Shown piece after piece: positions 1-64,000 of a DNA stretch of 64,000 nucleotides (its first letter is position 1; every line of letters starts with the position of its first letter). Position numbers and translations under genes: made by a program. Where the stretch lies: positions 1 through 64,000 of IMG/VR virus record IMGVR_UViG_3300048599_000194; one strand, given 5' to 3'. The stretch is from a virus. Lineage: Duplodnaviria; Heunggongvirae; Uroviricota; Caudoviricetes. The notes under the pieces were generated by a model, which ran no database searches, had not been told where the DNA came from, and was given only the letters and a program-made list of their open reading frames with translations.

Positions 1-270
1 CATTGCCTTGATTGCCTTGATTGCCTTGATTGCCTTGAGAGCCTTGAACACCTTGAGCGCCTGCATTGCCTTGATTGCCTTGATTGCCTTGATTGCCTTG
101 AGAGCCTTGAACACCTTGAGCGCCTGCATTGCCTTGATTGCCTTGATTGCCTTGAGAACCTGCATTGCCTTGAGCGCCTACATTGCCTTGATTGCCTTGA
201 TTGCCTTGAGAGCCTTGAACACCTTGAGCGCCTGCATTGCCTTGATTGCCTTGATTGCCTTGATTGCCTT
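1..270. repeat. 9-nt tandem repeat (ttgattgcc) with a higher-order ~63-nt unit encoding GAQGVQGSQ(GNQ)nGNA
   Basis: Near-perfect direct repeats visible at 1-63, 64-126 and as variants up to ~270. Confidence 0.95.
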
Positions 271-682
271 GAAATCCCTGGTCGCCTTGTGTACCTTGAG
301 AACCCTGATTTCCTTGAGGTCCAATATCGCCCTGTGAACCTTGATTTCCTTGCGAGCCTATATCCCCCTGAAAACCTTGAGGTCCGACATCACCTTGGAA
401 TCCCTGAGGTCCACCAGTATCTCCCTGAAAACCTTGATTTCCTTGGTATCCTTGCGGGCCTATGTCACCATTAATACCTTGACTACCCTGAGCACCTGCG
501 ACTCCTTGGAATCCGCGAGGGCCTTGAATACCTTTAATATGATCTTCTGGATATGCAACGCCTAGATCAGTTGGATTTGCATGCCAATGCGAATCATCAC
601 CTGTATGATGATGCTTAGGTACTTCAGGTTCAGGACCAAATCCAAAATTATTTTCTACATCTCTATTAGTGAACCCTGTCAT
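1..682 (-). CDS. collagen-like (Gly-X-Y) protein, probably a virion fibre; runs off the window start
   Basis: Not in the ORF track because it has no stop in the window. Manual translation from ATG 682: MTGFTNRDVENNFGFGPEPEVPKHHHTGDDSHWHANPTDLGVAYPEDHIKGIQGPRGFQGVAGAQGSQG...GNQGNQ; TAAATA late motif 6 nt upstream. Confidence 0.9.
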   Translation of the reverse strand, partial: MTGFTNRDVENNFGFGPEPEVPKHHHTGDDSHWHANPTDLGVAYPEDHIKGIQGPRGFQGVAGAQGSQGINGDIGPQGYQGNQGFQGDTGGPQGFQGDVGPQGFQGDIGSQGNQGSQGDIGPQGNQGSQGTQGDQGFQGNQGNQGNQGNAGAQGVQGSQGNQGNQGNVGAQGNAGSQGNQGNQGNAGAQGVQGSQGNQGNQGNQGNAGAQGVQGSQGNQGNQGNQGN

Positions 683-733
683 CTAAACTATTTAGCATGA
701 CATGTGAGTTTCGTTTAGGTAATATTTGTAATT

Positions 734-1192
734 TCAGATCTTCATTTCATATGGTGAAATATAATACTTTCCAGGTATATAGTCTGCATATCCCTCTTTA
801 CGATTACCTTTATATCCTGGAGATGGTGGGTTTGGTAAATTATGAACATCTCTAAGTTGTCTATATATTTTAATTTCAGACCCATCCATAATTGTCAGCC
901 ATTCATAATATGCATCTAATGGAACCTGATTATTGAACTTCCTGTCTAAATTAGACTTAAAATTAGACTCTTCAAATTCTACATAAGGTCCATGATCTCC
1001 ATATACCACTCTATTATATCCAATTGCAATTAAAGTTCCCGATAAAGAGAAAAACTCTCTACAAGAGTCCCCGAATTCTTCGAGGTTGTAAAGAGTTTCT
1101 ATTTTCTTTTTATCTTTTATTCGATTTGGATATTTTGCAGTGGTTTCTAATCTTTTTAGATAATCACTTGAAAAATACTTACCCAAATCCAT
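734..1192 (-). CDS. hypothetical protein
   Basis: 152-aa ORF coupled to the upstream ORF (TAATG overlap); VVYGDHGPYVEF and GYADY motifs. Confidence 0.7.
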   Translation of the reverse strand: MDLGKYFSSDYLKRLETTAKYPNRIKDKKKIETLYNLEEFGDSCREFFSLSGTLIAIGYNRVVYGDHGPYVEFEESNFKSNLDRKFNNQVPLDAYYEWLTIMDGSEIKIYRQLRDVHNLPNPPSPGYKGNRKEGYADYIPGKYYISPYEMKI

Positions 1193-1452
1193 TATTCCTC
1201 CGGTGTGACACCTTCCGCTTCAACCGATTCATCATATTCAGGCTCGACATCGGTCATAATAGCAAGCTCATTTGAGTCAAGAGGTGTTACCGGAGCCTCG
1301 CCTAAATATTTGGCCTGCTCCCACATTGGCTTACCTTTTCTATTTCTAGGGACGATATACAATCCACCCTTGCGAGTTTCAATTGTATGACCTGCTATTG
1401 CAGGTTTCTTCATTTTACGAGGACGACCAACCGGATTCCACATTCCAGACAT
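1192..1452 (-). CDS. hypothetical protein with an AT-hook-like GRPRK motif
   Basis: 86 aa, basic N-terminus and acidic C-terminus, coupled start/stop on both sides. Confidence 0.65.
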   Translation of the reverse strand: MSGMWNPVGRPRKMKKPAIAGHTIETRKGGLYIVPRNRKGKPMWEQAKYLGEAPVTPLDSNELAIMTDVEPEYDESVEAEGVTPEE

Positions 1453-2084
1453 TACAATACCAGCTTTGTTGGGGTTAATTCGCTTGTCGAGGTTATTATT
1501 TTCGGAGTTTCTACGATGATCTCATTCTTTGGGGTCTCTGCAAATGCCTCATCTAGCATCTTATTAGCCGCATCCTGTCTAAGTTGCATTACCTCTGGAG
1601 ACGGCAACGCATCTTCATCATTTGCAGTTCTATTTGCAATATCTTGCAATAGATTCTGCCTACGCTCATGTTCTTTTCGATCAGCTTCATTCTTCTCTTC
1701 AATATCTTGCCTAGCTTCACAAATTCCATCACCTAATTCTAATAACATTGAATAGTGTTTCTCGACTTCATCCTGCCAAAACTCTTCCGATTCTCCAGGA
1801 TATACTTCCTGTGCGGCAAGATATACTACATTTTGATCAAATTCTAGATATTCAATATGATTATAGTAACTATGTAAATCCTCGCCCTTGAAATTCCATA
1901 ACTTGAATGGAACTACGGGGGCGTCAAATTCATTTAATTCTCGAATAAATGAAGCGTTTCGTGTGCAGTAATAATCGAAATTATATACCACTTCCCCACT
2001 ATTCAACACTAGATATGGTAGGGTCGCATCTAAAAATTGAAGACGCTTTTCGTTGTATGGTACGCGAATTAGTTTCTTTTCCAT
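1452..2084 (-). CDS. hypothetical protein
   Basis: 210-aa ORF, GCTACAAT motif 6 nt upstream of the ATG. Confidence 0.7.
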   Translation of the reverse strand: MEKKLIRVPYNEKRLQFLDATLPYLVLNSGEVVYNFDYYCTRNASFIRELNEFDAPVVPFKLWNFKGEDLHSYYNHIEYLEFDQNVVYLAAQEVYPGESEEFWQDEVEKHYSMLLELGDGICEARQDIEEKNEADRKEHERRQNLLQDIANRTANDEDALPSPEVMQLRQDAANKMLDEAFAETPKNEIIVETPKIITSTSELTPTKLVL

Positions 2085-2104
2085 GTGAATATTGTAGCTA
2101 AAAC

Positions 2105-2692
2105 TTACTCATCTAGGAAGCCAACGTCAACCTTTTCATATGCAGACTTAACTGAATTGACATATTCTTGAGTTGCTTCTTTCTTCCTAAGTTCTTCCTG
2201 CGCCTTAATTTCAGCTAAAGTCTTTTCTGAATCCTCATCGATTTCGAAAAATTCGCATTTATTCAAAAAATCAAAAGTATCTAATTTAATTGAACTATTA
2301 ACTGGATTGGTTCCATAAATGGTAGTGTCATATTGAATTTCGTGATTTCTATCAATTTCAACCCAGCCACGACCGCTTCTATCGATTAAGAATTCAAATA
2401 CTTCACTTCCGGCTGAACTTCCATCCGTAATAAAATTACAAAACAACACCCTATTAATTGAATCAGTGGAAGATAATGGTATTCTAATGACAGTATCATC
2501 TGACATTTCCCCGAATCCGTTTCTAGTATAAAATTCGAGGAATGCTGATTCTTCTGGAGTTTCTAGTTCTACTACGAAATATCGCCGAATAAAGTAAGGG
2601 ATTTTAGAAACTACTTGAAGTAAATTAAAATCTCTTAATTCTAATTTACCTGCAACCTCATGATCGGCAATCAATTCGTCGTATACTTTCAC
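2105..2692 (-). CDS. hypothetical protein
   Basis: 195-aa ORF, GTGA overlap with the upstream gene. Confidence 0.7.
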   Translation of the reverse strand: MKVYDELIADHEVAGKLELRDFNLLQVVSKIPYFIRRYFVVELETPEESAFLEFYTRNGFGEMSDDTVIRIPLSSTDSINRVLFCNFITDGSSAGSEVFEFLIDRSGRGWVEIDRNHEIQYDTTIYGTNPVNSSIKLDTFDFLNKCEFFEIDEDSEKTLAEIKAQEELRKKEATQEYVNSVKSAYEKVDVGFLDE

Positions 2693-3708
2693 TTGATTAA
2701 TCCTCGCTGGGCTAGAAATTCATGACTCTCGTCGTGCGCTTGTTTCATATACTGAATCAATAACCAGTCATTCCAGAATTCGTAATTAGGGTCTGGGAGT
2801 GTATTTGGTAGTAAAAGAACTCTTTCAATTTCGGTCGAGATCCAGTCCTCAATGTATCCCTTATTGTACTTACCGGCCCTAATATCCCTTAGTTCCTGAA
2901 CACGAGGCGACGGAAATTCTAGTTTTCCGTAAGTCATATAGTCTTCCAACTGCCAGATGATTCTAAGTGCGTGGTAATATGCCTTCAAATCCAATCCATC
3001 ATTCTTTGCCGCTTCTTCGGCCCTCTTCCCGTATGTCTTACGTTTATCAAGAAGTACCGGATATACTTCAGAGAACTTACGATTCATCGGGAAGGAGCAA
3101 TTAGGTCCATATAGGTAATCCTCTTCCAGAAATGGCGCAGGAGGATCTCCTTCGTATACTTCACCCGAATGCGTTTTCTTCTGAACACTAAAATGCTTAA
3201 ATTCCGAAATATCTATTTTATCTACAATTTCACCAATTGTAGTTGTCGTTTTGACAATAAAAACATCAAGTGCTTTAATAAAAGCATCCAATTCCTTGAT
3301 TTTTTCTCCCTTTGCCGAATATTTCGCCGCTTGCGATTGAACATATCCGATAAAAGGCTTTACGTTATTGCTAACTAACAAATGTCTGTTCTCTATAATA
3401 TCATCCCATTCAGGGGAACGCTCTAAAATCAAATGTTCAGGAGTAAAGAGCAAATCAATTGCATACGTCTGGCCCGATAGGGCTTCCTTGATGAAGTGTC
3501 GAAGCTCTTTAGATTCGAAATCAACATCAACCGACGTATTTTTTGATGTTGTATTTGTATTCTTATTGTAGCATCCGGAATATTTTCCAGTTAATAGTAC
3601 ATCGGTCGGATTCATGTGAATCTGCTTAAGATCAGTATCCGATTCTGGTGTATTGGTTCCATACAAATGAGAACCGTAGATAGATTTGAACAATATTCTA
3701 TTCTGCAT
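2689..3708 (-). CDS. Pol-beta superfamily nucleotidyltransferase (RlaP/T4 NrdC.11-like)
   Basis: N-terminal GSHLYGTNTPESDTDLK motif (GS...DxD); KAYYHALR; GGAGG SD. Confidence 0.85.
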   Translation of the reverse strand: MQNRILFKSIYGSHLYGTNTPESDTDLKQIHMNPTDVLLTGKYSGCYNKNTNTTSKNTSVDVDFESKELRHFIKEALSGQTYAIDLLFTPEHLILERSPEWDDIIENRHLLVSNNVKPFIGYVQSQAAKYSAKGEKIKELDAFIKALDVFIVKTTTTIGEIVDKIDISEFKHFSVQKKTHSGEVYEGDPPAPFLEEDYLYGPNCSFPMNRKFSEVYPVLLDKRKTYGKRAEEAAKNDGLDLKAYYHALRIIWQLEDYMTYGKLEFPSPRVQELRDIRAGKYNKGYIEDWISTEIERVLLLPNTLPDPNYEFWNDWLLIQYMKQAHDESHEFLAQRGLIK

Positions 3709-3738
3709 TTAATCCTCCTGCACTAAAATATCGAAAAT

Positions 3739-3767
3739 AAGATACTTTAGGTGACATTGCGCGTCAA
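3739..3767 (-). promoter_or_regulatory. early sigma70-type promoter
   Basis: TTGACG-N17-TATCTT, same consensus as seven other sites. Confidence 0.8.
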
Positions 3768-3811
3768 CCGTTTTTTAATTCACTTTTTCTAAATAACTGA
3801 GAGGTAAAAAA

Positions 3812-4174
3812 ATGAGTGTCACCCAACTAACTACAGAAAAATTTGAAGAAATAATGAACAACGTCTCATCTGAAGCTATTTACGCACCCGCCGCGATAAT
3901 GGAGAGTCGTAAAGCCCACATTAAGCAAGTACCATTAGCGGAGGCTCGCAAGAAAATTGAAGAGAAAAATGCCGCTAAGAAGAAAGCTGTAGGAGAATCA
4001 AAAAAGAAAATGACGGAAGCGGCTGAAAACATCAGTGACTTGTATTCTAATTTGGTTCTTGAGGGTGTTTTTGATCAGGCTAAGACAATGACGCCCGAAG
4101 TAAGTGACAAAATCGAGGCTTTGAAGATAGCTCTATCCGAGGCCGCATTGGTTGCAAAGGACTTCCTGGTATAA
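3812..4174 (+). CDS. late protein, possible internal head protein
   Basis: TAAATA at 3790-3795 plus GAGG SD; several L/I-x-E motifs. Confidence 0.7.
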   Translation: MSVTQLTTEKFEEIMNNVSSEAIYAPAAIMESRKAHIKQVPLAEARKKIEEKNAAKKKAVGESKKKMTEAAENISDLYSNLVLEGVFDQAKTMTPEVSDKIEALKIALSEAALVAKDFLV

Positions 4175-4515
4175 TGAGACTGTCCATCCTATGTGAGGGT
4201 CTAGAGGCTCGTAAGAGCCTCCTGGAAGACGGTGAGGGCATGACCGCAGGTGCGATGGGTGACTCGAATGCGGCCAGTGCTGTAGCACCTACGGGAACCT
4301 CCGTTCCAGGGGTTACTACCAGCGCAGATGTTGCCATGTATCCAAAATATCTAGGATTCTCTTATAGGGGCGGGACGGTAAAATTGAGAGGTAAGCATAA
4401 AAAAAGAAAGAGTCTCCATGAAGAGACTCTTAATCAATTACTGGGCGCACTACTTGAAGATTATTCTAGTCGCATATCTAAAAACCCAGACATCAACGAA
4501 ATAGCCGACGATTAA
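4174..4515 (+). CDS. late protein, possible internal head protein
   Basis: Coupled to the upstream ORF; MRLSILCE, LLED, LHEE motifs. Confidence 0.65.
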   Translation: MRLSILCEGLEARKSLLEDGEGMTAGAMGDSNAASAVAPTGTSVPGVTTSADVAMYPKYLGFSYRGGTVKLRGKHKKRKSLHEETLNQLLGALLEDYSSRISKNPDINEIADD

Positions 4516-4712
4516 TTTCGGTTCTTCTGTTTTCGCAAATACGATCTAACATCTTGGATAAATTTCTCGCCTGACGATGTGAGCTTAAATCTTCCATCCT
4601 CGTCAGGTGCTAAATATCCCTTCTTCAAGGCATTCTTAGCCAATACAGGATTATAGCTCATGAAATATTCGTTAATTTCCTTGAGTAGATCGGTCTTCCA
4701 ACTCTGAGACAT
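4512..4712 (-). CDS. small hypothetical protein, possibly winged-helix
   Basis: 66 aa; LKKGYL...FKLTSSGEKF resembles a wHTH wing. Confidence 0.55.
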   Translation of the reverse strand: MSQSWKTDLLKEINEYFMSYNPVLAKNALKKGYLAPDEDGRFKLTSSGEKFIQDVRSYLRKQKNRN

Positions 4713-4776
4713 TATTTTTATGGCACCTTTCTTCGACGCATTTTGTAATCAATGCGTCTATTTTGTATTGTAGCGA

Positions 4777-5895
4777 TTATTTCCTGGCAAGGAAAGCGTC
4801 ATACTCTCCCATGTGATTCTTGCTCAATTCAAGATCATAGTTATTGGAAATCAACCCTCCAACAAAACTATGAATTTTAATAGCATCCCGCCCTTCAAGA
4901 TAATGAGAGGAACATTCAGTTAGAAGTTGAATCATCGATAGGACAGAAGGGCGCATTGGGATACTACTAGCAACCTTATCTGACACTTGGCTAAGACTTG
5001 CTATCCCAAGATCTTCAGCAAAATCACCTAGCATGTCACTGAATTTCCATACTGCAGTGTGCATTTTAGTATTGGAATCATTATCCTTCATAATATTGGA
5101 GAATAGCTTACTGATCTTAAATGCCTCTCTCATTGAGAGATATGATAGATCGGCATTCTGGAAGCGATTTCTCAATTGAATGAATCCATCTTCGTTTCGA
5201 TAGCTATCAATGATGGTTTCTAGTGTCTTAACTCCATCATTCTCTACCTTGAAGGTGGATCTGAACACTGGACTAATTGCAATAGCACCGTTGGTGCATA
5301 CCTCGCGTTCAGCCGCAATGTATGTCAGTGGGATTCCTAGCCCGTCAATAGGAGTCTGAATCTGAAAGTAGCCATTGTAGTCATCCCCCGCGATATTAAA
5401 GTTCGCAATTGGATCCTTAGCCCTATATTCTGCGTACACTACACCATTCTGAAATCTAAAGTCCCTCAGGTCGTCATTCTTTTTATTCAGAACTTCCATA
5501 ACGGAATCAAATCTAGTTTGAGAATTACTACGAGAAATTCCATATCCATAGAAATGATTTCCACTATCTGGAACATATTCGAGACAAATTGCGGCCAACG
5601 GGGAATCTGTTTTCTCTCTAATTCTATTGAAAACTTCATCATATGGGAAATAATCAAAGAATTGTTCCGATGGAGTTCCTAACTTATATTCATGAAACAA
5701 CGATTTCCAGAATCTATCTGTAGGTTTGATTGTGATTCCATTTTTATGGTCGATAATGGTTTTGACCTTTTTAGATCGACCCATCTTAGAATCTCGATGA
5801 TAAGACACCGTGACCTCACACTGAGTCAAATCTAGAGTTCCATATCTAATCGTTGGAAGATTTTTATTGAGCTTCTCTAGTATGTATGAATTCAT
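4777..5895 (-). CDS. DUF932-like phage protein
   Basis: REVCTNGAI motif typical of the DUF932/LGT_TIGR03299 group. Confidence 0.6.
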   Translation of the reverse strand: MNSYILEKLNKNLPTIRYGTLDLTQCEVTVSYHRDSKMGRSKKVKTIIDHKNGITIKPTDRFWKSLFHEYKLGTPSEQFFDYFPYDEVFNRIREKTDSPLAAICLEYVPDSGNHFYGYGISRSNSQTRFDSVMEVLNKKNDDLRDFRFQNGVVYAEYRAKDPIANFNIAGDDYNGYFQIQTPIDGLGIPLTYIAAEREVCTNGAIAISPVFRSTFKVENDGVKTLETIIDSYRNEDGFIQLRNRFQNADLSYLSMREAFKISKLFSNIMKDNDSNTKMHTAVWKFSDMLGDFAEDLGIASLSQVSDKVASSIPMRPSVLSMIQLLTECSSHYLEGRDAIKIHSFVGGLISNNYDLELSKNHMGEYDAFLARK

Positions 5896-6422
5896 GCTCT
5901 ACCTTTCCTATTCAATGCAATTTCTCTTTCCTTGAGATCCCTAGCCATCTGTTGCAGTTGATTAGATTTTATCTTGAGTATTTCAGTGAGGGCTTTCTTC
6001 TCTTCATGATCAAGTGCAATTCCAATTGCGACTAACACCCAAGCATATTGTTTGACTGTGGATCGAAGGTCGCCTAAAAATTCATCGGCAATCTGTTCAT
6101 CCGTCTTTCCATAAGTATACGACTCCGCAATGAGATCGTCAACAGAAAGTTGAGTTGGTTCGCTTGCGTTATCTTCGTCTCCAAGGTGGTCATTTATTGT
6201 AGGGGTCGTGAAATGATCAGAATTTTCTGATTTATTTCCATCGTCGGAATGCTTATTACACGATTCAACTACAGAATCAATAGATACTCCAATAATAGAC
6301 CATAAATCATTGATTGTATCTTCTACCTTATTCGTAAAATTCATGATCGCCGCAACTTCTTTTGCGTTTGCGACCATTCCATCGATTTTGGGTCCAAAAA
6401 AAGATGTTCCCGGTTCAGCCAT
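5892..6422 (-). CDS. hypothetical protein
   Basis: 176-aa ORF overlapping neighbours in an operon. Confidence 0.7.
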   Translation of the reverse strand: MAEPGTSFFGPKIDGMVANAKEVAAIMNFTNKVEDTINDLWSIIGVSIDSVVESCNKHSDDGNKSENSDHFTTPTINDHLGDEDNASEPTQLSVDDLIAESYTYGKTDEQIADEFLGDLRSTVKQYAWVLVAIGIALDHEEKKALTEILKIKSNQLQQMARDLKEREIALNRKGRA

Positions 6423-7632
6423 TTTCTGCTCCTTCTGTGATTGCCGCTAATTCTTCTAAATCTGGTACTTGGTTATACAGTCTTCGATGCTCATTAATGA
6501 ATGCAAACTGCTCTTGTTCTTTTTGATTGATATTGAATTTCATGCTTTCCATTGCAGTTGCATTCTTTGCCAAAGAAAGCCTATATTTCAACGTCTCTTC
6601 AGTTAATTGAGTGATAAATTCTTTGGAGAATGAAGTTTGAGTCCATTTATCTCCCTTTTGTACATACGAATTTAACGATTTAGCGACCCTAGCAAATGAA
6701 TATCCGTCGCCCGCAACCTGAACAATATTCGCAATCGTCTTTCCTGTCGCGAGTCTTAATACCCGACCCCCCATTTGAATGGTCAACCCCTTAACTGAAG
6801 GTTTAACAAATACGCTCTGCAAGTCAGGAAAATCAATACCTTCTGTTAATAGCATCAAATTACATATCACCTTAATTTCACCCATTTCAAATCGGGTATA
6901 TATCAATTCTCTTGATTCCTCTGACATTGTACCATATACCGAGGCGGCTTTAATTCCAGCGGCCTTAAGTAAAGACACAGCATATTCAGATTCTTCACTT
7001 GTATGGAAGAACATTATACTCTTGCCGAACTTATCAACATCTTTCAAATAAACAGAAACAACCTCATCAGGTGACCACTTATTGATTAGATAGTGGTTAT
7101 ATTGCGAAAGGTATCCAAGTTCAATAAGAGAATTAATACCATAATCCTCTACTATTTTCTCGAACACTAGTTTAATTCGGTCACTTCTCCAGTTAGTTGC
7201 GGTTAATCCGAGTGTTTTCCTAGGATTAATCCGTCCAACCAGTCTAACTCCAGAATCACATGCGCTATGGTGTGCTTCATCAAATACCACTAGATCTGCA
7301 TTTCTTAAAGGAGCTACATCCTTTTCGTATATGGAAACAGCCCGAAAATCGAGATCTTTGCACTTCTTATCCAAATTCATCCATGTAAAATAATCATTTG
7401 CCTGCTTGAGTAATCTATGTCGATGCGCAATGAATACAATCTTCTTATAGTCGTGTCCATATAGTTCTTCAATAATCCGCATTGCGGTTACTGTTTTCCC
7501 CGATCCACACGGAGACAGTAGCATTACACTATGATTTTCTCGATTAATGTAACTGTCTATTTCAGTGAAATACTTAACGGTGGAGGCGACCAACCTGCTC
7601 TGATATTCTCTTTCCTTATAGGTAAATTCCAT
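6415..7632 (-). CDS. superfamily 2 DEAH helicase
   Basis: PCGSGKT Walker A, DEAHH, TAT, EGIDFP, QMGGR; start moved to ATG 7632 after GGAGG SD. Confidence 0.9.
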   Translation of the reverse strand: MEFTYKEREYQSRLVASTVKYFTEIDSYINRENHSVMLLSPCGSGKTVTAMRIIEELYGHDYKKIVFIAHRHRLLKQANDYFTWMNLDKKCKDLDFRAVSIYEKDVAPLRNADLVVFDEAHHSACDSGVRLVGRINPRKTLGLTATNWRSDRIKLVFEKIVEDYGINSLIELGYLSQYNHYLINKWSPDEVVSVYLKDVDKFGKSIMFFHTSEESEYAVSLLKAAGIKAASVYGTMSEESRELIYTRFEMGEIKVICNLMLLTEGIDFPDLQSVFVKPSVKGLTIQMGGRVLRLATGKTIANIVQVAGDGYSFARVAKSLNSYVQKGDKWTQTSFSKEFITQLTEETLKYRLSLAKNATAMESMKFNINQKEQEQFAFINEHRRLYNQVPDLEELAAITEGAENG

Positions 7633-7651
7633 CAATATTCCTCCGACAGGA

Positions 7652-7680
7652 AAGATACTATGAATATCCAAATTCGTCAA
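7652..7680 (-). promoter_or_regulatory. early sigma70-type promoter
   Basis: TTGACG-N17-TATCTT. Confidence 0.8.
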
Positions 7681-7701
7681 CCATAAAACTAAATAATCAC
7701 C

Positions 7702-8178
7702 ATGAACCTCGAACGCTTCCCATTAGGAAATCCAGACATTGAAGTTCTTCCAGGAGAACAGAAATATCCATTCAAATTACGAAAAGATTTCGTGTATCTA
7801 TTTCCAGGGGATAAAGATTTCGCCCCTCAAACATTTGTAGCACCAGCTACATATCAAACGGATTTCTTCTCTATTCCACAAATATTATGGCCCGTTTTAT
7901 CTCCGATTGGACCTGGAATACATGGTTCTATAATCCATGACTTATTGTGCTCAACTGAATGGGGATTGCCGGGAGAATCGGTTAAAAGAAGAGTTCTACG
8001 CGCAAATAGAGTATTGCGTCAAGCAATGATTGATTCTGGGTGCCCTAAATGGAGAGTGTCTATTATATATCTAGGGGTTCAAATAGGATGTATATACACT
8101 TGGAAAGATCATAATCCAGTTGAAGTGTCTGATGATCTTCAATTAATGCTAGAAGCCACCGAAAAGTTTATTAAGTAG
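7702..8178 (+). CDS. DUF1353 family protein
   Basis: TDFFSIP..LW and IIHDLL motifs; TAAATA 6 nt upstream. Confidence 0.75.
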   Translation: MNLERFPLGNPDIEVLPGEQKYPFKLRKDFVYLFPGDKDFAPQTFVAPATYQTDFFSIPQILWPVLSPIGPGIHGSIIHDLLCSTEWGLPGESVKRRVLRANRVLRQAMIDSGCPKWRVSIIYLGVQIGCIYTWKDHNPVEVSDDLQLMLEATEKFIK

Positions 8179-8707
8179 CGTCTCCGCCTCTTAATTTCTC
8201 TAAGAGAGATGCCATATCTCCCCCATTAGCCTTTATTGACTTAGTTTCGGTTATTGTTACTTCATTTGGTGTAGGTGCGGCCTTCATCATTTTTGCATTT
8301 TCCGATTGTCTCTGTAATTGCATTAACTTAGTACATGCATCGAGCACGCTTTTATTCAAATCAGAATAAACTTCAAATAATCTAGGCTCGGCTCCTACCA
8401 TTATAGAACCTTCCATAATTTCAAGAGTTGATTGCATTTTTATTATTTGAACCTTAATAGTCTCTCTAATGAATTCCTTATCTTCAAATGACTCTTCTGG
8501 ATCAGCTAATACTTCTTTTGCAGTCTGAACCGCAACTTCAGTTGCTTTTTTTACCGTTTTGGCTAAACCTTTTGGAATTGGAGTTGACCCTTCGGGTAAA
8601 TTCATAGCACTTTCGAGTCCGCTGAATGCGGTTCGAACTTTATCAATTCGATTTGATCTAATATCCCCAATTTCCAATTCTTCTGATGAGCCTAACCAAT
8701 CGTCCAT
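8171..8707 (-). CDS. terminase small subunit (T4 gp16-like)
   Basis: EPRLFEVYSDLNKSVLDACTKLMQLQ resembles the gp16 PRxxEV...KL motif; start reassigned to ATG 8707 with TAAATA 5 nt upstream. Confidence 0.65.
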   Translation of the reverse strand: MDDWLGSSEELEIGDIRSNRIDKVRTAFSGLESAMNLPEGSTPIPKGLAKTVKKATEVAVQTAKEVLADPEESFEDKEFIRETIKVQIIKMQSTLEIMEGSIMVGAEPRLFEVYSDLNKSVLDACTKLMQLQRQSENAKMMKAAPTPNEVTITETKSIKANGGDMASLLEKLRGGDAT

Positions 8708-8759
8708 ATTTTTATTTATCTCAAAAATCAAGAATAAATAAGCTATAAGGAGCATTGAA

Positions 8760-9050
8760 ATGACAACACCAGTTAAAATTAAGCCAAAAGGATCGAATTC
8801 TACGTATATTCTTGAATCCGTTGCACCTAATAAGAACGGAGAAAAGGTAACATATAAAGACAATGTATATGTAAAAGAGGAACTTCCCTCCGAATATGTC
8901 ATGTTCGAAGGTGTAGCATTCAAGCGAGGAATGAGCCTTGATGAATACAATAAGAAAACAATGATGGAATCTGCAGGTAAACCTGCTAAAGTTCCAGCTA
9001 AGATTAAGATCAAAGGCACCGACACTATTCTAGAAGCAATTAAACAATAA
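8760..9050 (+). CDS. late hypothetical protein
   Basis: TAAATA 8735-8740, AAGGAG SD. Confidence 0.7.
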   Translation: MTTPVKIKPKGSNSTYILESVAPNKNGEKVTYKDNVYVKEELPSEYVMFEGVAFKRGMSLDEYNKKTMMESAGKPAKVPAKIKIKGTDTILEAIKQ

Positions 9051-9060
9051 GGATTTAATG

Positions 9061-9153
9061 ATGAGTGTAGAAAAACCAAAAGACAAAAAGGTAATTCTTG
9101 AGACAATTGAGCCTAAAGAAAAACCAATAAAAGAATCAAAAGAACAGAAATAA
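9061..9153 (+). CDS. 30-aa Lys/Glu-rich small protein
   Basis: MSVEKPKDKKVILETIEPKEKPIKESKEQK; AAGGA SD; ends just before a terminator. Confidence 0.5.
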   Translation: MSVEKPKDKKVILETIEPKEKPIKESKEQK

Positions 9154-9182
9154 AAAAGGCCCTCAATGAGGGCCTTTCTTTT
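9153..9182. terminator. bidirectional intrinsic terminator
   Basis: AAAAAGGCCCTC-AAT-GAGGGCCTTTCTTTT between convergent genes. Confidence 0.85.
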
Positions 9183-9183
9183 A

Positions 9184-9348
9184 TCAGGACTTTTTAGAAG
9201 TCCACCATTCTCTAAACGATTTTGCGTATTTTCGAACCCAATCTAGATACGCCGCCTCTCCTAAATCCCTACCACTCTTTTCAGATTCGATCCATCGGTG
9301 CTTTTGCATCTCTTCACATTGAGCTTCCGCATAAGTTCGAAGATCCAT
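9184..9348 (-). CDS. DUF4032-like small protein
   Basis: HRWIESEKSGRDLG..AYLDW motif; TAAATA upstream of ATG 9348. Confidence 0.65.
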   Translation of the reverse strand: MDLRTYAEAQCEEMQKHRWIESEKSGRDLGEAAYLDWVRKYAKSFREWWTSKKS

Positions 9349-9365
9349 AGGGTAAATATTTAGAA

Positions 9366-11225
9366 TCATGCTAGATACATGTCAATAAAATCTTCAATCG
9401 ATGCCACTGGAATCCCATATTGCTGTGCCTTCTTTGTCTTATTTGACTGTAAATCCAGATCGGCTACAATTAATACTTTTGTAGTCTTTTTTACACTAGA
9501 ATCTTCTTTCCATCCCATCGAGGCAAGTCGCTTAACCTGACCGTCGGAGAATCTAGTGCCAGTAATACAGTAACTTCCAACTGTCTCAGTGATCTTCTCA
9601 TCAACAATTCTAATTTTGCCATCAATTTTCTTAAACAAATCAAGACTTCTCTTCATTTGCTCTACAATATGCTTATGAAATCCACGGATTTCCTTTAACT
9701 TTTCAATCTTAACCATATCTCCATCAACCAAATCGCGCCACACGAATCCACTTTCAGAAATGACTCTTGAGAAAGTCTTACCACATGACCTCAAATATGT
9801 TTGATATATTACTTTTGCATCTACATCACCATGAATATTTGAAAAGAAAGTTAATATTTTCTCTTTATGTGAAGAACCAACTCCTGGAATTGTTGCATAT
9901 TCAATGTCATCTAAGCTGAAGTCATATAAATCCATGACTTCAGTTATATTAAAATGCCTAAAGACCTTTCCCATGATTCCATTGGATAGTCCTTCAGGGT
10001 AGAAAAACTTAGAAAATCTCAACAACTTCGAATTCTCGATGTTCGGACATTCAGGATTTACGCAGAAGTAGTGCTCTCCGTCGGCCTCTCCGTTCGATCC
10101 ACATGCTGGGCACTTAGGGGTTAGCTTATTGTCATCAATGAGTCTAATCCCCTTGGACACCACCCGGTTGGCATGGGGCATGATCTCATTGCTTCTAATA
10201 ATCTCCACCACATGGTCCTCGTATAGAGGCCAGAAGCCCTCTCGTATGGCGATTCCGAAGCTACCCAGCGATGCCCTCTTGATCATTGCCCCATTCAAGT
10301 TAACTGGCTCAAGTAACAAAACAGGTGTCAATCTCTGATCAATACCGATAGTAATATCAAATCCTCTAGCTTTGGTTAGTCGCTTCTCATCTTCAAACTT
10401 AAAAGCGATTAATGAACCATTAGACTTCTTAAATACGGCACCATCTGCTTCATATGGATAAGAATCCTTAATTGCATACTTGAATCCGGCCAGATCCTTA
10501 ATTTGTTGGTTTGTATAACTTTTCTGAGTTTCTACGATAAAAGAAGAACCCCAATCAGCCTCATCGTATAAATCCGCTCCGGTTTCTACGTCTTTGTACG
10601 TGTATGCAATGAAATCAACAAATTTCATCACATCTTCCCAGCCCTCTTGCCGTGAAATTGCACCAGCGACTGCATTTCTACTCGATTTACTAACGTCAAA
10701 ACCGTTTTCTGTAGTATACGCATCCTTCCTGATAGCGGCCTCGCCTCGAACTGCAACATAAGCTCTAACTATTGCATTGCGATCCACTGGAAGTTCGTTT
10801 GGAACTATACCAATAAACTTTGCGGTGCGGTCAATTCCAATATTATGGCGACCTCTGGTTACGGCCTTCCAGAATTTTCCGTTTTTATAGTACAGAACAA
10901 TAGAATTACCATCTATTTTAGTGGAAACAGTCGGATCCTCATCATTACCTATCCAACTGATAACCTCATCTATATTTTTAATTTTTGTAATGGATCCAAC
11001 TTGAATTGGATGCTCGAATTTATCTTTTTCTTCAATTCCGCTAAATTCGTAACCATATCCAGGGGTGGTAAGTATTGGATGATTAGGATTCAAAAGCCTA
11101 AGTTCATCCTCATATGTATTAAATGTTTCATCATCAACACTAACTTCACCAGTTTCGTAGTAGTCATAGGACCACTGCTTCAACTTAGATACGATCTCTT
11201 CTTCTCTGGTCATGTTATCCTCCAT
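9366..11225 (-). CDS. ligA: NAD-dependent DNA ligase
   Basis: YY..G...VDDETF, KIDG adenylation motif, TRG, VRGE, SRNAVAG, CPAC Zn finger, C-terminal BRCT. Confidence 0.95.
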   Translation of the reverse strand: MEDNMTREEEIVSKLKQWSYDYYETGEVSVDDETFNTYEDELRLLNPNHPILTTPGYGYEFSGIEEKDKFEHPIQVGSITKIKNIDEVISWIGNDEDPTVSTKIDGNSIVLYYKNGKFWKAVTRGRHNIGIDRTAKFIGIVPNELPVDRNAIVRAYVAVRGEAAIRKDAYTTENGFDVSKSSRNAVAGAISRQEGWEDVMKFVDFIAYTYKDVETGADLYDEADWGSSFIVETQKSYTNQQIKDLAGFKYAIKDSYPYEADGAVFKKSNGSLIAFKFEDEKRLTKARGFDITIGIDQRLTPVLLLEPVNLNGAMIKRASLGSFGIAIREGFWPLYEDHVVEIIRSNEIMPHANRVVSKGIRLIDDNKLTPKCPACGSNGEADGEHYFCVNPECPNIENSKLLRFSKFFYPEGLSNGIMGKVFRHFNITEVMDLYDFSLDDIEYATIPGVGSSHKEKILTFFSNIHGDVDAKVIYQTYLRSCGKTFSRVISESGFVWRDLVDGDMVKIEKLKEIRGFHKHIVEQMKRSLDLFKKIDGKIRIVDEKITETVGSYCITGTRFSDGQVKRLASMGWKEDSSVKKTTKVLIVADLDLQSNKTKKAQQYGIPVASIEDFIDMYLA

Positions 11226-11231
11226 ACGTGA

Positions 11232-11260
11232 AGACTAATTTAGTCGTTAAATGGCGTCAA
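11232..11260 (-). promoter_or_regulatory. early sigma70-type promoter (leaderless ligA)
   Basis: TTGACG-N17-TAGTCT, ATG 6 nt downstream. Confidence 0.7.
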
Positions 11261-11297
11261 CCTTTTCTTAAAATAACATAATCTTCTAAATATTCTC

Positions 11298-11858
11298 ATG
11301 GGTGCAGGGCCAAGTCAAGAAGAATTAAATAGACTCTACGAAGAAATAGCTGAACTCCGTCAATGCAAGCAAGAACTTGCAGGATTGAGGGAATTTAAGT
11401 CTAATTCTGAAGAAAAATTCAAAGAAATTAGAGATAATATTGATAAATTATTCAGTCGAATTGAAGGTAATGGTAGAAAAGGATTGAAGGACGAGATTGC
11501 TGAAATCAAAGAACTTTTAACTAAATTTGAAGAAAATATAACTGAAGTATATGAAAGAATATCTAAAATTGAAAATCTATTAGAAAGAACAATTCACGAA
11601 GTATATGAGTTAACCCCAATTGTAAAAGCATTAATGAAGCTAGAAGATGATAGAAAGACTGAGAAAGATTCTTTCCGTCGCGAGTTTAGAATGTGGATTA
11701 TTGGATTCATTGGGTCTGTTCTATTGACTGCATCAGTGACTTGGGTTACAATTAGATCAAACTCGGCTAATAAACCAGATGTAAAAACTGTGGTCGAGAC
11801 TGTTCTAAAAGAACAAGCATCTCACGATTCACTTAGAAATCTACAATTCAAAAAATAA
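11298..11858 (+). CDS. coiled-coil protein with a C-terminal transmembrane helix (late)
   Basis: Heptad-rich N-terminus, WIIGFIGSVLLTASVTWVTI TM segment; TAAATA 5 nt upstream. Confidence 0.75.
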   Translation: MGAGPSQEELNRLYEEIAELRQCKQELAGLREFKSNSEEKFKEIRDNIDKLFSRIEGNGRKGLKDEIAEIKELLTKFEENITEVYERISKIENLLERTIHEVYELTPIVKALMKLEDDRKTEKDSFRREFRMWIIGFIGSVLLTASVTWVTIRSNSANKPDVKTVVETVLKEQASHDSLRNLQFKK

Positions 11859-11887
11859 AAGCCCCTTGCGAGGCTATATTTTATTTT
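11856..11887. terminator. intrinsic terminator between convergent genes
   Basis: AAAAGCCCC-TTGC-GAGGCT followed by T-rich sequence; imperfect stem. Confidence 0.55.
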
Positions 11888-13125
11888 CCGTGTAAGATTA
11901 GATATTCTGGAGACTTCACCTTGAAATGGTCATCTTCGTAATTGAATACGAGTCCTTCTCTAGCAACTTTCACCCCAGGAACCAATTCATCGGTTCCGTT
12001 GGAAAAATCAAGCAATTCCTGGACAGTACCGGGTAATGCAAATTTAGTAGCTACAACAGGAACATGATCAAATTCATATTTGTGGCAAAATTCAAGCATT
12101 TGTTCAAGACAGTATCTACGCATTGCGTCAATATCCCATATCTTAAAGATATAGAACATGTGAGATGGCAATTTGTAAATGTTACCCTGAATTTTACCTC
12201 CAGCGTGCTCTCCTTGGATCATTAGGTTTTTTCTAATTGCCTTAAGACGAGCTTGAATGTCGAGTTCTTTTGCCGTTTGCCAGAAACGAGAACCATCGTC
12301 AGTTACTAGATGCCTATGATGAGTACAGACTCCAAAATCATTTCTGGTACGAAGTCCAAAGAAGGTAGGTACCTTATGGTTATATACCGACATGGACTGA
12401 CCTTCAATCTTAGAAGTAACATCCCAGATTGGCTTATCTCCATATTTTTCCTTCATTCGAGTAAACACCTTTTGAATGTTTTCCTCATCAGTCTGAGATG
12501 CCATCCAAGGCTCCCACTTTCCAGTCCTATCTACGCCCTTGAAACTATCCTTAGCCTTGCGATAAACAGCGTAGCGCATAAACCGATGGTCTAAGAATTT
12601 TTCCAGCTTACCTTTCTTATTGACTACTTTTTGTTCTTCGGTGTTTACCTCTTCCTCATCCTCAACAACCTTAATAATGCCAAGAAGTTGAGTTACATCC
12701 AATCCAGCCTCTGGAATTGTACCTTCAGGTAGGATAGTTGTCGGAAAGATAATGCCCTGAGAAACAACTCCACGAATTTTCTGAGCCTTAATCCTAAATT
12801 TCTTTTGACGGAGGAACTCAAATTCAGGTTTTGTATTTTTAGAGGAAATTTCATCCATTTCCTTCTGAATTCTAATGAGATCTTCTCCAGTGGCTTTACG
12901 TGCAGTCTTTTTAAGAGCATCGTATTGGGCTTGTAGTGCAAGATCCAGTCCATCGGGAAGGATCGAATCCACTTCAATATATACAACCATGTCGCCAGAC
13001 TTGAATTCGCCCTTTTTAGTGACAACATGAAAATCAAGAACCTGAGTCATCTCAAGTCTATCTGCATCTTCAATTCCATACGTTGTAACTACACGTTCGA
13101 TGTGTGCAAGTGCTCTATCGCTCAT
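11881..13125 (-). CDS. RNA ligase, Rnl2-related DRB0094 family
   Basis: N-terminal ADRLE...VVTKKGEFKSGDMVVYIEVDSILP and RGVVSQG; KIEGQS, QGE, IQGNIY, REGLV, FKVKS motifs. Confidence 0.9.
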   Translation of the reverse strand: MSDRALAHIERVVTTYGIEDADRLEMTQVLDFHVVTKKGEFKSGDMVVYIEVDSILPDGLDLALQAQYDALKKTARKATGEDLIRIQKEMDEISSKNTKPEFEFLRQKKFRIKAQKIRGVVSQGIIFPTTILPEGTIPEAGLDVTQLLGIIKVVEDEEEVNTEEQKVVNKKGKLEKFLDHRFMRYAVYRKAKDSFKGVDRTGKWEPWMASQTDEENIQKVFTRMKEKYGDKPIWDVTSKIEGQSMSVYNHKVPTFFGLRTRNDFGVCTHHRHLVTDDGSRFWQTAKELDIQARLKAIRKNLMIQGEHAGGKIQGNIYKLPSHMFYIFKIWDIDAMRRYCLEQMLEFCHKYEFDHVPVVATKFALPGTVQELLDFSNGTDELVPGVKVAREGLVFNYEDDHFKVKSPEYLILHGK

Positions 13126-13154
13126 TATGCTATCCTTTCCATAAAGATGAAAAG

Positions 13155-13183
13155 AGAATACTAGATGTTGTCTATATTGTCAA
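13155..13183 (-). promoter_or_regulatory. early sigma70-type promoter
   Basis: TTGACA-N17-TATTCT upstream of the RNA ligase gene. Confidence 0.75.
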
Positions 13184-13188
13184 CTACA

Positions 13189-13303
13189 TGGACTTGCCGG
13201 GAGTTGAACCCGATGGAGGAGCTACCTCCGTCTCCGTAGCATTAATCTGCCAAGCGGCCCGTGAATGGACCGTATGGGAATTGAACCCATTTGCATCAAG
13301 CCC
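13189..13303 (-). ncRNA. tRNA-like RNA with two T-arm/acceptor heads (not a canonical tRNA)
   Basis: Two canonical T-arms (ATGGG-TTCAATT-CCCAT; TCGGG-TTCAACT-CCCGG), each followed by 7 nt plus discriminator A; the 5' strands GGGCTTG and GGGCCGC pair crosswise with them. Confidence 0.75.
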
Positions 13304-13313
13304 TGATCGAGTT

Positions 13314-13931
13314 TTAACTTAACATTCCAGATAAAAGCTCATTCACGAACTTCATATCAGCTTTACCCTTCAACTTAGGAGTAAGATCCTTCATTAGAGG
13401 GCCTCTCAACTTAACGGTCTTTTCTCCGCCCGCTGAAATCCTTTCAACAGCCTCAGACACTATTTCTTTGATTTGATCCTCACTCAATTGAGCAGGAAGA
13501 AATTCCTTCAATACGCTCAACTGATAAGTCTCAACCTCTACTAGGTCATTTCGATTAGCAGACCTGAATTGCGAAATGGAATCCTCCCTCTGCTTAACAC
13601 CTTTGGTTAATGCAGATAGAACATCTTCGTCATTCACTTCCTTGCGATTTTGAGAAATAGCAATTAGCTTAATATTTCCAACTAAGGTCCGAAGAACTAG
13701 AACTCGATTCGAATCCTTAGCCTTAAGCGCCTTAATTACTTCCTGATTGATTTCTTCGAATTTTTGACTCATTTTGACTGCCTCCTGTATTTCTGGACAG
13801 ACACTATTCCATCCGGCGTCGAATCTTAATGTAGAGTATTCTCCATATTCAGAAATCAAATCACTGATAATAACCTGCCACTCAAGCAGAGTAAAATCAG
13901 GATCTCCCATGATTTCTAAAATCCTGTTCAT
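13314..13931 (-). CDS. GatB/YqeY domain protein (core probably starts at ATG 13772)
   Basis: ALKAKD..RVLVLR, KQREDSISQF..ANR.DL, FLPAQLSE, KGKAD motifs; internal GGAGG SD before MSQK. Confidence 0.9.
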   Translation of the reverse strand: MNRILEIMGDPDFTLLEWQVIISDLISEYGEYSTLRFDAGWNSVCPEIQEAVKMSQKFEEINQEVIKALKAKDSNRVLVLRTLVGNIKLIAISQNRKEVNDEDVLSALTKGVKQREDSISQFRSANRNDLVEVETYQLSVLKEFLPAQLSEDQIKEIVSEAVERISAGGEKTVKLRGPLMKDLTPKLKGKADMKFVNELLSGMLS

Positions 13932-13933
13932 TT

Positions 13934-14029
13934 TTAATGGCGAAGCAATGCAGGGATTGCCACACTAGCAACAATCCCAACGATCACAACGAGAACCATT
14001 AATTCTACTAGCGTAAATCCTTTTCTCAT
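13934..14029 (-). CDS. 31-aa type IV prepilin-like peptide (N-terminal methylation motif only)
   Basis: MRKG|FTLVELMVLVVIVGIVASVAIPALLRH; AAGGAG SD; fills the intergenic gap exactly; below the ORF-track size cutoff. Confidence 0.85.
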   Translation of the reverse strand: MRKGFTLVELMVLVVIVGIVASVAIPALLRH

Positions 14030-14038
14030 TCTATCTCC

Positions 14039-15253
14039 TTATATGGTGAACCCAGACTTCCAAAGATCTTCGAACTTAGTCCAATTCTTTGAATTATTTC
14101 GTCCAATTAAAAGCCATTCGGTAAATGTTGGAGAATTTTCGTCAATGTACCGCTGGAACAGATATGCAGTGAATCGCTTCAATTCGACCTGCTCATTAAC
14201 CTTAATAGCGTATGACTTTCTATCGATGTTTCTAATATCCACCGAAGCAATGAAAAATTCAATTTTAGAATTGATTTCTGCAATCTTATTCTTCAATGAT
14301 TCAATTGCATTCTTCTGAACAATAGTAAGATCAGAATAAAAATCATCAATAATTCCAGAAAAAAACATATCTAGAAGATTGTTTACAGTATGGCCCTTAT
14401 CTCCACCACCGATTAGACGATGAAGAACCAAATATCTCTGATTCTTTAGCTTCCCTAGTGGTTCAGGATTTGAAAGAACGAATCCTTCCGCATTCTGTCC
14501 ATATCTTTCATTAGATGATTCTTCCTCAACATACGCCTCAAGAGCCTCTAACGTCTTTTCTGCAAGGGGTAGATCAGACACCTTTAGTCGATATGGGCGA
14601 CGCTCCCCAAAGTCCTCAGACGCCACTCTGTCTAGTTCAGCGGTGGACATGTACTCCCCAGTGGATACCTTTCTCGCAAGAAGCAAGAATATCGTATCTT
14701 CTGGATACTGAGTGACAATGATGTTATATGCAGAACAAAGTTCATGAAAGTAGCAGTATTCGGTGTTGGCCTTTTTAAGGTTTTCAACGCCAAACAACTT
14801 CAGAAAAAGATCAGAAAATGTAAACTTATAGTCCCCTATGTTACATGGCTTAATCTTTCCTAGAGTGGAAATTCTCCATTCTCCCTTCCAGAAATACATC
14901 TGAATTGCGCTACCATCTGCCTTCTGAACAATTTCAAGAGAATCAAAGTCTTCAATGAACTTAGCCTTTGACGAATAAGGGCAATGCCCTTCCCTCAGAT
15001 TGAAAAACTTCGCAGGTGGCCTGGATACATACATCCATGATCCATCTGCAAGACGGGCCATGACTGTTCCACGACATTCAAATGTAATGGCATTCCACTT
15101 CACCATAATCATGTCATACTTGAAGAGATACAAATCATCTTCAATATCAACCATCACGCCAAAATCATTATTAAACAATGTCTTCACATCCTCAGCGGAT
15201 GCCCCTGAATCCTTCCCGAACATCTCATTCAGGAATTCCAATAGTGCTGACAT
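14039..15253 (-). CDS. RNA ligase 1 (T4 Rnl1-like)
   Basis: FKY, ECRG, KFFN, KADGS (motif I), HELCS, EGFV, KLKN motifs. Confidence 0.9.
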   Translation of the reverse strand: MSALLEFLNEMFGKDSGASAEDVKTLFNNDFGVMVDIEDDLYLFKYDMIMVKWNAITFECRGTVMARLADGSWMYVSRPPAKFFNLREGHCPYSSKAKFIEDFDSLEIVQKADGSAIQMYFWKGEWRISTLGKIKPCNIGDYKFTFSDLFLKLFGVENLKKANTEYCYFHELCSAYNIIVTQYPEDTIFLLLARKVSTGEYMSTAELDRVASEDFGERRPYRLKVSDLPLAEKTLEALEAYVEEESSNERYGQNAEGFVLSNPEPLGKLKNQRYLVLHRLIGGGDKGHTVNNLLDMFFSGIIDDFYSDLTIVQKNAIESLKNKIAEINSKIEFFIASVDIRNIDRKSYAIKVNEQVELKRFTAYLFQRYIDENSPTFTEWLLIGRNNSKNWTKFEDLWKSGFTI

Positions 15254-15275
15254 AGTGTACCTCCTTTCACATTAG

Positions 15276-15304
15276 AAGATACTGTACATATCCTTATACG
15301 TCAA
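15276..15304 (-). promoter_or_regulatory. early sigma70-type promoter
   Basis: TTGACG-N17-TATCTT followed by GGAGG SD and the Rnl1 start. Confidence 0.8.
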
Positions 15305-15842
15305 CTAGAAGTTTTAAGTTCTCATCCGAGAATAGTTCTTTTTGCCGCTTAGACACCATACTCTTTGCAGTTTCCCAATCAACCCACAAAAATGCATCAT
15401 TTTCAGGAAGATCTTTCCCATCTATTCTAGATGTGCATTTTAGTGAATACTTAGAAATATCAATCAAACAATCAACATAGTACGCATATACCATTTTTTT
15501 AGTTGTCTTATATCTGAATAGAATCTCACTATGAATCTTAACAATACCCTTATCAGATAATGATCTAAAATTCAACCCAGTCTCTTCGATGGATTCTCTA
15601 AATGCAGTATCCAACAGTGAATCGGCATCTTCAACAATTCCTTTCGGAATACCCCAATGTCCATCGCTCCTAGAAAAACTACCGTTAAACTGAGTTGCAT
15701 GACAAAGTAAATATTTACCAAAATTATGAATTAAGAATCCTGCAGACTTCACTGTTGTATTTATTTTTGAATTATTAAATTCCAACATCGAAATCATACC
15801 CCTCGACCATTTCAGATGCAGGTACGATTGGACGAGGTCCAA
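15294..15842 (-). CDS. Nudix hydrolase (start probably ~15788-15797)
   Basis: SAG, WGIPKG...TAFRESIEETG Nudix box. Confidence 0.85.
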   Translation of the reverse strand: MDLVQSYLHLKWSRGMISMLEFNNSKINTTVKSAGFLIHNFGKYLLCHATQFNGSFSRSDGHWGIPKGIVEDADSLLDTAFRESIEETGLNFRSLSDKGIVKIHSEILFRYKTTKKMVYAYYVDCLIDISKYSLKCTSRIDGKDLPENDAFLWVDWETAKSMVSKRQKELFSDENLKLLVDV

Positions 15843-16452
15843 CGTAAGTTTTGACTATTTCTCCATTCTTGATGCAGTCGATATTTTCAAATAGATTTGG
15901 ATCTTTTGGTACAATCGATTCATTATACCATGCCATCAAAGTAGCCAATAGTTCCTCATCAGATACACCTCTAATGAGGTTATTATCTCGATTAAACTTT
16001 CGAATTTCAAGCCAGAAATAATAGCAATTACGCTCATCTTCTCCATTTTCAAATGCATACTTAATATGCCGATGACGATAGTACATAAAAGCGGTAATCA
16101 ACTTAATGAAATGAAATAGTTTCTCATTCCAGGTAACATACTCTTCACTAGAGGTAATATCCCCCTTAATTCCATAAGAACCAGCAAACATATCAAGAAT
16201 TGCGGTCTTGAAGTTAGGAGAATTATTATACTCCTCAAATTCACCTTCATCAAACTTGAAAAGTTCATTCATCAGAATGAAGCTATTCAAGTCTTCAAGT
16301 GCCTGCGAATAAGCATGGAGATAAGGATCAATCCTACTCTTTTCATCTCCAAAAGTATTATAGAGGTGCCGCAGAATCTGCACATTGCGCGAAAGAGTCT
16401 CGACCCTATTGACGACCTTCTTAAGCGAAACAATATTGATTTCCATATACAA
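15775..16452 (-). CDS. hypothetical early protein
   Basis: 225-aa ORF with GGAGG SD, downstream of an early promoter. Confidence 0.7.
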   Translation of the reverse strand: MYMEINIVSLKKVVNRVETLSRNVQILRHLYNTFGDEKSRIDPYLHAYSQALEDLNSFILMNELFKFDEGEFEEYNNSPNFKTAILDMFAGSYGIKGDITSSEEYVTWNEKLFHFIKLITAFMYYRHRHIKYAFENGEDERNCYYFWLEIRKFNRDNNLIRGVSDEELLATLMAWYNESIVPKDPNLFENIDCIKNGEIVKTYVGPRPIVPASEMVEGYDFDVGI

Positions 16453-16472
16453 CCTCCATATTAGACATAACT

Positions 16473-16501
16473 AAGATACTACAGAAGTTAACAGAAGTCA
16501 A
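16473..16501 (-). promoter_or_regulatory. early sigma70-type promoter
   Basis: TTGACT-N17-TATCTT. Confidence 0.75.
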
Positions 16502-16959
16502 CCAACGAAGTAGGTTTTAACAAATGCTCGCACGAATACTTCATCAGCTAACTCACACTTATGATCATTTTTCTTTTCGTTGATGTAGTACACATGGGAA
16601 ATTCCACTCTTTATGATTTTAGATGCACATCTCGGACATGGGTAGTGTGTGCAGATTAAGATATGACCATTTAAGTGCGCAGTGTTTGCATAGCTCAATG
16701 CATTTTCTTCTGCATGTATCACCAACGCATTTTTGGTGTCCTTATCTTCCCAATATTTCGGATCATCGGGGAAACCTGCGGGAAAACCATTATAGCCTAG
16801 AGATACTATTGATAAATCAGGTCTAAGTATCATCGCCGATACTTTTTTCCTAGGGTCTTTAGATAGTGAAGAATACTCGATCAACATATTCTTAAAAACT
16901 TCCAGTTTATGATCTGGAATAGGCCCCGAGACTATGATCTGAGAAACATTACTTGTCAT
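16498..16959 (-). CDS. dCMP deaminase
   Basis: GYNG, HAEENA, PCPRC zinc motifs. Confidence 0.92.
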   Translation of the reverse strand: MTSNVSQIIVSGPIPDHKLEVFKNMLIEYSSLSKDPRKKVSAMILRPDLSIVSLGYNGFPAGFPDDPKYWEDKDTKNALVIHAEENALSYANTAHLNGHILICTHYPCPRCASKIIKSGISHVYYINEKKNDHKCELADEVFVRAFVKTYFVG

Positions 16960-17122
16960 CTATTCCATCATCGCAATCTGATTCTTCATCTACCTCAATA
17001 TTAGGAAATGTAATTTGAAAAGTTACGAACGGTAAATGAATACATAGCATTCGCCAATATTCTGAATTGATCCATCTAAGACCAATGCCGATAAACCAAT
17101 CAAACTCAATCCAAAATGTCAT
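16949..17122 (-). CDS. small hypothetical protein
   Basis: MTFWIEFDWFIGIG..., fills the gap in the operon. Confidence 0.5.
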   Translation of the reverse strand: MTFWIEFDWFIGIGLRWINSEYWRMLCIHLPFVTFQITFPNIEVDEESDCDDGIDDK

Positions 17123-17129
17123 ATTGAAC

Positions 17130-17540
17130 TCAGTGAAAATCGTTATTTGTGAACTTAAAATGTCCAGAGGGAAACTGCTTATCTGCGACATTTCCCGTCT
17201 TTGGATTTATCACAGTTGGAGTAACTGCGGAAAATGAAGAGAAGTGTACTTCAAACACTTCTTCGGTGACTCGATCTTTGTAATCTACCAACACTCCTGG
17301 CTCCTTTGCTCCGTATATTTCGAACCTGTAATATCCTAGATTGACACAGGTAACGAATGACTCTCCCGTCAATATTCTAACATCATTAGCTGGTAAAATT
17401 TGCCAAGTTCCATCATCTAATCTAAGTTTCTGGATGATTTGGTAGTTTTCCCCGTTGCCTAATGATTTTCTATTGCATTTAGTATTAGGGATTAATGGAA
17501 TTACTACTTCGCCTGAAAATTCACCTTCGATTGCAATCAT
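17130..17540 (-). CDS. hypothetical protein
   Basis: 136-aa ORF. Confidence 0.65.
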   Translation of the reverse strand: MIAIEGEFSGEVVIPLIPNTKCNRKSLGNGENYQIIQKLRLDDGTWQILPANDVRILTGESFVTCVNLGYYRFEIYGAKEPGVLVDYKDRVTEEVFEVHFSSFSAVTPTVINPKTGNVADKQFPSGHFKFTNNDFH

Positions 17541-17551
17541 ACTATAATTTA

Positions 17552-17914
17552 TTAAAAAGTCAACTGGTGACGAATCTTAACTAGTCTAATGAACATCTGA
17601 TCGTCTTTGATTCGATCAGTTTGACTAGTCTTTCTAGACTCCCAGTATTCAAGTAATGTATTAATTTCATAATATAAAGTCTCGGCAATTTCATACGACT
17701 CGTCATCTGTATATGCAGACTGGTCGCGTAATTCATTATTGTTCTTATATCTCTTGTAAAATGATTCGAACGCATTAACTAACATTGTTTCAGGGTAATT
17801 AGTTCCGAATACTCTTCGAGTCCAATCCTTGAAAGTGTATTTGAAAAAATACAATATTTTACTACGCTCTCTAGCCTGAATCCGTTGCCAAGCATCGATA
17901 TGTCTAGCGGTCAT
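17552..17914 (-). CDS. hypothetical protein
   Basis: ATG 17914 preceded by GGAGG SD and a TGCTACAAT promoter motif. Confidence 0.65.
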   Translation of the reverse strand: MTARHIDAWQRIQARERSKILYFFKYTFKDWTRRVFGTNYPETMLVNAFESFYKRYKNNNELRDQSAYTDDESYEIAETLYYEINTLLEYWESRKTSQTDRIKDDQMFIRLVKIRHQLTF

Positions 17915-18008
17915 ACGAGACAGCCTCCTTCTGCATAGATTGTAGCACAATCATGACTAAATATAGTCGTGGACCTCCACACTAAACCATTAACCCATTG
18001 AGAAACTC

Positions 18009-18185
18009 ATGGATTACAAAGAAATAAAAAAGCTACAGCGATTGGTAAAGAAACATTATGCGGCTTATTCAATTGGACTGAACAGTAATGTTGAAAATAC
18101 ATATCCGGCGAGGTCAGAAAGATTCCAAGCCTTCGATATTGGCCGTCTTGAGCGGATTCGTCGGTTGGAAAGAAAGAAAGGATAA
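18009..18185 (+). CDS. 58-aa basic hypothetical protein
   Basis: MDYKEIKKLQRLVKKHYAAYSIG...RLERKKG, between TAAATA (17958) and phoH; below the track cutoff. Confidence 0.5.
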   Translation: MDYKEIKKLQRLVKKHYAAYSIGLNSNVENTYPARSERFQAFDIGRLERIRRLERKKG

Positions 18186-18187
18186 GT

Positions 18188-19228
18188 ATGAAGGAAAAGA
18201 GCACTTACGCCAAAAAGAAGCGTAAGAAGGTAGAAGAAGTGGGGCGAGAGCCTATTTCTTCTGAAGTTTGTTTGTACCTACCAGAAGAATATAGGTCTAA
18301 GGTATTAGACGAGTTTGTATTGTCTAGATTGAAGCAATTGGCTTCGTTTGACTATTACATCTTGAATAAGAACGTAATTAGATTTGTTTCTCAGGTTGGA
18401 AAGACTGACAAACTTAGATCTGTTGTTAATGTTTTAGAACAGATCTATAGAATTCTATCTGAATACGATGAAGATTCGATTAGTGAAAATGAATTGGAAG
18501 ATCTCATTGATGAGTATTTCAAAAATTCGAATGATTCTGAGTATAAGTGGAACAAAGATGCTATTTTCCAGGACGCGAGAGGGAGATATTTTACTCCAAG
18601 AACAGAAAATCAAAAGACATTAGTTGATTCTATTAGAAAAAACATCGTAACTATTGTCGAGGGTGCCGCAGGTACCGGAAAATCTAGAATAGCTCTGATA
18701 ATGGCGCTTAATATGCTGAAGGATAACAGAATCAACAAGATCATTGTTATTCGTCCTCTCGTTGCGGTTGGCGGCGATATTGGCTATCTTCCGGGCGGAG
18801 TTGATGAAAAGATTGACCCATACCAGAGTCCAATTTCTGAAGCACTAGTTGAATTGATGGGGAGAATTAAATACGACGATGCAATCGAAAATGAAAAAAT
18901 TGTATTATATCCTGCCGCATTTGCTAGGGGTTGCAATATTTCTGATTCATTTGTAATTGTTGATGAAGCTCAAAACTTTGATGAAGTAACTCTATTGACT
19001 CTATTGACTCGTATATGTGGAAATACTAAAATGGTATTAACAGGTGATGCGTCTCAGGACGATAGAAAAAATAAAAATCGAGAAATATCGGGTCTTACTT
19101 CAATTAAAAAGAAATTGAAGGGTAATAGCGGAGCCGGGATCGAAAACATTGCCATCGTGGAAATGGGTGTTGATGATGTCCAGCGAAGTAAGCTAGTAAA
19201 AGATATTCTAGTCGCCTTCGAAAACTAA
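18188..19228 (+). CDS. phoH: PhoH family ATPase
   Basis: PRTENQ, GAAGTGKS, RP, GYLPG, DEAQN, TR, GD..Q.D, VQRS motifs. Confidence 0.95.
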   Translation: MKEKSTYAKKKRKKVEEVGREPISSEVCLYLPEEYRSKVLDEFVLSRLKQLASFDYYILNKNVIRFVSQVGKTDKLRSVVNVLEQIYRILSEYDEDSISENELEDLIDEYFKNSNDSEYKWNKDAIFQDARGRYFTPRTENQKTLVDSIRKNIVTIVEGAAGTGKSRIALIMALNMLKDNRINKIIVIRPLVAVGGDIGYLPGGVDEKIDPYQSPISEALVELMGRIKYDDAIENEKIVLYPAAFARGCNISDSFVIVDEAQNFDEVTLLTLLTRICGNTKMVLTGDASQDDRKNKNREISGLTSIKKKLKGNSGAGIENIAIVEMGVDDVQRSKLVKDILVAFEN

Positions 19229-19231
19229 AAC

Positions 19232-19261
19232 AAGCCCCCTCAATCGAGGGGGTTTTATTTT
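19232..19261 (+). terminator. intrinsic terminator
   Basis: AAGCCCCCTC-AATC-GAGGGGGTTTTATTTT. Confidence 0.85.
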
Positions 19262-19277
19262 GAGACTAAATACCATT

Positions 19278-19712
19278 ATGGCTCATGAACTTCATCTAAA
19301 TTCAAAAGAAAATAATTGGAACGACATGGACAAACGTCTCATTAAGGCGTTTGTTGAATATCTATTTACTGTATTAGTTGTTAAACACCCGGTAAAAATA
19401 GAATTAAAGCAAGCATTTGAAGATGGAACCCTACCACTAGCAACTGATTTGAGACTTGCATACGTAATTCCGTCTGATAGATTCATAGTAATCTATTGTA
19501 AGAATAGGGGATTGTTGGATATATTAAGATCAATTGCACACGAAGTCATTCACATGGAGCAACAGGATAAGGGGTTATTAGATGGCGTTAATATTTCTTT
19601 TTATCTTCCGGATGAAAATGCGGAAGGATATAATTTAGAGTATGAGGCTTATGGTAAATCTGGCATAATCGTCAGAAACTTCAGAGCCATACTAAATGAC
19701 ATGTCAAAATAA
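19278..19712 (+). CDS. HExxH zincin-like metallopeptidase domain protein
   Basis: DILRSIAHEVIH...EYEA; ATG 19278 is 5 nt after TAAATA. Confidence 0.75.
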   Translation: MAHELHLNSKENNWNDMDKRLIKAFVEYLFTVLVVKHPVKIELKQAFEDGTLPLATDLRLAYVIPSDRFIVIYCKNRGLLDILRSIAHEVIHMEQQDKGLLDGVNISFYLPDENAEGYNLEYEAYGKSGIIVRNFRAILNDMSK

Positions 19713-19720
19713 GAGGGCGT

Positions 19721-20719
19721 ATGAAAGTATTTGAGGTTTGTTTAACTAATTACTGCAATTTCAAATGCGAATATTGTATATCTGATAAAACTAGAGGGAT
19801 GGATAAATTCTCCGAGCCTATAAAACTCGATGACGAGGGTAATTTGTTACTTCATGATAAAGAATTATCTCACGAAGAAATTAAAAAAAGAGAATTAATA
19901 TTACAAACTGACGGACAGGATGCATTAGACGAATATGTAAAAAATGAACACGATAAGTGGATGTCTACTAGACACTTAAAACATGATTATACTGATTGGT
20001 TAAATTTTGAATCTTTAATTTCATTCATCAGAAATAATCTATCTGAAGAATGGCTAATAAACTTAACTGGAGGGGAGCCTTTATACTACCCTAAGATACA
20101 AAATTTAATTTCAGAGTTAGTGAAGACCCATAAAATATTAATCACAACAAATGCATCACTCGTTAGAAATATACCAGAGTTATTAGAAATAGCTAGAGAT
20201 AGATTATATTTTAGAATTGGCTATCATCCAGAATACAGAAATCTAGACACTTTTAAGAAATGCATTTACTATTTAATAGAAAATAAATTCAATTACATTA
20301 TTAACTATGTTGTTCACCCTTCGTATTATGAGAATGAATCTACAAAATACGAAGACCATATTAAATTTCTAATAGATAACCAATTCCAGTATGAATTAAC
20401 CCCATTTGAAGGTAAGTATAATGATAAAGCGTATCCTTCGATGCGGCATAATAGAAGTTCTCAAGAAGAAATCCTATTTGGACCTACAGATAAGTATAAA
20501 CAAGTTCATTCTCCAATGGGAACTGCATTTTTAATGTGTGAACCAAACGGTAAAATATATGAATGTCAAGGTCGAGGGTCTGAATTGGGCGACGTATATT
20601 CTAATGAAGTCAACTTGATTAAAATTCAACACTCGCCATGCTTTTCGTTCAAGGGTTGTTATACAGCAAGGTCAGCAAATACTTACTTAGATGTGTTTTT
20701 TGGAACTAAGCTGGGGTGA
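19721..20719 (+). CDS. radical SAM protein with a C-terminal Cys (twitch/SPASM-like) region
   Basis: CNFKCEYC, LTGGEP, TTNA, PNGKIYEC. Confidence 0.9.
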   Translation: MKVFEVCLTNYCNFKCEYCISDKTRGMDKFSEPIKLDDEGNLLLHDKELSHEEIKKRELILQTDGQDALDEYVKNEHDKWMSTRHLKHDYTDWLNFESLISFIRNNLSEEWLINLTGGEPLYYPKIQNLISELVKTHKILITTNASLVRNIPELLEIARDRLYFRIGYHPEYRNLDTFKKCIYYLIENKFNYIINYVVHPSYYENESTKYEDHIKFLIDNQFQYELTPFEGKYNDKAYPSMRHNRSSQEEILFGPTDKYKQVHSPMGTAFLMCEPNGKIYECQGRGSELGDVYSNEVNLIKIQHSPCFSFKGCYTARSANTYLDVFFGTKLG

Positions 20720-20776
20720 TTTTTGTTCGTTTTTGCAAATAAATACAAATAAACCATTAGGCAATGAGGGAATAAG

Positions 20777-21238
20777 ATGAGCGAAACCTATAAAAAGACA
20801 CTTTCAACCGAAGATTATCTTGCAATCTATCGCTTAGGTGAATTCTTTGAAGGAAGTGAAGTTGCTAGATTCGTAGCATCAAAGATTAATGAAAGAATTT
20901 CTGAAGGCATTAGAGAATTGAGTAAACAAGAACCAGCCTTTGATGATAAAGGTGTCGCAATATTAGACGATAAAGGAGTTCAGAAAATTAAGGTTACTCC
21001 CCCAGAAACTCTAGATATTGTATTTACTAGAGCGGAACTAGACGGCTTTTTTATTGGAATTAAGGAGTCTCTTGCAAAATCTGAAGTTAAGTCTGGTGAT
21101 ATTTCCATGATTAGAGATATATGTGTAACTCTAGGAATGAGTGGAAGGTTCGATAATTACGCTAAATCTATCTTATCTAAGATTGTAAGAAGCACAGAAC
21201 CATTAGATGAAGAAATAATTACAGATCCGCTTGATTAA
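20777..21238 (+). CDS. late hypothetical protein
   Basis: TAAATA at 20740, GAGGG SD. Confidence 0.7.
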   Translation: MSETYKKTLSTEDYLAIYRLGEFFEGSEVARFVASKINERISEGIRELSKQEPAFDDKGVAILDDKGVQKIKVTPPETLDIVFTRAELDGFFIGIKESLAKSEVKSGDISMIRDICVTLGMSGRFDNYAKSILSKIVRSTEPLDEEIITDPLD

Positions 21239-21241
21239 TTT

Positions 21242-21271
21242 AAGGCTCTCGAAAGAGAGCCTTTCTTTTTT
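21242..21271 (+). terminator. intrinsic terminator
   Basis: AAGGCTCTC-GAAA-GAGAGCCTTTCTTTTTT. Confidence 0.9.
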
Positions 21272-21296
21272 AAGTAATATCAAATAAATAATTCAC

Positions 21297-22706
21297 ATGT
21301 TGAACCTTAAAGATGTCACGGGAGTTGAATCCTCTCCAATATCAAAAAGCATACTGGAAAATTCAGTAGGACGCAATAATCTGAAGGATTCTAGGGCATA
21401 CTCCAATTACGAATTCCTACTAAGTAGTGTAAAGAGTGGAGCCTTCAAAGCACCTAGTATAATCTTCGCTTCTGGAGATGGAACCTTCTTCCCGAAGAAT
21501 ACTGCTTTTCAAGTTGATTTTTATTCGGCTAATGTTTTATCCAGGGATGGGTATAATAATAGCTGGATAACTCGATACGGCACCGATGAAAGTTTTGGTC
21601 TTAGTTATTATGATGGTTCAACATTATTCAAGTCATTCAATATAGATCCAGCAAGCGGTAAAGCTAAAATACGATCAGTTGAATTACGAAACGGAAACTT
21701 ACCGAAAGAATCTGGGCTTGTTCAATTACTACTCGGATATAATGAGAGTGCTTCTACCAATGAAACCGGAAACTATAGGCATAATTTTAGAACCAGACAT
21801 TCCCCTACTGATAATAGTGAGAATGCAATTGATGTGTTTCTATGGGATAAAAATAATGATTCAATTGGAGCAGTTGGATCTAGAAGAGTATTGAGTTTAT
21901 ATGGAACTGGTAGTCTTGAAATAGTATGTGGTACAGAAATATTTGGACCTGTTTTAATTTCAATTGAAACACCTTCCGATAAAACCGCAGAGCAAAACTT
22001 ACTAGCCCAAGATGGAAAGGGTGTAATATATTACAATGAATCTAAAAATAGATTTAGATATTCCGAGAATGGCGGACCATTCAAGTATTTCGGTAGCGGC
22101 GCTGGTTCATCGGTCGTAAGCACTACATTAGGTGCTTGCGCTCCGTTTAATGGATTGGGTGGAAGTATTAGTGCCCCTAATGCTATTGGGGCATATTTCT
22201 TCTCCGAGGAAGAACTTCAAATATCAGGCGTTAGTACAGTAATGGCTAATATTGGATCTAATGATTCTGACATTCAATTTGCAATATATCAAACTACATA
22301 TATATCAATAAATTCTGGGACTGGATTCCCGATGATCGGAAGTAGCGGCAATGTAACAATGACTAAAGTGGCCCAGGGCACAATACCACCTTCCAGATCA
22401 ACTAATACTTACTGCGTTGGATTGTTAGATTCGGCAGTAGCTGTTAAGGGTTGGTTCTGCATAGTATTTTCTAATACTCCACTAAAATCTATGCAAGATA
22501 TTCAAGCATCTATGAACATGTCAGAAATGACATCAATGGCCGATCCCACATATCACGTCCCGCTTCAATTCATTAGAAATGATATTGTTAATCCAAACAC
22601 CGGAGAAGAAACAATGTGGAAGGATACAATCAACACTCTATACGAGAGCAATTCAGCAATTCTTAATAAAAACATTGTTCCTTTCATTAGACTGGAGATC
22701 GCATAA
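21297..22706 (+). CDS. putative tail fibre/baseplate-associated structural protein
   Basis: Late promoter; G/S/N-rich; GVIYYNE...FRYSENG fibre-like motif; C-terminal beta-sandwich-like domain paralogous to the 25562 product. Confidence 0.6.
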   Translation: MLNLKDVTGVESSPISKSILENSVGRNNLKDSRAYSNYEFLLSSVKSGAFKAPSIIFASGDGTFFPKNTAFQVDFYSANVLSRDGYNNSWITRYGTDESFGLSYYDGSTLFKSFNIDPASGKAKIRSVELRNGNLPKESGLVQLLLGYNESASTNETGNYRHNFRTRHSPTDNSENAIDVFLWDKNNDSIGAVGSRRVLSLYGTGSLEIVCGTEIFGPVLISIETPSDKTAEQNLLAQDGKGVIYYNESKNRFRYSENGGPFKYFGSGAGSSVVSTTLGACAPFNGLGGSISAPNAIGAYFFSEEELQISGVSTVMANIGSNDSDIQFAIYQTTYISINSGTGFPMIGSSGNVTMTKVAQGTIPPSRSTNTYCVGLLDSAVAVKGWFCIVFSNTPLKSMQDIQASMNMSEMTSMADPTYHVPLQFIRNDIVNPNTGEETMWKDTINTLYESNSAILNKNIVPFIRLEIA

Positions 22707-23563
22707 TGTTGCAACCCAATAGTTCATTTCTATTAAAAACAGGCGCCACTGAAGGCACTCAAACCTTCCAACGCTTTCCGCTCTCTGCTGATGTAATCGG
22801 AACAGATGCAAATGGAAATGTAGTAGATGCATCGTCTAAATTACAGCAAGAACACACCTATGAAACCATTCCAGATCTAGTTCACGAGTCGTCATATGTT
22901 TCCGGTTCATATGTAACAACGGACAATATTATTGGACTCCATGCGGGATTTGAGATTAGTGATTCATGGCTAGATGGCGAACTAAAACAGTTCCAATTTA
23001 GGGGTATCTGTAGGCCAATAAAAATCAATGGCAGTAATCAGTTTGATTCAACTACGTTCAATAAAGTTACTGGAAAAATAATAATCAGTGTAGAAAATAA
23101 TAATTCATTATTCTATATTGGATCTAATAGTTACATAGACAATCATGTGGTTAGTGACGAAAGTTACATTTCTAAAGAAATTAGATCATATACTTTATTA
23201 TTCGAAATCAAAAGATCTGGATCTGATTTGGTCGTGACTTCGATTAAATACACGATTCCATATTTCAAAGAAGACTCAGATAATGGAATATATGCGCAAG
23301 GTGAATTTACTTTTCGATCAATGTGTGGTTCGGATCCAGGTTCAACCGGAGATAATAAAAATTTAGGAATGTTCTTGCTAAATGGGGGAACTGCTTTCAC
23401 TGATAATGACATTTCTAAGATAACTATTACAATTGGGACCGATTGGATGCCATTATCGGAAATAGGGTCATGTGATAATTGGATCTCGTTATTCAATCCA
23501 GATACAGAAGGCCATAAAATGTATTTAACAATAAAACCATTTAAGATTTCAACGGTTGTTTAA
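22706..23563 (+). CDS. putative fibre/receptor-binding protein
   Basis: N-terminal FP..A..IGTDANGN motif shared with neighbours; body paralogous to the C-terminal domain of the 23583 product. Confidence 0.6.
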   Translation: MLQPNSSFLLKTGATEGTQTFQRFPLSADVIGTDANGNVVDASSKLQQEHTYETIPDLVHESSYVSGSYVTTDNIIGLHAGFEISDSWLDGELKQFQFRGICRPIKINGSNQFDSTTFNKVTGKIIISVENNNSLFYIGSNSYIDNHVVSDESYISKEIRSYTLLFEIKRSGSDLVVTSIKYTIPYFKEDSDNGIYAQGEFTFRSMCGSDPGSTGDNKNLGMFLLNGGTAFTDNDISKITITIGTDWMPLSEIGSCDNWISLFNPDTEGHKMYLTIKPFKISTVV

Positions 23564-23582
23564 GGAATAAATAGGTTATACC

Positions 23583-25562
23583 ATGATTTCAAAATATTAC
23601 AAAATGGACCCTTCTGACCCTGCATCTGTTAGATTGGTGCAGTTTCCCTCTAATGCAGGGGCGCTTGGAACAGATGCAGATGGTAATATAGTTGAAGCGT
23701 CTATAGGTGCGGTTAAGGTTAACGCTTCGGATCCAACGGCTGGATATCTTGAAGACAAATTAGCAGACACAGTAGATATAGAATTTAATCCAACTGCGGA
23801 TAATTCACAACTAGAATCAATAATCTATCAAATTACAGGTAAAGGCGCTGGTCTAGTTAATGTGGACGCCTCTTTTCAATTTAATGTTTCTTCATATGGT
23901 GGTGGTGGTAGAGGCGTTAGCTCTGGTCGGCAATATGTTTCAGGGGTTGAATTAAAATGTTGGGCTACATTAGGAGAAGCAGGAGACATCTATTGGACTA
24001 GAGATGATTGGAAAACAGTAACCTCAGATTCTAATTTTGTGTCTTCTGGTAAACTACAAAGACCAAATTGCATACACTTCATATATCTACCTTTTGCAAG
24101 TAGTTTTGCCTGGGTTATTGGACAGGGAAATTCCGCATTCATATATGCACTTCATACTTCATCGAACTATAATGCCGACGGAACAATTAGAAGTACTGCT
24201 TGGACAACCCTTTCATTCAGCGTATCAAATGTAGGCAATGCAGGAGACTTTTCATCTGGACCTGATAATGTAGTCTGCTTCGTTGGAAATTCCAGTGGTA
24301 TAGGAAGAACTACTGATTTCTCAACATTCTCAAGTGTTGGACTATGCGATTACACCACCGGAGGAATTGACACTGATCGATATGGAAACTGGTTGGTTAT
24401 TGAGCGAGATACTGGTGTATTATGGCAATCAACTGATAATGGTATTACTTGGACTAAAGTAACTTCTATATTCGTTAATGATTCCGCTTCAAGTGCTCTG
24501 CCTGTGAATAATGGGGAGCAATGGGGCTCAATTCAATCCTCGTATGGACTGTGGATCGCCGCAGTGTGGAATGTATCCACAACCCGCCTATCATATGCAT
24601 ATTCTGAAGATAGACTCCATTGGTATACGTTCAAGGACGAAAGTAACCCTGCGGCCTTCTATAGTGCAGGTACTGATGGTGTTAAATGGTATGCCACAAA
24701 TCCGAATGCCAATACCAGTCCCGCAATTTATCAACTATTGGTTAATAATATACCAGTGCATCGTAGATTAATATGCGAAAAAGGTATGGCTGTTAGTGGA
24801 GATGCTTTCTTATTAGATGTTCCAAATGCAACATCCCTCGGGACTGACGTAAATGGTAAAATTGTAGCTAAGTTTGATAATACTTCAACTTCCAAGAAAT
24901 ACTATTCATCTAATCCTGACGTGGTTAGGGGTGATTCTAGTAATATAATGGCAGTTAGTGCAAGTTTCAACGATATTGATACTTCTGGTTGGTTGACTAA
25001 TGAAATAGTTGAATTAGATTTCCATTTAATGATGGTTCCTCTTGAATTAAATGGTTCATTAACTAGTGGTGGAAGTGCAGTTGTTAATTTGTCAGGTCCA
25101 CCTCGTCAAGTATTCTTCTTATTCGAAAATACTACTCTAGATACCGCTGGAATATTTCAGATACAAGGCTTAATGAATGATCGCCCATCTTCTAGTTCAA
25201 CAGTAGAAACTACATATCCTAGACCATATCGAGTAACTCTAGAAATAGAAAAAGTTGGAACTTATCTATATGTCAGAGGTGGAACTGTAAGCATTCCTTA
25301 TTACGTTAGCGGCACAACTATGGTTGAAGGTATACTTTCATATGGATTTACATATTCAAATCTAACTAATGTGATATTCCATCCAAGTGCAGTTTCCGGG
25401 TCTAGACTTGAAGGAGAGTTCGATCATATGACAATTGGATTAAATTTAGATTGGCTAGGTGAATTAGCTTCCGCCGGATGTACTAATTTTAGTAGCGCAT
25501 TTGTTGCAGATAGCTCATTGACCGCAATACTAGAAGTAAATAGAATTAAGAAGGGCGCATAA
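23583..25562 (+). CDS. putative receptor-binding protein with a BNR/Asp-box beta-propeller
   Basis: TRDDWKT, STDNGITW, SEDRLHW Asp-box-like motifs; two copies of the GTDxxG motif. Confidence 0.65.
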   Translation: MISKYYKMDPSDPASVRLVQFPSNAGALGTDADGNIVEASIGAVKVNASDPTAGYLEDKLADTVDIEFNPTADNSQLESIIYQITGKGAGLVNVDASFQFNVSSYGGGGRGVSSGRQYVSGVELKCWATLGEAGDIYWTRDDWKTVTSDSNFVSSGKLQRPNCIHFIYLPFASSFAWVIGQGNSAFIYALHTSSNYNADGTIRSTAWTTLSFSVSNVGNAGDFSSGPDNVVCFVGNSSGIGRTTDFSTFSSVGLCDYTTGGIDTDRYGNWLVIERDTGVLWQSTDNGITWTKVTSIFVNDSASSALPVNNGEQWGSIQSSYGLWIAAVWNVSTTRLSYAYSEDRLHWYTFKDESNPAAFYSAGTDGVKWYATNPNANTSPAIYQLLVNNIPVHRRLICEKGMAVSGDAFLLDVPNATSLGTDVNGKIVAKFDNTSTSKKYYSSNPDVVRGDSSNIMAVSASFNDIDTSGWLTNEIVELDFHLMMVPLELNGSLTSGGSAVVNLSGPPRQVFFLFENTTLDTAGIFQIQGLMNDRPSSSSTVETTYPRPYRVTLEIEKVGTYLYVRGGTVSIPYYVSGTTMVEGILSYGFTYSNLTNVIFHPSAVSGSRLEGEFDHMTIGLNLDWLGELASAGCTNFSSAFVADSSLTAILEVNRIKKGA

Positions 25563-26185
25563 TGACAGCTAAGTCGAAATATTACAAAATGACTGAGGGT
25601 GATGACCTCACTCTTAGACTGGAAGAATTTCCTTCAGATGCAATCTCAGTGGGTACAGATGCAAATGGAAATCCATATGATGCATCTGGAATGATTGCAA
25701 CATACCCAATCGCCCAAGAATTATTTCCAATTTCCGCAGGTGATAGTACGGGTAGCATATCAGCGCCATATACATATGGATTTGCCTTTGCCCCAAAGGG
25801 ATCTTTCACCGTAACAAAAATGAGAATCATGTGTATCACCGCAGGTGGTACAGCATGGCCAATTAAACTTGGAATCTTCAAGGCTACCTTAAGTGAAGGT
25901 GTATACACGTACACTTGCGTCGGTACAGCAACTCTAACCAATCCACAGATGGGTTTGAATACCGTCTCATTAGATAGCCCGGTGGAGGTTGATGGAGGAA
26001 ATATGTATTATATGGCAGTATATAATCCTGGAGTAAATACATTCATGTTAATATGAAATAGAATATCTGCAACCTTAACTCCATTGGTTGTAGTGTCTGA
26101 CCCTAATGACAAAATACACATTGGAGATACAATTACTGTTAATGCGTCAACAGGATCAAGAATCTGGATTGAAATTAGTCAATAA
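25562..26185 (+). CDS. putative fibre protein with an in-frame TGA at 26054-26056 (nonsense allele or readthrough)
   Basis: The frame stays open for 42 more codons to TAA 26183-26185, ending RIWIEISQ like the paralog's PFIRLEIA. Confidence 0.6.
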
Positions 26186-26198
26186 GGAAGAATAAGAA

Positions 26199-26771
26199 AT
26201 GAACGTAAATCATCTAATAGCATACAGCCTAAAAAATACAACAGCAAGTGAATTATGTGGAGTTCCAGCTAAATCAAGTGTAATATTTTTATTAAATCCA
26301 AAATTTTATTATACCAATGGATTAGATTCCATACTCGATGCAGTAAATAGTCAAAAATTAGAAGTTTATGACATTAGTGGAAATTTAATTCCATACTATA
26401 TTGCATACACAACAATTCAATCAATTGGCGCAGAAGTATTAAAATTTACTCAAAAAATGAAAGATTCAAGCTCGATTAGTGCCACTCATCATTTAATGGT
26501 TAGGTTAGAATGGAATTTAACTAATGCTAATGCAATAATTGCTTTGGTTGGTGGGGACATACATGGTACTGATTTCTCTAAGTTAGACGTTACTAAATCG
26601 GATACTATTTCAAAAACTCTCCCAATTCTACCTAAAATGTCAATCGGTTATTATTCGGATGCATTAATAACACTTAATGCAATGTCAACTGACTCGTTTT
26701 TTACTTCAGATAGAATTGCAGTGTATAATTCAATAATTTCTGGAATTGACGCTTTTAACTTCGAATTGTAA
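26199..26771 (+). CDS. hypothetical protein, possibly a fibre assembly chaperone
   Basis: 190-aa ORF directly after the fibre genes. Confidence 0.6.
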   Translation: MNVNHLIAYSLKNTTASELCGVPAKSSVIFLLNPKFYYTNGLDSILDAVNSQKLEVYDISGNLIPYYIAYTTIQSIGAEVLKFTQKMKDSSSISATHHLMVRLEWNLTNANAIIALVGGDIHGTDFSKLDVTKSDTISKTLPILPKMSIGYYSDALITLNAMSTDSFFTSDRIAVYNSIISGIDAFNFEL

Positions 26772-26773
26772 AA

Positions 26774-27547
26774 ATGATTACGAAGGTAATAACACTTAAA
26801 CAACTCCCAGTTGAATTATTTGATTTATATTCAAAAAATAAAATAGTTGAATTCGTTACTAGATATGGTAGACTAGTTATTACTTCAATGAGAACTAAAT
26901 CTAATGTAGCAGATATAAACGGCGATTTATATTTTTTCGGTAATACATATAACCAAATAAATCCATATAAATCAGTAACTAATTACAAAGAGTTAGTAGA
27001 TTTCTGTAACTCACTCTCAAACTCTATGGATAGTTTGCTAAAGGGTCGAACGACTGACGTTACCTATCTCAGCGCAACAGACATCATGCATAATGGAAAA
27101 GTTGCAGAAAAGCTACTAACTACAACTGAGAAAGTATATCCAGATTATACGGTTGAACTATATGATCGAGATGTAATGGAGATTTCTGTAGATGAAGATA
27201 GAAGCATTATATCAACAGACGAAAATGTACTAGTCAATAAAGTAGGATCATTTGATCTAAAGAAATTATTCAAAGCTGAGTATTTGAACTCATTATACAT
27301 CGTAAAAATTGCACACGGTAGAGATCTAGATATTAACGGGATAATGAATTTACTACCTCAACTAGAGCATAAAAAAACAATTGATGTTGTAACAGTATTA
27401 GATTCAAAGGCAAATATCACAATATGTCTTCACATTCCTGAAGGCTTAATACCTGAAGTATTTGGATATAAATTAAAAAAGCGAACCACAAAAGTTCGCT
27501 TAGACGATGTTACTGGAATGTATCTCTCACAATCTATCAAGGGCTGA
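26774..27547 (+). CDS. hypothetical protein
   Basis: 257-aa ORF in the same operon. Confidence 0.65.
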   Translation: MITKVITLKQLPVELFDLYSKNKIVEFVTRYGRLVITSMRTKSNVADINGDLYFFGNTYNQINPYKSVTNYKELVDFCNSLSNSMDSLLKGRTTDVTYLSATDIMHNGKVAEKLLTTTEKVYPDYTVELYDRDVMEISVDEDRSIISTDENVLVNKVGSFDLKKLFKAEYLNSLYIVKIAHGRDLDINGIMNLLPQLEHKKTIDVVTVLDSKANITICLHIPEGLIPEVFGYKLKKRTTKVRLDDVTGMYLSQSIKG

Positions 27548-28138
27548 TACATTTTCGAAAATAATACCAAGAATCTTTGGGTTATCTAAGTAAGATTCCA
27601 TTAATTTATTGTATTCTCTCTTTAGTTCTTTTCTAGTATTTCCCCTATATTCATCATTATATCTAATCAACTCTCCGTTCAATTTTAGATATTCGTCAAT
27701 TAATTTAATAATCAGCGGATTAGGGTCTATTCTAGGTCTTACTTGCTTAGCTCGATTGAAAGCACCTTCGATAGTATCTCCTGCCATAATCATACTCCCA
27801 ATGGCCATTGCAGGAGATCTGGATAATCCCAACTGGCAATGCACTAGAAGATTCTGTCCAGCCTTGATTGCATTAGATCCAAATGTAATGCCCTTCACAA
27901 CTTCATTTGTAGTGGGGGCATCCTCCTCATTTGGATTTGGTGTATCCTCCATCACCAATTTTAGCCAATTCTCCGGCTTACTCCAATAAGCTGGATCCAA
28001 ATCCAGTACAGATTGAGTAAATCCATATGCCATATCTACAATTTTATAGTTTGATAGACATGATAATAACTTTTGAATCTTAAATTGCTCGATGAAACTT
28101 GGTACCTCTGGAACGCCACATATTCTAACTTCAGCCAT
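27527..28138 (-). CDS. protein-tyrosine/dual-specificity phosphatase-like protein
   Basis: LLVHCQLGLSRS (HCx5R) and RP...PN. Confidence 0.88.
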   Translation of the reverse strand: MAEVRICGVPEVPSFIEQFKIQKLLSCLSNYKIVDMAYGFTQSVLDLDPAYWSKPENWLKLVMEDTPNPNEEDAPTTNEVVKGITFGSNAIKAGQNLLVHCQLGLSRSPAMAIGSMIMAGDTIEGAFNRAKQVRPRIDPNPLIIKLIDEYLKLNGELIRYNDEYRGNTRKELKREYNKLMESYLDNPKILGIIFENVSALDRL

Positions 28139-28572
28139 TATCTTAACCTCGAACTAAACTTTTCCAATATGGCTTTAATTTTTGGCGCTGATGTTCTGGT
28201 TGCTTCATCGGGACACCAGTAATCGAGGTCGCCTTCAGATAGCAATTGAATGGCCTCGTTAAGTACTCTATATGCTTTATTTCTGGCGGCAGATACAGAA
28301 TCTAAATCCTGGTTATATACGTCAGCCCCTTCAAGCCCTTTTCCTCCGATTTGATCAGCTAGATCAACAATTGACTTTCCTGCGAGCGCCTTATCCTTAT
28401 GCTTCTGTAAGAACTCTTCGTTAATTTCTATCGGAGGCTTTCTGTCTCGAAGAGCTTTATTATATGTAGGTGCAGAATCAGGAGAATGTCTTAACACCCC
28501 TTCATCGTCGGAAATTGGAGCCGAAGACCCAATTGCTTCGGACATTGCCACAATATCAAGTGCTTTACTCAT
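28138..28572 (-). CDS. late hypothetical protein
   Basis: TAAATA 6 nt upstream of the ATG. Confidence 0.7.
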   Translation of the reverse strand: MSKALDIVAMSEAIGSSAPISDDEGVLRHSPDSAPTYNKALRDRKPPIEINEEFLQKHKDKALAGKSIVDLADQIGGKGLEGADVYNQDLDSVSAARNKAYRVLNEAIQLLSEGDLDYWCPDEATRTSAPKIKAILEKFSSRLR

Positions 28573-28581
28573 AGTACTTAT

Positions 28582-28845
28582 TTATCCTACTGGTGTTATC
28601 TCTTTTACAGATGTAAGATATATCCCAGAATATTTAGCCTTCTTAAAACAGGCAACAAAGATTCGTTGCCCATTTGTTTCTTTATCTATGGCGGCAAATT
28701 TTACCGCATGATCTGCAATATGAGCAGTTTCGGCGGTGATTACCAACTTATTCAAAATCTGCGGATTCTTTATCCCATTTCTCTTAGCATATGCTCTAAT
28801 ACACCAAAGAGGTGTAACTCCTGCTACCAGGACAAGATTATCCAA
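28582..28845 (-). CDS. hypothetical protein
   Basis: 87-aa ORF packed in an operon. Confidence 0.55.
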   Translation of the reverse strand: MDNLVLVAGVTPLWCIRAYAKRNGIKNPQILNKLVITAETAHIADHAVKFAAIDKETNGQRIFVACFKKAKYSGIYLTSVKEITPVG

Positions 28846-29136
28846 TTATCTAACCCATTTCTTCAAAGGGCATTCGCTTTTATCAAATGTAACCTTCTTG
28901 CGTAATTCAGAATCTTTCCAGAATCTAGTTCTAGGACATGCACATTTTTTGCAATAATAATATGGATTTTCAACAGGCGCTCCATTAATATCCAATACAC
29001 CTGCCGCATTTCTCTTTTCAGTGATCATCCAGTCGCAAGCAAAACAAACAGCTAATCTTTGTAGCTGATATTCAGGGAGAGTCTCTCCGCTAAATTTAGC
29101 CCGCAAATACGACATTACATCTTTAATTCCAATCAT
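28846..29136 (-). CDS. small Cys-rich zinc-binding protein
   Basis: RLAVCFAC...CKKCAC...CPLKKW. Confidence 0.75.
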   Translation of the reverse strand: MIGIKDVMSYLRAKFSGETLPEYQLQRLAVCFACDWMITEKRNAAGVLDINGAPVENPYYYCKKCACPRTRFWKDSELRKKVTFDKSECPLKKWVR

Positions 29137-29525
29137 TTGTAAAACCCCTCACCCTTCCATTTATCTAATGTTTCTTGGGTAATAAATTTTTCTTGAATGT
29201 ATAACTGAGCTTCTTCCTCGTTACAATTCAAACGAAGCATTACCATCTGAACGTCTTCATCTTGCCATAGTTTAGTAACTTTTCCGTTTTTTATGTATTT
29301 GTAATTAAAACGAGGGGCGTATCTGATTAAATGTGCAGTAATACTAGCGCGAACAGGTTCAGGGACTGAAGACCATTCATATGAATTAATTTGCTCAAAA
29401 ACTTTAGCCAAAAACATTTTCGGGTTACTAGATAAAACCCGATTTGTTAAAAATGTATTGTACCCTTCATTGCTATCTATTCCATTCAATACGTTGGATA
29501 CGAACTCCCAAGGGGCTACTGACAT
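29133..29525 (-). CDS. clamp loader small subunit (T4 gp62-like)
   Basis: YNTFLTNRVLS motif and C-terminal EEEAQLY pattern. Confidence 0.6.
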   Translation of the reverse strand: MSVAPWEFVSNVLNGIDSNEGYNTFLTNRVLSSNPKMFLAKVFEQINSYEWSSVPEPVRASITAHLIRYAPRFNYKYIKNGKVTKLWQDEDVQMVMLRLNCNEEEAQLYIQEKFITQETLDKWKGEGFYK

Positions 29526-29812
29526 GCAATTGCCCCAACTACAGCTTCAACGGCCTTCTTAGCATCTCTTTTTTTTATATAGTGTGGCTCCAATTTTATT
29601 GGAGCGTCAGTATAATTGCTCTGATTTATTTCTTTAGCATTTCCGATCCGCTTAACAAAATATCCCCACGCAATTTTACCATCCCTAGTTTCTTTTGGGA
29701 ATATAGCCGCAACGTCCCTGTCATTAAACATGTATCGATGAGTGGCTATCTCATGGGTAACCTTAGACCATCGACCAACCTTCTTTGCGATCTTAGTCTT
29801 ATGTTCTTTCAT
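29516..29812 (-). CDS. hypothetical basic protein
   Basis: 98-aa ORF coupled to neighbours. Confidence 0.6.
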   Translation of the reverse strand: MKEHKTKIAKKVGRWSKVTHEIATHRYMFNDRDVAAIFPKETRDGKIAWGYFVKRIGNAKEINQSNYTDAPIKLEPHYIKKRDAKKAVEAVVGAIACQ

Positions 29813-30375
29813 TACAACCCTCCTAAGATTTTCTGTAATTGCTCTAGCTTCTTTTCCGCCGCTATTCGACGCTCAATTTCTTCTTGGCATCTAGCCTCTA
29901 CTACCTGATTAACGATTTCGTGAATTTCTCTTAAGTATGGTGGTATATTATCTGCAGTTAAATCGGCATCCTTATACTTTTCTTTTTTAGACACCCGAGG
30001 TTCATCACTCACTGGTCTAGCTCTAGGCTTTCGCTCCTTCTTTGGCACTGGAGCACCCTGGAAGCCCTGTTGGGGGTATGACTGCACTCCTGGAAGGGTT
30101 GGAGTCTTCGAGGCTTCCTGTTGCACCGGAGAGGAGTTAACGAGCCTAGCTACAATATTGCGAATTGCTTCAAAAAACTGCGGCACTTCAAGCCCCTCTC
30201 CCTCTATTTCAGCAGTTCGATCCATTAAATAATCTTCAATAGAAAGCAAATCGTCTCTAGTAAGATCAACTCCACTAGTAATAGCTCTAATTAAATGAGA
30301 AATCGATTGAATATCTTCATGGTCAGCAAAGCGTTGGAGGAATGAAATTTCATTTGGATTCAGATTATATGCCAT
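29812..30375 (-). CDS. hypothetical protein
   Basis: 187 aa, GAGG SD, C-terminal coiled coil. Confidence 0.7.
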   Translation of the reverse strand: MAYNLNPNEISFLQRFADHEDIQSISHLIRAITSGVDLTRDDLLSIEDYLMDRTAEIEGEGLEVPQFFEAIRNIVARLVNSSPVQQEASKTPTLPGVQSYPQQGFQGAPVPKKERKPRARPVSDEPRVSKKEKYKDADLTADNIPPYLREIHEIVNQVVEARCQEEIERRIAAEKKLEQLQKILGGL

Positions 30376-30403
30376 TATTAACCTCTATGGTCTATTTTAA
30401 CAG

Positions 30404-30428
30404 AAAAGCCCTCTGGAGAGGGCCTTTG
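30404..30428 (-). terminator. intrinsic terminator after groES
   Basis: AAAAGCCCTCT-GG-AGAGGGCCTTT inverted repeat. Confidence 0.8.
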
Positions 30429-30429
30429 A

Positions 30430-30807
30430 TTAGAAGAACTTGCCTGCCGATTGCTGGTCCTTCGGTACCAGATCTTCTCGCCCAACTAGATCGACTTCCT
30501 CTTCAAAAATATGAAGGATTTCATTATACGACATTGAATCATAATAGTTTGTATCTCCAGGGAAACTGATTTTCACTGCATTGTATGGATTATATAGTAT
30601 TACATCACCTATCTTAATACCTGGATCTCTTTCAATGCCTGCAATATTAGGGATAGGATCCCCTACCGCGACTACAATACCCTTGACGAATCGACCGTCT
30701 GAACTCATATTCCCAGAAAGGATTAATTGTCCCTTCTTTTCATGTTCGATTCTCTGTACTAGAACCCTATTTCCAAATGGACGACCTAGCTTCTTATCTT
30801 CAGACAT
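30430..30807 (-). CDS. groES: co-chaperonin GroES (gp31-like)
   Basis: RPFGNRVLV, GIVVAVG, IKIGDVILY. Confidence 0.88.
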   Translation of the reverse strand: MSEDKKLGRPFGNRVLVQRIEHEKKGQLILSGNMSSDGRFVKGIVVAVGDPIPNIAGIERDPGIKIGDVILYNPYNAVKISFPGDTNYYDSMSYNEILHIFEEEVDLVGREDLVPKDQQSAGKFF

Positions 30808-30825
30808 TAAAATACTCCTTGGGTT

Positions 30826-31551
30826 TTACTCCGTCTGAATATATTGTAGCAAATCTTCTCTATTTGGCGAAAATGTAATATATTTTCTAATCTCCCTCAA
30901 TCCACGTTCACACATAGTCTTTAGTTTTTCTTTATTGATATTCATATGCTTTGAAAGTTCTTCATATGTCATAGCATCACCATCAATACCAAACCTACGA
31001 CGAATTACGGTGGCCTGCTGATATGGTATTTTTCTAAGAACATCATCTATGTAACGAGAAATCTCTTTTTCGTCCATGATATTAGAAGGGTCTTCAAATG
31101 TAGTCTGCTCTATTAAATCTTCAATGGTGGATGACGATCCATCTTCATTAAACCTAGGACTATGAATTGGAATCATTACATATCCTAAATCTTTCTGATT
31201 ACTTTCAGGTTGTCTAATTAGACGAGATTTCCCTCTAATGTAACTAGAAATAGAATTCTTAATCCACCATACTGCATATGTCATAAACGTGCATTCCCGA
31301 TTCGCATCAAATCGGTAGATAGCTTTAATTAGTCCTGCCGAACCTTCACTGACAAGTTCATTTATTTCATATTCATCACATATCCCATATCGACCAGCAA
31401 TCATCCTAATAAAGCGTAGATTAGTTGACACTAATTCATCCTGCGCCTCTTTAGACCCATTCTGAGCTAAACGAACTAACTCTTTTTGAGTATTTGCATG
31501 TAATGGATTCTTGGCGTACAATACATTAGAAAAAGAATTAGTATTTCGCAT
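30826..31551 (-). CDS. phage sigma70-family RNA polymerase sigma factor (RpoD/RpoS-like)
   Basis: LVSTNLRF, GLIKAIYRFD, FMTYAVWWI (region 2); VIRRRFGID..MTYEEL (region 4). Confidence 0.92.
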   Translation of the reverse strand: MRNTNSFSNVLYAKNPLHANTQKELVRLAQNGSKEAQDELVSTNLRFIRMIAGRYGICDEYEINELVSEGSAGLIKAIYRFDANRECTFMTYAVWWIKNSISSYIRGKSRLIRQPESNQKDLGYVMIPIHSPRFNEDGSSSTIEDLIEQTTFEDPSNIMDEKEISRYIDDVLRKIPYQQATVIRRRFGIDGDAMTYEELSKHMNINKEKLKTMCERGLREIRKYITFSPNREDLLQYIQTE

Positions 31552-31581
31552 GAGTGCCTTTCTGCTAGACTCAATACGAAT

Positions 31582-31610
31582 ATAATACTTTGGTTCTTAC
31601 AAAATGTCAA
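31582..31610 (-). promoter_or_regulatory. early sigma70-type promoter of the sigma gene
   Basis: TTGACA-N17-TATTAT. Confidence 0.75.
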
Positions 31611-31863
31611 CTAGGAACGTCGGAGTATTAGATCCAACATATGAACCTACAATATTAAATTCAAAGTATTCAATTGCCTCGTCATGCGTCATGTTATCTA
31701 ATAACATCAAACATTCGATGCATTTAACCGAATCATATAATACCGAATATTCATTGAATTTAACAGAAAGTCCTATAATTGCCACGTCGAATTCGCTTGG
31801 CAGGAATAGGACTTCAATGCCACCTCTTTCACAAAAATCTACTATTTGCGATCTGCTCTGCAT
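31597..31863 (-). CDS. conserved phage hypothetical protein
   Basis: FDVAIIG...VLYD...EAIEYFEFNIVGSYVG pattern common in phages. Confidence 0.7.
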   Translation of the reverse strand: MQSRSQIVDFCERGGIEVLFLPSEFDVAIIGLSVKFNEYSVLYDSVKCIECLMLLDNMTHDEAIEYFEFNIVGSYVGSNTPTFLVDIL

Positions 31864-32404
31864 TATCTGTTCTTTCTTTCAAATTTCTTAGATTATTGAG
31901 AATTACTGATGGCATATAGGGGAGCCATTCATCTTTCAATCGCATGCGATATAAGGCCAATTCAAGTGTTGTTTTAGGTTCAATTGGCTGGTATAGTAGT
32001 TTCATTCCAGCTTCTTCAGGGGTACGTCCTGCTTTTCTATTGTTACAACTCTTACATGCAGAAATACAATTCATCCATGAATCTTTACCACCCTTCACCT
32101 GGGGAATGATGTGGTCAACTGTCATGTATTTCGAAGAATGCCTCTCTCCACAGTATGCGCATACATTATTGTCTCTATCATTAATTGCATCATAGTCAAA
32201 TTTTACTTTTTTACTAATTCTAAGTGATCTAGGGGCGACTATGATTTCTGGTAGATACCATTTATCGTGCGCTGAGTAAACTGTCTTATTGCTATAATCC
32301 AATACCGAGAAACGATTGCTAATAATGTTAGCAATTGCCTCTTCCCATCCGACTACTGCCATTGGTTTGTATGAATTATCTACAATTAATACTTGGTGTT
32401 CCAT
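31829..32404 (-). CDS. HNH endonuclease (McrA-like)
   Basis: RDNNVCAYCG, TVDHIIP..KGG..SW.N...ACKSCNNRK...TPEEA. Confidence 0.92.
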   Translation of the reverse strand: MEHQVLIVDNSYKPMAVVGWEEAIANIISNRFSVLDYSNKTVYSAHDKWYLPEIIVAPRSLRISKKVKFDYDAINDRDNNVCAYCGERHSSKYMTVDHIIPQVKGGKDSWMNCISACKSCNNRKAGRTPEEAGMKLLYQPIEPKTTLELALYRMRLKDEWLPYMPSVILNNLRNLKERTDNAEQIANSRFL

Positions 32405-32411
32405 GTTACCC

Positions 32412-32720
32412 TCAGAGAATCAGAGGTTCTGATTCGGCTTTCTTTTTCCTAATAGCTCTTGTATATTTTGCTGGGATCTCCCCACCCCATTGAGCCTCTA
32501 TTATCTTTTCTCTTTTATCCTTTGCCGCAAGACTCATCTCCTTAGTGATCTTTCGCATGTTCACTAAATGTTTCTTAACTCGTCTCACAGTAGAGTATGA
32601 ATTACCTTCAGCCATTGCAGTGAAATCTCGCCTCAGACTCTCTGAAACTTCAAGTAATAAACGGACTAGAGTATGATACATCTCCTCGTCCCGTTCAATG
32701 ACGATCTTCTTACGAGCCAT
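32412..32720 (-). CDS. histone H1-like (Hc1 family) basic protein
   Basis: EGN....RRVKKHL..MRKITKEM resembles the Hc1-family GNKAAGTRARK; ATG 6 nt after GCTACAAT. Confidence 0.55.
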   Translation of the reverse strand: MARKKIVIERDEEMYHTLVRLLLEVSESLRRDFTAMAEGNSYSTVRRVKKHLVNMRKITKEMSLAAKDKREKIIEAQWGGEIPAKYTRAIRKKKAESEPLIL

Positions 32721-32763
32721 GTTCATATTGTAGCAGAGTCCGAGTCACCCTGCCATCTATCCA

Positions 32764-34656
32764 CTACATCAAAAAACTCATACTATAATGATTTCGATAT
32801 TGGATATATTCTCGAATATAACCCAAATTTCCTATCCACTCAAATTCTTGTTTTTCTGCTTCAGTACTATCATATGATCTAGTCTGAGGATGAGTCACAG
32901 TAATAGAATAATCTCTACCTACAATTTTACCTTCTCTAGTTGCGAACATTGCCGCTAATAAATCTATTCCAAATCCAATCTTGTTTACTTCATTATCTAC
33001 ATTTCCAACAGCAAATGCCGCATCTGAAGTTAACATCCAACACATTCCATCAGTATTTGGAACCACCTTGATATCTCTCGAATAATCTGGTAAAGAAGAC
33101 ATATCATAATTCCAGAACGTATAATTAACATTCGGTGCATAAATTGCGGCTTTTTCTGACTTGAAGAATGCTTTTGCGTTGTTTATTAACTTCCTCACAT
33201 CGTGAATTGTTACGTCAGATGTAATAATCATCATATGGCTCCCTGTTAACATATCAAGAGCTTCATTCCATAATCCACTATAGTAGATATTTTCAAATGC
33301 ATATACTCCATCATCTTCAGGAACCGGATTACCACTATAACTATCAAGAACAACCGCTGACACTCCAATTTCACTAAATTGATTTTTTAATTTCAGTGCA
33401 TTGTCCATCAACCCATAATTAAAAATGAACACTTGAAGATCGAAATCCATTATCTTAGCTGTCGATTTTTCTCCAAATATATAGCTCCATTCACGTTCTA
33501 GTATTTGATCCTCAATAGGATTTAATCTTTTACCAATTAATTCCTTTACATTCACGTAGAAATCTAAAGAATTGCTAAGAATAGCATCTCTACTTGCCAC
33601 AAACTGAGCACCAGCACCAAATTTGAATGAAGGGGGGCATTCATATTCAGGGTAAATAGCATCCCAGAATCTTTGTAATGGCAATCCTGGATGATGCGGC
33701 TCTCCATTAACATTACATTCTAGAGTCCCCCTGGAAAGTGCTTCATAATATGCTGAATGAGATCCTTCAATCAAATCAAATATATTTGGACAGTGCGTTG
33801 CAACTTGGCTAGTTCTAATGAAATAGGTATATTCTGGCAGATCCTCGTAATTATCAATGATATAATCCAAATACGAAAGTGCATATGAATTATAGCAATT
33901 TCTATAAATCTCATGAGATAACTGTGAATTCTTAAATGGAGTTAAATCCATATTAGAATCTACATGAATACACATATTCTTATGTGATCTAGGGACTTTT
34001 AGCTTCTTTACATACAATTCGCGGGGGATTACCTTATCGTAATGAAATCCAACGAGTCCATTATTTTTAAGATTGATTGCGCCTAGACTACCAATCCAAA
34101 ATTCGGCCCCGTATCTATTATCAAATGTCTGATTCTGTAGTTTAGGATTTGATAATCCTCGCAAAGCCCCTGACATAATCCACCAGAAATTTCCGGAAAA
34201 ATGAACAGTTGTTGCGTTTGACTTATTTGCTCCAACCGAGATAGCACCATCTCTCAGCATGGAAAAACAGGTGCGCCAATCCTCTACAAGATAATACAGT
34301 AGACCATCAACCCATGTATTGACCCCCTGTTTTTTGGGGTGATCAATTGAATAACTAGCGCCTTTACTGTGTAAATATAATAAAGGTACGTCTTCAATAC
34401 TAACGTAGTCATCATACATCGCTTCGAGAGTAGGCCATTCAGTTCTCGTATTTCTAACATGCCGGAAATTAACCTTATGTTCAGGTAGTCCATGTAATTC
34501 AATGCCATCAAAAGGTCTATCATCATTGATGCATATGTTAATAGAATCTGCGAACTCAGCGAGTCCAGACTCAACCAACTTTGAAAATATTTGGAGATTG
34601 ACGTTCTTCCAATCACCTTCACGCCAAAGATGATAGTAGATTACCGGCCTTTTCAT
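32764..34656 (-). CDS. multidomain glycosyltransferase-like protein
   Basis: N-terminal LYLHSKG..HFSGNFWW..AEFWIG domain, DUF3431-like middle (YIIDNYEDLP, GAQFVASR, LEREW), GT-A-like C-terminus. Confidence 0.7.
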   Translation of the reverse strand: MKRPVIYYHLWREGDWKNVNLQIFSKLVESGLAEFADSINICINDDRPFDGIELHGLPEHKVNFRHVRNTRTEWPTLEAMYDDYVSIEDVPLLYLHSKGASYSIDHPKKQGVNTWVDGLLYYLVEDWRTCFSMLRDGAISVGANKSNATTVHFSGNFWWIMSGALRGLSNPKLQNQTFDNRYGAEFWIGSLGAINLKNNGLVGFHYDKVIPRELYVKKLKVPRSHKNMCIHVDSNMDLTPFKNSQLSHEIYRNCYNSYALSYLDYIIDNYEDLPEYTYFIRTSQVATHCPNIFDLIEGSHSAYYEALSRGTLECNVNGEPHHPGLPLQRFWDAIYPEYECPPSFKFGAGAQFVASRDAILSNSLDFYVNVKELIGKRLNPIEDQILEREWSYIFGEKSTAKIMDFDLQVFIFNYGLMDNALKLKNQFSEIGVSAVVLDSYSGNPVPEDDGVYAFENIYYSGLWNEALDMLTGSHMMIITSDVTIHDVRKLINNAKAFFKSEKAAIYAPNVNYTFWNYDMSSLPDYSRDIKVVPNTDGMCWMLTSDAAFAVGNVDNEVNKIGFGIDLLAAMFATREGKIVGRDYSITVTHPQTRSYDSTEAEKQEFEWIGNLGYIREYIQYRNHYSMSFLM

Positions 34657-34661
34657 GTATT

Positions 34662-34889
34662 TTATCCTCTACGGTAGGGTATGAATATCAGATGTTTTAC
34701 TCCCATCGATTCTTTGATCTCAGGGGAGAACAACTCTGCCTGCTTTTTAATGTAATCTGAAGCCTTCGCAGGTGGAAGATTTCCTGTTTCTACCCTAATT
34801 ATAGCAACCTCACCAAAGATCTCAATGTCGATTCCTGGCTTAACTATCTTTAGCTTAACGATTAACCAATTTCTAATCTTCTTAATCAC
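34662..34889 (-). CDS. small protein with a T4 portal-like GNLPxxKA motif
   Basis: IIRVETGNLPPAKASDYIK. Confidence 0.55.
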   Translation of the reverse strand: MIKKIRNWLIVKLKIVKPGIDIEIFGEVAIIRVETGNLPPAKASDYIKKQAELFSPEIKESMGVKHLIFIPYRRG

Positions 34890-34895
34890 AATGAA

Positions 34896-35438
34896 TTACT
34901 TTCTGAAAATGTAATATGCACCGCAAATTGCATCTTCGGTTAAAAAATTAAATCCAAATTCTGAATATCTATCTAGAAATACTTCATGCGTCAAATCAGG
35001 CTGTAGATGAATCTCATGTTCATTACCATCATACACGCCTTGCTCATATAGATACGGAACCTGCACAACCACCGAGATTCCGGCTTTTTCTATTGCATTT
35101 AGAACTTTTTTAGCGTCTTCTATATTCAAGTGTTCTAGTACATCACCCATTATGGCCAAATTATGCGTCTTGCCTGAAAATTTATACTCCGTCACATTCA
35201 CATTGAATATGTTCCTATACCTATCTTTCAATTTGAAATCATTAATATACTTTTCGTATACCTCAATTCCATCCATCACGTATTCAGGAAATAAATCTCT
35301 GTATATACCAGCGCCACATCCAATGTCAATTATTGATGTATTGTCTGGACTAAAATTCGATTTTATTAGATTTACTACTGATGCGTAGTGTGCAGGGTGA
35401 CTGTATGGCATTTGATTATTTAGGTAGCTGATTTCCAA
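34896..35438 (-). CDS. class I SAM-dependent methyltransferase
   Basis: IIDIGCGAG, GIE, GDVLEH. Confidence 0.88.
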   Translation of the reverse strand: MEISYLNNQMPYSHPAHYASVVNLIKSNFSPDNTSIIDIGCGAGIYRDLFPEYVMDGIEVYEKYINDFKLKDRYRNIFNVNVTEYKFSGKTHNLAIMGDVLEHLNIEDAKKVLNAIEKAGISVVVQVPYLYEQGVYDGNEHEIHLQPDLTHEVFLDRYSEFGFNFLTEDAICGAYYIFRK

Positions 35439-36208
35439 AAAATATCAGCTTCAGAAATGGCTTCACTTAGTTCCTTAGAATGAGGACATGTCTTTATTTT
35501 CCATTCACTATATGCCCGATTAGAATCAAATGGATGAATACATCTAATTGAATTAGACATTAAGAACTTATATCCGTTTTTATACGCATCTTTCATTAAA
35601 TTGCAATCATCCGACGCATAAACTCCAAGTACATGGTATCCATTAACTCGATTCCAGAACTCAGTTGAAATGAATAGGCACCCTCCCGCAACTCCACCGT
35701 CTCCATTTGGGTGACATATCATTTCCGTCTGATGTGCGCCTCCATAATAATATGTATTCTCATAACACAATGGTAGTATTTGACAATTATTCTCTTCCTG
35801 GAATAGAGAAATAAGTGCAGGATTAAGAGACTTAGACCTCGCATATTCAAAGGCTTCAATTAATCTACCAATCAAATCAATCTCGCTCGACTTAAATATA
35901 ATATCAGAATCTGCAGTTAAAAAATATTCTGAATCTCCTATATTATTCAAAGCTAGTTCATTTACAATATACGCCTTTCCATAATTCTTATCAAATCTAA
36001 AAATTTTATATTTTTTACATCTAGAGTGAATATATGATTCTATCTCAGCCCACAATACATCTGAGGATGCATATCCGCCGAATACGCATTCAAATGAATA
36101 TTCTTGAGCATCATAATAATCAAAAAAACTATTCAAACTAAGTAAATTCCTACGTAACATTTCGTCATTTGGCGCAAATATTGGCTGTATATATTTAACG
36201 AGCATCAA
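35420..36208 (-). CDS. GT-A fold glycosyltransferase
   Basis: NYGKAYIVN, LTADSDI (DxD), GGC, YASDD. Confidence 0.8.
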   Translation of the reverse strand: MMLVKYIQPIFAPNDEMLRRNLLSLNSFFDYYDAQEYSFECVFGGYASSDVLWAEIESYIHSRCKKYKIFRFDKNYGKAYIVNELALNNIGDSEYFLTADSDIIFKSSEIDLIGRLIEAFEYARSKSLNPALISLFQEENNCQILPLCYENTYYYGGAHQTEMICHPNGDGGVAGGCLFISTEFWNRVNGYHVLGVYASDDCNLMKDAYKNGYKFLMSNSIRCIHPFDSNRAYSEWKIKTCPHSKELSEAISEADIFWKSAT

Positions 36209-36938
36209 AAAAACCTTTCAAATCAACACTTTCATATTTACTATATTCGACTGCATATCTGACATTAGTTTCATTTGCTACTGTTATTAGACTATTAATT
36301 CCTGAATCTTTTCTCCACGACATTCCTTCAAAGTGTGTAAAATATTCACCTTCCAGGTTATGATTTAATACCCTAGCGCCGCATCTCATAGCATCTTCTA
36401 AAAATGTAGCACCTACGTCATATTTTTTAATGTCATGATATTCAGTAACTGGAATATTTTGATAGAATCCTTCTGATCTAGTTTCTTTAATTCTATTCAT
36501 ATCTACAAATCTAATACTATGGTTCCTAATAAATTCAACATCAATGAAACAATACCACGGATGTATTCTGCGATGCAGTAAATATCCACCCCTATCACCT
36601 TCAACTCTACCTGCCAACTGAATACCATTCAGTATATATTCATTGATCACATTGAATAATGATCGATTGAATACAACATCAGAATCAACTAATAGCATAT
36701 ACTTAGTACTAACTAATTGTAATGCGGCTTCCACCCCCCTATAATGAACAGAACCTCTATTTCGAATATATGGTATTTCATTTTCTACATAAAAAGGTAT
36801 GCTATCGTCATTTGTTGAATGTTCCATGAGGAGACATTTATTACTCACGTCGTGATTATGATATTTCCACGATCTGAGCATTGTTTGTATTTGTTCTGGA
36901 GTATTGTAATTACAACTTACAAGCGTTAAATCAACCAT
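36195..36938 (-). CDS. glycosyltransferase family 2-like protein
   Basis: VSCNYNT, LLVDSDV (DxD); start at ATG 36938. Confidence 0.8.
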   Translation of the reverse strand: MVDLTLVSCNYNTPEQIQTMLRSWKYHNHDVSNKCLLMEHSTNDDSIPFYVENEIPYIRNRGSVHYRGVEAALQLVSTKYMLLVDSDVVFNRSLFNVINEYILNGIQLAGRVEGDRGGYLLHRRIHPWYCFIDVEFIRNHSIRFVDMNRIKETRSEGFYQNIPVTEYHDIKKYDVGATFLEDAMRCGARVLNHNLEGEYFTHFEGMSWRKDSGINSLITVANETNVRYAVEYSKYESVDLKGFFDAR

Positions 36939-37734
36939 TTTCAAAAACCTCATCAATAGTAATTGCATATTTCTTTAGATAATCAAATTTTAGATTTATT
37001 GCATTAGCGTCCATATTATATTGGTGCCCGTAATTATGCTTTTTGTTAAAATCAGACAACCTATTCTTAAATTCTGCATGTCTGTTAATTACATATTCAC
37101 GATCAACGTATTTCATATGAAATAGATATAGCGGTTCAATTGTTGATTCGACTTCAATGGATTTCTTAATTTTGTCATTATCCGAATGAGTTACACTAAA
37201 CATATGACATCCTGGTCTATATATTGGAATTAACTCTCTACTGAAAATGCATCTCTTATTGAATGTGCTATCCATTACATATTTCTTATCGTTTGCTGTA
37301 GATAAATCATACGCATCATCAAATGTATCGGTTACAACTTGAACACCTAAAACTTTAGGAAGAATATAGCCTTTCTTCATTGAAGCTAGGTATCTAATAA
37401 GGCGCTTTTTATCCCCCATGTCAGCATTTTTGACATCTAGGTATTCATCACAATCAACCACAATATAATAGTCTGACTTATATTTCTTCCATGCATTATT
37501 TTTAATTTCTAGATATACGTCATCTCGTATTTGATTATTTGTATCGTAATCTATGATTTCAATTTTACATCCAGGGAAATCGTCAGCGGCTTCCTTACAA
37601 AGTTCGACGGTTCGATCCGTAGACATGTTATTATAGACGACTATCCTTTTAACCCCTAACATGGCATAATGCGCCAAGAATGAGTAAATGGATTTCTCTT
37701 CGTTATAGCAAACGGTCAAAACTGTAATTCTCAT
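36931..37734 (-). CDS. glycosyltransferase family 2-like protein
   Basis: CYNEE, YNNMSTDRT, VVDCDE, PGCH. Confidence 0.85.
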   Translation of the reverse strand: MRITVLTVCYNEEKSIYSFLAHYAMLGVKRIVVYNNMSTDRTVELCKEAADDFPGCKIEIIDYDTNNQIRDDVYLEIKNNAWKKYKSDYYIVVDCDEYLDVKNADMGDKKRLIRYLASMKKGYILPKVLGVQVVTDTFDDAYDLSTANDKKYVMDSTFNKRCIFSRELIPIYRPGCHMFSVTHSDNDKIKKSIEVESTIEPLYLFHMKYVDREYVINRHAEFKNRLSDFNKKHNYGHQYNMDANAINLKFDYLKKYAITIDEVFENG

Positions 37735-37749
37735 GTGAGTATTATAGCG

Positions 37750-38130
37750 TTATTGCTTCTTATCGTCTTCAGTAGATTCTGATTTAGCTTCCGAATCGGA
37801 TTCATCTTCTGCGTTTGTGTTAGTTTCGTCTACTGTTTTTTCTGCTTCTTGCTCAGGTTCACTGTCTTGTGTTCTTGGCTGTTTAGATTCTTCAGTTGCC
37901 GTATAAATTCCCTTTTCTGCAAATCGACCGACAACATACGTACCCATTGCAGTTCCTAGAAAAACATCTGCCATGTGGATAATAGATTCATTTAATGGCA
38001 CTGAATATAAAAATGAGGCCATCAATATAAATGAATAAATTGCAACTGAATATGTAGCGATTACTCGTTTGTTTGATGGATTTCCGTCAGGTTCCGTAAA
38101 AATCCTCTGAATAAAATTCTTCCACTTCAT
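37750..38130 (-). CDS. putative holin (two TM segments, acidic tail)
   Basis: SNKRVIA followed by two hydrophobic helices; TAAATA 5 nt upstream; next to the endolysin. Confidence 0.6.
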   Translation of the reverse strand: MKWKNFIQRIFTEPDGNPSNKRVIATYSVAIYSFILMASFLYSVPLNESIIHMADVFLGTAMGTYVVGRFAEKGIYTATEESKQPRTQDSEPEQEAEKTVDETNTNAEDESDSEAKSESTEDDKKQ

Positions 38131-38181
38131 GTAAATATTTATCGAAAGGCTAAATATTTGCATCAATAAGGAGGAGAATAA

Positions 38182-38580
38182 ATGTTAACAAAATATTTTA
38201 AGGCTGAAGAACTATTACCAAAAGGCGTCACAGATACCACGCTTCTTGATCCTAAGCTCTTGCAGTTAATTGACGAGGTTAGAGAGATTCTTGGAGTCCC
38301 TTGTACCATCAACAATTACGCGCAGGGTGGCACTCGTCAATGGTGTGGACTTCGCACTTCTGCATGTACGGAAGGTGCCCCTAAGAGCCAACATCGCCTA
38401 GGAAAAGCCGCTGACTTGCATCCATCGGGTATGAGTGCAGAAGTGGCTCGTGGTAAAATCAAACAAGCAGTCGCAGATGGTAAATTAAAAAATCTGGGTG
38501 GAGTTGAAAACAATGTCAGTTGGCTCCATGTTGACATTCGCCCAAGAGTGAATGGAAAGGTGTTGTGGTTCAATGCCTAA
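38182..38580 (+). CDS. endolysin, peptidase M15 family
   Basis: YFKAEEL, GLR, SQH..GKAAD, WLHVD; late promoter and GGAGG SD. Confidence 0.9.
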   Translation: MLTKYFKAEELLPKGVTDTTLLDPKLLQLIDEVREILGVPCTINNYAQGGTRQWCGLRTSACTEGAPKSQHRLGKAADLHPSGMSAEVARGKIKQAVADGKLKNLGGVENNVSWLHVDIRPRVNGKVLWFNA

Positions 38581-39127
38581 TAAAACAAAAATAATCAACT
38601 CACTATGGATTGCTCTATTTTTGGCTTTTTCGTTATTTGTATGGATTAATCCTAGGTCATGTTCTAGAAACACTGGAATAATAGATACTTTATCTAGTAA
38701 GGCACATACAGAACAGCAAATAATGCGAGATACCGTATGGAAATACGACACCGTTAAATTAAAGGCTGATGTGATTTACAAGACTAAGCACGATACACTA
38801 TGGACGCTAAAGCCATCTGATGTCGATTCAATGTTCAATGTAGTATACCCTAGAGATTCAATTGACACTACTAACTATTCAACAGGATACACTCAACTGC
38901 GAAAGGCTATTGACACTCATAATAAGAGCATCAGAGACTCGATCAAAGAGCAAGCATCCGTTGAACAAGTGAAGGCTTGTACGACAACTGTAACTAAGAT
39001 AGTGAATCAGATAGATACCGTAAAAACAACTATTCAAGAGCCATCAAAAACTAATTGGAAAAGCATTGGAATTATTGCGATAATTTCACTATTACTCGGA
39101 GGACTCGGCGGATTTGCCGCCCATTGA
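38573..39127 (+). CDS. putative spanin-like lysis accessory membrane protein
   Basis: N-terminal TM followed by Cys, C-terminal TM; overlaps the endolysin stop. Confidence 0.5.
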   Translation: MPNKTKIINSLWIALFLAFSLFVWINPRSCSRNTGIIDTLSSKAHTEQQIMRDTVWKYDTVKLKADVIYKTKHDTLWTLKPSDVDSMFNVVYPRDSIDTTNYSTGYTQLRKAIDTHNKSIRDSIKEQASVEQVKACTTTVTKIVNQIDTVKTTIQEPSKTNWKSIGIIAIISLLLGGLGGFAAH

Positions 39128-39322
39128 TTCTGCATCTAGAATCATGCCTTCATATCTCACCATAAATTTTCTAGAATATCGAGTCTTTAGAATATGTTCC
39201 ATTAAAGGCTGATTGTCAAGGGAGAACTTAGTTCTCCTTTCTGTTCTAGTGGCTAATTTACAAAAATCTAAAAAGTCTACTTCAAAAACTTTTTTACCAT
39301 TAACAGTTTCATCACCTATCAT
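39092..39322 (-). CDS. hypothetical protein
   Basis: 76-aa ORF with a TAAAAT motif 6 nt upstream. Confidence 0.55.
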   Translation of the reverse strand: MIGDETVNGKKVFEVDFLDFCKLATRTERRTKFSLDNQPLMEHILKTRYSRKFMVRYEGMILDAESMGGKSAESSE

Positions 39323-39341
39323 GTATGTATTTTATCTATTT

Positions 39342-40364
39342 TTAGACAAGTACCTTAAAATTTCTGCTAACAAGTGATATTTTCCGGTAATCGTTCATTC
39401 TTCTGTAATTAGATTGCGTTGGTATTAAAAGTGCTCTCTTAAAATCGTGACTAGTTATGTTCATAGTCTCATTCCACACTTTATACGAAGTAGCTTCAAT
39501 TCCAAAATATGCATAATATTGTTTATCAAATGGAGTTAGAATCCTAAAATACTTATATTCAGAAATACTCTTACTATGGACATCTGTATGCCCAATTACA
39601 TAATCGAAACCACCAAACATAAAATCCATGTAATAATCAATATATTCAAATAGATAAGTTATCCTATCTGTTTGAGCTTTAGTTTCTGATTTAATTGTTT
39701 TTCTATTTGCAGTGTGTATTTTTATTTTTGGATGATTCAATAACTCAATGCATAATGCAGACACGCCATTAGATGGATAATGATATTGAAATGGAGACTC
39801 ATTAGATAATTGACCTAGTTGGAGCATGCTATATAACCTACCAGCATCCAATTGACTCTGGTTGGTATTCCATTGATTGCATCCTATTTTCTTAACCAAG
39901 TTCATATAAAAATTATCAGAAAAAATACTCTTCATTAATTTAGTAATGTTTTTATGTTCCTTGTATTCTGAAATAAATTCATCATATGTATAATTCTTCA
40001 ATATATTATCAATATAATCCATTTCCAATTCAAAGCTACTACGGTTTATTGGGAACGAAACGTATTCGTCATATGGACTACTGAATCGCATTTTCTTCAT
40101 TGGAGCTTTTAGATAATTCTCCTCTATCAGAATCGTAGATAAATCAGGTATAAAATCTAAAATCTTAGATAATTGAGCATCGGTCAAAAATAAAGCACAA
40201 TATGATGAATCTTTTATTTGATCAAAATAAAAACCACCATACTCTCCAGTAGTATAGTGGTCAATTCTAGTAATATTCGGCTTAGATGCCAAATATCTAG
40301 CATATAAACATGCTTCTAGAGAGTCCCCGATTACATTAACAACGTCGTCTACTATTCGAACCAT
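39342..40364 (-). CDS. divergent UDP-galactopyranose mutase-like flavoprotein
   Basis: Degenerate N-terminal Rossmann motif, VSFPIN, YPSNG, LLNHPKI, IDYYMDF.FG.FDY resemble Glf. Confidence 0.55.
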   Translation of the reverse strand: MVRIVDDVVNVIGDSLEACLYARYLASKPNITRIDHYTTGEYGGFYFDQIKDSSYCALFLTDAQLSKILDFIPDLSTILIEENYLKAPMKKMRFSSPYDEYVSFPINRSSFELEMDYIDNILKNYTYDEFISEYKEHKNITKLMKSIFSDNFYMNLVKKIGCNQWNTNQSQLDAGRLYSMLQLGQLSNESPFQYHYPSNGVSALCIELLNHPKIKIHTANRKTIKSETKAQTDRITYLFEYIDYYMDFMFGGFDYVIGHTDVHSKSISEYKYFRILTPFDKQYYAYFGIEATSYKVWNETMNITSHDFKRALLIPTQSNYRRMNDYRKISLVSRNFKVLV

Positions 40365-40394
40365 CCAAATATTTATGGCCCATATTTAGTTTTT

Positions 40395-40862
40395 TTACTC
40401 GAAATGTTGAGTCCAGAATAATTCAAGGTAATTAACAGACATTACACCCTGAACAACATCAATAAGTGCGAGACTTGAATTAAAAAATAATGTAACGGGG
40501 ACATCATCGAAGCTAACCTTCAATTTATCCCATATCTTTCTATCATCGAATCCATTTATTGAGTCTACTAATAGAATTCTCAAATTATTACTAAAGTGTT
40601 CATTCTTTTCAGCCCACTCACTCACATTAGACAAATTCTCTACACACGATGAGCATGGATCCTTAGAATGAATACTGGTTATTAAAATCATAACCAGTTC
40701 AGGCGAATTATTTAACGATAGTGAAGGATTTGATTCAATAAGCATATCCCTCACGTCATCTGCAATTGTTTTTCGAAAACCGCGAATCTCTCGATCTTCA
40801 AATTCTGCCATTTCATCAACAATCCCACCTGCCACTTCATTTAGATATTCATCTTGATTCAT
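40395..40862 (-). CDS. thioredoxin-fold protein
   Basis: CSSC, VPVTLFF; TAAATA 6 nt upstream. Confidence 0.65.
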   Translation of the reverse strand: MNQDEYLNEVAGGIVDEMAEFEDREIRGFRKTIADDVRDMLIESNPSLSLNNSPELVMILITSIHSKDPCSSCVENLSNVSEWAEKNEHFSNNLRILLVDSINGFDDRKIWDKLKVSFDDVPVTLFFNSSLALIDVVQGVMSVNYLELFWTQHFE

Positions 40863-40867
40863 GGTTT

Positions 40868-41857
40868 TTATTTAGCGGTAAGCGTTAGGATGATTTCTGC
40901 GAACATTGATGCAATATTAATTTCCTTATCAATTACTGTATTGTGAGGAACCATGTGTTTGCGGATTGCGCATACAACCTTCATCTGCTTGATCGGGTCT
41001 TGAATTTTTCCAACGATATCATTCATTAGTGCAGTGAAAATGTCATTCTCTGGAGGCATAGAACAATATAAAGCTCTGGCCCCAACAAAATCTCCAGCAA
41101 TTAATAATTCTTGAAGTCTAGCATACTTATCAAATGAACTTCTGTTTGAAAAGTCAGTACCTGAAATTTCACCTTTTCTCAAATAGCAACTATATAAACG
41201 AGTCATCATCTTACGAGCATCAGGATAAAACTCTTTAATCAACGCCTGTAGAGTTTTAAGATCGTAATTAACTTTCTCCTGCTCGCAAATATGCTGAAGT
41301 CTTTGATACATATTCTTCTTCAGTTCATATCCTTCATCTTGTGTTTGGATAGAAAAGTCGAATACTTCAATTCTAGATTCAGAATACTCTGAGAAGTTCT
41401 GAAGACTGTTTGCAGTCATAATGAATCGAACTGATTCATTCAGCGATTCGAGTGTAGATAGTAGTGGATTAAGAAATGTCTTTTCATTAGACTTATCAGT
41501 TTCATCCAAAATAACAATCTTAGGTGCCTTAGAATATCCATTGAATGATCCCCATTCAATGATTTCATCCTTGATTGTTTCTTTGTTACCATCTTGAGAC
41601 GAATTGATCTTCTTATACTTAGTGTTATATCGTCTACACATTTCCATTGCTAGAACTTCAGCAGTTGTTGTCTTCATTAGACCTGCGCCCGATGAATGGA
41701 ACATCATATTTGGAAATTGCATTGGATGTTCAAGTGCATTTGCAAATACAGTCTTAAGTCTGTCTGGAAGTATAAGGTCATCTAGAGTTTGCGCCCTGTA
41801 TTTCTCACACCACACTGTATCTTTGAGTTCTGACATTATTATATCCTTGAAGGACAT
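40868..41857 (-). CDS. clamp loader large subunit (gp44/RFC-like)
   Basis: WCEKYR, AGLMKTT, ILDE, FIMTAN, SR, YPD.R. Confidence 0.92.
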   Translation of the reverse strand: MSFKDIIMSELKDTVWCEKYRAQTLDDLILPDRLKTVFANALEHPMQFPNMMFHSSGAGLMKTTTAEVLAMEMCRRYNTKYKKINSSQDGNKETIKDEIIEWGSFNGYSKAPKIVILDETDKSNEKTFLNPLLSTLESLNESVRFIMTANSLQNFSEYSESRIEVFDFSIQTQDEGYELKKNMYQRLQHICEQEKVNYDLKTLQALIKEFYPDARKMMTRLYSCYLRKGEISGTDFSNRSSFDKYARLQELLIAGDFVGARALYCSMPPENDIFTALMNDIVGKIQDPIKQMKVVCAIRKHMVPHNTVIDKEINIASMFAEIILTLTAK

Positions 41858-42645
41858 GAAGCATTAAACTTCACGTTTACGTTTTCGTGTAGAAATTCCC
41901 CAGTAAATGCAAGAATTCCTCGTCCCTCTACCCCAAATGCATATATCCTGGCATCGACATTAGTTGCCCTGAGAATATGAAAAAATGAATATGGGAATTT
42001 TGTTTCTGATGTTATATTTGCCGTGTCAAAATTCAAAACTTCTTCAGGTGCAAGGTCATATGTGTATTCACATATCTTATCGGACTCCGAAGTGAAGTTA
42101 ATCACGACGCCGTTTGAGTTCTTTGAAAACGAAAGAATTTCGGCCTTAAATTTAGAAGCCTTTTCATAAATCGCCTGTATTGTATCTCTAGATAAATCAA
42201 AACATAGCATCTTAGGAAGATCCTCGTCGGCCACCATAGCTGAAATATCTGCATATTGATTAAATCCATATCTAGAAGCGTATCTATCTTTGGCGCTCAG
42301 TCGATGATAAATGTTGGACTTTCCATTTTTTATCAATACTGAGTCAGTTCCACGATAAACCTGTCTAGTTAAAATTGGTTCACCCTTAGGAAAATCCTGA
42401 ATTTTCAAAGCGCCTAAGAATTCTTTGAAATTATGGAACGTGATCTCATTTTCTTCAAAAGAAAATGCAAAATCATCTAGCTCCATGTTCATTATGACAA
42501 TTCCCTTGTCCTCGTCGCATTTTCGAGAGGCAATCTTTCCATTCTCTCTAACAAAATACCAAGTCTGACCCATTGCGGTTGTAGTCAGACTTGCCATTAA
42601 ATTAAAGAAAATGGGCGAAATCGACAATTTAGTCTTATCACCCAT
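41839..42645 (-). CDS. sliding clamp (gp45-like)
   Basis: Size and position directly upstream of gp44; FHNFKEFLGAL pattern. Confidence 0.6.
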   Translation of the reverse strand: MGDKTKLSISPIFFNLMASLTTTAMGQTWYFVRENGKIASRKCDEDKGIVIMNMELDDFAFSFEENEITFHNFKEFLGALKIQDFPKGEPILTRQVYRGTDSVLIKNGKSNIYHRLSAKDRYASRYGFNQYADISAMVADEDLPKMLCFDLSRDTIQAIYEKASKFKAEILSFSKNSNGVVINFTSESDKICEYTYDLAPEEVLNFDTANITSETKFPYSFFHILRATNVDARIYAFGVEGRGILAFTGEFLHENVNVKFNASCPSRI

Positions 42646-42657
42646 ATCATCTACTCC

Positions 42658-43179
42658 TTACTTTGAAGTTGAACCTAATCCGCCAATTCTTTCTCCACCT
42701 ACAGTATCTTCATCGTCGTCTGAAACTAGATACTTAGTGAAAATTCCCTGAGCAAATGATTCACCTGCTGGAATTACGACCTGATAATTGTTCGGGTTTC
42801 TAATCTTAACGAAGATTTCCTTTAAGTAATCAGCGTCAATAATTCCGGTTGAATTTGCCAATCTAACACTATGCTTAAAACCATGTCCACTTCTAACAAA
42901 AACACTAAAAACTTCATCATCTTGCATATATGCAATAATACCAGTTGAAATCTTCTCACTTGTTTGATTCGGCTGGAGGACGATGTCCTCTCCAGTGTTG
43001 TTGAAGAGGTCATATCCTGCGGAGCATCGAGTGGCTCTGCGAGGCATCTTAAAGCCTTCAACTGCGGCCACCGAGCTAGTCTCTGCGGGGTAGAACCCTC
43101 GCACCCTAGGGCGGTCGCTAAGTAGCTTAGGGGTTGCTAGAATGGGGAGGTCAAGGGTCTGTTGAGTTAAGTCGTTCAT
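42658..43179 (-). CDS. dut: dUTPase (trimeric)
   Basis: SAGYDL, RSG, GIIDADY, AQGIF, RIGGLGST. Confidence 0.95.
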   Translation of the reverse strand: MNDLTQQTLDLPILATPKLLSDRPRVRGFYPAETSSVAAVEGFKMPRRATRCSAGYDLFNNTGEDIVLQPNQTSEKISTGIIAYMQDDEVFSVFVRSGHGFKHSVRLANSTGIIDADYLKEIFVKIRNPNNYQVVIPAGESFAQGIFTKYLVSDDDEDTVGGERIGGLGSTSK

Positions 43180-43196
43180 ACTCTGATTGTAGCAAT

Positions 43197-43228
43197 AAAA
43201 AAGGAGCGAGGCTCATGCCTCACCCCTT
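43197..43228 (-). terminator. intrinsic terminator after the NAD operon
   Basis: AAGGGGTGAGGC-ATGA-GCCTCGCTCCTTTTTT on the minus strand. Confidence 0.8.
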
Positions 43229-43251
43229 GGAAGTACTAAGTGGCCCCGTAC

Positions 43252-44676
43252 TTATTCTACAGCAAGTGCCCGAATATCGTCATACTTCGGATGTATGAGA
43301 ATTTCGCCGTTCTCAAAAATAACTTCCATTTCGTCCACTGCATCAGCATAGTCAGCATCGACAGCAGTTACAGTCCTGAAGTTATCTCCATCCTTTACCA
43401 GCTTCATATTTCCCTTCTTCGAAGTCTTGAAGCTGTATACTAGTTCCCCGTCCTTATTAATTTCAACAGGGGTCTTTTCGATGTATCGAATTTCACCGTC
43501 AACATCAACTTCGCAACACTTAATTGCAAAATTGAAATCGTCTCGATTGAAATCCTGCAAGAGCTTCCCACCCGAACCGAATCCAATATTATCAGCCGAC
43601 CATCCTGCGAGCTTAAGAGTCTCAAGAATATGTGCAATGCTCATTCTAGAAACACCATCTCCCTGAATGACTCGAATATAATCAGGTAGTACCTTATATC
43701 CCTTGTCGTTCACTGTATATCCGAAGATACTTCCCAACTTTTCGATAACAGCCAAATCAGTTCTAGCTGGATCTCCGGAATCGGGGCGAATTACCAATCG
43801 GCCCTTACGATTCTCAATCTTGTGCTTGAGAGTCCCCCACTTATCACAAGCCTCAAGAATATGGAACGAATCAGAAACGCATGCAACGATTCCTTCTGGG
43901 TAGGTATCAAGCATATTCTCAAATGCAAGAACCTCGCCTTCTCTACCCCAACTAGTAATTGTGCTATGCTCACTGGCGGGAACAGAATAGCCAATCATAG
44001 TGTCAGTATTGTAGATTTCCTGTGCAAAGAAAATACCAGATACCGTGTCGGTGCCCATGAACGAAAGCATGTGAGCCGAGGCACCAATAGCCGCAGTTTC
44101 CTCAGACGAGACTCCCCGGTATCCAAAATCATGACACTTAAACCAAATGTCTTCGGGGGTTCCGGTTTCATCCAAATACTTGAGAATAATCTTACGAATT
44201 TCAGCCGAATTAGTCGCAACCGTACAAGGATACCATACCTTCATTAGGAGAGTCTCAATGAAGTTGGTAAGCCACCAACAGTTATCGTCAGTGTTCTCAA
44301 TAACCATGAGAACATTATGATTGCGAACCTTGGTACCTTCCTTAATTGCGCGAATTCTAATTGGTAGCTTGCCGCCGTGGTTCTTAACGATGTAATCCCA
44401 ATACGAACGATCAAAAACCTTGTATCCAAAATGGGCGTCCCAGAATTTCTCTGCCTTATCCACGTCGGACTTGGTCACAACAACGCCCTGCAAATAAGCC
44501 TTTAGCTTATAGTAGATACCATACCATAGAACATAATCAGCAATAGTGCTACCACGAGCCACCATGTGTGAGATTACCTTCCGAGTTTTCTTAGGGTACT
44601 GCTTCGCATGACTTGCCTTATACGAGTCAGTTGCGACTGCAATGCTCATTCCTAGCATCTTCCATACATTATACAT
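43252..44676 (-). CDS. nadV: nicotinamide phosphoribosyltransferase
   Basis: TDSYKASH, HDFGYRG, F.GTDT, PASEHS, VSDS, IRPDSG, IQGDG, GSGG.LLQ..NRD; start at ATG 44676 after AAGGAG. Confidence 0.95.
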   Translation of the reverse strand: MYNVWKMLGMSIAVATDSYKASHAKQYPKKTRKVISHMVARGSTIADYVLWYGIYYKLKAYLQGVVVTKSDVDKAEKFWDAHFGYKVFDRSYWDYIVKNHGGKLPIRIRAIKEGTKVRNHNVLMVIENTDDNCWWLTNFIETLLMKVWYPCTVATNSAEIRKIILKYLDETGTPEDIWFKCHDFGYRGVSSEETAAIGASAHMLSFMGTDTVSGIFFAQEIYNTDTMIGYSVPASEHSTITSWGREGEVLAFENMLDTYPEGIVACVSDSFHILEACDKWGTLKHKIENRKGRLVIRPDSGDPARTDLAVIEKLGSIFGYTVNDKGYKVLPDYIRVIQGDGVSRMSIAHILETLKLAGWSADNIGFGSGGKLLQDFNRDDFNFAIKCCEVDVDGEIRYIEKTPVEINKDGELVYSFKTSKKGNMKLVKDGDNFRTVTAVDADYADAVDEMEVIFENGEILIHPKYDDIRALAVE

Positions 44677-45922
44677 TTTCAGATTCTCCTTCGGGTGTGA
44701 TGTCTTCTTTATTTGAATTTGCATCTTCCAATGCTCTTCTAATTTCAGTTGAAGATATTGGACAGTTAAAATCTTCATAAAACTGAAGATTATTAGCCTT
44801 TATTTTATCGTTTATTGCCTGTTGACGACCAAATACCTTGAAAGTCGCGCCTTCGAACATTGCATTGAATATTTTATTTCCGCTCCTAGATACAATGTCA
44901 CTAAAAGAATCATAGTGCCTAGCCATGTTATGGTCGTCAATGAAAATACTTATAGATTCTTCCTCTAAAACTGAAAAATCAGAGTCGCAATAACACTTAA
45001 TGATTCTATTATATGTATCCACGCCCATGATTAAATCTATGGGAAGTCCTGTTCGATTATGAAGATACGAGAAGTTATCGAAAAAGTAACCATTATCGAA
45101 AATAGCTACCAAAAAACCCTTGGCGTTTATCTGAGTGATCCTACGACATAGCGAATCAACATCGACCCCGCCCTTTTCGTATGTGTTTTTAGAAATTGCA
45201 AAGATTAAAAGAGTGTCATCATCTTTCACCCGATATGCGATTTCAATGTGACCTTCATGAATTGGATTAAACGATCCCTTATACAATGCAATTTTCTTAT
45301 ATTTCCTGGAATAATCTTCTAATCTAACGGCCTCTTCTCCATCGAATAATACCATCCCTGCAGACTTGAACAATCTATCGTCGGGAATATAGTCTAAGTA
45401 ATCGCAACGATTTGAAAGAATCACATTCTGTACTTCTTCGCCGAAATTCTCAATCGCACCTATTCTATCTAGGAAATTACCATATCTATTTGCAAACGTA
45501 AGATGGAAACTGAAAGAATCCCAGTGAATTTCACTCCCAATTTGATATTTCGACATCATTTTAACGCATACCCATCCATGTGGGACCCTATTATCGTCGG
45601 GATTTGATTTAATTTGCGAAGAAGTGACTATCACTGCGTTAAATTTCTGATTAAATATCGGAGTTTCACCGAGCTTCGAAATTACAGCATCTGCAATTGC
45701 TTCAACTGCCTCCTTCGACACCATTCGATGTTCACCGATATAATCACCGTAAATATCCTTTGCACTGCCATATGGACTTTCGGTGTGATATACTACTTCG
45801 GATGCACCAGGACATGCGTATAGTCCTTGGGCAATTGGACATCCTGCTCCAATTTCGACAATATATGCCTTGCGATTGTGCAGTTTTAGGTAATCTTTAA
45901 GTGCCTGTAGCTTTTTCATCAA
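44669..45922 (-). CDS. NMN adenylyltransferase fused to an N-terminal CinA/PncC-like domain
   Basis: GSFNPIHEGH (HxGH), MGVDT, ISSTEIR; N-terminal PGAS...Y...VSKEAVEAIA. Confidence 0.85.
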   Translation of the reverse strand: MMKKLQALKDYLKLHNRKAYIVEIGAGCPIAQGLYACPGASEVVYHTESPYGSAKDIYGDYIGEHRMVSKEAVEAIADAVISKLGETPIFNQKFNAVIVTSSQIKSNPDDNRVPHGWVCVKMMSKYQIGSEIHWDSFSFHLTFANRYGNFLDRIGAIENFGEEVQNVILSNRCDYLDYIPDDRLFKSAGMVLFDGEEAVRLEDYSRKYKKIALYKGSFNPIHEGHIEIAYRVKDDDTLLIFAISKNTYEKGGVDVDSLCRRITQINAKGFLVAIFDNGYFFDNFSYLHNRTGLPIDLIMGVDTYNRIIKCYCDSDFSVLEEESISIFIDDHNMARHYDSFSDIVSRSGNKIFNAMFEGATFKVFGRQQAINDKIKANNLQFYEDFNCPISSTEIRRALEDANSNKEDITPEGESENV

Positions 45923-46473
45923 GCCCCCATGTATCTTTTAAGTGCGTTTAGTAGAATAATATGAGAGCCTTGAAGAATCTGAGTGGCGTCGGGAGATTCA
46001 ATCTTCTTAAACCTATCGTCAAGAGAAAACCATGCGGTAGTTTCAATTTCAGGGTCGATTGGAGCCGATTCTCCAATCTTAACATCCTCAACCCGAGTCT
46101 TCAGTATAAAGAAATGGGTTCTAATTGCATGGGGGGTGTTCTCATAGCGTCCATCTGGAATTTTGAAATCTCCAATGTATCGAAGATCGTTAATATTTGC
46201 AACAATTCCAGTTTCCTCTCGCAGTTCGCGAATTGCGTCCTCTGCGTCACAGTCTGAGGTTGGATCGGTAAATCCGCCAATAATACACCACTTACCACTA
46301 GCTCGCTTCTTACCTAGAAGGATCTTATTTGCATAAGGATCCACAATTGCAATATCTACCGTAGAAAATGCAGTAGGCCAGGGAAGATATGGGCGATTCA
46401 CATCGCATAAGATCAATCCATATGTTCCGAAAAAATTGTTTAGTTTGACCTTTAGCCAGTTAGGAAAGTTCAT
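45919..46473 (-). CDS. Nudix hydrolase (ADP-ribose pyrophosphatase-like)
   Basis: TVD, WCIIGGF...AIRELREETG. Confidence 0.88.
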   Translation of the reverse strand: MNFPNWLKVKLNNFFGTYGLILCDVNRPYLPWPTAFSTVDIAIVDPYANKILLGKKRASGKWCIIGGFTDPTSDCDAEDAIRELREETGIVANINDLRYIGDFKIPDGRYENTPHAIRTHFFILKTRVEDVKIGESAPIDPEIETTAWFSLDDRFKKIESPDATQILQGSHIILLNALKRYMGA

Positions 46474-46494
46474 GTAACACCTTTCTTTTTTTGA

Positions 46495-46523
46495 AAGATA
46501 CTACATAGTTATTCATGCGTCAA
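46495..46523 (-). promoter_or_regulatory. early sigma70-type promoter of the NAD operon
   Basis: TTGACG-N17-TATCTT. Confidence 0.8.
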
Positions 46524-47308
46524 CCAAAAACTTCGGCAATCGGGCTTTTCGACACATCTAATATTTCATATATTGTTTCATTGATATTTGCATCATATGA
46601 TTCAATTCTCGGATGTATCCCACCTTCAATTCTAATAGTATTTGGGTCTACGTCGTCTGGCTTATTAAGAATACACGGGAATATTGTGATTTCAGAAAAA
46701 TCAAATATAACTTTACTGGGGTCAAATGTCAAAATACTATCAGCTATTGCACACGAATCAACAAATACATTTGACTTAGTGGTTGGAATTAGCATCAATT
46801 CAGGGAGATTTAATGGATCTCCTATAATCCCATTAGCCTGCATAATTGTTGCTATTAATGGCGAAACTATTAAAATGTTTTCCGATGTTGTCTTCTTAAG
46901 GAGATCTAATAATAAATCTTTATCAGTGAATAATCCATCTCTTTTATATTGAACCTTCTTTTTAAGAGCGAGTGATCTTATTTTACTAATTAATACCCTA
47001 GTAAATTCATACATGAATTCATATGATATTGCTTCATCAGAACTACCCTCTCCATGAAATCGATTAATCTCAAGGTAAGTTGATTTTGGAATCGACGCTG
47101 TAATATTTCTAATAGCTTCAGTAAAATTTGGGGTTATTTCTCCATAAAAGGAATGACGACATATCACGTCAAAAATTCTTTCGAGAATCTCATCTGAAAT
47201 GGAAAGCTCTTTCGCTTTTCTGAGACTTAGTCCTTTATATTTTTTTGCAATATTAGGATTGTAATCCTTGCTTCTCAATTCTAGTGATACTTTTGCTCCG
47301 TGAATCAT
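46520..47308 (-). CDS. hypothetical protein
   Basis: 262-aa ORF, ATGA overlap. Confidence 0.65.
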   Translation of the reverse strand: MIHGAKVSLELRSKDYNPNIAKKYKGLSLRKAKELSISDEILERIFDVICRHSFYGEITPNFTEAIRNITASIPKSTYLEINRFHGEGSSDEAISYEFMYEFTRVLISKIRSLALKKKVQYKRDGLFTDKDLLLDLLKKTTSENILIVSPLIATIMQANGIIGDPLNLPELMLIPTTKSNVFVDSCAIADSILTFDPSKVIFDFSEITIFPCILNKPDDVDPNTIRIEGGIHPRIESYDANINETIYEILDVSKSPIAEVFG

Positions 47309-47637
47309 TTACGCTCCCTGTATTCTAATGCCTGAATATCATCTACACTTTGATAATCTTCATTCACTTTTGATCCATCTACGGTCAATACAAATGAATC
47401 CCAATCATGTGGCTTTTCCCCAGTATGGTATAATTCAAAAGGAGCTTTTCTATCTCCACAAGCCAAATATACCTTACCGCTCTCACCATCCGTCACTATG
47501 CCATTCAAATCAAGTGATTGTAATTCATATTGTCCGTCATATTCAATGGTGTAAAGCCCCACTCGCATTTCAGTGTCAAGTGGGACTCCATTTTCCATCA
47601 AATACTGTAGAACATTATACAATTTTGCGATGATCAT
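47305..47637 (-). CDS. hypothetical protein
   Basis: 110-aa ORF, coupled to neighbours. Confidence 0.65.
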   Translation of the reverse strand: MIIAKLYNVLQYLMENGVPLDTEMRVGLYTIEYDGQYELQSLDLNGIVTDGESGKVYLACGDRKAPFELYHTGEKPHDWDSFVLTVDGSKVNEDYQSVDDIQALEYRERK

Positions 47638-47930
47638 TATTTGCTAGGTACGCTACGTTTCATAGAATCACCCGTTGCCCTGCGATGCGATTTAATTAGA
47701 ATTCTAGAATCAACAGGATCTACAACTAATGATGGTGATGCAGTTAAAACCATCCAATGATCCCATTTACCTTCACTATACAATTCAAGTCCACGTCCGG
47801 CCTTTGCGTATTTTTCTGGAATAAGGGAAACGGTTTGGGCCACTCCCCCTTCTACCTCTCTAACGAGAAGGCAAGATCTGAAATTACCCTTAACTACACC
47901 AGTTTCGTCTTGCTTTGTATTCACGTTCAT
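47637..47930 (-). CDS. hypothetical protein
   Basis: ATG 47930 directly follows the thyX stop. Confidence 0.6.
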   Translation of the reverse strand: MNVNTKQDETGVVKGNFRSCLLVREVEGGVAQTVSLIPEKYAKAGRGLELYSEGKWDHWMVLTASPSLVVDPVDSRILIKSHRRATGDSMKRSVPSK

Positions 47931-47931
47931 G

Positions 47932-49536
47932 TTAATTTTCCTGAGCCTTTCTGATTTTCTCTTGGATTCTTTCTTCTGCTTCTCTGCGATCTTCGTAGCC
48001 ACTCATATCGACTCTGATATATTTGGAGAATATTGGATATTCAGCCTCAATCAGCTTGAAAAAATTCTGTGCAAGTCTACGATACGAATAATGCCCAGCC
48101 TGTCCACTCCTCAATTCAATGAAATATGCAAGCTGTCTGAAGTCGCAGTTGTAAATAACATTGATATTAGTTCCCAAAATTAAGAAATATCCTGCAACGA
48201 ATCTATCTTTAATATAAAGTTTTCCAATTACGTCCTTAATTCTCTCACATAGTGCAATATATTCTATCTTCAGTTCACTTGCTGATTCATCTTCAAGTAA
48301 ATCTGGGATGCTATATCCATATGAAGGACACCAATCAGATGGGATCTGTGTTCCCACTCTATGTCGCTGTACATCTCGATATGCGCCAATATCTATACAA
48401 AATCTAAACATGTGATCGCCAACAGCAGTCCACTTAGGAAATTCATCATGCGCTCCACGAGAACTCATATACTCGTCAATCGCCTCTAGCACAGTATCAT
48501 ACTCTAAATTACTAGGGTCAAAAATCCCACACGATGCAATAAAAGCAGTCATCATTCCGGCAGAATAATGCTCTCCGTCGAAGGGGGCCATCGTCAGATT
48601 CTGACCAACCTGTGAATCATTAATCGATTGCGCCGCTTTCTCCCTCAACTTAATCGCGATTGGATTATTTCGAGTTACAGAAAATTCATTAGCTGAGACG
48701 TGTTTGAGAAGTCCTGGATTAATTTTGATACATTCTTCTTTGATCTTATTAGCAAGATCCCTGATTTCCTGCTCAGGAGATGCAAATAATTCAGACAACC
48801 ATCTCTCTGTTTCTCTCGTAGGTAATGTAACCCCTAGTGAAGTCTTTACGCTAGTAGGTAGCAGATATCTCGCCTCATCGAATGCCTTGGCATTACAAGT
48901 ACGAATCCATGCGGCTTCTGTCTTAAAATCTTCACGAGAAATCTTACTCTTGAAGAAGTCAATACCAAATGCCAGCACCTTTCGATACATCTTCATCGAA
49001 TCGATTAGGATTTGCTTCTCAACATCTGTTACATATTCTGAATCTGGAATATAAAAATTATCTTCAGAGAAATCCATATATCGAGTAGATTTCTCCTGAA
49101 ATGCACCCAGTGATGAATTCTCAAGGATCTTAGTTGATCTAATGGATACATTTTCAATGGCTAATCTATCTACTGCAGAATCCTTGAGTGAATTATGTCC
49201 ATAATCCACCGCCCATTTACGCATGAAGTTCTCAGCCTTCGCCAATACAACTGCGTAAATTTCAGATGAATTTGCGTCTCCAATTAAATCGTATAGCAAC
49301 GCAGAATATTCATCCTCGTTGGAAGTCATTTCCTTGAAAATAGCAAGGAATCTATCTCGCATAGTTAAGTTAGATCTTGAATATCCGCCTTCTAAGAATG
49401 CCCAAAGTGAAGTTGGCATTGCATCTGTAGCCGCATACACATTACTATCTAAATTCGTGAAGAACTTTAAGAGTACCTTAGTTTCTAGTTGATTGTACAC
49501 GTCTACGCCTTCTTGAATTCTGTTTGTCGATTGCAT
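47932..49536 (-). CDS. thyX: FAD-dependent thymidylate synthase, tandem ThyX domains
   Basis: YSRS, YGH.S, QEKSTRY, EARYLLP, RDVQRHR, IELRS. Confidence 0.9.
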   Translation of the reverse strand: MQSTNRIQEGVDVYNQLETKVLLKFFTNLDSNVYAATDAMPTSLWAFLEGGYSRSNLTMRDRFLAIFKEMTSNEDEYSALLYDLIGDANSSEIYAVVLAKAENFMRKWAVDYGHNSLKDSAVDRLAIENVSIRSTKILENSSLGAFQEKSTRYMDFSEDNFYIPDSEYVTDVEKQILIDSMKMYRKVLAFGIDFFKSKISREDFKTEAAWIRTCNAKAFDEARYLLPTSVKTSLGVTLPTRETERWLSELFASPEQEIRDLANKIKEECIKINPGLLKHVSANEFSVTRNNPIAIKLREKAAQSINDSQVGQNLTMAPFDGEHYSAGMMTAFIASCGIFDPSNLEYDTVLEAIDEYMSSRGAHDEFPKWTAVGDHMFRFCIDIGAYRDVQRHRVGTQIPSDWCPSYGYSIPDLLEDESASELKIEYIALCERIKDVIGKLYIKDRFVAGYFLILGTNINVIYNCDFRQLAYFIELRSGQAGHYSYRRLAQNFFKLIEAEYPIFSKYIRVDMSGYEDRREAEERIQEKIRKAQEN

Positions 49537-50197
49537 TTTGCATCTCTTCTCTTCGTTGAATTATCATCAGATCAATTGGATCTGGCTCTGGATCTGGGTG
49601 ATTATTAATCCATTCAGTAACATTCTCAACTTCAAGTGCAAACTCTGCATTAAATTGATCAAAATACGACTGATCAATTTCATACTTAGATCGCCTACCG
49701 TACCATACAATTCCAGTTCCATCTGGCAGGTAAGAGTTTCTAAGCTGTATGTACGGATCTATGTTCGCTTCGTCACAATTCGTGATGTAAATCTCGGCAA
49801 CCGACATTGACTGTAGTCGATCAGTAGGTGTAATTTGCAACCCTTCCATTCGCTGTATTGTATTCTCTACATATACATCTGGAACAACAAAAGCCGCAAT
49901 TGGATTTCCATCTTCATCATGACTCTTATAGAACCAGTCTCCTGGTTCATTTGCTCTTGCATAAAAACCTTCACTGAAACTATTATCGTATAAAATCATA
50001 TAGGCATCATAGCCTTCGTCAAATGTAATTCTGTAATTCTCAGAAGTGTCATTCTTGAGATATTCAAGAAATTCAACAAATGTTAGATATTTGTCGCTGA
50101 GCCAAAACTTAAATCTAGAGAAGATTGAACGCTTCGATCCGTCTTCAAATGTTTCTCCGCCTATCTTCAGCTTAACTGATAGACTAAAATCAATCAT
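49478..50197 (-). CDS. hypothetical protein
   Basis: 239-aa acidic ORF. Confidence 0.65.
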   Translation of the reverse strand: MIDFSLSVKLKIGGETFEDGSKRSIFSRFKFWLSDKYLTFVEFLEYLKNDTSENYRITFDEGYDAYMILYDNSFSEGFYARANEPGDWFYKSHDEDGNPIAAFVVPDVYVENTIQRMEGLQITPTDRLQSMSVAEIYITNCDEANIDPYIQLRNSYLPDGTGIVWYGRRSKYEIDQSYFDQFNAEFALEVENVTEWINNHPDPEPDPIDLMIIQRREEMQNAIDKQNSRRRRRVQSTRN

Positions 50198-50212
50198 CTC
50201 TTTTTTCTCCGA

Positions 50213-50539
50213 TTAAATTTCTAACAATGAAAGCATCTCAAGATCTAGAGAAGTAGGATCCTTCAATTGGACAGAATACTTAGTCTTAAGAGCATCATAA
50301 ATTAATACCGGAACTTCAACAATCAATTTAGGGATTGAGGTTGCCTCTACTTCGAGATTCCACACTAACCCATTTTCATTTGCTGTGAAATTTAATCCCT
50401 CAGTTGAAATCTCTGAATCCTTTGGAGCCAAATATCCAATGAATCCATCGGCTTCCTTGATGAGTGCGGTGGTTGACGGGAGGCTACCGATAGCTTCGAT
50501 GAGCCAGAGTCTCTGGGAAAGATTAAGTGTGATATTCAT
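50213..50539 (-). CDS. hypothetical protein
   Basis: 108-aa ORF, ATGA overlap. Confidence 0.65.
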   Translation of the reverse strand: MNITLNLSQRLWLIEAIGSLPSTTALIKEADGFIGYLAPKDSEISTEGLNFTANENGLVWNLEVEATSIPKLIVEVPVLIYDALKTKYSVQLKDPTSLDLEMLSLLEI

Positions 50540-50979
50540 AGTGATATTGTAACAGCCTCTTTGGTCTTGCGACTTCTCTTCTTAGGAGGTGGCATCACAG
50601 AACCATCTTGCTTTTGCAAAATAATTGAAGAGTCCGTAGTACTCTGAAGTTCTTGATTCTCTTCATTTGATTTTCGATATTCTTCGGATGCGGCTAATAG
50701 TTTCTTTCGAGCCTCCGCAATCTCCTCTTCAGTTCGCTTCTTCAATTTAATAGGGTGTCTAGATTTAACCTCAAGGACTACCAGTTCAACTTCAGTAAAT
50801 CCCCAGTTATCCAAGTAAGATTGAGCCACCTCTTGCGCAATCGCTTTTTCTTCCTTGGTATTAAATCTAAAAATAGTAGGTGTATCAGTTCCATATTCGA
50901 AATGACCATCCACCCAATACTTATCACCTTTGTTAATATTTACGAACGCCGCAAATGTTGTCTTTTTGGTGTAATCCAT
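50536..50979 (-). CDS. hypothetical protein
   Basis: 147-aa ORF, coupled to neighbours. Confidence 0.65.
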   Translation of the reverse strand: MDYTKKTTFAAFVNINKGDKYWVDGHFEYGTDTPTIFRFNTKEEKAIAQEVAQSYLDNWGFTEVELVVLEVKSRHPIKLKKRTEEEIAEARKKLLAASEEYRKSNEENQELQSTTDSSIILQKQDGSVMPPPKKRSRKTKEAVTISL

Positions 50980-51470
50980 TAGATCTTATTCTTCCAATTA
51001 TCCCCTAATGACTGAACCTTCTCAGGTAGAACTACAATAGTGGCATTTGGATTTGTAGCCTCTATAATAGATTTAATTGTAGGCCAGTGTCCACCTGCTA
51101 AATCAGATGACATTAAGTATGGGAAATATACAGGTAATTTCCTAGTATTGATAAATGATAGCTTCTCTAGTGCAGTTTGCACTGCATCGTAGTTAGTATG
51201 CACTCCTAGTCCTGCATATGTGCATTGTCCAAATAAATTACCTATTCTCAATGCTGGACTATCCTTAACTGGTACTAGTTGTATTGTACCTAGTAATTGA
51301 TCTTCATATCCTATGCGAGTTTTGCATAGCTTATGATATTCCTTAAACACTATTGGGTAACGTGCTCTAATTTGCGCCGCTAATCCTCGACCCATAACCC
51401 CTAGGCAATTGACCTGATGTACAATTATCCCGTGTTGAACGTCGAGGAGATTTCCTTCTATGATCTCCAT
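50979..51470 (-). CDS. macrodomain protein (ADP-ribose processing)
   Basis: GNLL, IVHQVNCLGVMGRGLAAQI, NLFGQ, LAGGHW. Confidence 0.9.
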   Translation of the reverse strand: MEIIEGNLLDVQHGIIVHQVNCLGVMGRGLAAQIRARYPIVFKEYHKLCKTRIGYEDQLLGTIQLVPVKDSPALRIGNLFGQCTYAGLGVHTNYDAVQTALEKLSFINTRKLPVYFPYLMSSDLAGGHWPTIKSIIEATNPNATIVVLPEKVQSLGDNWKNKI

Positions 51471-51534
51471 CTCATTCTCCAGTAAAAAAAGTAAGGACCA
51501 TCCAAACGGATCCTCTACTTACATGTTAACAACC

Positions 51535-52050
51535 TCACCTGCTACTTGGAACGAATCTATCTAACGCCTTGATCTCTTCTTCAGTGAATATTTTGAATTC
51601 CCATCCTCTTTTATTACAAAATACACCTGCCGCATTCCACTTTGCGGTGTTTATCATATATTCATTCATCTGATAAGCCCATGTCTTAGTTCTCTTTTTT
51701 TGTTTAGGAGGGCTTAATTTAGATAATGGTTTAACTTCAATTACCCACTTTTTATACTGACCTTTTTCATCCTTAAATTCAGCGAAAAAGTCAGTAAAGT
51801 ATCTATGAGGGTTTCCGTCAATTGGATTTATATACGGAACTTCTATTATTTCTGACCCCCATCTACATATATTATCATTAGTATCAAACATATACATTAT
51901 GTTATATTCCCAACTAGACCTGAATACTGGAGGTTTAGTTGACATATATTTTCTAGGATTCTTTACTTTATATACACCCTGGCTCCAACCACCTTCACTT
52001 GCAGGTCTTTGTATTGGAGTTTCTTGATCTTCAAATGGTCGATATGCCAT
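51535..52050 (-). CDS. head completion nuclease (T4 gp4-like)
   Basis: KNPRKY, RSSWE, WGSE, HRYFTDF, EVKP, NTAKW; late promoter. Confidence 0.88.
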   Translation of the reverse strand: MAYRPFEDQETPIQRPASEGGWSQGVYKVKNPRKYMSTKPPVFRSSWEYNIMYMFDTNDNICRWGSEIIEVPYINPIDGNPHRYFTDFFAEFKDEKGQYKKWVIEVKPLSKLSPPKQKKRTKTWAYQMNEYMINTAKWNAAGVFCNKRGWEFKIFTEEEIKALDRFVPSSR

Positions 52051-52066
52051 TTAATTATTTAGACAA

Positions 52067-52093
52067 CAAAAAAGCCCTCTTTCGAGGGCTTCT
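52067..52093 (-). terminator. intrinsic terminator after nrdJ
   Basis: AAAAAAGCCCTC-TTTC-GAGGGCTT inverted repeat. Confidence 0.85.
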
Positions 52094-52098
52094 TCACA

Positions 52099-54582
52099 TT
52101 ATCCACATTTAGAATATCCGCAAGTGCAACTCTTACATCCTTCAGTGAAGATCATTTCTGATCCGCAATTTGGACATTTCTCGCCTGCCTTAGTACCATC
52201 TTTGATATGATGCTTTAGAACTCTGGAAATTACCTTATTGAATGAGAAAAGATCTGCCTCTTCATCTGCCTTATTGAAGATGTCAAGAACGTATTGAACT
52301 CCCATTCCAGTTCTAAGTAATCCAGAAACAGCTAGAGTATGGAATGCATAGTCAGCGCAAGCAAAAGCCTTCACTATATCCTTGATGACGATTGCATCTT
52401 CGCCTTCGCCAAATGTAAATGAATAGATGCCACGGCCTTCCTTCTTACCAACTTTAACAATCTTACCACTTTTTATCTTGCGAGGGAGTTGGATATTTTC
52501 GGCAATTCCTCCAAACACTTCATATGGTCTACCTTCATATAATCCAACGAAAATAACCCATTGCTGTCCAGAAATCTTGACGTGATGGACTTCACATTCA
52601 AGACTTGTTGGACGCTTAGGTGCATCAACCTCAGAGAATCCAGTATGCTTAGCCTCTTCCTTAGGCTTTTCTGTAATTAGAATACCCGAACGGCATCCGT
52701 CTCTATACACAGTAAATCCCTTACAGCCCTTCTCCCATGCATCCATGTAAACCTGAGCCACGAGGTCTTCTGAGACGTTTGACGGTAGATTGCATGTCTT
52801 AGATATAGAATGACACACCCATCGTTGCGCCGCCGCCTGGATGTCTACAGATGCTCTCCAGTCCACATCGTTCGCAGTAGCCTTGAAGTACGGAGATTTT
52901 TCGTAATCTGCGTCAGTCATGCCAGTTACGTTCATCCATTCCTTATATGCATGATGGAAAATATTATATTCAGTAAACTTATCGCCGACTCCATCAACAT
53001 ATGCAACTGTAGCATTTGAATCTTCTGGGTTAATCTTACGGCGACGAGTATACTTGACGCTAAAGGCAGGTTCAATTCCAGAAGTAGTCTGAGTCATCAT
53101 GGAAACGGATCCCGTAGGTGCAGTTGTGGTTAATGCAATATTCCTACGACCAAACTTCTTCCATTTATTCACATATTCTGAACCTAGCTCACTAATCACC
53201 TTCAATAAAAATGGGTGATTCTTCTCCTTCTCGTAGTTAAATACTTCAAATGCACCTCGAACCTCAGCCATATCAATTGTAGCTCGATATGCATTAACAG
53301 CTAAAGATTTATATATCTTCTCAGTAACCTCAACAGATTCTTTAGCTCCATAGGTAATACCTAGTGCCGCCAATGCATCCCCTAATCCTGTGATACCTAA
53401 TCCAGTTCTACGACCCTTCAATGCGGCAGATCTAATATTTTTCCAAAGATCCAATTCAATCTTTTTAATCTGGTCATCTTCTGCATCATTTTCAATTTTA
53501 GATATGATCTTATCCACCTGACCGATCTCAATATCAATCATCGAATCCATTAGATGCTGTGCTTTGTATGCAACTTCTGCAAATTTCACATAGTCGAACC
53601 ATGATTCATTAGTGAACTTATTCTCCACGAAAGAATATAGATTTAATGCCATTAAACGACACGAATCATTAGGTGATAATACAATTTCACCACATGGATT
53701 CGTAGATGTGCTACCAAATCCTTCTTCAGCGTAAATATCCGAAGGGGTCATATTTTTTGCATTATCCCAGAAAAGAACCCCAGGTTCCGCAGATTCCCAT
53801 GCCGCCTTAACTATCTGATTCCATATATCACGGGCGTTAACTTCCTTGACGATCTTAGGATTGTTTGAATCGACAGGCCACTGTAGAGTGTATTTTTCAT
53901 TAGCCTTAACAGCCCGCATAAACGCATCAGTGACTCTAATGGAGATATTTGCCCCAGTTACACGGGTTTGATTGCGCTTAATGTTTATGAAGGTTTCAAT
54001 CTCTGGGTGGTGTACCGACAAAGTCAACATTAGAGCACCTCGACGGCCTCCCTGTGCAACTTCTCTGCAGGTATTAGAAAATCTATCCATAAAAACAGCA
54101 ATACCGTCTGTTGTTTTTGCGGCATTTGATGTTGACTGACCTTTAGGGCGAATATTAGAAATATCGAATCCAACTCCACCGCGACGCTTCATTATTTGTG
54201 CTTGTTGTTGATCTGCCTGAAAAATTCCACCATATGAATCGACGGGGGATGGAATTACGAAACAGTTTGATGCAGATTGAATCGCATATGGATTTCCAAT
54301 TGCAGACATTGGAGATCCCTGTGGAATTACATACTTAAAACCCTTAAACAGTGAATAAATTTCATCAAATCCCATTCCGTCTTTATACATAGATTCAGCA
54401 TTTGCAAATTCTGTTGCAAGTCTCCTATGCATTGCATCTGGAGTTGACTCGACAATTTCATCTAAATCATTTCTTAATGCATATTTACCCACAAACACGC
54501 TAGATGCGGTAGTATCCCCATTAAAAAATTCAGAGGACTCTTTTAGGGCTTCTTCTGTTGAATACGATTTCATTTTTCTCAA
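52099..54582 (-). CDS. nrdJ: class II (adenosylcobalamin-dependent) ribonucleotide reductase
   Basis: SNCFV, RRGALM, TNPCGE, RRTGLG, TAPTG, SISKTCN, YRDG; C-terminal TSCPD-like region and Zn ribbon; no beta subunit gene nearby. Confidence 0.9.
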   Translation of the reverse strand: MRKMKSYSTEEALKESSEFFNGDTTASSVFVGKYALRNDLDEIVESTPDAMHRRLATEFANAESMYKDGMGFDEIYSLFKGFKYVIPQGSPMSAIGNPYAIQSASNCFVIPSPVDSYGGIFQADQQQAQIMKRRGGVGFDISNIRPKGQSTSNAAKTTDGIAVFMDRFSNTCREVAQGGRRGALMLTLSVHHPEIETFINIKRNQTRVTGANISIRVTDAFMRAVKANEKYTLQWPVDSNNPKIVKEVNARDIWNQIVKAAWESAEPGVLFWDNAKNMTPSDIYAEEGFGSTSTNPCGEIVLSPNDSCRLMALNLYSFVENKFTNESWFDYVKFAEVAYKAQHLMDSMIDIEIGQVDKIISKIENDAEDDQIKKIELDLWKNIRSAALKGRRTGLGITGLGDALAALGITYGAKESVEVTEKIYKSLAVNAYRATIDMAEVRGAFEVFNYEKEKNHPFLLKVISELGSEYVNKWKKFGRRNIALTTTAPTGSVSMMTQTTSGIEPAFSVKYTRRRKINPEDSNATVAYVDGVGDKFTEYNIFHHAYKEWMNVTGMTDADYEKSPYFKATANDVDWRASVDIQAAAQRWVCHSISKTCNLPSNVSEDLVAQVYMDAWEKGCKGFTVYRDGCRSGILITEKPKEEAKHTGFSEVDAPKRPTSLECEVHHVKISGQQWVIFVGLYEGRPYEVFGGIAENIQLPRKIKSGKIVKVGKKEGRGIYSFTFGEGEDAIVIKDIVKAFACADYAFHTLAVSGLLRTGMGVQYVLDIFNKADEEADLFSFNKVISRVLKHHIKDGTKAGEKCPNCGSEMIFTEGCKSCTCGYSKCG

Positions 54583-54611
54583 GTTTCCTTTCTATGAGTT
54601 TTTATTTAGCT

Positions 54612-55565
54612 TTAATTCCAACCAAGATTTTTTACATTAGCCTGTGTAAACAAATTACATTTAGACAATTGAGTTATATATTCATAGTTATCTGGGAAGA
54701 ATTCCATTAGCAATAAATGATCAACCTCTGCAACTGGCTTTGAATTATATTCATTCCAAATGGAATCTTTAATATCTTGCGGTATTCTGTCTAGATTAAT
54801 CAATCTCTGATTTCTTTCAAATGCCTCAAGGAGCCCTTCCTTCATTGCATATGAGTAAATATTCCCATTACACTCAGTTATGATCTTCTGGGCAGTCACT
54901 TCGCCTAATCGGGGTCTGAGATTTGGAATATTATCTCCAGTATCTCCAGTCAAAATCTTCATTTGAATGAGTTTCACCGGATCAACCCCTACAACTTCAG
55001 TTCTTCCTTCAGCCCCTCTACTCAAAAATGCAGTCTTACTATTGTCGTTCAACTTAAATACCCTGAAATTTCTATACTTGAATAATTGATGCCAGTCACT
55101 GTCATTTGACAGTGCAATAATATCGTGTGTTTCGCTGAGATGTTCAGTTAAAACAGCCACAATGTCATCGGCTTCGATTCTATCAAGAAGAATCGTCTTA
55201 ATTGGCATATTTTCTGAAATATCTCGCATTAGTTGATCGCGAGTCTGATAAAAAAGGTTCCAATCAATTGGAATCTTTGCCTTATTTGCCTTCCTATTAT
55301 CCTTATATTCGGGATAAATGTCTTTTCTCCATAGATTCTTACCGTCACATGCAAGAGTTAGATAATCGGGATTAAAACTAGAAATAATATCAAGAATTTC
55401 AAGTTTAACGTCTTGAATCCACTGCTTGAATCCACCTTCAGACTCCATTGCGAGGATTGTTTCTTTTTGGAGGCCGAGATCTTCGCATCTCGCCTTACTC
55501 GCAAGGGAATGAAGTTTCCAATACGAGAGTCCACCTACGTCTACGGTAACATGTCTTAAGCTCAT
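54612..55565 (-). CDS. 5'-3' exonuclease / RNase H (T4 Rnh-like)
   Basis: WRKDIYPEYK.NR, EADD, SNDSD, LTGDTGDNIP. Confidence 0.92.
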   Translation of the reverse strand: MSLRHVTVDVGGLSYWKLHSLASKARCEDLGLQKETILAMESEGGFKQWIQDVKLEILDIISSFNPDYLTLACDGKNLWRKDIYPEYKDNRKANKAKIPIDWNLFYQTRDQLMRDISENMPIKTILLDRIEADDIVAVLTEHLSETHDIIALSNDSDWHQLFKYRNFRVFKLNDNSKTAFLSRGAEGRTEVVGVDPVKLIQMKILTGDTGDNIPNLRPRLGEVTAQKIITECNGNIYSYAMKEGLLEAFERNQRLINLDRIPQDIKDSIWNEYNSKPVAEVDHLLLMEFFPDNYEYITQLSKCNLFTQANVKNLGWN

Positions 55566-55582
55566 GACAGTATGATAGCAGA

Positions 55583-56314
55583 CTATAGGGCTTCTAAAGC
55601 CGAAAGTCGCTCGTTCATCTGATCGAGCACGCCACTATTTCGAAGAATTTTATACGCCAGAGTTTCCACTGAGAACTCGCCACTGGAATGTAGCCCTGCG
55701 TATCTCATTTTGTATAATCTATCCTTCAGTTTCTTGATCTGGTCTGCCGTTTCTGCCCTATTGACCATTTCGATTAATTCTGCCGCCTTCTCTTTAACTG
55801 CAGACAGATCAACTACAATGTTCTTTCTGTCAGGTTTGACTATCCATTCACCTTTCATTAGGCTATAATAAGCCGCACCTTTAACTAAATCAGAATCGGC
55901 CTCGGCGGCATAACATTCTACCGGAATATTAGACACTTTAATATCATACTTTAATCCCCATAGAACTTTCTTATTAAACAAATACTCAGATACTAATTCA
56001 GGTTCATCGCCTACGCTAGAGTAATCAACCATTAAATGCAAATCTAAATCGCTAGTCGGAGAATAATTGTAGTTACAATTAGAACCTGTCAATACAATAT
56101 CCTTAACATCTATCTTAGACCCTTTATATCTAATAAAATCAGAGAATTTATCTGCAATTGCAGTTAATTTAGTCTTAATTTCATCCCTTAGATAATACTC
56201 ACCATCAATCTTAGCCCATAAAATAGGATTTAACTCACTATGAAATTTAATAGAAGAAACATCAATATCCTCTGGATTCACATCTTCTTCAAGTAACTCA
56301 AGATAATCGATCAT
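55583..56314 (-). CDS. late-expressed Pol-beta-type nucleotidyltransferase
   Basis: DIVLTGSNCNYNY...SDLDLH; GEFSVE.LAYK.LR; ATG 56314 is 5 nt after TAAATA. Confidence 0.75.
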   Translation of the reverse strand: MIDYLELLEEDVNPEDIDVSSIKFHSELNPILWAKIDGEYYLRDEIKTKLTAIADKFSDFIRYKGSKIDVKDIVLTGSNCNYNYSPTSDLDLHLMVDYSSVGDEPELVSEYLFNKKVLWGLKYDIKVSNIPVECYAAEADSDLVKGAAYYSLMKGEWIVKPDRKNIVVDLSAVKEKAAELIEMVNRAETADQIKKLKDRLYKMRYAGLHSSGEFSVETLAYKILRNSGVLDQMNERLSALEAL

Positions 56315-56318
56315 ATAG

Positions 56319-57116
56319 TTATTTATTTGAAGGAACTTCAAGCCTCTTCTTAGGCGCTCTAGTCTTTTTTACTGGTTCAATTACCTCAAGTTTAACCTTT
56401 TTTGCCTTTTTTTCTTTCTTAATTCTAACAAACTCACCAAATACTATAATTGGGTGTTCAATAGATGGCTTAGTTTTTGCACCCTTCTTTCCATTTACTA
56501 TTGCAGATAAACAATTAGCTTCTGGCATGTATAAATTATCAGGAAATTTTCCCGTCTCTCGATAGCATAGTTCAATTCTCAAAGTATTTGCCATATAACA
56601 CGCATCTACTAAATCTTCCTGTGGATTATTATATTCAGGTAATTCAAATATATAAGAATTTACCTTCTTACTTAATCCAGATGCTGAAAATGCAAGCCCC
56701 ATCATAACTTTATCCGCTCCACCATTTCCAGTTGCGCATTGCTTTACTGTCATTGGTGGGAATTTTTTCATTGGAATCTTCATGGAGTAAAATATATTTT
56801 TTAATGCACCCGAACACTCGGCAATGTCAAATACTTTACCCTTGGCCTTGAATGCATAATCCTCTACTGCAATATAATCAACGTCTTTTAGATACGGCTT
56901 AACAATTTCATATATGATAAATGGCCTATAGTGAGGTGGATGCGAATCATATTCCTTCGGAATTTTATGAATCGTTAGACCTTCTCCACTAAAAACCCAT
57001 TTATCTGTCTTCGTAAACCCATGCATATTGATCTCAACTATCTCGTAGTTATCGTCAATATCCATAATACAAAATCCAGGTGATGTTATACTTAGATCCA
57101 ATCCTAATATGCGCAT
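56319..57116 (-). CDS. RuvC-like Holliday junction resolvase
   Basis: ILGLDLS, VEDY, VKQCATGNGGADK, DLVDA. Confidence 0.85.
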   Translation of the reverse strand: MRILGLDLSITSPGFCIMDIDDNYEIVEINMHGFTKTDKWVFSGEGLTIHKIPKEYDSHPPHYRPFIIYEIVKPYLKDVDYIAVEDYAFKAKGKVFDIAECSGALKNIFYSMKIPMKKFPPMTVKQCATGNGGADKVMMGLAFSASGLSKKVNSYIFELPEYNNPQEDLVDACYMANTLRIELCYRETGKFPDNLYMPEANCLSAIVNGKKGAKTKPSIEHPIIVFGEFVRIKKEKKAKKVKLEVIEPVKKTRAPKKRLEVPSNK

Positions 57117-57129
57117 AATTATATCTTAA

Positions 57130-57159
57130 CAAAAAACCCCTTTTTCAAGGGGTTGTTTT
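57130..57159 (-). terminator. intrinsic terminator
   Basis: AAAAAACCCCTT-TTTC-AAGGGGTT inverted repeat. Confidence 0.8.
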
Positions 57160-57887
57160 TACAAAGACTCTATTGCTTCTATCAATTCAGAAAAATCTTT
57201 AATTTCTGGAACCTTTGTCTTTGGAATCATTTCTGGATCTCCAATCCATGAAGTATTTTCTCTATTAACTCTGATAGCCTTTAATCCAACTTCAAGTGCC
57301 GGATTAATGTCATCTTTAACAGAATCACCAACTACAACAGTAGAGAATCTATCTAATTGGGATGTCTCAATTACACCATTCCATGTATATTTACTCTTAT
57401 GTGGTAGTACAAATAACCCATCGAACACTGGAGGCATTGTTGCGGCTTTTTTAGACTGGCCGTAAAAATCTCCTTTGGTTACCACATAAAGTGAATAACC
57501 TTTGGCTTTTAGCATTTTAAGTGTATCTATTACGTCAGAATATAATGTATATGGAGCCTCGTATACATCTGCGGCAAACTTTATCAATTTCAGTGGAGCA
57601 TCAGACTCATAAAATGCTGATGCTCGCTCAGCGTCCAATTCCTTTAACTTTTCATATATCTTAACTCTAATCCCATTTACTGAATCTAAAAAAGCATCCT
57701 TTGTAAATCCGTCTTTTTTCTTAGTTCTTTCTGATTCGTGTTCATTGAACATGTCCTCTATTTCTGAGATAGAAAACCCGCTTACATTTGAAAGAATCTT
57801 ATATAGATTCTTCCGAGTAAACGTGTAATATACCATGCAACGAACTAACGTATTATCTAAATCGAAAAGAATCGTGTTGATGCTCAT
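57159..57887 (-). CDS. HAD family hydrolase
   Basis: FDLDNTL, VTKG, VGDS..DDI.PA. Confidence 0.9.
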   Translation of the reverse strand: MSINTILFDLDNTLVRCMVYYTFTRKNLYKILSNVSGFSISEIEDMFNEHESERTKKKDGFTKDAFLDSVNGIRVKIYEKLKELDAERASAFYESDAPLKLIKFAADVYEAPYTLYSDVIDTLKMLKAKGYSLYVVTKGDFYGQSKKAATMPPVFDGLFVLPHKSKYTWNGVIETSQLDRFSTVVVGDSVKDDINPALEVGLKAIRVNRENTSWIGDPEMIPKTKVPEIKDFSELIEAIESL

Positions 57888-58441
57888 AGGTTATTCCATT
57901 TCTTTATCTGGTTGATCTGCCATTTTAGTGTTTCTACGTCAGTTCCAATGTCATTAATTACGACATGGTCTATCAAATGTTCACTAACCCCAGCTTCAGA
58001 TGAATGTTGAAGTGCTTTTTCATCCATTCCGCTTCTATTTCTATTTGAATCAACTCGGATCACAATTCCGCCCTTGCGTTTGATCCATTCGGCCTCATTA
58101 TCAAATCTAATATCAGCTATAACGAACTTGTCAATGCTATTTGCTTTATATATTGAATGAAGCCAAGTCTCTGCGGCATCTACCCACGTATCCGCACCAT
58201 ATACATCTCTATTTTCTTCAGTTCCAATTTGCTGTAGCCGATGTCTCACATGCGCTGGCTTCGTATCAAATACTTCTTCATATGTAAATAAGTATTTTCT
58301 AACAACATCTATCTTAAAATGATTAGCAAGCGCAAACTTAAAGTAATCGCCTAAACAGGCATTAGCTATGAAATCCTTACCAGATCCCGCCTTACCATGC
58401 AAACCAATTATCTTTACGTTCTTCTCTAGTAAATCCAACAT
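57884..58441 (-). CDS. dNMP kinase (T4 gp1-like)
   Basis: GKAGSGKD, LQQIGTE, DIRFDNE, HSSE. Confidence 0.9.
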   Translation of the reverse strand: MLDLLEKNVKIIGLHGKAGSGKDFIANACLGDYFKFALANHFKIDVVRKYLFTYEEVFDTKPAHVRHRLQQIGTEENRDVYGADTWVDAAETWLHSIYKANSIDKFVIADIRFDNEAEWIKRKGGIVIRVDSNRNRSGMDEKALQHSSEAGVSEHLIDHVVINDIGTDVETLKWQINQIKKWNNL

Positions 58442-59534
58442 TAGATTTCTTCCTTTCTAGAAGATTAACTCCAAGGTCTAATGCTTCCATTTGAAAGCAC
58501 ATTATTTCTCCAATTGTAGGTTGAATCACATACTGCATGATGACTTCAGTCTTAACAGTGCCATCTGGATTCATCTCTTCTGGCTTAAAGAATCCTGAGG
58601 TGACAAGCCCATTTAGGTCGTGTACTCCTAATTCCCATTTCAACAACTTATTCGCCCACTTAAATACTCTAAAACCTTTTTTCAAGTACTTAAATGCAAC
58701 TCTCAATCCATCTTCATCTCCGTCAGCGAAAACTATTCCGTTTCGATGTAGAGACTTATGTATATTTTCAAAAAAGAAATCATATTTCTGAGCGCCACCA
58801 CATGCCCCAGAATTATCTACAAATTGACTATCTATTACACCCTCAAAAGCAAAATAATCCCTACCAAGATCTAAATTAGGTAAATTATAGTTATTAGGCT
58901 TCCAATTCTCTGGATATAGATACTTAACCCACGGTTTAGGTCTTAAATCTCTAGCCTCAAAATGTTTATATGTCATGTCTTTATTGTAATGAGGTATAAT
59001 TATTCGATTTGCATATCTACCCTCTTCGCAATATAGGAAATGTCTTGCATATTTTTTAGGAATTCTACGTGAACAAACAAACTCCATTGCACTTTGATAT
59101 GTTCTAGATTGAGTCTTCACTGCAAGTGGCTTGAATAATGAGTAGTCAACTATTTCCTCTTCGAGTGGCGCATCAACATAAGTTGCATTCTCAGTTTCTG
59201 TCTTCGAATTTAATGATATTCCAATAAAAACGTCCTGAATCCACTGATTGTATAGTTCTTTCTTTTCAGATTTCAGAAACTTACCAAATGAATTCTTATA
59301 CCCACAATTATGACAACCTATTGCTCCATTACCGTCCATATTGGTAATGAGAAACCCACGCTTCTTAGTCTTAACTTTATCCGAATCTCCACATATCGGG
59401 CATCTGAATACAAATTTACGCCCCTTTTGCTCAATACCCTCGACTCCGAATTTTTCTAGGTATTCCTTGAACTTCGCAGGGGGCGTAGTGACCACATGGT
59501 TCCATGAGTGTACGAATACGCCATCGTTCTCCAT
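58392..59534 (-). CDS. DNA primase (T4 gp61-like)
   Basis: RCPICGDS, CHNCG, RIIIP, FEGVIDS. Confidence 0.9.
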   Translation of the reverse strand: MENDGVFVHSWNHVVTTPPAKFKEYLEKFGVEGIEQKGRKFVFRCPICGDSDKVKTKKRGFLITNMDGNGAIGCHNCGYKNSFGKFLKSEKKELYNQWIQDVFIGISLNSKTETENATYVDAPLEEEIVDYSLFKPLAVKTQSRTYQSAMEFVCSRRIPKKYARHFLYCEEGRYANRIIIPHYNKDMTYKHFEARDLRPKPWVKYLYPENWKPNNYNLPNLDLGRDYFAFEGVIDSQFVDNSGACGGAQKYDFFFENIHKSLHRNGIVFADGDEDGLRVAFKYLKKGFRVFKWANKLLKWELGVHDLNGLVTSGFFKPEEMNPDGTVKTEVIMQYVIQPTIGEIMCFQMEALDLGVNLLERKKSNVGFTREERKDNWFAW

Positions 59535-59550
59535 GTCATGATTGTAGCAA

Positions 59551-60105
59551 CTATCTAGGTCGCTGGAGTGAAGCTCGCCTACGATGGAGCTTGTTTATGA
59601 TTGACTTTGTTACCTTGCATATTGCTTCGCATTTGAATCTATTATTCGCTATTTCGTATAGTGTCTTTGTTAATTCTACCTCTGCAACTCTCAAAGACTT
59701 AATTGCACGTCCATCTGGATTAGATTCATCTAACTCATATTCTAATATTTCATTTACTGAACTCTCACCAACTCCATATCTTACGATTTCTATACATCTC
59801 AATCCAATTAACGTGGCTATTACGCTATTATATTCCTTCTTGTAATCACAATTAACATTAGTGAACTTAGTTAAATGAGACTTCTGTTCTTTTCTGAATT
59901 TACCCAATATGGAAATTGCCTCGTTTATTTGTTTTACTTCATTCAAATTATATCTAACTCCAACCAATTCAAAAATAACCTGTGACAGTCTGTCAATGTG
60001 ATCTTGATCATTGAAAACGCTAATAGAGTTAATATACATCAAATAAAGTGAATGTCTATTCCGATATAGTTCAGAAAATGCTTTATTTCTCTTGTAAATT
60101 GCCAT
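59551..60105 (-). CDS. hypothetical protein in the replication cluster
   Basis: 184-aa ORF with GGAG SD. Confidence 0.65.
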   Translation of the reverse strand: MAIYKRNKAFSELYRNRHSLYLMYINSISVFNDQDHIDRLSQVIFELVGVRYNLNEVKQINEAISILGKFRKEQKSHLTKFTNVNCDYKKEYNSVIATLIGLRCIEIVRYGVGESSVNEILEYELDESNPDGRAIKSLRVAEVELTKTLYEIANNRFKCEAICKVTKSIINKLHRRRASLQRPR

Positions 60106-60118
60106 TTAGACTCCAAAA

Positions 60119-60147
60119 TAAAAAAGGAGAGGTTTTACCCTCTCCCT
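60119..60147 (-). terminator. intrinsic terminator after gp32
   Basis: AAAAAGGAGAGG-TTTTAC-CCTCTCC inverted repeat. Confidence 0.8.
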
Positions 60148-60174
60148 GTATTTACATCAGAGACGAATATTTTC

Positions 60175-61266
60175 TTACTTGAACCAAGCGTCATCATCCA
60201 CAGGCTTTGCAACATGTGGCTGATTCGTCGCAGGTGTTGGAGGAAGAGGAGTTACTCGTTCGGCCTGGACGGGCATCACGCTTTCAGGTGTCTGTAGGGC
60301 AGGTCGTCCTGGTACCGCCATTACGGGCTTAGGAGCGGGTGCCTGCTGTGCCTGAGGTGCAAGTGTCGGCCTTGCCATCTGAGGGGCTGGTGTAGCCTGT
60401 ACGGCGCTTCCAGCCTGCGCAAATGCAGTGTCGAATTCATCCATTTGAACGGCTTGCTGTACTGGTGCAAATCCACCTACACTCGGACCTGGGGTTCCCG
60501 CAAATCCAAGATTACTGTAAGTCTTCTGAACGCCAGCCAACTCACTACCGCCAGCTTTACTCAAGATGTCAGCTATTTCTTCCTGTGAAGGAATAATAAT
60601 CTGAGCCTGAATGTCGTGGCACATCGATCTCACTTGATTAATATAATTTACGTCATCGCTAATTGGGGTTGCTCCTCCAGATACAATGAACATCGATCCA
60701 TCGTACTTAGGAATATCTCCAACTAGTTTCATCGCGAGCAAAAAGTCTGCGCCCTTCGTTGGATGGAATGCATTGATCGAAGGCATGCTGGTGAGAGGAG
60801 GATTCTTGAGTTTCTCAATCTGCTCCATGATCTGATTAGGGAATTCCCACCACATCACTCTACCAACATTATCCGGCCTAACACTATCCTCAAGAATTAG
60901 TACATTGGCAACCCAGCGAGTCTTGTTTCCGTGAGCCTTTGCTCGATTCACAAGTGCCGGAATTTTCGACTTATGGGACTGGATGTTATCCGAGCAAATA
61001 TCACACTGATTTCTACCATCAGTGGTCTTTGGGCAAATAACACGAACAGTCTTATTTCCAACCTTCATGTAGTGAACAATCTTCTTAACGAACATTGGTC
61101 CATTTGCGGGAGGAATAAACCTCACGCGAGCGAGATACTCGGGCCTCTTCTCGTCTACAGAAGGCTTGAACTGATTTGGATCATTCCTATCGCCCCCATT
61201 GCCGTTGCCATTTACAAGCGCAAGCGTCTGATCAAATTGTGCGTCAAAATCTGCAAAGTTATCCAT
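60175..61266 (-). CDS. single-stranded DNA-binding protein (T4 gp32-like)
   Basis: VRFIP, CP.T....CDIC, ANVLILED, GADF, YDGS, acidic DDDAWF tail; start at ATG 61266. Confidence 0.9.
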   Translation of the reverse strand: MDNFADFDAQFDQTLALVNGNGNGGDRNDPNQFKPSVDEKRPEYLARVRFIPPANGPMFVKKIVHYMKVGNKTVRVICPKTTDGRNQCDICSDNIQSHKSKIPALVNRAKAHGNKTRWVANVLILEDSVRPDNVGRVMWWEFPNQIMEQIEKLKNPPLTSMPSINAFHPTKGADFLLAMKLVGDIPKYDGSMFIVSGGATPISDDVNYINQVRSMCHDIQAQIIIPSQEEIADILSKAGGSELAGVQKTYSNLGFAGTPGPSVGGFAPVQQAVQMDEFDTAFAQAGSAVQATPAPQMARPTLAPQAQQAPAPKPVMAVPGRPALQTPESVMPVQAERVTPLPPTPATNQPHVAKPVDDDAWFK

Positions 61267-61267
61267 T

Positions 61268-61564
61268 TTAGTGCCTCTTTCTTTGTTTCGCAAGCATAGA
61301 CCCATTGTCCTCTACCATTTCACTTCTAATGTCGAGCCTATTTTCCTCATCAAGCAACTCAACTAAGAACTCTATTTCATAGTGATCTTTCATTGAAAGA
61401 ATCATATGCCATAGTTTCTTGTTTGGATATTCTTGTTTCAGATCTCTAAGCACTTGATTAAAAGCTACCTTCTTGGAGTTCAAAACGGACTCGTCAGAAG
61501 AAAGGCTCATACCATAGGCCAGGAAATGTTCATTGAGAGTTTCGATCCAGTTACTAACGATCAT
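61268..61564 (-). CDS. possible late transcription coactivator (gp33-like)
   Basis: LLDEENRLDIRSEMVEDN resembles the gp33 C-terminal helix; adjacent to gp32 as in T4-like phages. Confidence 0.35.
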   Translation of the reverse strand: MIVSNWIETLNEHFLAYGMSLSSDESVLNSKKVAFNQVLRDLKQEYPNKKLWHMILSMKDHYEIEFLVELLDEENRLDIRSEMVEDNGSMLAKQRKRH

Positions 61565-62949
61565 CGTGGAAAATTCCTTGCTTCATCCAAGATTTCGCTT
61601 GCGGTTTCTCCGGTAGACTGAAAGCTCTGGATCTCATTGTCAGTTGCATCCCTGAACTTCATTATATCAGCAAAACCCTTGGCCAGGAACGCGATGTCCT
61701 TAGGTCCGTATCGGTTCTTGATGATGTTTAGTTCATACAGGCCATTTGCAACCATCGTAGGGTCGCGTAAAATGGCAATTCCATTAGCGGAATACTTATA
61801 GATGTCAATAGATTCTCCGACATCCTTAGCGCCAGCCTTTGTATTTCCGTATCCGTTTCTATTAAACTGAGAGCAAGTCACCACCGGGACATCTAAAACC
61901 TTAGCAAGATTCTCTATTTCCTTTGTAATGTATCCAAGATCTTCATGTTTCTTTCCGCCACCTTGATTTGCTTTATTTGCAGACATACAATTAATGTAAT
62001 CAAGGAAAATTATATGCGGCCTAAAACCTTCTTTTACTTGAAGATCTCTAATAGCATTTAGAATATCAAGAGAATTAACTTCAAACGAAGGCCATTCAAG
62101 AATTCTAAGATCTGAAGTACTAATTTCACGAATTTTATCTTCAAAAAATTTAGCGTCGTAGTTTTTCAAAACCCCTACCGGAATTTCTAGAAGATTAGCA
62201 ACAACCTTCTTCATAATCTCCTGTTTATCCATCTCAAGACTAATGTATAATACGTCATATCCCTGAGAAAATGCATATGCGGCGTCGTTACATAGATATG
62301 TGGTTTTACCCATGTTCGATTCACCGTACCAAACTGTAAGTGCCTTTGAGGCATATCCTCCACTCATATAATGATTGAGTGTTGGCGAGAATGTTGGAAT
62401 AAATGAATTTGGAGTGTTTAGATAATCTACAAAAGCTGCCATATCCTTCTTAGCAGATATACCAGTCTTAGATTCAATAGTAAATGAAACTGCATCGGAA
62501 AAGCCTTCAATTACTTTTGCGTCAATTGCAGTCACGTCACCAGATGTCTTGATCTTAGCACTAGCCTCCATGAGACGACTGAAAGTTAAGCGCATTCTAA
62601 CGAATTCTTGTAGCTTATCTTTCAAATATTCTTCATCATAATTACGAATCGAAATATTACCTAAATTCTTAAATTTATCCTTGACGTTTTCATCGCTAAG
62701 ATATAAATCGTAGAATTCCTTAGGGCTTGGATAGCGACCGTGGTCCGCAAAGAACTTCTTTGCGGACTCTACGATCTTACCATTTTCCTCATTGACCATT
62801 GTTGTTCGGCCAAGTCTAGGAAATATTTTATTACCTAACTCTGGCTTCAAGAATAATGTCTTGATGACAATATCCTCGAAATCCAGAGGGGTTAGTGATT
62901 TGAATGGATCTTCTGCATCAATCACAGGGGGTACAGAAACGTCTAACAT
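61561..62949 (-). CDS. replicative DNA helicase (T4 gp41-like)
   Basis: GESNMGKT, ISLEM, LDY, SQFNR, IKNRYG. Confidence 0.92.
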   Translation of the reverse strand: MLDVSVPPVIDAEDPFKSLTPLDFEDIVIKTLFLKPELGNKIFPRLGRTTMVNEENGKIVESAKKFFADHGRYPSPKEFYDLYLSDENVKDKFKNLGNISIRNYDEEYLKDKLQEFVRMRLTFSRLMEASAKIKTSGDVTAIDAKVIEGFSDAVSFTIESKTGISAKKDMAAFVDYLNTPNSFIPTFSPTLNHYMSGGYASKALTVWYGESNMGKTTYLCNDAAYAFSQGYDVLYISLEMDKQEIMKKVVANLLEIPVGVLKNYDAKFFEDKIREISTSDLRILEWPSFEVNSLDILNAIRDLQVKEGFRPHIIFLDYINCMSANKANQGGGKKHEDLGYITKEIENLAKVLDVPVVTCSQFNRNGYGNTKAGAKDVGESIDIYKYSANGIAILRDPTMVANGLYELNIIKNRYGPKDIAFLAKGFADIMKFRDATDNEIQSFQSTGETASEILDEARNFPR

Positions 62950-62972
62950 CTATCTCCTTTTCGGGGATTGTG

Positions 62973-64000
62973 TTAGAATTCAAACTCCTCGTCGCCCGTA
63001 TCGGCTTCGATTAGCTCTGCGTCATCCACAATCCCTATCATTTCACCGTTTTCGTCTACTTCATTACCAAACTGGAATGTCTTTTTTACAATTACGTCGA
63101 TCTCTTCAATCAAATTTGGGATCTCGGCAACATAACTCTTAACCTCAGGATATTCTCCGTTTTCGTCCTTTGGCTTGCAAATTAACTTGTAAAATTTACC
63201 CTTACTTCCTCGAAGAACAGGCTCAACTAAAGTGCCTTCACAGAATTGTTGCAATCCAAAATTCTTCGCAACTCCCGTCTGGAAATCAACATATAGGTCA
63301 ACTTGCGATCCTTTTCTGATGTATCGAGATTTCACTGCCTTACATGTAAAAAATGTTCCAGTCACAACGTCCCTGGTTACATTTTCCCCATCTTTTTCAG
63401 AGAATACCCTTGTTGTGGTCTTTGATTCCTTGGTCTTCAATACTATGATAGCAGATGCCCCATACAAGCCGCCAGTACCGCCTCCAACTTTCTTACCAGC
63501 ATCCACACTGGCTGAGTTAGCGGTCTGTTCCATCATGTCATATACATGATTGATCAAAATCAAAGGAATCTTAAGGACGTTCATATCTAGAGTAACGTCT
63601 CGGAAAAACGCCTTTAGTTGCTTGTTTAGGCGTAAATTATCCTTAGGATCTCTCTTTTCTAGATTCTTCTGATCGGCTTCAGTGGTCAACATGGAAACAG
63701 AGTCAATTACAAATAAGAATTTAGGTCTATTGAGATATTCTTCAGAATTTGGGTCCAATGAATTAAAATATGCCTTATACTGCTCAAGCATATTATATAT
63801 TTGAACTCTAAGTGCCTCGACCGTCTTAATCTTTAGAATTTCATAGTCAATTCCTCGACCTTTGAATCCAAAGTTTGCAAACATTTCTTCATCTTTCTCA
63901 CCCTCAGTATCAACATAAAAGATGAAATATCCGGCATCTGCCGCCTTTTTGCAGATTCTGAGGGTAAAAAAGGTCTTACCTGTTGCAGGTTCACCTGCAA
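62973..64000 (-). CDS. uvsX: RecA-like recombinase UvsX (5' end outside the window)
   Basis: Frame open to the window end: AGEPATGKT, YVDTEG, VIDS, INHVY, GGGTG. Confidence 0.9.
   Translation of the reverse strand, partial: AGEPATGKTFFTLRICKKAADAGYFIFYVDTEGEKDEEMFANFGFKGRGIDYEILKIKTVEALRVQIYNMLEQYKAYFNSLDPNSEEYLNRPKFLFVIDSVSMLTTEADQKNLEKRDPKDNLRLNKQLKAFFRDVTLDMNVLKIPLILINHVYDMMEQTANSASVDAGKKVGGGTGGLYGASAIIVLKTKESKTTTRVFSEKDGENVTRDVVTGTFFTCKAVKSRYIRKGSQVDLYVDFQTGVAKNFGLQQFCEGTLVEPVLRGSKGKFYKLICKPKDENGEYPEVKSYVAEIPNLIEEIDVIVKKTFQFGNEVDENGEMIGIVDDAELIEADTGDEEFEF

Follow-up and report, generated by a model that had tools for sequence, protein, structure and literature searches.

In a 306-kb giant phage, two T-arm sequences follow one another on the minus strand just downstream of a gene for a YqeY-domain protein, and the question was whether they belong to two tRNA genes or to a single RNA. 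The window analysed here is the whole 64,000-nt stretch of DNA from this phage, and the sequences lie in a 115-nt RNA gene at window positions 13189-13303. A first-pass annotation had described them as a tRNA-like RNA with two acceptor/T-arm heads formed by crosswise pairing.

Structure of the element

Re-reading of the minus strand from 13303 to 13189 gave the same order of parts as the first-pass annotation. The first half of the element consists of a 7-nt 5' strand, a 6-nt joiner, T-arm 1, a 7-nt 3' strand followed by A, and the linker TTCAC; the second half consists of a second 7-nt 5' strand, 40 nt, T-arm 2, and the last 7-nt 3' strand followed by A (Table 1). Two canonical T-arms and two acceptor-type helices were formed crosswise. 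The outer helix of 7 bp closed the whole molecule, and the inner helix of 6 bp was capped by the 5-nt linker. In each of the two heads, a 7-bp acceptor helix with a discriminator base at its end sat on a 5-bp T-stem whose loop fits UUCRANY; the acceptor helix of the inner head was made up of 6 pairs and a 7:66 mismatch. A 7-nt anticodon loop was absent, as had been stated earlier; the loops were 5 and 6 nt.

Recounting confirmed the pair numbers given before, with 5/7 and 4/7 pairs within the units and 7/7 and 6/7 pairs crosswise. Since GGGC/GTCC is common to both heads, the crosswise and within-unit schemes differ only at pairs 5-7; at these positions, the window sequence alone gave 5/6 pairs crosswise and 1/6 within units, a modest difference (p of about 0.03 by our own arithmetic). 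The minimum-free-energy fold of the window copy was exactly the crosswise structure, with 33 pairs and -46.9 kcal/mol. Its stability corresponded to a z-score of -3.67, and none of 200 shuffled sequences was as stable.

Table 1. Positions of the parts of the element and of its neighbouring features in the window
Feature	Element nt	Window position	Strand	Remarks
Outer 5' acceptor-type strand	1-7	13297..13303	-	7/7 pairing with 13190-13196
Joiner AUGCAA	8-13	13291..13296	-	occupies the tRNA variable-loop place for the inner head
T-arm 1	14-30	13274..13290	-	5-bp stem, loop UUCAAUU
Inner 3' acceptor strand and discriminator A	31-37 and 38	13266..13273	-	discriminator at 13266; predicted 3' end of piece 1
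Linker UUCAC	39-43	13261..13265	-	caps the inner helix; presumably removed
Inner 5' acceptor strand	44-50	13254..13260	-	G1-C72, G2-C71, G3.U70, C4-G69 with 13267-13273
D-arm-like region	51-67	13237..13253	-	hairpin UGGCA/UGCUA in the window copy
Motif GCUAYGGNGAC	64-74	13230..13240	-	invariant except Y and N in 12/12 variants (partly imposed by the search)
Hairpin 4	75-89	13215..13229	-	loop with self-complementary AGCU
T-arm 2	91-107	13197..13213	-	loop UUCAACU; invariant A (13214) just before
Outer 3' acceptor strand and discriminator A	108-114 and A	13189..13196	-	discriminator at 13189; 7/7 pairing with the outer 5' strand
YqeY-domain protein gene, 205 aa		13314..13931	-	upstream; Pfam YqeY, E 7e-38
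Promoter-like site TTGACA-17-TATTCT		13155..13183	-	10/12 matches; begins 6 nt past the element
RNA ligase with N-terminal OB domain, 414 aa		11881..13125	-	Pfam PHA02142 OB-fold and RNA_ligase; phrog_968

Homologues and covariation

Pattern scans and a covariance model revealed 11 further distinct variants, 54–96% identical, in 13 viral and 25 metagenome contigs. The comparison therefore covered 12 distinct variants with the window copy included, some of them closely related. Identity of the homologues to the window copy was 54–74%, which excludes recent copies of one sequence. The family is so far known only from uncultivated phages, about a dozen beyond the phage of the window. T-loop 1, GTCC/GGGC, AUGC, and GCUAYGGNGAC were partly imposed by the search patterns, each being free in at least one scan. 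GCUAYGGNGAC was forced in three of the four patterns, and all 13 contigs found without forcing also contained it; T-arm 2 was not imposed by four of the pattern scans. The single-sequence model R1 matched the 11 other distinct variants over their full length with 51–81 bits.

Over the 12 variants, the whole structure paired in 94.9% of cells, and 22 of the 33 pairs changed on both sides. None of 500 shuffles reached this level, and slid controls paired in 38–52% of cells. The crosswise acceptor helices were paired in 92.2% of cells with a covariation score of 0.455, a level found in 0/500 shuffles. In contrast, pairing within units reached 64.9% against a shuffle mean of 64.7%, and 268 of 500 shuffles were as high. 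An alignment made with MAFFT, which was not fitted to the structure, gave the same helices in RNAalifold, with 17 of 25 pairs compensatory. Covariation across the distinct variants thus bore out the two-headed architecture, and it is practically certain that the two acceptor/T-arm heads form by crosswise pairing. Resolution of the homologues into two decaying tRNA genes lacking cross-stem covariation, named in the first-pass annotation as the competing outcome, was rejected, since within-unit pairing stood at chance.

The outer helix was paired in 97.6% of cells, and five of its seven pairs changed on both sides. The same was seen for three of the five pairs of T-arm 1 and for all five pairs of both hairpin 4 and T-arm 2, the latter being paired in 100% of cells. 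Four pairs of the inner helix were invariant and two covaried; positions 7:66 were unpaired in 10 of 11 variants and, by eye, likewise in the variant L096. The D-arm-like helices (4 and 5) showed little covariation, with 89% and 75% of cells paired, and a D-arm-like helix across the family is weakly supported. The GG after the inner 5' strand was conserved across variants. The joiner had A at its first and C at its fourth position in 12/12 variants and the intervening U and G in 11/12, with AUGC being forced in two of the four search patterns. The linker was 4–13 nt long in the homologues and A/U-rich, resembling the spacers between tRNA genes. A 4-nt palindrome (AGCU, GAUC, CGCG, ACGU, or GCGC) was present in the loop of hairpin 4 in 11 of the 12 variants; the shuffle mean was 3.9/12, and 0/10000 shuffles reached 11.

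Among related strains, the element was identical in four DNA runs, with five flanking sites differing. Between the variants L062 and L054, 4.2% of the element sites differed versus about 22% in the flanks. The RNA-library contigs in four runs and the four DNA runs held no change inside the element, and changes were too few for a pairing test. A look-alike contig in run X4 (record 7, 13188-13240, 7 mismatches), whose inner discriminator was apparently C, is probably a 13th, partial member of the family. Patterns built on it matched nothing in viral or metagenome contigs; a single match in a bacterial genome lay in a coding region and was discarded as a chance match. The first structural pattern, with TCCA at both ends, had found two loci, both of which were ordinary tandem tRNAs. 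When the window region, the element, and three other variants were compared by BLAST with 50,697 GenBank phage records, matches were of T-arm length or absent.

Search for a known RNA class

As expected beforehand, no full tRNA or tmRNA was matched: ARAGORN predicted 0 genes in the window, and Rfam gave nothing at the gathering score. At E<=10, Rfam 15 matched only the two T-arms of the element as tmRNA fragments, together with a weak mascRNA match. RF00005 did not match the element at the gathering score or at E<=10, and tRNA calls fell on the element in 0/11 homologous loci. Permuted tmRNA models matched the window only as T-arm fragments, with 9–10 bits against a threshold of 47. Over the family, the best score for beta_tmRNA was 20.5 versus 84 bits, far below threshold and located at the inner junction, and that for tmRNA_permuted was 22.8 versus 47 bits, on a stretch mostly covering the neighbouring tRNA. 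RF02544 and RF00023 had no match in the window or the 11 loci. The skipping-rope (RF02924), DUF2693-FD (RF02926), and salivarius-1 (RF03030) models matched neither the window at E<=10 nor the element in the 11 loci at the gathering score, and no sequence or model match linked skipping-rope-type RNAs to the element. The earlier statement that the architecture belongs to no described family agreed with this outcome: no match existed in Rfam 15, and none was found by literature search. The element represents a conserved family of phage non-coding RNAs that is missing from Rfam.

Three candidate relationships were discarded. A tmRNA-like tag frame was rejected because no alignment column had a stop codon in more than 6 of the 12 variants; the second piece was free of stops in all frames in two variants (L089 and L055), and up to the last codons in a third (L078). 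T-box-like pairing of YGGN in the conserved motif with NCCA was rejected because N was A in 4, C in 5, and U in 3 variants, the inner discriminator was always A, and covariation was absent. Descent from the phage's own tRNAs was rejected because the element had no similarity past the T-loops to its 42 tRNAs or its tmRNA.

Alanine identity and CCA ends

The determinants of bacterial alanine identity are A73, G2-C71, and G3.U70, according to PMC9976931. The first-pass annotation had assigned alanine identity to both heads. For the inner head this was upheld throughout the family: G1-C72, G2-C71, G3.U70, C4-G69, and A73 were present in 12/12 variants. The outer head of the window copy also carried G3.U70 and A73; across the family, however, G3.U70 was found in 8/12 and A73 in 9/12 variants, and the outer head was not alanine-like in 4/12.

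The inner 3' strand ended in GUCC followed by A in all 12 variants, and CCA came directly after it in seven. CCA after the outer 3' strand was found in eight variants and was absent in the window copy. At loci with CCA-encoding tRNA genes, the element had CCA after the inner 3' strand in 7/9 and after the outer 3' strand in 8/9; L089 and L096 lacked the inner CCA although their loci were of this style (2/9). Three contexts, that of the window phage among them, have no CCA-encoding tRNA genes, and there the element had CCA at neither site (0/3). This phage encoded CCA in 1 of its 42 tRNAs and contained an ORF for a CCA-adding enzyme. Since the element has CCA after both 3' strands where neighbouring tRNA genes encode it, two tRNA-type ends are likely made from it.

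Proposed processing and role

The element would be cut by tRNA-processing enzymes into two base-paired pieces, of 38 and 72 nt in the window copy. RNase P would generate the 5' ends at nt 1 (13303) and at the inner G1 (13260), and the 3' ends at 13266 and 13189 would arise by trimming and be completed by the CCA-adding enzyme that the phage encodes. This two-piece processing is predicted as the probable course, and the CCA encoded at both sites in CCA-style loci lends it strong indirect support. AlaRS would then charge the heads, at least the invariant inner head. Minihelices with G3.U70 were reportedly charged by AlaRS (Francklyn and Schimmel 1989), and since G3.U70 is effective in so reduced an RNA, charging is also proposed for the heads; for the inner head, alanylation is predicted with nearly the same confidence as the cutting. 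One metatranscriptome contig (13221-13446), the sole RNA-library support for the element, bridged the yqeY/element boundary and fits an uncut precursor or DNA carry-over.

Without an anticodon loop and a reading frame, the element cannot decode or tag. It would act as a message-less, tmRNA-type tRNA mimic that engages AlaRS and possibly EF-Tu, SmpB, and stalled ribosomes, and would compete with or bypass host trans-translation. Two copies may also pair through the palindromic loop of hairpin 4. A tmRNA-like role in translation or ribosome rescue is putative and is put forward tentatively. The window phage encodes its own full tmRNA, and no SmpB or AlaRS gene was found in it; therefore, an anti-trans-translation role is not obvious for this phage. 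Taken as a whole, the explanation that accounts best for the sequences, and one slightly favoured over disbelief, is an RNA new to Rfam that would be made as two pieces with CCA ends and an alanine-charged inner head and would serve as a tmRNA-type mimic.

A bolder form of this proposal is possible but doubtful. In it, the element would be a bivalent aminoacyl carrier, composed of two domain-swapped pieces with two charged CCA ends, dimerised through the palindromic kissing loop of hairpin 4, and acting on ribosomes or tmRNA-SmpB. Alanine would sit on the inner head, and the outer head would bear alanine too or, depending on the phage, perhaps a different amino acid. Such a carrier could fill two tRNA-binding sites or two synthetase subunits, or supply two aminoacyl groups to one reaction, an action that would lie beyond the reach of any single-headed tRNA or tmRNA.

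The inner helix of 6 bp with its 7:66 mismatch and, in the window copy, its 5-nt loop counts against RNase P cutting. The RNA could instead stay in one piece, with the inner helix capped as a mere structural copy of an acceptor arm and only the outer terminus free with CCA, as a protein-binding scaffold or decoy and not a doubly charged molecule. This is unlikely; in its favour, the mismatch recurs in 10 of 11 variants, the inner loop is just 4–5 nt in the window copy and group B, and L089 and L096 lack the inner CCA despite their CCA-encoding arrays. Most YrlA RNAs likewise keep a capped stem, and PMC4201824 reports no detectable RNase P cleavage of YrlA from S. Typhimurium or of Yrn1 from D. 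radiodurans. A capped inner stem, however, leaves unexplained why ACCA directly follows the inner 3' strand in 7/12 variants and tracks the CCA style of the neighbouring tRNA genes. Moreover, the strictly kept inner G3.U70 and A73 would be needless for a purely structural arm, and the inner loops resemble inter-tRNA spacers.

Genomic context and remaining explanations

In the window phage, the element lies inside an RNA-repair cluster (Rnl1-like ligase, YqeY, and OB-fold RNA ligase). The yqeY stop codon is 10 nt before the element, no terminator-like site was found between the element and the downstream promoter-like site, and this site was assigned, as promoter-like, to the downstream RNA ligase gene. 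Homologues had been expected downstream of yqeY in related phages. Six YqeY-related and five ligase-related viral loci were compared, and the expectation was not supported: the three closest yqeY relatives have yqeY, the promoter, and the ligase but no element, and model R1 found no element in five YqeY/ligase-related viral records. In 22 other loci, the sequence up to about 4 kb from the element contained no homologue of YqeY, RNA ligase, DNA ligase, or Nudix. The RNA-ligase neighbourhood of the element is not conserved.

Most homologues were located in phage tRNA arrays, on the tRNA strand and often 3–16 nt after a tRNA; elsewhere the family sits among replication genes. In group B, the neighbours were a helicase, a primase, and genes without assigned function. 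A complete 60.8-kb phage contained the element and zero tRNA genes. A skipping-rope RNA directly adjoins the element at locus L078, and a GOLLD RNA is present in the array of locus L083.

Phage tRNA arrays are thought to counter tRNA-targeting defences. The company of such arrays, together with the RNA-repair cluster around the window copy, would suit an anti-defence decoy or sponge whose heads, with or without alanine, would be offered to host acceptor-end or elbow nucleases or to tRNA enzymes, sparing the phage tRNAs. Nucleases that cut tRNA 3' tails do exist (PMC12851939). This explanation was nevertheless judged quite unlikely: the ligase neighbourhood is not kept in the 22 other loci, nothing links the element to any defence system, and anticodon nucleases cannot be decoyed by an RNA that has no anticodon loop. 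The strict alanine identity also suggests AlaRS, not a nuclease.

The short distance to yqeY, the missing terminator-like site, the RNA-library contig spanning yqeY into the element, and mascRNA as the weak best Rfam match could also indicate a cis-acting processing or stability element of the yqeY/RNA-ligase transcript, at which RNase P would separate or end the upstream message, in the manner of tRNA-like 3' elements on other transcripts. This is very improbable, as the closest yqeY-ligase relatives have no element, the family occurs elsewhere in tRNA arrays or among replication genes, and one helix would suffice for such a task, whereas conservation extends to all six helices and both CCA sites. 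A functionless remnant of two tandem tRNA genes that had rearranged or were decaying would match the T-loop spacing of such genes with a 5-nt spacer and the lack of the element in the nearest relatives of the window phage, but it is hardly credible for a sequence with all 33 pairs intact, a crosswise fold kept by compensatory changes in 12 variants at 54–96% identity, within-unit pairing at chance, less divergence than its flanks, and a place in a complete phage without tRNA genes.

Comparison with known systems

Viruses and bacterial quality control systems make repeated use of tRNA mimicry, and to our knowledge every described tRNA mimic has one acceptor end. The present family, supported by covariation, obtains two acceptor/T-arm heads from one short transcript by a strand swap between units. 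If both ends are made and charged, it would be the first RNA in nature to bear two aminoacyl ends, and it would join tmRNA, GOLLD, and skipping-rope RNAs as a new member of the tRNA-array toolkit of large phages. Model R2 permits its clean annotation, with family members scoring 98–125 bits (at least 98) and tandem tRNAs at most 36 bits.

Both heads share with tRNA-Ala and the alanine minihelix the 7+5 bp stacking of acceptor and T-arm, a canonical T-loop, and the determinants G3.U70 and A73. Unlike tRNA-Ala, the element has no anticodon arm, the strands of its acceptor helices are drawn from different units, and its inner head has C4-G69, not G4-C69. T4 species 1 RNA (rnaC) is an anticodon-less tRNA-like RNA in a phage tRNA cluster. 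It and skipping-rope RNA resemble the element in small size, stability, a place next to phage tRNA genes, and closure by an acceptor-like helix; neither is known to have the two T-arms or two CCA sites of the element.

Mycobacteriophage DS6A encodes a TLD-only tmRNA form, and mitochondrial tmRNA (RF02544) is usually permuted; both share with the element an alanine-type tRNA-like domain without an mRNA part, and the DS6A form is likewise phage-encoded. However, those RNAs are single-headed, while the element is two-headed, and their Rfam models matched no family member. Permuted tmRNAs without a frame and the DS6A form are known (PMC4131195; PMC11915505), and a TLD-only molecule similar to the latter was reported to inhibit tmRNA, perhaps through SmpB titration (PMC4131195; PMC11915505).

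The permuted two-piece tmRNAs (RF01849-RF01851, RF04321) have the same succession of T-arm, 3' acceptor strand, optional CCA, short stretch, and 5' acceptor strand. G3.U70/A73 alanine identity in this permuted order was found in the inner head of all 12 variants, and in both RNAs the two termini of the transcript are paired with one another. In alpha- and beta-proteobacteria and cyanobacteria, tRNA-processing enzymes cut the permuted transcript into two paired pieces, as PMC11915505 describes. Unlike permuted tmRNA, the element is without a tag reading frame and without pseudoknots, is 115 nt long versus some 300, and has as its closing helix a second acceptor/T-arm head with its own CCA site.

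YrlA (PMC4201824) has a T stem-loop, a capped acceptor-like stem-loop, and a D-like stem-loop inside a terminal helix. The element may follow the same order of modules; its T-arm and capped acceptor helix covary, and the D-like helix is weakly supported. In that paper, RNase P cuts the capped acceptor loop of M. smegmatis YrlA and CCA is added in vivo, the cleavage is ascribed to a 7-bp stem, and some forms of YrlA are phage-encoded and some lie in RNA-repair operons. In contrast to YrlA, the Ro-binding motif GNCGAAN0-1G was not found near the 5' end in any of the 12 variants by regular-expression search (two internal matches were incidental), and no match to a Ro (TROVE) or RtcB gene was found in the 306-kb window phage. 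The closing helix of the element is, in addition, an acceptor-type head with a second T-arm, and its inner alanine identity is strictly kept. The nearest known RNAs are thus the permuted, frame-less tmRNA-like RNAs and YrlA, and it is the two-headed form that sets the element apart from both.

Sequence and Fold of the Element

Re-reading of the minus strand of the element matched exactly the transcription in the first-pass annotation. From 5' to 3', the RNA consisted of a 7-nt strand, the joiner AUGCAA, T-arm 1 (loop UUCAAUU), a 7-nt 3' strand followed by A, the linker UUCAC, a second 7-nt 5' strand, a 40-nt middle part, T-arm 2 (loop UUCAACU), and a final 7-nt 3' strand followed by A. The minimum-free-energy fold was a single closed molecule, in which an outer 7-bp helix of the first and last strands (acceptor part of the outer head) surrounded five hairpins: T-arm 1, an inner acceptor-type helix capped by the linker (acceptor part of the inner head), a D-arm-like hairpin, a GC-rich hairpin (hairpin 4), and T-arm 2. 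This fold had 33 pairs, 0 mismatches, and an energy of -46.9 kcal/mol (z = -3.67), and none of 200 shuffles was equally stable. The whole RNA can be viewed as two minihelices that have exchanged strands: each 3' acceptor strand runs on from its own T-arm, and the 5' acceptor strand facing it comes from the other unit. Judged from the single sequence of the window, the case for this crosswise pairing was only modest, because GGGC/GTCC is common to both heads and the crosswise and within-unit schemes differ at pairs 5–7 only.

ARAGORN called no tRNA or tmRNA gene in the entire window, and no Rfam 15 family matched the element at the gathering score; the absence of a full tRNA or tmRNA match, expected from the first reading, was thus borne out. 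At E ≤ 10 (301 bases), Rfam detected both T-arms only, as tmRNA-model fragments of 9–10 bits, and gave a mascRNA match of 18 bits. A GTG-initiated ORF of 72 aa on the opposite strand covers the entire element; it is unlikely to be a real gene, because the element shows RNA covariation.

Coordinates of the element and of related features (window positions unless another sequence is named)
Feature	Sequence	Position	Strand
Two-headed tRNA-like RNA	window	13189–13303	-
Hairpin 4	window	13215–13229	-
Opposite-strand ORF	window	13104–13322	+
Nucleic-acid repair gene cluster	window	9366–15842	-
Segment matched by the X4 contig	window	13188–13240	
tRNA genes, tmRNA, and CCA-adding-enzyme ORF (first region)	complete virus record	281348–296896	
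tRNA genes, tmRNA, and CCA-adding-enzyme ORF (second region)	complete virus record	302785–303183	
GOLLD RNA	L083	2254–2718	
Skipping-rope RNA	L078	1108–1217	
88-nt RNA	L073	1908–1995	+
88-nt RNA	L071	5504–5591	-
88-nt RNA	L062	6297–6384	-
tRNA with anticodon CUA	L073	7980–8055	+
72-nt unit	L034	about 1414–1524	-

Genome and Neighborhood

The virus record consisted of 306,252 bp with direct terminal repeats, and its first 64 kb form the window. Between 281 and 297 kb, the phage encoded 42 tRNAs and a full tmRNA with the tag AEESYSYALAA, and a CCA-adding-enzyme ORF likewise lay outside the window; SmpB and AlaRS genes were searched for in this phage and none was found. The element sits away from the tRNA array, within a minus-strand nucleic-acid repair gene cluster ordered as Nudix hydrolase, T4 Rnl1-like RNA ligase, YqeY (extended by 58 aa at its N terminus), the element, a promoter-like site (TTGACA-17-TATTCT), an RNA ligase whose N-terminal domain is a PHA02142 OB fold, and an NAD-dependent DNA ligase. 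No terminator-like site was found between yqeY and the element, nor between the element and the next promoter.

Homologues of the Element

Homologues had been predicted downstream of yqeY, and this prediction was not supported. In the three viral contigs with the most similar YqeY (68–70% identity), yqeY, a promoter, and the ligase gene were present with no intervening element, and R1, a covariance model built from the element alone, found no element in five yqeY/ligase-related viral records. Comparison with GenBank phage records gave matches of T-arm size only.

Homologues were retrieved by four degenerate patterns with different parts left free in each. These scans yielded 13 contigs from IMG/VR and 25 from metagenomes, with several of the metagenome hits being the same records, and R1 matched all retrieved homologues over their full length at 51–81 bits. 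Eleven distinct sequences were obtained; including the window's copy, the 12 variants were 115–126 nt long, with mutual identities of 54–96% and identities of 58–74% to the window's copy. R2, a model built from the 12 variants, scored the members at 98–125 bits vs. at most 36 bits for tandem tRNA genes, and found one copy in the element's phage. YqeY, RNA-ligase, DNA-ligase, and Nudix homologues were present within about 4 kb of none of the 22 other element loci, and a tie of the element to RNA repair was rejected on this ground.

A 1320-nt contig (run X4, record 7) from another, more abundant organism matched the 3' half of the element with 7 mismatches. Upstream of the match, it had a similar junction (3' strand, C, 5-nt spacer, GGGC strand), and a ribosome-binding site and ATG came after the element-like stretch. 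The contig probably represents a 13th variant, whose inner head would have C as its discriminator.

Covariation Analysis

In the 12-row alignment, standard pairs occupied 94.9% of cells and both-side changes occurred at 22 of the 33 pairs. None of 500 shuffles reached any of five measures, and sliding the partners by 1–3 columns reduced pairing to 38–52%. Both-side changes were found in the outer helix (5/7 pairs), T-arm 1 (3/5), the inner helix (2/6), hairpin 4 (5/5), and T-arm 2 (5/5). Because this alignment was model-fitted, the test was repeated on an ordinary MAFFT alignment, from which RNAalifold recovered the five helices, with compensatory changes at 17 of 25 pairs.

In the 11-row alignment A3, the crosswise acceptor helices were 92.2% paired with a covariation score of 0.455 (0/500 shuffles as high), whereas the within-unit helices reached 64.9% pairing, close to the 64.7% mean of the shuffles (268/500 as high), and at each of positions 5–7 they left 6–9 of the 11 sequences unpaired. 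The crosswise fold is conserved through compensatory change, and the pairing contest together with the covariation upheld the crosswise acceptor/T-arm pairing first proposed. Two ordinary decaying tRNA genes, the reading that the first-pass annotation had set against its own, were rejected, because the crosswise helices covary and the within-unit helices match shuffles.

Invariant and Variable Positions

In the inner head, G1-C72, G2-C71, G3.U70, C4-G69, and A73 were present in 12/12 variants, pairs 5 and 6 covaried, and 7:66 was unpaired in 10/11 variants and also, by eye, in L096. In the outer head, G1-C72 and G7-C66 were present in 12/12, A73 in 9/12, and G3.U70 in only 8/12; two variants had G1-C72, C2-G71, C3-G70, and U73, and one had U3-A70 and G73. 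Further conserved parts were AUGC behind the outer 5' strand, GG behind the inner 5' strand, GCUAYGGNGAC, and an A ahead of T-arm 2.

T-loop 1, GTCC/GGGC, AUGC, and GCUAYGGNGAC were each forced by some search patterns and left open in one or more others. When GTCC/GGGC was not forced, 13 contigs were returned, all with GTCC/GGGC; when GCUAYGGNGAC was not forced, the same 13 were returned, all with the motif.

tRNA Arrays and Encoded CCA

Phage tRNA arrays harbor ten of the 11 other variants; these share the strand of the tRNA genes and often follow a tRNA gene at a distance of only a few bases. In nine loci (CCA-style loci), the tRNA genes with encoded CCA numbered 7/7, 3/3, 5/5, 12/14, 14/14, 14/15, 2/3, 6/8, and 30/33. 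The three other contexts were L072 (0/2), the element's phage (1/42), and group B, one identical variant in many loci (no tRNA gene). CCA stood behind the outer discriminator in 8/9 CCA-style loci (the ninth, L078, was ambiguous) and behind the inner discriminator, within the loop, in 7/9 (missing in L089 and L096); both counts were 0/3 in the other contexts. Since a single tRNA gene of the element's phage encodes CCA after the discriminator, its absence from the element is the genome's rule and no oddity.

The loop capping the inner helix was 4–13 nt, A/U-rich, and similar to an inter-tRNA spacer. By these patterns, both 3' strands appear to behave as tRNA 3' ends. That encoded CCA tracks the tRNA-gene style, the strongest argument at hand, suggests that the inner strand is a genuine 3' terminus; the transcript would therefore be severed within the loop, giving two pieces of 38 and 72 nt in the window's copy before CCA.

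Other RNAs were observed in these arrays. GOLLD RNA (198 bits) lies within one element-bearing array, and a skipping-rope RNA (38.7 bits, barely above threshold) directly adjoins the element in L078. An 88-nt RNA without an ARAGORN or Rfam call combined an acceptor-type helix of 7 bp with A73 and a T-arm, and two versions of it are conserved between arrays in which the two-headed RNA is present too; it is a second unclassified tRNA-like RNA. ARAGORN labeled the CUA tRNA of L073, in the element's array, as tRNA-Pyl; it may be an amber suppressor. In the L096 array, the anticodon loops of two called tRNAs were irregular.

Conservation of the RNA and the Hairpin-4 Loop

Contigs from four DNA runs of related strains all carried the same element sequence and differed at five positions in the flanks; an RNA-library contig had two more differences directly upstream of the element. 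The sister variants L062 and L054 differed at 4.2% of element sites vs. about 22% of flanking sites, and their five element differences were all in loops or preserved pairing. Group B had an identical 117-nt sequence in 13 loci, some being the same records, with variable flanks among the 10 loci compared. The group B phage (60.8 kb, rated 100% complete) had no tRNA gene, and the neighbors of its element were helicase, primase, and unknown genes. Being steadier than its flanks and present in a complete tRNA-less phage, the RNA seems to be maintained for its own sake and not as tRNA-array debris.

The hairpin-4 loop contained a self-complementary tetranucleotide in 11/12 variants: GAUC in five, CGCG in three (one also reads GCGC), AGCU in two, and ACGU in one. 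Shuffled loops gave a palindrome in a mean of 3.9/12 variants and 0/10,000 shuffles reached 11, the real count being inflated by sequence relatedness. Self-complementarity that persists while the letters change may reflect a loop–loop (kissing) contact between two RNA copies. A U precedes the palindrome in 7/12 variants, so that the loop shows UAG or UGA; this U was not conserved in the CGCG and ACGU types.

Proposed Mechanism

A pathway consistent with the observed fold, conservation, identity elements, tRNA-array context, and encoded CCA would start with RNase P excision at both G1 positions, followed by trimming of the 3' ends and addition of CCA. Alanylation, of the inner head at least, would come next, because G3.U70, A73, and G2-C71 form the bacterial alanine identity set (PMC9976931). 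As a tentative guess, the RNA, perhaps in dimeric form, could act as a message-less mimic of the tmRNA type that engages AlaRS, EF-Tu, or SmpB together with stalled ribosomes. Two main rivals were considered. A one-piece mimic, with the inner loop remaining closed, is rather unlikely; the CCA within that loop in 7/12 variants speaks against it. A decoy for tRNA-targeting enzymes is improbable.

Comparison with Known RNAs

The element is not a decoding tRNA, because it has no anticodon arm. A tagging tmRNA was rejected: no stop-codon column was common to more than 6 of the 12 variants, and in the second piece two variants had no stop in any frame and a third had none before the last codons. Membership in the permuted tmRNA families was rejected, as the models reached the inner junction only, at 13–23 bits vs. 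thresholds of 47–84. Identity with YrlA was rejected too; the Ro-binding motif was absent near the 5' end and the phage had no Ro or RtcB gene. No Rfam family overlapped the element in the 11 homologous loci. An RNA with two acceptor/T-arm heads was described in none of the sources covered, namely Rfam 15, full-text literature searches, and 50,697 GenBank phage records; the tmRNA-database supplementary lists could hold related "no CDS" forms.

In L034, a class II tRNA is followed by a 72-nt unit that combines a G3.U70 acceptor helix of 7 bp with A73, CCA, a T-arm, and a tmRNA-like 5' part and that lacks a reading frame. This unit resembles a TLD-only mini tmRNA in one piece, like that of DS6A, and was placed outside the two-headed family because its R2 score was 36 bits.

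Permuted tmRNA genes have the same layout as the inner head, and tRNA-processing enzymes are described as splitting their transcripts into two fragments that pair with each other (PMC11915505). The element also resembles frame-less tmRNA forms, of which 72 "permuted, no CDS" sequences, mostly mitochondrial, and a TLD-only form in mycobacteriophage DS6A are described; a TLD-only molecule similar to the latter inhibits tmRNA, perhaps through SmpB titration (PMC11915505, PMC4131195). YrlA has the module order of T, capped acceptor, and D within a terminal helix, of which the element shows the T-arm and the capped acceptor helix with covariation and a D-arm-like hairpin with little covariation in the family; in M. 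smegmatis YrlA the capped loop is cut by RNase P and CCA is received in vivo (PMC4201824). All three lack the second T-arm of the element, by which its terminal helix becomes a further acceptor head with its own CCA.
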